In this document: in pieces, positions 1-25,034 of the stretch
Layout: the number at the start of each line of letters is the position of its first letter
How positions within the stretch are numbered: the first letter of the stretch is position 1
Source: a virus
Taxonomy: Duplodnaviria > Caudoviricetes
Length of the DNA stretch: 25,034 nucleotides
Virus record (IMG/VR): IMGVR_UViG_3300032232_000699
Span: 1 to 25,034 of that record
Reading direction: 5' to 3' (one strand)
Notes under the pieces: generated by a model
What the model was told of the DNA's origin: nothing
Database searches by the model: none
The model's input: the letters and a program-made list of their open reading frames with translations, nothing else
Program-made: the position numbers and the translations under genes

Positions 1-1151
1 CCATTACCAGCTTTAGTTAGTTTGTTTAATGCTACATATCTAAGTGCATCAAGGCTATGATTGTACTTATCAATAGGCTTTTTTGTTTCTGCCCCGTCTT
101 GGGTTTCCCATCTGTAATTGCGGAGCTCGTTAATCATATTCAAACTTCGTTGCGTAACGTTCAGTTTGTAGTCTTGTAGTATGTTGATTGAGTGCCTAAT
201 ACTATCTGCACCTTTTTTGGCAGGAAAAGTATTTGCATAACCGCCTATTCTTATTTCACTAATGCTTTTAGGTTCTGCTGAATCAGCAATAATTGATATA
301 TCTTGCCTTACGCCTAAATCTGTTAATCTTTGAACTATTGCCTGATTAGTTAATTTGGTTTCATAAATCAATTCATCTGCGTAAATTTCGCCATTAAAAC
401 GATATACAGCCACTAATGTTGTAGGGTCTGCCGTAAAACCGAAATCCATTCCATAAGCCAATAACTCTGCATCCTTTGGTATTTCCTCACATTGCGTAAA
501 TTGGAATATAGTACCTTGTAATGAACCTAATAAACCTAAACCGTAAACCTTAAACCAATTATCCCAAAAAGGAGATGTTTCTGCTTTTACTTTGGCATTT
601 AGAATGAAATCAATTGCAGACTGAGGACAAGCCTCATTATCTAAATAGTTGATTGTAATAAAATCAACATTGCTATCATTTTGTATTTCAGTATGAAACC
701 AAAATTCATTTGTAGGATTCCAGTCTAAATAGATGCCTTGCTTTGTCCTCATTGCAAGTTCATTATAAGCAGCAAATGAAATATTGTTGCACTCATTCAT
801 ATAAAGATAATCACGCCTTGCACCTCTTAACTTAGCATCAACATCGGCGGAGAAAAACTCAATCATTGAGCCATTAGCAAAAGTATATTTAAAGTCTGAG
901 GCGTTCCAGCGAGTGTCAACCCAACGACCAGTATCGGACATTATCTTTTTAAAGTCTTTAATGCATCCACGTTTAAGATGTGGGATTGATTCAGCAACTA
1001 CGCTTATGTCTGTTTGTGGTGTTTTAGCAGCGATGTTTATAAGGATGGGTAATATTGCGTATGTTTTACCCGCCGAAGTTCCCCCTTGCACACCTCGAAC
1101 AAATTTAGTTAGTTTGAGGATTTTGTTTATTGCTGTGGTGCGTATGAACAT
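1..1151 (-). CDS. terL: Terminase large subunit, PBSX family (3' end runs off the window)
   Basis: Not in the ORF track; ends translated by hand. ATG at 1151 gives MFIRTTAINKILKLTKFVRGVQGGTSAGKT (Walker A) and VVAESIPHLKRG. The same frame at the left edge reads PIDKYNHSLDALRY, the C-terminal nuclease motif. Confidence 0.95.
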   Translation of the reverse strand, partial: MFIRTTAINKILKLTKFVRGVQGGTSAGKTYAILPILINIAAKTPQTDISVVAESIPHLKRGCIKDFKKIMSDTGRWVDTRWNASDFKYTFANGSMIEFFSADVDAKLRGARRDYLYMNECNNISFAAYNELAMRTKQGIYLDWNPTNEFWFHTEIQNDSNVDFITINYLDNEACPQSAIDFILNAKVKAETSPFWDNWFKVYGLGLLGSLQGTIFQFTQCEEIPKDAELLAYGMDFGFTADPTTLVAVYRFNGEIYADELIYETKLTNQAIVQRLTDLGVRQDISIIADSAEPKSISEIRIGGYANTFPAKKGADSIRHSINILQDYKLNVTQRSLNMINELRNYRWETQDGAETKKPIDKYNHSLDALRYVALNKLTKAGN

Positions 1152-1153
1152 AC

Positions 1154-1282
1154 TTAAAAATCATACTTTTGATTTTCGGATTCTTGCCATAAGTCAACGC
1201 CTATACACTCATAATAAGTGTTGCCTATTTTAGCAATATCTCCAATTTTTGAAAATGCAATATGAAATGTCAATTTATTCAT
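1154..1282 (-). CDS. Small hypothetical protein (42 aa)
   Basis: Hand translation MNKLTFHIAFSKIGDIAKIGNTYYECIGVDLWQESENQKYDF*; fills the terS-terL gap and overlaps the terS stop. Confidence 0.6.
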   Translation of the reverse strand: MNKLTFHIAFSKIGDIAKIGNTYYECIGVDLWQESENQKYDF

Positions 1283-1679
1283 TTGGAAATAAAGGTTGTT
1301 CAACTATCTCGGTTTGCGTTTTCTCGACAAGGTTATTTAATCTTTGAGTGATAGATGGGTTGTATATCCCTGCCATTCCCCCCTCAATTTGGTCTTGTCG
1401 TATTAATTCTGTTATCGTGCGGCAGATTGTACGATATGATTCGTATGAGTTATCCGTATTGGCAAAATAATGATTGACTGTTTTGCCTTGCAATGTGGCA
1501 TAATTTCTAAACCCCTCGATAGTTAAAGGCTTTTCTTTTTCCCTTTCAACTTCTTTACCCATACCGCCAACCCAATCTTTAATAATAAAAGGCTTACTTT
1601 TAACAGCCACTTTGTAGTCGTTAAAAAGCTGCATTAAATCATCAGGTGTCGCTATTGCTTTAGGCTTTGACATACTCAT
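1275..1679 (-). CDS. terS: Terminase small subunit (gp3-like DNA packaging protein)
   Basis: KPLTIEGF and IRQDQIEGGMAGIYNPSITQRLN motifs; lies just upstream of terL. Confidence 0.85.
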   Translation of the reverse strand: MSMSKPKAIATPDDLMQLFNDYKVAVKSKPFIIKDWVGGMGKEVEREKEKPLTIEGFRNYATLQGKTVNHYFANTDNSYESYRTICRTITELIRQDQIEGGMAGIYNPSITQRLNNLVEKTQTEIVEQPLFPNE

Positions 1680-1908
1680 TTACTTTTTCAAATACAAATT
1701 TAACCAGCTTATTCACGCAGTCTTGACAACCTTTAACGTGAACATCCAATTTAGGTGCGAATACGTGTGCAATTTCTTGCAGCATAATAACATCACTTTC
1801 GCTTGGGTGAACATCAATACCCATATCAACCCTTTCTTTTAAAAACTTATTTTCATCAATCCAAATCTGCTGAGGTGATGATAGTTCTTTTGAGATACTT
1901 TTCGCCAT
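1660..1908 (-). CDS. Hypothetical protein with CxxC motif
   Basis: 82 aa containing GCQDCV; overlaps both neighbours in the operon. Confidence 0.65.
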   Translation of the reverse strand: MAKSISKELSSPQQIWIDENKFLKERVDMGIDVHPSESDVIMLQEIAHVFAPKLDVHVKGCQDCVNKLVKFVFEKVNEYVKA

Positions 1909-2359
1909 TTTCTTTTATTATTTTTTTTGTTAATTCAAATGTTCTTCTAAGAGAATAATATGGAATATCTGTTTTATCTGATAATTTAGTAATTGTTGCT
2001 ATGTTCACATCTGTTACTTGTTGTGCAACCTTTGCTTTATACCAATAATCTTTCTCTAACCTATCAAAATCTATGCTTATCTCCTCATATTCGCCATTTT
2101 GCTCTACATCTAAGGTGTTTATATCAACCTCATATTTTAATGCCTTAATTTCATCTCTGAACAAATTTAGGCAAACTAAGAAAAAATATGCTTCAAGTTT
2201 ATTATTTTTTTCAAGTTCGATTATAAACTCATTTCCTTTCTCCAATATTTTCAAAGATGCCTGTTGTTTTATATCGTCAATATTGCAACACCTATTTTTT
2301 TTAAGGAATAAATCTGCTTTAGTTGTTTCATAAAGTTTTTTGAATATTGCTTCAATCAC
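1856..2359 (-). CDS. Putative ECF/sigma-70-like transcription factor (late activator candidate)
   Basis: DDIKQQASLKIL...AYFFLVCLNLFRD resembles sigma region 2; C-terminal HTH-like ITKLSDKTDIPYYSLRRT resembles region 4; GTG start; upstream of packaging genes. Confidence 0.6.
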   Translation of the reverse strand: MIEAIFKKLYETTKADLFLKKNRCCNIDDIKQQASLKILEKGNEFIIELEKNNKLEAYFFLVCLNLFRDEIKALKYEVDINTLDVEQNGEYEEISIDFDRLEKDYWYKAKVAQQVTDVNIATITKLSDKTDIPYYSLRRTFELTKKIIKENGEKYLKRTIITSADLD

Positions 2360-2363
2360 TTGA

Positions 2364-2396
2364 CAAAACTAAATATAATTTTTTTAAACTGCCAAA
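2364..2396 (-). promoter_or_regulatory. Bacteroidota-type housekeeping promoter for the sigma-like gene
   Basis: Minus strand TTTG (2393-2396), 21-nt spacer, TAGTTTTG (2364-2371); matches the -33/-7 consensus TTTG-N19-21-TAnnTTTG. Confidence 0.65.
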
Positions 2397-2402
2397 AAAA
2401 AA

Positions 2403-2676
2403 TAACTCATTATAAATCAACAAAGTAACATTAGTAACATCAAAGTAACAGATAAAACACTACTTAACTAATTGATTTTCAAAAAAGTAACAAAGTAACA
2501 CGATTTTAGCAGTAAATAAGTAATAAACTAATATTATATAATAATAATAAGTATTTATATTTCTATATGTTTTCTGTTACTTTGTTACTTTGGTGCTGAA
2601 ACCCTTGCTATCATTGAGAAGTAAAGTAACATTGTGTTGTTACTTTGTTGTTACTTTGGCGTTATTTTGTTACTTT
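2403..2676. repeat. Iteron-like repeat cluster, putative replication origin
   Basis: About 10 exact copies of AAAGTAACA or its complement TGTTACTTT (2422, 2442, 2484, 2492, 2575, 2583, 2623, 2638, 2649, 2668) plus degenerate copies, around an AT-rich core (~2511-2570), directly downstream of the primase-helicase. Confidence 0.75.
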
Positions 2677-2682
2677 GGTAAT

Positions 2683-2703
2683 AAAAAAACCCCTCTTGGG
2701 GTT
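2683..2703 (-). terminator. Intrinsic terminator after the primase
   Basis: AACCCC-TCTT-GGGGTT hairpin with a T-tract on the minus strand, at the primase stop codon. Confidence 0.7.
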
Positions 2704-4969
2704 AAATTAGCTTTTCATAAATGCCTCTTTCTGTCTGTTTAAATAGTTCTTTTTTCCTACTTAGCCAGACTTTAAACACCGCAGCTTTAATTTTGTTACT
2801 TTCAGCTATTTCAATTCCTTTAGCTGTTGTGAATATATTAGGGAGCTGATTGTAAATATTTAAGTAAGCACCTTGTAATGTATCAATAGGGCTTTCAGGT
2901 GAAAGTATCTTTAATGCTTTTTGCATATTGCCAAAAAAGTATTCAGTTAATCTAATTGCTCGCTCCATACAATCCTGCTCAATTATTTCAGAACGAAACC
3001 GCCCATCTTTAATAACTTGAATAATCAAAGCAAATCTCAAACAATAAGATTGATATTTTGCAACGATACCTTTTACCGAATCACTAGTTGCCCTATTATA
3101 ATATAAATTTTTATAGTCGTGCCACGCTTTATATAGTTCAAACGCTTCATTAGATAGTGTGTAATGGCTTTTATTTTCATTTTGCCTATATTCTGTTAAG
3201 TCACTAAATAATTCATCAATTTTAGCTTTTAAATGTGATGGCTTGTAACGTTGTTCAAATGATGCTTTAGCTTGTGGCTCAGGGTAACAAAATAAAAATC
3301 TGTGATAGAAACCATTGTGAGCATTATCTCCTTTACTTAATATTTCTAAAACACCCGGTTGAATACCACCAACAACATTGCAGCTATAATCGCTTATCTT
3401 AGTTTCATCTCGGCTCATACGTTGCAACATAATACTTGAACCATCCCACATTTCAAGCCATTTCTGCAAATCATCACCTTGCTTATAAGCATTCATTCTA
3501 TTCATAAACCCTATTAACTCATCTGCAAGCATTACACAACCTTTGTTATTATATTGCAATACGTTAACAACTGTTTCAATAGTTGCATCGCTTATAATAT
3601 TTTGTTGAAGTGTTGGCTTAATTGGTTTAGTGTTTGCTTTTTTATCTTTTTCATAGTTACTTAATTCTTCGCTATATGCTGCAAGTTTAACTTTATGAGT
3701 TTTAAACATATCATTATCTGCTTGCTGTAGATGTTCAAATGCTATTTTCATTGCTGGTGACTTTGCACCTCCAGCGTGTGCAACTACTGCTAAGTATATA
3801 ATAGGCTTTAATTTGTATCCGTCTAAGGCTTCTAAAAAACAAGTATTGCCTATTGCAGTAGCTAAAGATGATAACATAAACGCTGCTATGTATTCGTGTT
3901 GAATATTATGGCAATTAATGTACTCTTGCACATACTCAGGGAATATATCATAAGGGAATTGTAATCGGTCTTTAATTACAGGCTGTTGAGTAATTGCCTT
4001 TTGTTTTAATTCAATGCCTATGCTGTCACAAAGCATAGTAATTTCTTCAATAGTTTTAATCCAATCACGTTTGTTTTTGTAGTAAATTATTCTACTAGGA
4101 GTTAATACCCAACTCTTATCCCCATTGCCTTTATTATCTGCCCAACTAGGGAAACCTGCAAGGGATGTTGTAAATAAAAGCACACGCTTAGACTTTGGAT
4201 AAACTTTTGCAGAATATTTACTTAATGATCCTTTTCTAAGGTATGCAACAAACTTATGTTCTTTACCATATCTGAAATCCCTTACCTTAAATAAAGACAA
4301 ATCATTAAGTAATTGCACAAAGTATTCATCAGGAATATTTGCATCAAAATTCAAGCAAGTTGTTTCATATTCTAATGGATACTGTACTGGCTCAAATGAT
4401 GCTGCATTATCTAGTTGTTTATATTCATTAAACAAAGCAGCAGTTGAAGCTAATAAATCATATTCTTCATCTGTTAGTTCTTCAATATCTTCAAATGAAT
4501 TATGAAACATATTATAACCAGAAGTTGGCGAACAATAAGAAAGTAAACCACCAGTATAAACTGCAATTACTTCGGCACCAGTTACGCTTGCAGCTATTGA
4601 AATTTTATGAGAAAGTTTAGGATAATTAAAATAAACGTGATAGCCTCCATTTCTTGTTGTTTCGATGCAAATCTTTCTTACTACATCTTCATTTGTTGCA
4701 GCAATAATGTTGAACCAGTCTTTAAAAACTAATTTATTTTCGGTGTTCTTTAAGTCAAAATCAAACGTTCCAAATGGTGCAAATAGTTTTATAGCTATTG
4801 CATTAGCATCGTTTATATGCTTTAGATATTGTTCTAAGTTATAGTTCTCTGCTGTTATTTCAGAGTGCTTAACTATGTGACTGATTGCAGTTTTTGTATT
4901 TGCATCCCATTGAATAGGGATAGGCTTCAAACCTAATTTAACGAGGTCGTGAAAATGATTGATGTCCAT
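2702..4969 (-). CDS. Bifunctional primase-polymerase (Prim-Pol) fused to DUF3987-type helicase/ATPase
   Basis: N-terminal AEP motifs FDFDLKN and ETTRNGGYHVY; C-terminal AGGAKS (Walker A-like), LADEL, LEMWDG, GGIQP, NGFYHRFL. Confidence 0.88.
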   Translation of the reverse strand: MDINHFHDLVKLGLKPIPIQWDANTKTAISHIVKHSEITAENYNLEQYLKHINDANAIAIKLFAPFGTFDFDLKNTENKLVFKDWFNIIAATNEDVVRKICIETTRNGGYHVYFNYPKLSHKISIAASVTGAEVIAVYTGGLLSYCSPTSGYNMFHNSFEDIEELTDEEYDLLASTAALFNEYKQLDNAASFEPVQYPLEYETTCLNFDANIPDEYFVQLLNDLSLFKVRDFRYGKEHKFVAYLRKGSLSKYSAKVYPKSKRVLLFTTSLAGFPSWADNKGNGDKSWVLTPSRIIYYKNKRDWIKTIEEITMLCDSIGIELKQKAITQQPVIKDRLQFPYDIFPEYVQEYINCHNIQHEYIAAFMLSSLATAIGNTCFLEALDGYKLKPIIYLAVVAHAGGAKSPAMKIAFEHLQQADNDMFKTHKVKLAAYSEELSNYEKDKKANTKPIKPTLQQNIISDATIETVVNVLQYNNKGCVMLADELIGFMNRMNAYKQGDDLQKWLEMWDGSSIMLQRMSRDETKISDYSCNVVGGIQPGVLEILSKGDNAHNGFYHRFLFCYPEPQAKASFEQRYKPSHLKAKIDELFSDLTEYRQNENKSHYTLSNEAFELYKAWHDYKNLYYNRATSDSVKGIVAKYQSYCLRFALIIQVIKDGRFRSEIIEQDCMERAIRLTEYFFGNMQKALKILSPESPIDTLQGAYLNIYNQLPNIFTTAKGIEIAESNKIKAAVFKVWLSRKKELFKQTERGIYEKLI

Positions 4970-4970
4970 A

Positions 4971-5174
4971 TTAAATTTTTAATTTTTTTGAAATAATATC
5001 GATATACTGATTTGCATCATTATCATTTTCAAAAATTCCTATTAAAAAATATTGAGGTTCAGATTTAACTGATAACGAATGAAGATTAGTTCTTATATAA
5101 TCTTCTAATCTTTCAATGTGAAAACACTTTTGCTTTAATGAGTAAAGCACTACTGATTTTTTAAATAATTCCAT
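4971..5174 (-). CDS. Hypothetical protein (67 aa)
   Basis: Abuts the primase start with a 1-nt gap. Confidence 0.7.
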   Translation of the reverse strand: MELFKKSVVLYSLKQKCFHIERLEDYIRTNLHSLSVKSEPQYFLIGIFENDNDANQYIDIISKKLKI

Positions 5175-5262
5175 AAAATAAAAAAGGCTCTCAGACTTAG
5201 GTGCTGTGGTAGTCGCTGCCTAAATCTTCGAGCCAAAAAGTTTAATTAATAATGCTACCACA
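5175..5262 (-). promoter_or_regulatory. Structured leader/attenuator candidate with terminator hairpin
   Basis: GGCTC/GAGCC (5186-5190/5230-5234) and AGACTTAGG/CCTAAATCT (5193-5201/5219-5227) stems, followed on the minus strand by a T-tract; loop TGTGGTAG (5205-5212) is complementary to CTACCACA (5255-5262). Confidence 0.6.
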
Positions 5263-5278
5263 CATTATAATATTGTTG

Positions 5279-5286
5279 CGAAGTTA
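5279..5286 (-). promoter_or_regulatory. Putative -7 promoter box for the primase leader
   Basis: Minus strand TAACTTCG, one mismatch to TAnnTTTG. Confidence 0.45.
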
Positions 5287-5292
5287 AGGTAA

Positions 5293-5922
5293 TTAAAAAA
5301 GTTCTTGTTGTATATTTTTTGTTTGATTAATAATTCCTCTTGCTGTGTTGAATATGGTTAAACCAGCTTCATAATCAACTAAATTTCGGGCAATCTTGTC
5401 AATCCTCTGTTCGCCTTTATATTGCTTAAAATCAAATCCGTGAAAAATACACCACTTTGTTACCTCATCTTTACTTTCCATAATTGCACATTGCCTTTCA
5501 TTCAAATTGTGTGGAAGTTTGAAATTACACCAATACAAATGTCTGCCTCTTTTTTGAGCTGGAATTAATGGCTCATAATATGGTATAACATTTTCTACTA
5601 CATATTTACCTTGAAACCAATTATCTAAAAAAACAATTTCCTCATACAATTTAAAGTCAGGATATTCAACAGATGTAGTTTCCCGCCTTGCAAATCTTGC
5701 TCTACTATGGCTTGGGCAAGGTGGAGAACTCCAAATGAAATCAAACTCATTAAAGTGTTCTAATAAATATTGATGTGCATCTGCAACTATTACAGTATCG
5801 TTTGGGAAACGTTCTTGATATAATCTTGCAGCTTCTTCATCTAATTCAACTGCTGTTACTTCGCAATCAGTCCACTTATATCGGTTACCACCTAAACAAG
5901 CGTATAAATTTAATACTTTCAT
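5293..5922 (-). CDS. DNA (cytosine-5)-methyltransferase, short phage type
   Basis: Motif I LNLYACLGG, catalytic motif IV SPPC, motif VI ENV. Confidence 0.88.
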   Translation of the reverse strand: MKVLNLYACLGGNRYKWTDCEVTAVELDEEAARLYQERFPNDTVIVADAHQYLLEHFNEFDFIWSSPPCPSHSRARFARRETTSVEYPDFKLYEEIVFLDNWFQGKYVVENVIPYYEPLIPAQKRGRHLYWCNFKLPHNLNERQCAIMESKDEVTKWCIFHGFDFKQYKGEQRIDKIARNLVDYEAGLTIFNTARGIINQTKNIQQELF

Positions 5923-6377
5923 AATTCTATCACTTTATCGTACAATTCAAAAAATTGTTCAGGTGTTGAAATGAACTCATAAATTCCACCAGCTGTTCGT
6001 TCTCGTTCTTGTTCTCTAAGTTGATACTCACTAGCTTTATCCTTGCCTATTTTAACCTCAATTTTCACACTTCGACCCTTTAAGGTTGCAGTTATATCAC
6101 TTGTACCTTTTCGAGTTGTAGATGGTATATAAGTGCCACCCCCTGCAATCTTATGACCTTGTGAATTCTTAGCTTCAATGTAACGACCTGCTGAACTTAT
6201 GCGAGTTGCGTTGCTACCAGTCCAGTTTAAGAAGTTGCAGATTAACTTAGTCAATCCATTAGCTGTTTTATACTTAGGCAAAGTTGGATTAGTATAATGC
6301 CCATCCCTAACAAAGTTGGGAGCAGTCCTTTGAGTTTTACTATAATGAGCTTCATTATAACGTTGTTTCCAATTCAT
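5919..6377 (-). CDS. VRR-NUC (PD-(D/E)xK) nuclease, possible Holliday junction resolvase
   Basis: KGTSDI...KIEVK...SEYQ...GGIY pattern. Confidence 0.82.
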   Translation of the reverse strand: MNWKQRYNEAHYSKTQRTAPNFVRDGHYTNPTLPKYKTANGLTKLICNFLNWTGSNATRISSAGRYIEAKNSQGHKIAGGGTYIPSTTRKGTSDITATLKGRSVKIEVKIGKDKASEYQLREQERERTAGGIYEFISTPEQFFELYDKVIEL

Positions 6378-6402
6378 AATTTTTGTTTTTTATTAAATTA
6401 AT

Positions 6403-6593
6403 TTAAGCAGCATATCTCGGATCATTTTTCCTATAAGGCATCGACAGTACCAATCTATAAAGAAACATTAGCAACGCTATGATTTTTATAATAACTAATC
6501 CAAGAAATACTTGTTTAGCGTGATTAATAATATTGTTTAAATTTTGTTATCACTCCGACAATCTCATATAAAAATATGAGTATTACTGCTTAA
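6403..6593 (-). ncRNA. Candidate structured RNA in an intergenic region
   Basis: The ends pair as a 10-bp stem (6403-6412 with 6584-6593, one G-U on the minus strand) and enclose several short hairpins. Confidence 0.3.
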
Positions 6594-6594
6594 T

Positions 6595-7338
6595 TTAATA
6601 TTTTTGTATTATTAGACTTTCATCTAATACTCTGCTTTCACTTGCCTTAGATGTGTTTAATGTTTTAAAATTACCTTTATAAATCCTTTGTGCCATTATT
6701 ATCATATAAGCAATTGGATTTCCAGTTAATGACTTTCTTTTGCATCTATCAATAAAGTAAATATAGCACTCACTTTTTACTTCATCCCAACCTTTAATTT
6801 TCATTTGTGAATCTATATTATCCCAACATTGTTGCAAATATTTTTCATTCCCACTAAGATAATATTTCTTTAAAAATTCACACTTAACTTTAGCAGCATT
6901 TACTTTTGCATCACCAAAAATTTTTTTCATTCCTTTACCCATTGGACAATTAGGAGATTTTATTTTTGTTGATATATAAAAAAGTTCATTATTTAACCAG
7001 CATAAATTTTCACAATTGCAATTTGTTGGGTCGTTATCTTTAAAATAAACCTTATTATATCCATTAGGCTGTTGTACAAATTCAGTTGCTATAATTGTTG
7101 CAAGTCCTACAGATTTACTATTTAAAGTAACTCTAATTTGTTTTCTTCCAGTTTTTTTATTGACTTTAATTTGGTTAGTCAATTTAACTCCTTTTTCATT
7201 CCAAACTTCACCACGTTTACTAATAAAATAATTAGGATATAAACTTGAACGAACAGCATAAGTAGGTATTACAAAATTTTGCTTTCTATATTCTTTAATT
7301 AATAATAAAGCATCTTGATATTGTTGATTTGTTATCAT
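6595..7338 (-). CDS. HNH-endonuclease-like protein with degenerate active site
   Basis: NUMOD4-like YPNYFISKRGEVWN; HNH-like VYFKDNDPTNCNCENLCW with Phe at the usual catalytic His position. Confidence 0.65.
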   Translation of the reverse strand: MITNQQYQDALLLIKEYRKQNFVIPTYAVRSSLYPNYFISKRGEVWNEKGVKLTNQIKVNKKTGRKQIRVTLNSKSVGLATIIATEFVQQPNGYNKVYFKDNDPTNCNCENLCWLNNELFYISTKIKSPNCPMGKGMKKIFGDAKVNAAKVKCEFLKKYYLSGNEKYLQQCWDNIDSQMKIKGWDEVKSECYIYFIDRCKRKSLTGNPIAYMIIMAQRIYKGNFKTLNTSKASESRVLDESLIIQKY

Positions 7339-7763
7339 TAAATAAATTTAAAAGTGAATGATGAATGATTACGTTTGCCGTTTGCACATTGTGCAATTGT
7401 TGTTCTACTAACTCCGAGTAGCGATGCAGCTTCTGAACCACTATCGTATATCTCAACTCCGCCATAGGTATCAGTTACTTTTACTTTTTTGCAGGATGAT
7501 TTGCCCCTGGTCGTTTGTTGCGATAATTTACTTTGTATTTCTTCGGCAAAGTTTTCAGACTTGTAAACAAAGCACCAACCTTTCGTTTGTTTAAACTTAC
7601 CTTGGCATACAAGATAAATACTTTCAACTGCTGCTTTGCAATGCTCAGCAGCGTGTGTAAGGCTTTCGAATTCGTGGTAAGTTTCTTTAGCTATCTTAAA
7701 TCCTATTACTTCAACTTTTCTCATACAATTGTTTTTTAAGGTTATTAACTTTGTTAAGTCCAT
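7338..7763 (-). CDS. Tandem NUMOD1 (IENR1) DNA-binding domain protein; true start may be MRKVEV (~7724)
   Basis: Two repeats: EFESLTHAAEHC..IYLVCQGK..KGWCFVY and IYDSGSEAASLLGV..IAQCANGK..FTFKF. Confidence 0.75.
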   Translation of the reverse strand: MDLTKLITLKNNCMRKVEVIGFKIAKETYHEFESLTHAAEHCKAAVESIYLVCQGKFKQTKGWCFVYKSENFAEEIQSKLSQQTTRGKSSCKKVKVTDTYGGVEIYDSGSEAASLLGVSRTTIAQCANGKRNHSSFTFKFI

Positions 7764-7950
7764 ATTCTATAACAGACTTTCTATAATTAGGATCATCAAA
7801 ATCAATCTTATCATCTTCATATAAAACATCTTCTAATTCATCAATTATCTGCTGTTTTTCTTTTGCTTTAGCTTGTTCTCCTACTTCGTTGCCATAATTT
7901 TCATTAACATATTGTTCTATTAACCATTCAACGGCTGTTTGTTTTTTCAT
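7711..7950 (-). CDS. Hypothetical phage protein
   Basis: MKKQTAVEWL...AKAKEKQQIID; this type of N-terminus recurs in small Bacteroidota phage proteins. Confidence 0.75.
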   Translation of the reverse strand: MKKQTAVEWLIEQYVNENYGNEVGEQAKAKEKQQIIDELEDVLYEDDKIDFDDPNYRKSVIEYGLNKVNNLKKQLYEKS

Positions 7951-7952
7951 TT

Positions 7953-8042
7953 TTAAAATTTATTGTGTAAATAATACCAAATCTTTTTTGCAAAGTATTT
8001 AGTTGTTTCCCAAACTAATATTGCAGTTATAAAATAAATCAT
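7953..8042 (-). CDS. Small hydrophobic protein (29 aa)
   Basis: Hand translation MIYFITAILVWETTKYFAKKIWYYLHNKF*; ATGA overlap with the upstream stop; fills the gap. Confidence 0.55.
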   Translation of the reverse strand: MIYFITAILVWETTKYFAKKIWYYLHNKF

Positions 8043-8251
8043 ACTTTAGTTTTATCGCAGTTTTCTCCTTTGTAAAAATGTTTATTTTGTCGGTTGAGAA
8101 CAGTTCCATTAATGGGATATAGTTTCTCCATTTCTTGCTCAGTTATGCCACCGTTTATTTGCCATAAACCCACTCCTTTTGAAATTAAGAAAGGCGTTTC
8201 GTTTCTGATTTGTTTGTGCTGGATGAATTTAGTAATTGTTAGCATCTTCAA
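8039..8251 (-). CDS. Hypothetical protein (70 aa)
   Basis: ORF tiled within the leftward operon. Confidence 0.65.
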   Translation of the reverse strand: MKMLTITKFIQHKQIRNETPFLISKGVGLWQINGGITEQEMEKLYPINGTVLNRQNKHFYKGENCDKTKV

Positions 8252-8549
8252 TATTTATAGGGTTAATAATACTTTTAACTAATCCACGATTTTTAAAACT
8301 GTTAACTAGCTGCTGCACTTCAATAACTGCTTCAGGTGAATAAATCATTGCATCTATTAACTCACCAAGTAACTGATAGCGTTCTTGTTGTATCAAATCG
8401 CACCAAGTAGGGTAATCTTCAACATTGCTATCGTCAATGTTAAACTCTAATCCGTCAACCCCTTGATACTTGTTAGCAGATACTTTATTTAGTGGCTCGT
8501 TTGTTTCTAAAAAATCAATCTTGACTTTCGCTTTGTAATACTTTGTCAT
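8229..8549 (-). CDS. Hypothetical protein (106 aa), first gene of the leftward operon
   Basis: ATG just downstream of a consensus promoter. Confidence 0.75.
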   Translation of the reverse strand: MTKYYKAKVKIDFLETNEPLNKVSANKYQGVDGLEFNIDDSNVEDYPTWCDLIQQERYQLLGELIDAMIYSPEAVIEVQQLVNSFKNRGLVKSIINPINIEDANNY

Positions 8550-8571
8550 TGTTTAAAATTTTGTTGAAATG

Positions 8572-8602
8572 CAAAACTATAAAATAAATTGAAACAAACA
8601 AA
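8572..8602 (-). promoter_or_regulatory. Leftward early promoter
   Basis: Minus strand TTTG (8599-8602), 19-nt spacer, TAGTTTTG (8572-8579); full consensus match. Confidence 0.7.
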
Positions 8603-8627
8603 TATTTTTTTATTTTATAAAATATTA

Positions 8628-8635
8628 TATCTTCG
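8628..8635 (+). promoter_or_regulatory. Rightward -7 box for the small regulator
   Basis: TATCTTCG, 14 nt before the ATG at 8650. Confidence 0.5.
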
Positions 8636-8649
8636 CAAAAATAAAAATT

Positions 8650-8790
8650 ATGGCACGACCAAAAAAACAAGACAAAGACAAAGTAAAGTTAGTAGCTGCA
8701 TATCTTACAGACAGCGAAAAAAAAGAAGTATTGAAGAAATTTAAAAGCTTAACAGTTGCAGTAAGGGAAAAGATATTAGTAACAAAATAA
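8650..8790 (+). CDS. Small basic DNA-binding protein, ribbon-helix-helix-like (46 aa)
   Basis: Hand translation MARPKKQDKDKVKLVAAYLTDSEKKEVLKKFKSLTVAVREKILVTK*; ARPKK arm, a short strand, then helices; sits at the divergence point. Confidence 0.65.
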   Translation: MARPKKQDKDKVKLVAAYLTDSEKKEVLKKFKSLTVAVREKILVTK

Positions 8791-8793
8791 ATC

Positions 8794-8849
8794 TACGCAA
8801 CTGATTGCGTAAAATATTTTACATAATATCAAACACACTCCTATCTTTG
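8794..8849 (+). promoter_or_regulatory. Operator-like palindromes and rightward promoter
   Basis: TACGCAA-CTGA-TTGCGTA (8794-8811), perfect palindrome GTAAAATATTTTAC (8809-8822), consensus -7 box TATCTTTG (8842-8849). Confidence 0.6.
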
Positions 8850-8868
8850 TGTAACAAAATCAAAAAAG

Positions 8869-8946
8869 ATGAAAATTAAAACACTAATCTATTTATTAAT
8901 CTTACTAGCTATCGCTGGTTACATTCAAGATGATATATGCAAGTAG
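8869..8946 (+). CDS. Small membrane peptide (25 aa)
   Basis: Hand translation MKIKTLIYLLILLAIAGYIQDDICK*; first ORF after the promoter; overlaps the next start. Confidence 0.55.
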   Translation: MKIKTLIYLLILLAIAGYIQDDICK

Positions 8947-9131
8947 ATAACAACCTTTATTCAAACGAACCTACTGCAATGTCTATTCAGTTAGAAATAG
9001 AACAAAGAAACTGGCAACCTAAGCCAGGACCTAAGCAACCGATTAAACGTGCTAAAACATCATTTAACCAAAATGTATGTAGCACTGTTTACGAAGTATA
9101 TCAACACAATTTATTAAACCCAAATACATAA
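8937..9131 (+). CDS. Hypothetical protein (64 aa)
   Basis: Tiled in the rightward operon. Confidence 0.65.
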   Translation: MQVDNNLYSNEPTAMSIQLEIEQRNWQPKPGPKQPIKRAKTSFNQNVCSTVYEVYQHNLLNPNT

Positions 9132-9136
9132 ACAAA

Positions 9137-9646
9137 ATGGAAGCACTTGTAAAAATTCAAACAGAGTTAAAAGTACCAAAAGGTAAATATAACGCATTCG
9201 GCAAATACAAATACAGAACTGCCGAGCAGATATTAGAGGCAGTAAAGCCACTATTATTAAAGCATAAAGCTATTTTAACTATTACAGATGAGATAGTATT
9301 TATTGGCAATAAGTTCTTTTTAAAATCAACCGCTGCGATAGGCGAAGTAAGTGTTAATGGCTTTGCTGAAATGTCCGAGCATAAAGGAATGTCAAGCGAA
9401 CAATCAACTGGAACGGCAAGCAGTTACGCTCGTAAGTACGCTTTAAACGGTTTATTCCTAATTGATGAGAGCGAAGCCGATGCAGATAGTATTGAACCAA
9501 AGAAACTGCCTATTGATGACATTAGATTTGAGAAAGCTATCGCTGCATTGAAAGCAGATAAAACAACTGTTGAAGCAATCGAAGCCTTTGAATTAACACC
9601 AACACAACAAGAACAATTACAATTAATCAAAAACTCTAAAATTTAA
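9137..9646 (+). CDS. erf: ERF-family single-strand annealing protein
   Basis: YNAFGKYKYRTAEQILEAVKPLL and QSTGTASSYARKYALNGLFLI signatures. Confidence 0.9.
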   Translation: MEALVKIQTELKVPKGKYNAFGKYKYRTAEQILEAVKPLLLKHKAILTITDEIVFIGNKFFLKSTAAIGEVSVNGFAEMSEHKGMSSEQSTGTASSYARKYALNGLFLIDESEADADSIEPKKLPIDDIRFEKAIAALKADKTTVEAIEAFELTPTQQEQLQLIKNSKI

Positions 9647-9651
9647 ACAAA

Positions 9652-9930
9652 ATGAAACTTTACACACACGAACAAATAACTATGGCTGCGATTAATGCAA
9701 GAACATCAAGCCTATCAATTGAAACAATTTTAAGCAAATTTCAACCTGTTGATGATGAAATGGAAATGGAAAGCCGACATAACTTTAAACTAATGGATAT
9801 TATTACTGCATTAGTAGCTGCTGAAGTGTCAAGGGTTGGCGGTTGTAATGATGTTCAATTAAAATATTGCTTCAAATTAGCGAACCAAATAATTAATATT
9901 ATTGACACTAAAACTTTGCCAAATGTTTAA
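9652..9930 (+). CDS. Hypothetical protein (92 aa)
   Basis: Tiled ORF with an A-rich start context. Confidence 0.7.
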   Translation: MKLYTHEQITMAAINARTSSLSIETILSKFQPVDDEMEMESRHNFKLMDIITALVAAEVSRVGGCNDVQLKYCFKLANQIINIIDTKTLPNV

Positions 9931-10093
9931 GAAAATTAAAGCCTATTTCTACAAAAGAAAAGTAACTAAATTAGCAGCTGCATTATTGCCAATATTGCTA
10001 CTTGATGAAATTTATGAAGATGGCGAAGCCGATCCAGTATCAGATTCAATATTCTTTGCAAAGCAATTAATAAAGGAGGTTGAAAATGGATAA
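9923..10093 (+). CDS. Hypothetical protein (likely start MFKKIK)
   Basis: ATG overlaps the end of the upstream gene; the ORF track extends it to 9902. Confidence 0.6.
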   Translation: MFKKIKAYFYKRKVTKLAAALLPILLLDEIYEDGEADPVSDSIFFAKQLIKEVENG

Positions 10094-10427
10094 CTTACAA
10101 TTAGCACAACAAACTGCACAATTAGCAAAACAAAATGAAGAGTTGCAATTTAGAACATTCTTACATACTCAGTATGAATTACAGGTGATGCAATGGCGAA
10201 ATCAAGTAAATGATTGCTTAGGAGGTTTAACTAAGAACCAGGCACTCAATCTAACTATGGCAGATTTTCAACCTATGCCAATAACTAAATTTGTTGCAGC
10301 ACATTTAGAAAGCAAAGAGATGTTAGCCATTTACAAGTCAATGGAGCATACTTTCCCAACTGCAAAAAAGTATGAGGATGAATTAAATTTTATTATTCAA
10401 AATTATAAACATTACAAATGCAAGTAG
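10080..10427 (+). CDS. Hypothetical protein (115 aa)
   Basis: Tiled ORF. Confidence 0.7.
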   Translation: MKMDNLQLAQQTAQLAKQNEELQFRTFLHTQYELQVMQWRNQVNDCLGGLTKNQALNLTMADFQPMPITKFVAAHLESKEMLAIYKSMEHTFPTAKKYEDELNFIIQNYKHYKCK

Positions 10428-10612
10428 ATCATTTTAAAAACGAGAGTTTAGATGCAAAAAATTACATCTGTTATCAACACAATTTTAATTCAACTGAAAA
10501 AATAAGTTTTTTTTATTGGAATAGACCTAATCTTATGAATCAAATAAACGAGTATTGTGTTGCAAAATTCACTTTAAAATTAAAGCAAAATGTCAATACA
10601 GAATCGAAGTAA
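10418..10612 (+). CDS. Hypothetical protein (64 aa)
   Basis: Tiled, overlapping ORF. Confidence 0.6.
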   Translation: MQVDHFKNESLDAKNYICYQHNFNSTEKISFFYWNRPNLMNQINEYCVAKFTLKLKQNVNTESK

Positions 10613-10823
10613 AGTAGTAGCTATCAATGGTTTTATTTCAGTTATGTATAATGGCGAAAAGTGCCGAACTGCTGCATATAGAAACTACTCAGAACGAAAG
10701 AAAATAATTGATAACTTTAAAACCTTGAAACTTCCAGTTAATAATTGGTATTATGTTATTGAACCTAATGTAGAAGATTTGAAACGTTCAACAGCTTGTA
10801 AAAATATAAACGATTTACTATGA
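10590..10823 (+). CDS. Hypothetical protein (77 aa)
   Basis: Tiled, overlapping ORF. Confidence 0.65.
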   Translation: MSIQNRSKVVAINGFISVMYNGEKCRTAAYRNYSERKKIIDNFKTLKLPVNNWYYVIEPNVEDLKRSTACKNINDLL

Positions 10824-10921
10824 TAAACATACTTAGAAATTTAGGCTACTTGCTATGCAATTGGATAGATGATAAAGTTGATGAGTTCAACGATTTTAAT
10901 TTTACAGAAAACGATTTTTAA
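10820..10921 (+). CDS. Small hypothetical protein (33 aa)
   Basis: Hand translation MINILRNLGYLLCNWIDDKVDEFNDFNFTENDF*; ATGA overlap with the upstream stop. Confidence 0.5.
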   Translation: MINILRNLGYLLCNWIDDKVDEFNDFNFTENDF

Positions 10922-10952
10922 TAACCAAACTCGGCGGAGTTACGCATAAATT

Positions 10953-11228
10953 ATGGCAACAAATATTAGTATTAAATTAGATGTAACAAAGATTAGTAAA
11001 GAAAAGTTGTACAAAGGTGACAAAGGCACTTATTTAGATGCAACTATTTTAATGAAAGATGAACCTGACCAGTATGGTAATATTGGTATGGTAGTTCAAA
11101 ACGTAAGCAAAGAAGATAGAGAAGCTGGTGTTAAAGGTGCAATCTTAGGTAATGTGAAATACATTGCAAAGCAACTGCAACAAGCGAAATCAGTTGAAGT
11201 TGATTTATCAAGTGACTTACCATTCTAA
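10953..11228 (+). CDS. ssb: Putative single-stranded DNA-binding protein
   Basis: Compact beta-rich body (KGTYLD..DQYGN..ILGN), acidic C-terminal DLPF tail, in the same operon as ERF. Confidence 0.7.
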   Translation: MATNISIKLDVTKISKEKLYKGDKGTYLDATILMKDEPDQYGNIGMVVQNVSKEDREAGVKGAILGNVKYIAKQLQQAKSVEVDLSSDLPF

Positions 11229-11279
11229 CCTAACGCAACCTATTGCTATGAAATGGATTCTGTCATTTTTTAAGTTTGC

Positions 11280-11379
11280 AACGAAAAAGGCTTGAAGCAG
11301 GTGGGGAAATCAAGGAACTAAAGCCGATGTATATTCCTCACGCCCCACTTGCTGCAAACCAAATGTTATAAGCCGTTTT
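11280..11379 (-). repeat. attC-like imperfect hairpin
   Basis: On the + strand: AAC (11280-11282)...GGCTTG-A-AGCAGGTGGGG / CCCCACTTGCT-G-CAAACC...GTT (11365-11367), with an inner AGGAA/TTCCT stem. Confidence 0.6.
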
Positions 11380-11428
11380 TATCGTGTCCTAAAAAAATAT
11401 TTTTAATTTATTTTTGAAATTTGATTTT

Positions 11429-11453
11429 TGTATTCAAAATACATATATCTTTA
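11429..11453 (+). promoter_or_regulatory. Cassette-internal operator and -7-like box
   Basis: Palindrome TGTATT-CAA-AATACA (11429-11443) next to TATCTTTA (11446-11453). Confidence 0.45.
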
Positions 11454-11472
11454 CATTCTAAACGAAAACAAG

Positions 11473-11835
11473 ATGAAACATATACCAGACCAATACACAG
11501 TAAACAACATAGAAAATCTTGAAATACAGTTAGTAAAGATTAGTGCTGAATTAGAGTATAATAAAGCGTGGTTGTATTTGGATAACTTAGCCCATACACA
11601 AGAAACAGTTTTGGTTGATTACCTTGCTAAACACTATGGAATTGAAACTAAAATGGCTTTTGATGTAGATGCTTTTCGCAATACAAATACTGGATATTCA
11701 AGTTGTATAAACATTGTAAAAAGAGCAATATCTACCTACAAATCAAATGCAGATACAAAGAAAAATCCTTCTTGGGCAAATCAAGCATTAAAATCTGCTG
11801 CTATTGTTGATAATTACGCAAAAAATAACTATTAA
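11473..11835 (+). CDS. Hypothetical protein (120 aa from MKHIPDQ)
   Basis: ATG at 11473 in an A-rich context after the promoter; the ORF track's TTG start at 11428 overlaps the promoter. Confidence 0.7.
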   Translation: MKHIPDQYTVNNIENLEIQLVKISAELEYNKAWLYLDNLAHTQETVLVDYLAKHYGIETKMAFDVDAFRNTNTGYSSCINIVKRAISTYKSNADTKKNPSWANQALKSAAIVDNYAKNNY

Positions 11836-11838
11836 AAA

Positions 11839-12063
11839 ATGAGTGTTACAAAACCAATAAAAATAGAAAATGGCGAATGGTGGTTTAAAGGTTGTTTTAT
11901 ACAAAAACAATCACACCCTAAACTTAAACCATACTATGTCTTTAAGGACACAGATAAACAAGAAACAGTTGACGCTTGTTTTACTTTTATCGAAGCTAAA
12001 AAGCTATGCGACTTGAATGAAGTAAAAAATTATAAGCAAGGATATAAAGTTTTTCTGCAATGA
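11839..12063 (+). CDS. Hypothetical protein (74 aa)
   Basis: Starts 3 nt after the upstream stop. Confidence 0.7.
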   Translation: MSVTKPIKIENGEWWFKGCFIQKQSHPKLKPYYVFKDTDKQETVDACFTFIEAKKLCDLNEVKNYKQGYKVFLQ

Positions 12064-12125
12064 AAACACTTTTATAAATAATTGATACAACAAATGAACC
12101 TAATATTTTAAACGATATTATAGAT

Positions 12126-12308
12126 ATGGCAAAACAAACTGCTGGTGGCAAAAGAAAAAATGCAGGTCGTAAAAAAGACGAACCTAAAAAAGCAATTGGC
12201 AAAAGAGTACCAATAAAGTATCATTCAAAACTTGTAGAATTAGTAGAAAAAGAGTTGCAAAGATTAATTGAAGAAGATAATCACAACTTTTATAGAGCAG
12301 GGTGTTAG
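12126..12308 (+). CDS. Small DNA-binding protein (GGxRxxAGRK arm plus RHH-like region)
   Basis: GGKRKNAGRKK followed by AIGKRVP and a helix. Confidence 0.65.
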   Translation: MAKQTAGGKRKNAGRKKDEPKKAIGKRVPIKYHSKLVELVEKELQRLIEEDNHNFYRAGC

Positions 12309-12365
12309 TCAAAATGGCTTATAACTCTCTAATATAAGCACTCAACATTAATCAATTAATTATCA

Positions 12366-12614
12366 ATGTCAAATAATACCATATACTACGATAACGTTAG
12401 CAACGTTGTATTTGATGCCAACGGCAAAGAATATCCAATAAAAGAATATAATAGGTGCAAGTGTATTAATGTTTTAAGCAAAGAAGAACTTGAAAAAGTA
12501 ATTAGTGATGCAATACAATTTGGTATTAGCAAACAATCTTCTTTTGAAATAGGGGGAGGTAAAAATATTAAGTTAATTGATTTAACTAATGAATTTTTAA
12601 ACTCAAAACTATAA
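12366..12614 (+). CDS. Hypothetical protein (82 aa)
   Basis: Last ORF of the rightward arm. Confidence 0.7.
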   Translation: MSNNTIYYDNVSNVVFDANGKEYPIKEYNRCKCINVLSKEELEKVISDAIQFGISKQSSFEIGGGKNIKLIDLTNEFLNSKL

Positions 12615-12647
12615 ACAAAACCCCGTCAAGTAGAAACAAGATGGGGT
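12613..12647. terminator. Terminator hairpin between convergent operons
   Basis: CCCCGTC-N12-GATGGGG (12621-12646) with an A-rich left flank, i.e. a T-tract on the minus strand. Confidence 0.6.
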
Positions 12648-12699
12648 AACTGCTTATGAAAAAAACACCCTGAACATTGCTAAGGTAGCAATAAGGTTA

Positions 12700-13158
12700 T
12701 TAACTGAAATATAGTTTTGCTTCGGCTTTTCTTCTGCGAACCAGTCCATTTAATACTTTCCCATCAGCACGATTCCACATCAAAAAAGCATCTTTAATAG
12801 CCGGGTCTTGCGGATTAGAATTAACACGTTTTAGCAAAGTAGAACCTTTTAAAGCTCCACTTCCACAATTGTAAGCAAATGATACCAACGCATCAAATTG
12901 GCGTTGATTAACGGCATCTGTTGTCATTGCATCAACTTCCTTTGCTTTCTGATTTAATTCAAATCGCATTAACTCAATAGCTTTCTTTTCATCAATAGGC
13001 AAGTCTTGTAATGTTACCTTTTTACCATTAGGATATAGAATAGTGCCATAACCTATTGTTGGTACATTTGCAGGACATAAATAAGGCTTACTAAAAAAAC
13101 CCTCAAATGACTTTACTAAGTCAATACAAGCATCTGAAATTTGTGTAATTTTTGTCAT
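12700..13158 (-). CDS. Endolysin, GH24 phage lysozyme
   Basis: FEG..YLCPANVPTIGYG (E-x8-C-x5-T triad), FDALVSFAYNCG, GLVRRRKAE. Confidence 0.95.
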   Translation of the reverse strand: MTKITQISDACIDLVKSFEGFFSKPYLCPANVPTIGYGTILYPNGKKVTLQDLPIDEKKAIELMRFELNQKAKEVDAMTTDAVNQRQFDALVSFAYNCGSGALKGSTLLKRVNSNPQDPAIKDAFLMWNRADGKVLNGLVRRRKAEAKLYFS

Positions 13159-13170
13159 AAATTATATTTA

Positions 13171-13416
13171 TTAATTTTCTATTTTTCTGTAATTATTATC
13201 CCAAATTAATTTAGCCATTTCTGCGGAGTGTCCTTCAACTTTTATTTCAAACCATTTTGGGTTTTGTATGTGTACAATTTCGTGAATTAGTGTTTGCAGA
13301 TGTTGTATTCCTTTTAATCTTTCGTCTATGTGTATTATACCTGTTTCTTTGTATGCAAGTCCTATGGCTTTGTGTTTGCCAAGTTTTTTGTGTACTATTT
13401 GATTTACAGATTTCAT
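13171..13416 (-). CDS. Small HExxH (zincin-like) protein
   Basis: IHIDERL...TLIHEIVH motif in 81 aa. Confidence 0.7.
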   Translation of the reverse strand: MKSVNQIVHKKLGKHKAIGLAYKETGIIHIDERLKGIQHLQTLIHEIVHIQNPKWFEIKVEGHSAEMAKLIWDNNYRKIEN

Positions 13417-13619
13417 CGTATGCCTAGAAAATCTTTAAGCCCATCTAAGTCTAAATTTTCTTTTTTTACACCCTCATTTACACCCTCATTTTCACCAATA
13501 ATTTTATGAAATATTATTTTGTCTTTTACTTTTTGTTTAGCTTCTTTTTTACTATCTGCTTCGATAATAGTTTTCATTTTTTTGCCAAATATTTCAAAGT
13601 AGATTATGTACGTTTTCAT
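13413..13619 (-). CDS. Hypothetical protein (68 aa)
   Basis: ATGA overlap with the downstream gene. Confidence 0.7.
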   Translation of the reverse strand: MKTYIIYFEIFGKKMKTIIEADSKKEAKQKVKDKIIFHKIIGENEGVNEGVKKENLDLDGLKDFLGIR

Positions 13620-13669
13620 AGTTATTATTTATATCATTGTCAAGTATTATGCAAATAATAGTTGACATA

Positions 13670-14674
13670 TTACATAACTTCGCCATTATAGATACGGTAA
13701 TTTCTAAACTTAAACTTCCCTTTCTCACTTACATCAATCATTGCAAAACCATGATTCCATTTATTCATCGGCAACCATTTAGGAGTTAAACCGCATAAAC
13801 AACCTACTGAATAAGTAGTCATAATCTTACCGAAAATATTAGGCTCTGTATGTTCGCTCGATGTATGGCAATCGCCCTTAACTGCTGAATGTTTAGCTTG
13901 TAGAAATAAACCCCTAGCAGCATTTACTGGATTGAATACACCTCGACCGAATTCGTGACCATGAATAAAAGGCAACCCATTCATTACAACTATTCTTTTA
14001 TCCCTTATTATGCTAATATTAGGGCATCTTTTCTTTACTATTGCTTCTAGTTCAAACTCTTCAACTCCCTTTAATTCGTGGGCTTTCTGATATAAAAAAC
14101 TGTCATACCTTTCTTCGTGGTTTCCGAACTTGTAATATATCTTAACACCTTTAAATATCTTTTGTAACTCAGCAATAAATTCCTGCAAAATATCAAGTTC
14201 CTCACTAAATCTTTTTTTGCGAGGGTCTTTCTGAAAGTAGCTAACTGAGTGAAAGTCCACTAAGTCGCCATTGATGAAAATAAAATCGGGCTTTTCTTTT
14301 TTCGCAAAGTCAATGGCAGCGGTTAATGCCGAAACTGAATGATAAGGCAAATGAACATCATTAATAATAAAACCTTTTTTATGACCTTTGATTTGGAATA
14401 ATTCAAAACTTTCCTCGTCCGATTTAGGTAATGAATAAGGGGTGGATGTTCTTGCTTCTTTTATAAAAAGTGATTTGTCTGCAACATACTTTCGGCTATG
14501 TTTACCGATTTTGCCCTCAATCATTCGTAATGTTGTTCTAGCGTGCTCAATGTTATTAAACGCTTCTGGGCATTCTTCATACATTATTCTCGCTAGTTTA
14601 GCCGTTGGCATTTCAGCCCCGTACTTTAGCCGAAATTCTTTAGCTATTGTTAGCTTGATTGGTGTTCTAGGCAT
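13670..14674 (-). CDS. Calcineurin-like metallophosphoesterase
   Basis: DVH, GDLVD, GNHE, HGHE and GDCH motifs. Confidence 0.9.
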   Translation of the reverse strand: MPRTPIKLTIAKEFRLKYGAEMPTAKLARIMYEECPEAFNNIEHARTTLRMIEGKIGKHSRKYVADKSLFIKEARTSTPYSLPKSDEESFELFQIKGHKKGFIINDVHLPYHSVSALTAAIDFAKKEKPDFIFINGDLVDFHSVSYFQKDPRKKRFSEELDILQEFIAELQKIFKGVKIYYKFGNHEERYDSFLYQKAHELKGVEEFELEAIVKKRCPNISIIRDKRIVVMNGLPFIHGHEFGRGVFNPVNAARGLFLQAKHSAVKGDCHTSSEHTEPNIFGKIMTTYSVGCLCGLTPKWLPMNKWNHGFAMIDVSEKGKFKFRNYRIYNGEVM

Positions 14675-14676
14675 AA

Positions 14677-15315
14677 TTAAATAGGTATATTGTAACTTCT
14701 AACAAAATTAAACGTTTTTATTCCAAAGTAACAAATAATTAAAGCCATTAATATAAAACATCTTATTCTCCATTTATCAGCTAATTTTAAATTCTTATTT
14801 AGCTTTTCAATATCTTTATTATTATCATGAATTACATTCTTTAATTGTAAGTTATAATAAGTCAATCTACTATTTTCAACACCCATATTATAAAGGCTTA
14901 ATGTATCTTTTTGCGTTACTGTTTTGGTGTGGTAATGGTCAATGTAAATGGTATCGAAAGGTAATTCATTATAGATGCTATCAATGTTAATATCCTTGCA
15001 TTTCTTTGCAAGTTCGGCTTTCAATTTATTCACCAGGTTATTATCTTGCACCCTAACTACTTTTGTTCTGATTGAATCCTTTACTACTGTTTTAATTTCA
15101 ATAGGGAAATTTACTGCACACACCCTACTTATTAGCTCTATTTTCTTTGCCTTGTAAGATGTATCAACATCACTATTAACTGCCTTATATGGCTTTAATG
15201 CTTTCTTTTCTGAATTGCAACTTTGCAACCCAATCATAAATATTAATAATGCAATTAATATAGCTAAGTAGATTAGTTGCTTATTCGGTGGTGACTTTGT
15301 AATGTGGTGTGACAT
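14677..15315 (-). CDS. Putative unimolecular spanin (lipoprotein with C-terminal TM helix)
   Basis: N-terminal hydrophobic stretch ending LQSC; coiled coil; C-terminal CFILMALIICYFGI; in the lysis region. Confidence 0.6.
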   Translation of the reverse strand: MSHHITKSPPNKQLIYLAILIALLIFMIGLQSCNSEKKALKPYKAVNSDVDTSYKAKKIELISRVCAVNFPIEIKTVVKDSIRTKVVRVQDNNLVNKLKAELAKKCKDINIDSIYNELPFDTIYIDHYHTKTVTQKDTLSLYNMGVENSRLTYYNLQLKNVIHDNNKDIEKLNKNLKLADKWRIRCFILMALIICYFGIKTFNFVRSYNIPI

Positions 15316-15316
15316 A

Positions 15317-15508
15317 TTAACTATTTTCTAATGTTTGAATTTTGATTTTTCTTAACAAGGCTTCCATTGCATTATCGTAAGTGCTGTAATGAAATATATC
15401 TTTTGATGCAAGATAAAAAAGAAAAGCAACCCAATATTTTTTCCCATACCATTTACGCTTTTGCACTTCAACTACAAAGCCTTTTTCATATTTGCTTATT
15501 CTAAACAT
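15317..15508 (-). CDS. Hypothetical protein (63 aa)
   Basis: Tiled with 1-2 nt gaps. Confidence 0.65.
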   Translation of the reverse strand: MFRISKYEKGFVVEVQKRKWYGKKYWVAFLFYLASKDIFHYSTYDNAMEALLRKIKIQTLENS

Positions 15509-15510
15509 AA

Positions 15511-15768
15511 TTAATCTTGTTTAGTTTCTTGTTTAGTTTCAGGTGTTCCTTTTACAAGTGCTACTATTTGCCCAACTGTGGCAACGCCTGACATAACGCT
15601 AATAAATATTAAAGCACTATTATACATTCCTGTAATTAGTTCCTTATATTTAACTGTTGCCCATATTAACACAAATGTTACTGCTACACTTAACAATACA
15701 CTTATAAACCTTTTATGGCTTATTTTGCCACCCTCACCGAGCATTGATGTAAAAAAATTATCTTTCAT
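15511..15768 (-). CDS. Putative holin (2 TM helices)
   Basis: Two hydrophobic helices, charged C-terminus, lysis context. Confidence 0.6.
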   Translation of the reverse strand: MKDNFFTSMLGEGGKISHKRFISVLLSVAVTFVLIWATVKYKELITGMYNSALIFISVMSGVATVGQIVALVKGTPETKQETKQD

Positions 15769-15770
15769 AA

Positions 15771-16184
15771 TTATATCGCTTTTAAAGTTTTATTTTTTTT
15801 GATTTTCTCAATCTGTTCGTTAGTATTAATTCCAATTTTATCAACAATTTCAACAATAGCCTTATCTGCAATATGCTCTTTACTTATCGCAACAACCATT
15901 CTGAAATCCTTAGCAATATTTTCTAATGTTGACTCAAGATGCTTTATTGTTTCAGTTTGCCTTGCAACTGTTTCAGTCAACATAACAACTTTATTGAGAA
16001 TGTTATTTATTTTCTCATCATATTCGATAGTAACTTCTTTTATCACTTTATCGGCAGCAGTTTTAACATTTGCTTCCAATTTCATTTGTGCAATTTTTTG
16101 CCTTTGAGTAGAATTAAAATAAGATTTAATCACTCCAATTAAGCCTACAAATGCTGCCCCTATTCCTGCATCTTGTATGTTCAT
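15771..16184 (-). CDS. Membrane-anchored coiled-coil protein, holin/antiholin-like
   Basis: N-terminal AGIGAAFVGLIGVI followed by a heptad-rich region. Confidence 0.5.
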   Translation of the reverse strand: MNIQDAGIGAAFVGLIGVIKSYFNSTQRQKIAQMKLEANVKTAADKVIKEVTIEYDEKINNILNKVVMLTETVARQTETIKHLESTLENIAKDFRMVVAISKEHIADKAIVEIVDKIGINTNEQIEKIKKNKTLKAI

Positions 16185-16188
16185 ATTA

Positions 16189-16959
16189 CTATTTTATAAA
16201 TTGACCACTAACCCAAATATTAGCAGTTGAATTAAATATTTTAATTTGTAAACTATCGCCCGAAACTGAATAGCAATTTACATTTTGTTGTGTCGGATTT
16301 GATGCCATAACAACCCTATCCAACGGGTCACTTTTACCTTTAATAATATTGCCTAAATAATCAGTTAAATAAAAGCCTGTATTGTAACTGCCTAAACCAC
16401 TATACACACGCCTTACAAATCGAATATTAGTCCCTGTGTAGGTAATTGTTAGCTTTGCATAATCATCAGCAACTACTGGAACGAATGTTGGGTTCTTAAT
16501 ATTAACCCTTGTCAATCCTGTTGTAGAATCTCGGTTAATATCCCAAATTGAAACCATACCTATTCTATTCCATCCAACTCCATTATTTCCAACCAAAGAA
16601 CCCCCATTTGTAACATAAGTTGAAAGAAATAAATCTGCATAAGTCATATTAACACTTGCACCCATTTGGTAGTATTTCAGTTGTTCGTCACCTGTTGCAA
16701 GAAAAGTATTAATCTTTTTTACCAAAGGAAAATAAACACGAATAGCACCACTTGGAACTGCTGCAACACTATCAAAGAAGTTCTTATCGTGGTCTGCATC
16801 AACAATGAATTTCCATTGAATTTTACTACCTATTACAGTTGTAGGATAAGCACGAATAACACCCGCTGCATTAACAAGGCTATCTTGTGGAACTGTTCTA
16901 GCTGCATCGTTTTTGCTGCAAGATGTAAAAATAAAAAGTAAAGGAATTATGTATTTCAT
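16189..16959 (-). CDS. Predicted lipoprotein, beta-rich
   Basis: MKYIIPLLFIFTSC signal peptide II pattern. Confidence 0.7.
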   Translation of the reverse strand: MKYIIPLLFIFTSCSKNDAARTVPQDSLVNAAGVIRAYPTTVIGSKIQWKFIVDADHDKNFFDSVAAVPSGAIRVYFPLVKKINTFLATGDEQLKYYQMGASVNMTYADLFLSTYVTNGGSLVGNNGVGWNRIGMVSIWDINRDSTTGLTRVNIKNPTFVPVVADDYAKLTITYTGTNIRFVRRVYSGLGSYNTGFYLTDYLGNIIKGKSDPLDRVVMASNPTQQNVNCYSVSGDSLQIKIFNSTANIWVSGQFIK

Positions 16960-16964
16960 AGATT

Positions 16965-18080
16965 TTAATTATTGGTGAAGTATGAACCTGATACTTGTAT
17001 TACTTGCAGATTTTGAGCAGCAGCATCAACGCTAATAGCTGGTGTTCCTGCATTGTAAACAATTGCACTAGGGAGCGAATTAGCAATTGTTGTGTTATTC
17101 CCCCCATTGGCTATTACTGGAATCATTCTAGAACTATTACTAACTGTAAATCCTGTTACTGTGGATGGTGCTGGCATCACAGATGGGAATGGCAACAAGG
17201 CTCTAGTATTTCCGCTCCCCGCAGTTCCAAATAATACGTTTATTCTAAAAGTTACAAGTCTGCCATTCCTACTCCATTCGTAAGTGTGATTGGTTGTTCC
17301 GCTAGGTCTTGTTCCTCCTGTATAAATTATAGAATCAGTATATGCTCTTTCGGTGCTATCAATTTGAATAGGTAATAATCTTCTTGAAATTCTATTGCTA
17401 TTGGATGTATCAACAACTAATCCCCATCTATTACCTGTTACCGTTGGCAAACTATCTTTATTTAAAATTAAAGATGTGCCTGTTAGTCTGCTTGATAATG
17501 TGCCACCTGTTAATGATAATTTTAAAGCAGCAAGACTATCAACATAATTCTTATCAGTAAATGACCTTGATGTATAACTACCTACTAAATTAGAGTTATA
17601 TCCTGTAAAGCCGTAGAATGTTGCATTGCTGCCACCACCTGCCCCTAAGTTGGCTATCTGCGTTCCACCATTACTATTTAAACTAAGCCCTGCACTACTG
17701 TAAGCCTTTACTTGATTGACTTGTATTGTATTATTTGCACTATTGCCATTGGTTAATATATCCGATAAATCGTATGTAGGGGTATTGGCTGCAATTGCAC
17801 TATCAACTTGATTTTTGCGATAATATCTAACTAAGAAAGAAGTATCTGTACTACCTATTAAATTCCATTTATTGCCACTAAAAGCAAAACAATTTGCCCC
17901 TATTTGTGCAATACCTAATTTATTTCTTGTTGTATCTTTTGGCAAAATTAAACTGCTATCAAATTTGCCACGTTTCCAAATCCAGCCATAATCTTTTGAG
18001 ATATAATATTTAGTCGTGTCTTGAGAAAACCCAACAAAAGAAATCGCTGCTAAAATAAAAGTTAATACTACTTTTTTCAT
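16965..18080 (-). CDS. Tail-fibre/adhesin-like protein with predicted Sec signal peptide
   Basis: MKKVVLTFILAAISFVGFS-Q leader; fibre-type motifs LSDILTNGN, TDKNYVD, LSLTGGTL and C-terminal RNGRLVTFRI; S/T/G/N-rich. Confidence 0.6.
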   Translation of the reverse strand: MKKVVLTFILAAISFVGFSQDTTKYYISKDYGWIWKRGKFDSSLILPKDTTRNKLGIAQIGANCFAFSGNKWNLIGSTDTSFLVRYYRKNQVDSAIAANTPTYDLSDILTNGNSANNTIQVNQVKAYSSAGLSLNSNGGTQIANLGAGGGSNATFYGFTGYNSNLVGSYTSRSFTDKNYVDSLAALKLSLTGGTLSSRLTGTSLILNKDSLPTVTGNRWGLVVDTSNSNRISRRLLPIQIDSTERAYTDSIIYTGGTRPSGTTNHTYEWSRNGRLVTFRINVLFGTAGSGNTRALLPFPSVMPAPSTVTGFTVSNSSRMIPVIANGGNNTTIANSLPSAIVYNAGTPAISVDAAAQNLQVIQVSGSYFTNN

Positions 18081-18793
18081 TAATTTGTTTTATTTAAAAT
18101 TTGTATGTATTGCCCTTGTTCAATGTCATTGCCAAACTCAAATAACCCTGTTGAGCTTGTAAATTTATACTCATTAACTGTTGGCGTTCCTGTTGTTGCA
18201 GTTAGTAATTTATCTCCTTTAAATAACATTAATATAGTTCTGTTTATCAATGTTGCAAAGGTTTTGCTTGTCCCCTCATTTCCTAAACCCTCATAAATAA
18301 GATTAGCTATTATACTCATACTATTATCATTTTCAACTGGTAAGTCTGTAGCAGGTACTTGACATCTATTGCTATTGTAACGGGTGCTAATATTGCAATT
18401 AACGCTAACCCCAACTGTAACATCTGCAAGTTGATACTTTGCTACTTTCATTTGATTGCTTTCGCTTATATCCCAATCTTTATACTCACTATAATTTAGC
18501 AATGCCATATAGTCTTGAGCTATGCTACTTAAATCACTTTTAGCCTCAAATTCATTTGCAGCACTATCGACCGACAAATCAAGTAAATCAAAGAAATGAA
18601 TAGTAAAGCCGTAAGTCGTTTGTCTATCAACTTTACTTATTGTTGCTTGCTCTGCAAGTTCAATAAAACAAGCAGGATAAACTATTTCGCCGTTGCTAAG
18701 GAACTCGTCAAAATCGCCAACAAATACAGTCTTAATTTGTCGGTGTGCTGTTGCTATCCCCTCTAATCTCCGTATAACCTGCTTAAGCGTCAT
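18080..18793 (-). CDS. Putative neck/tail-terminator-like structural protein
   Basis: Follows the adaptor; IVYPACFI..YGFTIHFFD pattern resembles tail-completion proteins; has an extra C-terminal segment. Confidence 0.5.
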   Translation of the reverse strand: MTLKQVIRRLEGIATAHRQIKTVFVGDFDEFLSNGEIVYPACFIELAEQATISKVDRQTTYGFTIHFFDLLDLSVDSAANEFEAKSDLSSIAQDYMALLNYSEYKDWDISESNQMKVAKYQLADVTVGVSVNCNISTRYNSNRCQVPATDLPVENDNSMSIIANLIYEGLGNEGTSKTFATLINRTILMLFKGDKLLTATTGTPTVNEYKFTSSTGLFEFGNDIEQGQYIQILNKTN

Positions 18794-18920
18794 AATATTT
18801 TAAGTTTGTGCTTGGTTTATTTACCCCTTTATTTTTTTCGTTTTTATTAATGTCATTGCTTTGCTTTGCTAAAAATATTTTTAATTTTTCAACGTTCTTT
18901 TTACTTTCTTTTTTAGACAT
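18783..18920 (-). CDS. Small basic protein (45 aa)
   Basis: Hand translation MSKKESKKNVEKLKIFLAKQSNDINKNEKNKGVNKPSTNLKYYDA*; overlaps both neighbours. Confidence 0.5.
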   Translation of the reverse strand: MSKKESKKNVEKLKIFLAKQSNDINKNEKNKGVNKPSTNLKYYDA

Positions 18921-19524
18921 TGTTATTGAGTTGATAATTGTTATTTACAATTCCTTTGTTTGCATCTCTTCTCCTGGTGCTGTAATTATCATAAGGGTAA
19001 TCACTTTCATCACCTAAGTAAATAGGACAAGTGTAAGCTGTTGCCGTTGGCGAAACTCCATCAAGTGTAGTTATAACTGCTAAATACTCAGGAAACTTTG
19101 CTTTTGCGTTTTCTCTTAAATATTGCATTGTTGCCTTAATGTAAAATTCAGCATAAGATTTGTACTTATTTTTTAATTCGTTCAATTTGGCAACATCAAC
19201 ACTTTGTGTCTTGTCAGCATTATTTACAACAACACCCACATTTGCATATTGATACTGCAAGGTATCTGGCATTTCTGCCATAACTAACCAAATCATTACA
19301 TCTATCAAATAACTATCTCGCAAAGTTAAGTAATCCCCCGATAAGTTGGCATTAGTTACACCGTCTTGAATTTTGGCAAATAATGCACTACCTAATAATT
19401 CTCTTACTCTAAAATCCTGCACTACTTTAATAATGGGATAAATTAGTTTATCGTCAGTATTTGTGTGAGCTGGCGTTCTATCCTTAAATGTTTTCGGCGA
19501 TATTAATAAAGCGTTACTGCTCAT
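18913..19524 (-). CDS. Putative head-tail adaptor
   Basis: Helical 203-aa protein directly after the portal (VQD..LLGSALF..). Confidence 0.6.
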   Translation of the reverse strand: MSSNALLISPKTFKDRTPAHTNTDDKLIYPIIKVVQDFRVRELLGSALFAKIQDGVTNANLSGDYLTLRDSYLIDVMIWLVMAEMPDTLQYQYANVGVVVNNADKTQSVDVAKLNELKNKYKSYAEFYIKATMQYLRENAKAKFPEYLAVITTLDGVSPTATAYTCPIYLGDESDYPYDNYSTRRRDANKGIVNNNYQLNNNV

Positions 19525-19525
19525 T

Positions 19526-21685
19526 TTACTTAGTTTTTTTAATTACTGCATTAGCAACCCATTCGTGGCGACATTGGTATTCGATATTGCCGTTGTTATT
19601 GAAGAAACCGCCACTATGCTCAAATACATTATAACCAACTGCCTGAGATATGTTTTGTATTGCAACCCTACTCCACATTTTCCCTTGCTTACTCATTCCT
19701 ACTAACTTCTTGCAAAACGGTCTTGATGTTGGCAACAAATCTGGTCCACTAACATCATTTCTTTTCTCGTAAGAATAACGAATTAATATTTTGGGAAGTG
19801 AAACCTTTGGCGTTTTAATGACTACTTTTATCGCACCGCTTGCAGCTTGCTCAATTATTCCTTTTGCTATTAATCCTGCAATAATAGAAGTTACCAAAGC
19901 AGCATCTAATCCTAATGTAGTTGCTACATTTTCGGCTGTTAAATTAGGATCTAATTGCAATAAATCTTTAACCTTGTTTTCGTTTTCGTCAAGTTCTGTT
20001 TGTGCATCGAACATCAAACGAAACTCAAAATTTTCATCTTGAGAAATCGGAGTTTTTTTTATCACTTCATAATCACTCGCCAATTCAAAACAAGCCTCAA
20101 ACATTGCAGATAAATCATCATCACTACTAAACTTTGTATCAATCGTTGCAGGGTTATCATCAACGCCTAAATAATTATTTATATCATCATCTGTAAATCC
20201 AAATCCTTTAAGCTGTATTGCTGATTGTGCTTTGTTTAACTTGCCTTGATTAAATAGCCTAAGTATTCTCAGTAAGCCTTGCTGTTGTCTGCCTGTAAGA
20301 TTTACAAGTGCATCATTAGTCATTGCAGTTGGTGTAGTTGCAGTAGGTGTAACTATTGGCATCCCATTAATATCTAATACAGAACTTCTAGGTTGCAAGT
20401 TTACAAGGCTTCTAATCTCATCCTCTGCCATACTTTCAAGAACCTTATTAGCTACTAATGGGCTTAAACTATTTAAGGCATTGATAACTTGTTTAGCACC
20501 TTGACTTTGATTAACTTCAAAATAAGATTTATCTATTCCTAACTTATCTGTTATCCATTCTTTTGGAGCAACTGCCAGCATTGTTGCTGCATCAATTTCA
20601 ACTCCAACTGGCTCAATATCTTTTAACTTAAACTTTGATTGAACACCAGCAATCGAAGCAAAATAGCTAACTAATTTCTCAATAGTTCTTTGTTTGCTGT
20701 TTGCGTAAGTATTTTTAAAAATGTCAAATGCAATCTTTAATTCACTGCTATTGCCTAATTTTCCTGCTTGTTGAATACCAAATAATAAAGGGTGTGTAAC
20801 ACTATGACCTGCAAAAACCTTGGATGTAATTAAATTGTCAATGGCTGTGAAATCTTCTTTTGTTAAATCGTTTGTCCCTAAATCGTCAACTAATGGAGCT
20901 TGTTCTTTATCAACTGCGAAATTTATTAAAGTTGTTTCACCCTCACTCCCGTTAAACTTGTTTTTAATTCGTTGTGTTACTATTCCTTTCTCTTCTTCAG
21001 TAGGTTGAACGCCTACAAATGTAATCATCTTTGTTGCACTAAAACCTGTTAATGCCTTTGTAAGCGTTGCCTTGCTTACTTCAATATCGCTTTCAATCCA
21101 ATTTGCACACGCTACCCAACTTGGTAAAGGATAACATACAGAGCCGTTATTTTCTTTGTAGAAAAATATACTTGCTTCTTTGTTTGTTGTATTAAATGAT
21201 GGATAATATTTCCAATCTTCGTAAGTGCCATAAACATTCTCCTTTCTATATCCAAACTCCGACCCCTCAATATTGCTTCGACAATTAATATAAGTAAGAT
21301 TGTAATAGTTAAAACCACCTCCCAACTTTGGCACACATTGCAAATAAAAACCCCCATACTTTTCAATGTCAATTACAGCCTTTTTTATTACTTCATCCCA
21401 ACTCTCATTTTCGTTTGCTTTCTTTAAAAATTCAGTAGCAACTAAATTATTTTCATCCTCTGGAGCTAAACCATTGCCAACAATATAAACTGCTTTGCCG
21501 TTAACGATAGCAGCGTGAATAGCAGACTTATTATAAAGGTAAGTTAAGTATTTAGGGTAATCGTCTTTACTGCCAAATTTGATATGTCTTTTGCCACTAA
21601 ATTTGTTAATAGTAGGGATAACACTATCGGCAAATTTTATCTTTGCAGTATCGAAAATGAATTTATGTTGTGGTTTAGTTGCCAT
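19526..21685 (-). CDS. Portal protein with long C-terminal extension
   Basis: FGSKDDYPKYL..SAIHAAIVNGK, YPLPSW, HSVTHPLLFGI portal-type motifs; C-terminal SRPFC..CRHEW. Confidence 0.8.
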   Translation of the reverse strand: MATKPQHKFIFDTAKIKFADSVIPTINKFSGKRHIKFGSKDDYPKYLTYLYNKSAIHAAIVNGKAVYIVGNGLAPEDENNLVATEFLKKANENESWDEVIKKAVIDIEKYGGFYLQCVPKLGGGFNYYNLTYINCRSNIEGSEFGYRKENVYGTYEDWKYYPSFNTTNKEASIFFYKENNGSVCYPLPSWVACANWIESDIEVSKATLTKALTGFSATKMITFVGVQPTEEEKGIVTQRIKNKFNGSEGETTLINFAVDKEQAPLVDDLGTNDLTKEDFTAIDNLITSKVFAGHSVTHPLLFGIQQAGKLGNSSELKIAFDIFKNTYANSKQRTIEKLVSYFASIAGVQSKFKLKDIEPVGVEIDAATMLAVAPKEWITDKLGIDKSYFEVNQSQGAKQVINALNSLSPLVANKVLESMAEDEIRSLVNLQPRSSVLDINGMPIVTPTATTPTAMTNDALVNLTGRQQQGLLRILRLFNQGKLNKAQSAIQLKGFGFTDDDINNYLGVDDNPATIDTKFSSDDDLSAMFEACFELASDYEVIKKTPISQDENFEFRLMFDAQTELDENENKVKDLLQLDPNLTAENVATTLGLDAALVTSIIAGLIAKGIIEQAASGAIKVVIKTPKVSLPKILIRYSYEKRNDVSGPDLLPTSRPFCKKLVGMSKQGKMWSRVAIQNISQAVGYNVFEHSGGFFNNNGNIEYQCRHEWVANAVIKKTK

Positions 21686-22058
21686 AAGTCTTGTATGATG
21701 TTGTTTGCGTGTCGTTGGTATAAATATCAGATTCAGTTTGCTTTAAAACCATCTTTCCACATTCAACCATTGTTAGCCCTGTAACGTTAGTATTTGTTGA
21801 GCTTGTTTGTTGATAAACTTGATATTGATATTGCCCAACTTTCGCAGATGCAAATGTAGTTGATGTATTAATTAAAAACTCATTGAATCTAGTTTTATAG
21901 CTGCTAATATCATCAGTTAATGCGAATATTTTATTAACGATTGCCTTTGTAGTTGTGTGTGTAAATACAAATAAATAATAGCCAGTAGTAATTGTTGAAC
22001 TTTCATTCAAAGTTACTAAAATACTTTCGCTACTATTTGATTTATTAAGTTGTATCAT
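21675..22058 (-). CDS. Hypothetical structural protein (127 aa)
   Basis: Beta-rich (GQYQYQVY); lies between the tube-like gene and the portal. Confidence 0.7.
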   Translation of the reverse strand: MIQLNKSNSSESILVTLNESSTITTGYYLFVFTHTTTKAIVNKIFALTDDISSYKTRFNEFLINTSTTFASAKVGQYQYQVYQQTSSTNTNVTGLTMVECGKMVLKQTESDIYTNDTQTTSYKTYGN

Positions 22059-22063
22059 TTATG

Positions 22064-22098
22064 AAAAAAAGGCGTGACGTTATTTATCGCCACGCCTT
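22064..22098 (-). terminator. Intrinsic terminator
   Basis: GGCGTGACG-N8-CGCCACGCC hairpin with T7 on the minus strand. Confidence 0.8.
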
Positions 22099-22120
22099 GT
22101 TTAAAAGTATATTTACTAAT

Positions 22121-22642
22121 TTACGCCCCTGCTGTTAATAAAGTTGCTATTGTAGCATCATTAACGTTGTAAGCCAATTCTTTTTCTTCACCCTCAAACA
22201 CTAACTCATAACCGTTTCTATCGGCAAGTTTAACGCCTGTTTTAGTAGTTGCAGTTGCCAAATTTAAACCGTAGTTTTTGCCATACAACCAACCTAAACC
22301 ATTCTCATCAATAAGAACAAATAATAGTCTTTGTTCTCTTAATAGCATCAACTCATTTCTTACTGAAACAGTCATTTTGTTAATAGGAAACTTTAAAGTT
22401 TGTTTAACCTCATTTGTTCCCATTTCACGACTGCGAGTGTTTACTTCGTCACCCTCGGCAGTATGAGCAACTAACTCATATTTTCTAAACTGTTTGCCTG
22501 TTGCTTTTGTAATTCCTGTTACTATTCCAGCACTTGCAGTAATAGTTGTTGCGTTGTCAAATTCCATCACATAAACAACATTGACACCGCCGTAACTATC
22601 TGCACAATCTCTTGTATATCCTTGTGTTAATGCACACGCCAT
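22121..22642 (-). CDS. Putative major tail tube-like protein (start MACALT)
   Basis: MACALTQGYTRDC..GGV N-terminus; beta-rich; follows the capsid gene and precedes a strong terminator. Confidence 0.6.
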   Translation of the reverse strand: MACALTQGYTRDCADSYGGVNVVYVMEFDNATTITASAGIVTGITKATGKQFRKYELVAHTAEGDEVNTRSREMGTNEVKQTLKFPINKMTVSVRNELMLLREQRLLFVLIDENGLGWLYGKNYGLNLATATTKTGVKLADRNGYELVFEGEEKELAYNVNDATIATLLTAGA

Positions 22643-22655
22643 TTTGTTAAGTTTT

Positions 22656-22683
22656 AAAAAGGGGTTATATTTCAAACCCCCTT
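22656..22683 (-). terminator. Terminator/attenuator after the capsid gene
   Basis: GGGGTT...AACCCC stem with a T-tract on the minus strand. Confidence 0.55.
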
Positions 22684-22697
22684 AATTATTTAATATC

Positions 22698-23726
22698 TTA
22701 TCCTCCGTAAAGAACGCCTGTTGCAGCTCTTGTAACGTGAGCAGCCATTGTGTAGATACTTCTTACAAACTTAGTATCACCATCATTCGCTACTTTACCA
22801 ACCTCAAAGCGAGTGATGTCATCTACTAAATCTGTATTCCAACTAATAGCATCTTTTGCAGTTGCATAAGCCATTAAGTTGTTAGGTACTGGAACAAATA
22901 ATACCTCTACACCGTTGTAAGAAATTTTTTCAGTTGCTCCGCTACCCTCTACCAAGAAGTTAACTTGTTGAGCTGCACCTACTGCATTGTTAGCAATCTT
23001 AATCAATTGCTTCCAAGCTCTCGGAGCATAGATAACACACTCAGCACCTACTCTTGTATTCTCTAAAATGTTTGCAGGGATTGCAGCGTAAATTTTAGCA
23101 AATTCGGCAGCGATGTTTGAACTTGTTACAGTTGTACCTGTTACCTTAATGTAGCTTCCTAAAGCACCACCATCATAAAGTATCTTTGCAAATACACCAT
23201 CTAACCCTGCAAGTCCTGCTGTTAATGCTGCAACTGCTGTCTGCGTTGCTGCTGTCATTGAACCTTGACTAGATCCAGGAGTTAATGCAGCGATTGCAGT
23301 TTTTGTAGCCGAAGTGATAGCACCCCAAAACTTAGTTTCTGCATCCTCTGAAACATTTGGGCCCACCATTGCAAGAACTTCACTTGCGAACTCATTACTA
23401 TCAATGTACCAAGCCCCAGGCTTCATTGTACGATTGTAACGACCTGCTCTCAAACTTTCCTCTAAGAACGTTTGTTTGTATTCCAACTTAATAGGCGTTA
23501 CTGCTCTATCAAGCAAGTTAATTGTTCCACTTGAACTCAATGCAGCACCTGTATAAAGTTGAGCAGTTACATCAATAGAATTTTCACTAATGATAGTATT
23601 TGCTTTGATGTTGTCATTGAATACAACATAACCTTTTTCTAAGGTTTTGTTTGCATAAAGAATTTCAGCTATTATCGGAGCTACCGCTTGACCTCTAATG
23701 TCAACTGAAGTATAGCTTATTGCCAT
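22698..23726 (-). CDS. Major capsid protein (putative, HK97 fold)
   Basis: 342 aa after the protease and scaffold, followed by a terminator; ETKFWG..DGVF..SSNIAAEFAKIYAAIP. Confidence 0.75.
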   Translation of the reverse strand: MAISYTSVDIRGQAVAPIIAEILYANKTLEKGYVVFNDNIKANTIISENSIDVTAQLYTGAALSSSGTINLLDRAVTPIKLEYKQTFLEESLRAGRYNRTMKPGAWYIDSNEFASEVLAMVGPNVSEDAETKFWGAITSATKTAIAALTPGSSQGSMTAATQTAVAALTAGLAGLDGVFAKILYDGGALGSYIKVTGTTVTSSNIAAEFAKIYAAIPANILENTRVGAECVIYAPRAWKQLIKIANNAVGAAQQVNFLVEGSGATEKISYNGVEVLFVPVPNNLMAYATAKDAISWNTDLVDDITRFEVGKVANDGDTKFVRSIYTMAAHVTRAATGVLYGG

Positions 23727-23727
23727 T

Positions 23728-23916
23728 TTATTTGTTTTTTAAATTGTTATTGTAATGTTTTAAATCGTTTTCTAACCACTCAATCTGTTCATCTGAAAGA
23801 TTGCCTTTGCAATAATCTTTAACGCTTATTTTTTCGGGAATAGCCTCTAAAAATGCTTTGTAATTAATACCAGTTTCAAAAGGATTTACAAATGCTTCTT
23901 TGTTTACTTTTGCCAT
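23728..23916 (-). CDS. Hypothetical protein (62 aa)
   Basis: Tiled between scaffold and capsid genes. Confidence 0.7.
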   Translation of the reverse strand: MAKVNKEAFVNPFETGINYKAFLEAIPEKISVKDYCKGNLSDEQIEWLENDLKHYNNNLKNK

Positions 23917-23918
23917 AA

Positions 23919-24488
23919 TTAATTTACATTATTTTGTGCTTTCCACTTTTCAAAAGCTGATAAATCTTGATATGATTTTTCTTTCTCCAAAGGAGTTTGA
24001 ACGCTTTGATTTGACATAAGTTCTACGGCTGCAAACAATTCTTTGTTTACTTCTTTCAAACTTTCGATTTGTTGTGATTGTGAAGCGAAACGTGCTTCAA
24101 TACTTTCAAACTTAGATAATTTAACCTCTAAAGTTTTGATGTGTGATTGCATTGCAACTACTTCTTTTTTCATCTCCATTTCAGGAGCTTCAACAGCTTC
24201 AGTTGCTGCTGGTGTCATTTCGGTAATCATACCACCTACAACAGTAATCTCATCACCACTTGGCAATGTATAACTTCCATCTGCTGCAACTGTTTCGCCA
24301 TTCATAACAGCACCGCCAACAGCTAAATTATCAATGCTTAAAACAGTTCCATCTGCAAGAGTGTACTCAGTCATAGCCATTTTAACTGGCTCAACTTTCT
24401 CAGGCATTGCAATTGGTGGTGTTTCAACTGCAAGTAAAATCTTTTTTACTGCATCGAATTTCGCCTTAATTTGTTCTTGAATATTCAT
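23919..24488 (-). CDS. Putative capsid scaffolding protein
   Basis: Acidic; YTLADG/DGSYTLPSG repeats and a coiled-coil C-terminus; between protease and capsid genes. Confidence 0.6.
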   Translation of the reverse strand: MNIQEQIKAKFDAVKKILLAVETPPIAMPEKVEPVKMAMTEYTLADGTVLSIDNLAVGGAVMNGETVAADGSYTLPSGDEITVVGGMITEMTPAATEAVEAPEMEMKKEVVAMQSHIKTLEVKLSKFESIEARFASQSQQIESLKEVNKELFAAVELMSNQSVQTPLEKEKSYQDLSAFEKWKAQNNVN

Positions 24489-24529
24489 AAAAAATAATCT
24501 CTTTAATAATAAAGACTATTTTTTAAAAA

Positions 24530-25034
24530 TTATATGTCACTTAAAATATTCTCAATTAGTTCAAGTGCTTTTTCCATATTCATTTTCTCAGGCTTTAAAT
24601 TAAAATTACCCTCAACACTCCAACCTTTAATTTCGCCGTCTTTAATCTTTTGCCATACTTCATCATTGTTAATCTTTGCACCTAAAAACCAAGTCCCATC
24701 GGGGTAATCTCCTGCCATCCCTTGCACACCTTTTGCAGTATCTTTAATGAATGATTGAAAGAAAACAACACCGTCTTTTGTTTGTGTTGGGTCGTGCATT
24801 AAATTAAAATTTCTTTGAAAGTCTTTTTCAAAAAATTTTACTGCAATTTTTTCAATTGTTTCTTTACTGAAAAAGATGTCATATTCTTCGCCCGTTTCTT
24901 CATTAAGTCGGAATATCTTTAAGTTTGGAATCATTGCAGCACCTATGACAATTCTTTCATCTTGCTTTATTTCTGCAAAATTCATCGGCTTTGTTGATTG
25001 ATTGAATGCAAAGAAGTTTTTTTCTATTGCAGGA
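24530..25034 (-). CDS. XkdF-like putative prohead serine protease (5' end outside the window)
   Basis: Frame is open to the window edge (PAIEKNFFAFN..); GAAMIPN, NLMH, GTWF, IKGWSVEG motifs. Confidence 0.85.
   Translation of the reverse strand, partial: PAIEKNFFAFNQSTKPMNFAEIKQDERIVIGAAMIPNLKIFRLNEETGEEYDIFFSKETIEKIAVKFFEKDFQRNFNLMHDPTQTKDGVVFFQSFIKDTAKGVQGMAGDYPDGTWFLGAKINNDEVWQKIKDGEIKGWSVEGNFNLKPEKMNMEKALELIENILSDI

Follow-up and report, generated by a model that had tools for sequence, protein, structure and literature searches.

A putative integron-like cassette with an attI-like docking site in a tailed phage, and related arrays in Bacteroidota

Introduction

The described systems closest to the one considered here are integrons, including the sedentary chromosomal forms, in which an integrase (IntI), a docking site (attI) and cassette-borne attC sites act together. 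According to the available text of one study (PMC7790495), the I2 insertion and single-strand recombination are both confined to integron integrases, and I2 is held to be necessary for recombination of hairpins. IntegronFinder surveys, as given in the accessible part of Neron et al. (10.1101/2022.02.28.482270), recovered almost no complete integrons in Bacteroidetes (see also, each again available in part, Ghaly et al., PMC8618304, and 10.1101/2024.07.02.601686). A CALIN has nonetheless been reported in the lytic Polaribacter phage P12002L, with two sites called divergent attC (Qi et al. 2023, PMC9892861). In the available text of that report IntI1 is the only enzyme tested – it recombined one P12002L site and failed with P12002L_attC1 – and the listed bottom strands carry an AAC-G...T-GTT signature; the same text names no cognate recombinase, docking site or reversed polarity.

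A literature search that left subscription journals mostly outside its coverage yielded no paper describing the cassette system presented below. Among accessory elements of phages, morons comprise a promoter together with small accessory genes.

Here we analyse a 25,034-nucleotide fragment of a tailed phage (the window; IMG/VR record IMGVR_UViG_3300032232_000699, estimated completeness 76%), which carries portal, ERF, helicase/primase and endolysin genes. We argue that positions 11283-12325 are probably a mobile three-gene cassette belonging to an integron-like system of Bacteroidota and their phages – a cassette docked at an attI-like site and moved by a non-IntI recombinase acting in trans, most likely that of the host.

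Results

The cassette and its setting in the phage genome

The cassette lies at the + strand end of the early operon, ahead of the convergent endolysin gene. Its parts and immediate neighbours are as follows.

10953..11228, + strand: backbone anchor gene (91 aa, phrog_24909, function unknown); the arrays of relatives fall between this gene and the endolysin gene
11240..11279, no strand: 40-base spacer private to this phage, bounded by AAC 11237-11239 and the left crossover AAC, with no match in other loci
11280..11282, + strand: core AAC of the left crossover, read as G|TT on the minus strand; the equivalent AAC is where duplicated cassettes in hosts break
11283..11364, + strand: interior of the attC-like hairpin, 82 bases, the AAC-G...T-GTT strand, with 6 versus 4 bases between core and inner stem
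11365..11379, + strand: GTT arm, the cassette's own equivalent of R'' (on the minus strand), with GTT at 11365-11367
11421..11453, + strand: match to a Bacteroidota promoter consensus (TTG...TAnnTTT) ahead of the cargo, as a pattern match only
11473..11835, + strand: cargo ORF1, 120 aa, no family; 4 homologues at 61-66% identity
11839..12063, + strand: cargo ORF2, 74 aa, no family; homologues within another cassette (L270) and in a site-free phage module (L271)
12060..12308, + strand: cargo ORF3, small basic protein with a GGKRKNAGRK motif; a second ATG at 12126 gives 60 aa (weak phrog_8312)
12311..12325, + strand: AAC arm and right crossover core, the cassette's own equivalent of R' (on the minus strand)
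12326..12341, - strand: left half of the attI-like docking site, reading GTGCTTATATTAGAGA before GTT on the minus strand
12366..12614, + strand: 82-aa ORF, no family, common to the window and L002, in the slot occupied by the recombinase gene in large phages

The architecture proposed in an earlier sequence-only reading holds at every coordinate: AAC (11280-11282) and GTT (11365-11367) bound the hairpin, and the GTT arm is the reverse complement of the distant 12311-12325 at 14/15 positions. Circularisation of 11283-12325 rebuilds a long hairpin, as that reading had also claimed, the rejoined junction folding at -23.4 kcal/mol against -15.7 kcal/mol for the integrated left junction (z -5.1 and -3.0, respectively, relative to mononucleotide shuffles). 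Neither the hairpin nor the inverted repeat is striking alone. The former is weak when set against dinucleotide shuffles (z -2.2 on the + strand, -2.0 on the - strand), and inverted repeats of 14/15 spaced within 1.5 kb number 8 in the window, where 20 shuffles gave a mean of 5.4. It is the combination that is striking: AAC-G, hairpin and T-GTT, with the GTT arm pairing with a distant AAC arm, occur together once in the window, at this cassette, never in 8 shuffled windows, and nowhere in 210,943 control bases (27 control loci). The cores had been described as the sole match to the attC consensus; the R boxes fit GTTRRRY/RYYYAAC at the cores and at 2/4 further positions.

The window holds just one hairpin (relatives have 3-6), and is thus not a CALIN-type cluster. 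As the sequence-only reading had it, no tyrosine recombinase was found in this 76%-complete record; an IntI integrase with I2 was found neither in the window nor in complete relatives. Rfam returned a single chance-level match (12615-12670), and a BLAST search with the hairpin against GenBank phages gave 19 weak and uninformative matches. Farther upstream, GTTGCAAA at 10559 partners the left flank at 10/12 positions and was considered as the sign of a second cassette; this was dismissed because the hairpin there folds weakly (-3.8 kcal/mol) and the stretch belongs to the shared backbone. Elsewhere in the window, clustered short direct and inverted repeats of AAAGTAAC lie upstream of the helicase/primase end (2416-2676) and are possibly a replication origin, and two neighbouring ORFs (6595-7763) have HNH/NUMOD1-like homing-endonuclease domains.

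Replacement of the insert in related phages

Relatives fetched with the anchor gene comprised 17 loci, of which one (L001) is identical to the window and seven are syntenic; neither L001 nor the sequencing run X1, from which the window may derive, is counted as independent evidence. The most informative comparison is with L002, which is ~94% identical on both sides of the cassette, departs from 11240 – identity ending at AAC 11237-11239 – and resumes at 12322 (AAC 12322-12325). Between these points L002 carries a different hairpin and a different gene, together with the inverted arm that belongs to this gene. A presence/absence boundary at the AAC had been set beforehand as a test, and L002 shows one at the right AAC, which supports the integron-cassette geometry with crossover at AAC. 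A contig from run X3 is identical to the window across 12322-12477 and has a third sequence before 12322.

The left side is less simple. The left flank had been taken as one half of an empty site; the 40 bases from 11240 to 11279 are private to this phage rather than conserved backbone, and are likely a cassette remnant. The predicted empty site itself was absent among 40 viral-contig loci matching a degenerate docking-site pattern. Most of these loci are chance matches, and four have a cassette chain (L002, L003, L008 and the identical L001); another, L028, looked real but was truncated. The array of L008 is docked on the TAAC of the anchor-gene stop codon (L008:6275), and identity between the window and L002 ends a few bases beyond, after another AAC (window 11229-11239).

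L003 and L008 each carry three cassettes in which every GTT arm pairs with the AAC arm that ends its own genes, and in both arrays the last cassette abuts a motif like 12326-12341. Four further relatives (L004-L007) have neither array nor hairpin. Two hairpin patterns yielded five more array-bearing phage loci, and the recurrence of a hairpin with a distant inverted repeat around different cargo, by which the sequence-only reading proposed that it be judged, is borne out around many other cargoes. A rescan of P12002L revealed hairpins of the same family with reversed cargo; the published attC2 is a terminal half-site and attC1 a true hairpin. Between 29150 and 39710 of that phage (L367, NC_028924) there are at least six family hairpins besides the two published sites, several of them heading DNA methyltransferase genes.

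A search for the circle junction came up empty, there being no excised circle or joint in the contigs of 4 runs, in which rare forms are dropped. A contig from run X2 places the start of the cassette behind different upstream DNA; together with a duplicated host pair described below, this indicates that hairpin and body can part.

Several side observations concern the relatives. Small phages without a recombinase carry a conserved ORF family of ~76 aa, without Pfam match, 33-49 bases after the docking site (L003:10499-10723, L008:7641-7865, L060:5468-5698, L028 on the minus strand and, distantly, L059 and L061); its slot is that of the recombinase in large phages, and the window and L002 carry a different ORF (82 aa). 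DNA methyltransferase-like genes are frequent cassette cargo (L003:8771-10456, L061, L062), several beginning inside or just past the hairpin.

An attI-like docking site

In order to characterise the right flank we built a profile from 15 host sites beside Bacteroidota recombinases only, each located through the partner arm, in inverted orientation, of cassette 1. On this host-only profile the right flank of the cassette ranks 1 of the 1156 GTT sites in the window. In six other phage loci the terminal site came first in four and third in one, and in L061 it ranked 71 of 221. By its likeness to these sites the right flank is a conserved attI-like docking site (12323-12341), an analogue rather than a known attI sequence. 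The hairpin's own 3' arm scores 5.9 on the host profile and the other arm -17.8, as expected if, by analogy with integrons, the folded + strand mimics the docking site.

Arrays in bacterial genomes and the unit of movement

A related hairpin pattern matched 127 stretches in 17/64 parts of the genome collection. By title, 71/79 listed loci belong to the Bacteroidota group and the remaining 8 are MAGs with other labels. One of the latter (L107, a MAG titled 'uncultured bacterium') has an array whose recombinase gene is broken and faces away from the docking site; the matches in L107 and the seven other MAGs with non-Bacteroidota titles reflect either transfer or mis-binning. Host arrays reach 20 hairpins in 20 kb and, as in integrons, have an attI-type site (or its analogue) beside the recombinase gene at the array end; cassettes likewise have attC-type R''/R' cores that pair in the cassette's own circle. 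The Bacteroidota link drawn from the window alone is thus upheld, similar hairpins and docking sites standing beside Bacteroidota recombinases.

Gene polarity is normal (integron-like) in 101/111 host cassettes. It is reversed in 17/19 small-phage cassettes and in 105/106 cassettes of recombinase-encoding phages, so that the antisense orientation of the window's ORFs, correctly noted at the outset, is the rule among phages. Evidence on the moving unit came from duplicated cassettes within single host arrays: in three pairs the hairpin sits at the GTT end and the breaks on either side fall at AAC-G, and a fourth, one copy of which abuts the docking site, is informative on the right only. Host polarity and these duplications together rule out the alternative unit, of opposite polarity, in which the hairpin would belong to the upstream gene. 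The unit first proposed is right as a rule, with exceptions: one duplicated pair (L070) shares an identical body and has a different hairpin.

Stem positions show several different pair types, and the inner stem keeps its pairing with varied sequence across sites of 81-221 bases, whichever strand is transcribed. The outer arms pair at 8.0/9 positions in the excised circle (a selected value) versus 3.5-4.1 with the local flank. In the best register the AAC (5') arm carries 2-4 extra bases at 17/19 phage and 106/111 host sites.

The linked recombinase

The sequence-only reading proposed a search for linked tyrosine recombinases, and in four bacterial genomes (G001-G004) one of the 400-aa class lies just before docking site and array. 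A match to this recombinase was present in 65/201 sampled Bacteroidota genomes at E <= 1e-45, a count that takes in some IS91-linked integrases. Among 30 sampled recombinase loci a cassette was found within 1.5 kb in 11, and in 18 once 18 loci had been extended; the same detector found none in 12/30, and found one in 1/15 control loci with other tyrosine recombinases. Long forms (350-580 aa) are mostly co-directional with, and upstream of, the docking site, and short forms (280 aa) are divergent. In three places of G003 (L193, L197, L201), and also in L104, a 300-aa tyrosine recombinase and IS91-family transposase pair stands beside hairpins, as if an IS91-type element targeted them.

The array-linked recombinase keeps the catalytic residues R-K-H-R-H-Y. 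Enzymes from two stretches score 174-183 bits on TIGR02249 (IntI) against a cut-off of 265, and 154-168 bits on the XerC/XerD models against cut-offs of 330-335; the XerA cut-off is also missed. Between the blocks aligned to 2A3V there are 25 residues versus 65, that is, ~40 fewer than in VchIntIA at its insertion. The model of the enzyme (pLDDT 83) finds its best Foldseek match in VchIntIA, the Vibrio integron integrase, with XerA next to it among the best. In a quick tree, which holds no IntI row, the family is separate from the XerC/D rows and most phage enzymes form their own clade. The extra N-terminal domain of the long form is modelled with confidence (pLDDT 93) and shows a weak resemblance at most to the HARP domain of SMARCAL1, its best Foldseek match being 4o66 (E 0.09, probability 0.82); weak DUF5710 matches occurred in 6/12, and a profile search gave no hit among PDB sequences.

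Cargo genes

Behind the promoter match lie three small genes of no known family, for which Pfam, PHROGs and the ESM Atlas offered no function; sigma-70 promoter and terminator scans were at chance. For ORF1 the identical contig L001 was the sole match among viral contigs. Relatives of ORF2 occur in 19 metagenome loci. The GGKRKNAGRK motif makes the ORF3 product a likely DNA-binding protein; ORF3 has an in-frame TAA at codon 6 (12075-12077), its homologues in L270 and L271 being intact. From its sequence the cassette appears to come with a promoter of its own and with a gene for a small regulator.

The L270 cassette is built in the same way and carries a hairpin, arms and a docking site of its own; L271 holds genes 86% identical to those of L270, free of sites and amid structural genes. 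From this pair the cargo looks like phage morons that may have been captured into cassettes.

Discussion

The mechanism by which such cassettes might move can be framed by analogy with IntI, whose recombination mechanism is the basis of the steps proposed here. The free cassette would be a circle whose + strand (AAC-G...T-GTT) folds into a form whose 3' arm is a mimic of the docking site. A cut in one strand at AAC would be followed by exchange with the docking site in its double-stranded form, leaving a junction for replication to resolve. Insertion would split the site, carrying the hairpin to the head of the genes and the partner arm to a position beside the docking site, so that the newest cassette would adjoin the docking site. 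In phages the reversed polarity would keep the cargo co-directional with early transcription.

A central issue is the source of the enzyme. That a recombinase acts in trans was part of the sequence-only reading, and this much stands, since neither the two complete relatives with arrays (G006 and G008) nor P12002L was found to encode a recombinase; what did not stand is the neutral target, the right flank being an attI-like docking site. A provirus (G009) and G010 have one distant PF00589 match each. On balance the enzyme is probably supplied by the host: because hairpin and dock resemble those beside Bacteroidota recombinases, small phages likely borrow the enzyme to swap accessory genes. Alternatively the same cassette system could draw its enzyme from co-infecting large phages, which encode a short recombinase of about 266 aa – in our estimate an unlikely source. 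A single long-recombinase query retrieved no viral relative and an alignment query found them; among the best 80 viral loci with the family, 43 carry cassettes near the gene, mostly directly upstream, and their cassettes are reversed, as in the window. Their hairpins are often about 80 bases long (the 82-base class accounts for 56/146 in recombinase-encoding phages and 5/166 in hosts), and the window's docking site scores 7.7 on a profile of 19 sites from such phages. Yet the same site scores 9.1 on the host profile, and 6/7 small-phage terminal sites are higher on the host profile, the seventh being about equal. Moreover, the 25 arms nearest to the window hairpin include 20 from hosts, 5 from small phages and none of the 146 from recombinase-encoding phages, a result biased because the host hairpin set was chosen with a pattern drawn from small-phage hairpins. 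Co-infection would also be rarer than infection of an enzyme-bearing host. The hairpin arms and the scores of the docking sites thus favour the host, and hairpin length and polarity favour phages.

The remaining alternatives concern the nature of the sites. It is quite improbable that movement occurs by double-stranded, Xer-like recombination with the hairpin acting as RNA (a terminator, processing or translation signal). The enzyme is indeed Xer-like and without I2, to which, with single-strand recombination, the available text of PMC7790495 gives no place beyond integron integrases, and 7/17 phage cargo genes start inside the hairpin. But arms that pair just in the excised circle, an inner stem maintained irrespective of the transcribed strand, and a modelled enzyme whose closest structure is an integron integrase all speak for a folded substrate. 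We consider it very improbable that the sites are relics, the insert having arrived by homologous or illegitimate phage-phage recombination and moving no longer; the internal stop in ORF3, the site-free module of L271 and the lack of a circle in the contigs would be in keeping with this, whereas three different sequences meet a single docking site at an identical base and the arms remain 14/15 complementary. Finally, the view that this is a classical CALIN, whose cassettes were taken up from an IntI integron and are processed by IntI, is largely refuted and has scarcely any probability left. The AAC-G...T-GTT strand is that of the bottom strands of Qi et al., in whose available text (PMC9892861) IntI1 recombined one P12002L site; that working site, however, is the terminal half-site and the true hairpin, P12002L_attC1, failed. 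Array-side enzymes fall short of the IntI cut-off, and it is the AAC arm that has the extra bases, the reverse of the arrangement in aadA7.

The reading that we favour – a mobile cassette served in trans – thus points to a system that departs from IntI integrons in three defining respects: an integrase with I2, extrahelical bases on the 3' arm, and gene polarity. With an enzyme that lacks the I2 insertion and falls below the IntI cut-off it is integron-like in its working and not an integron by definition. It may well be, with roughly even probability, a second, undescribed kind of integron in Bacteroidota and their phages, one whose recombinase handles folded single-stranded sites without I2, and from which small lytic phages with a host-type dock use the host enzyme, with reversed polarity, turning morons into cassettes. 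If so, an I2-less enzyme running common arrays would revise both the near-absence of complete integrons from Bacteroidetes and the view of I2 as the innovation behind hairpin recombination, and would constitute a naturally occurring form intermediate between Xer and IntI. Phage biology would gain a concrete route for accessory-gene exchange, and pairs of the L270/L271 type, a module with and without sites, make the question of cassette origin testable. The value of this one-cassette, enzyme-less window lies in a base-exact swap and a host-type docking site.

Set against known systems, the locus shares with integrons a tyrosine recombinase, a docking site and an array; outer arms that pair just in the circle, crossover at AAC/GTT, the AAC-G...T-GTT strand signature and VchIntIA as closest fold are further likenesses. 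It differs in that the recombinase lacks the ~40-residue IntI insertion and, in its long form, carries an additional domain at the N-terminus and usually runs in the same direction as the array; that 2-4 extra bases lie on the AAC arm, whereas extrahelical bases in integrons lie on the GTT arm (e.g. aadA7); and that outer arms are 12-15 bases long and phage cargo is reversed. With the P12002L CALIN it has in common integrase-less attC-like sites in a Bacteroidota phage. With XerA, XerC, XerD and NCBIfam NF040815 it shares the catalytic residues and the lack of an insertion, but its recombinase falls below all curated cut-offs and is linked to cassette arrays. Like phage morons it combines a promoter with small accessory genes, and a relative of the module stands without sites among structural genes in L271; unlike morons, the module here is bounded by recombination sites and swapped at one base position.
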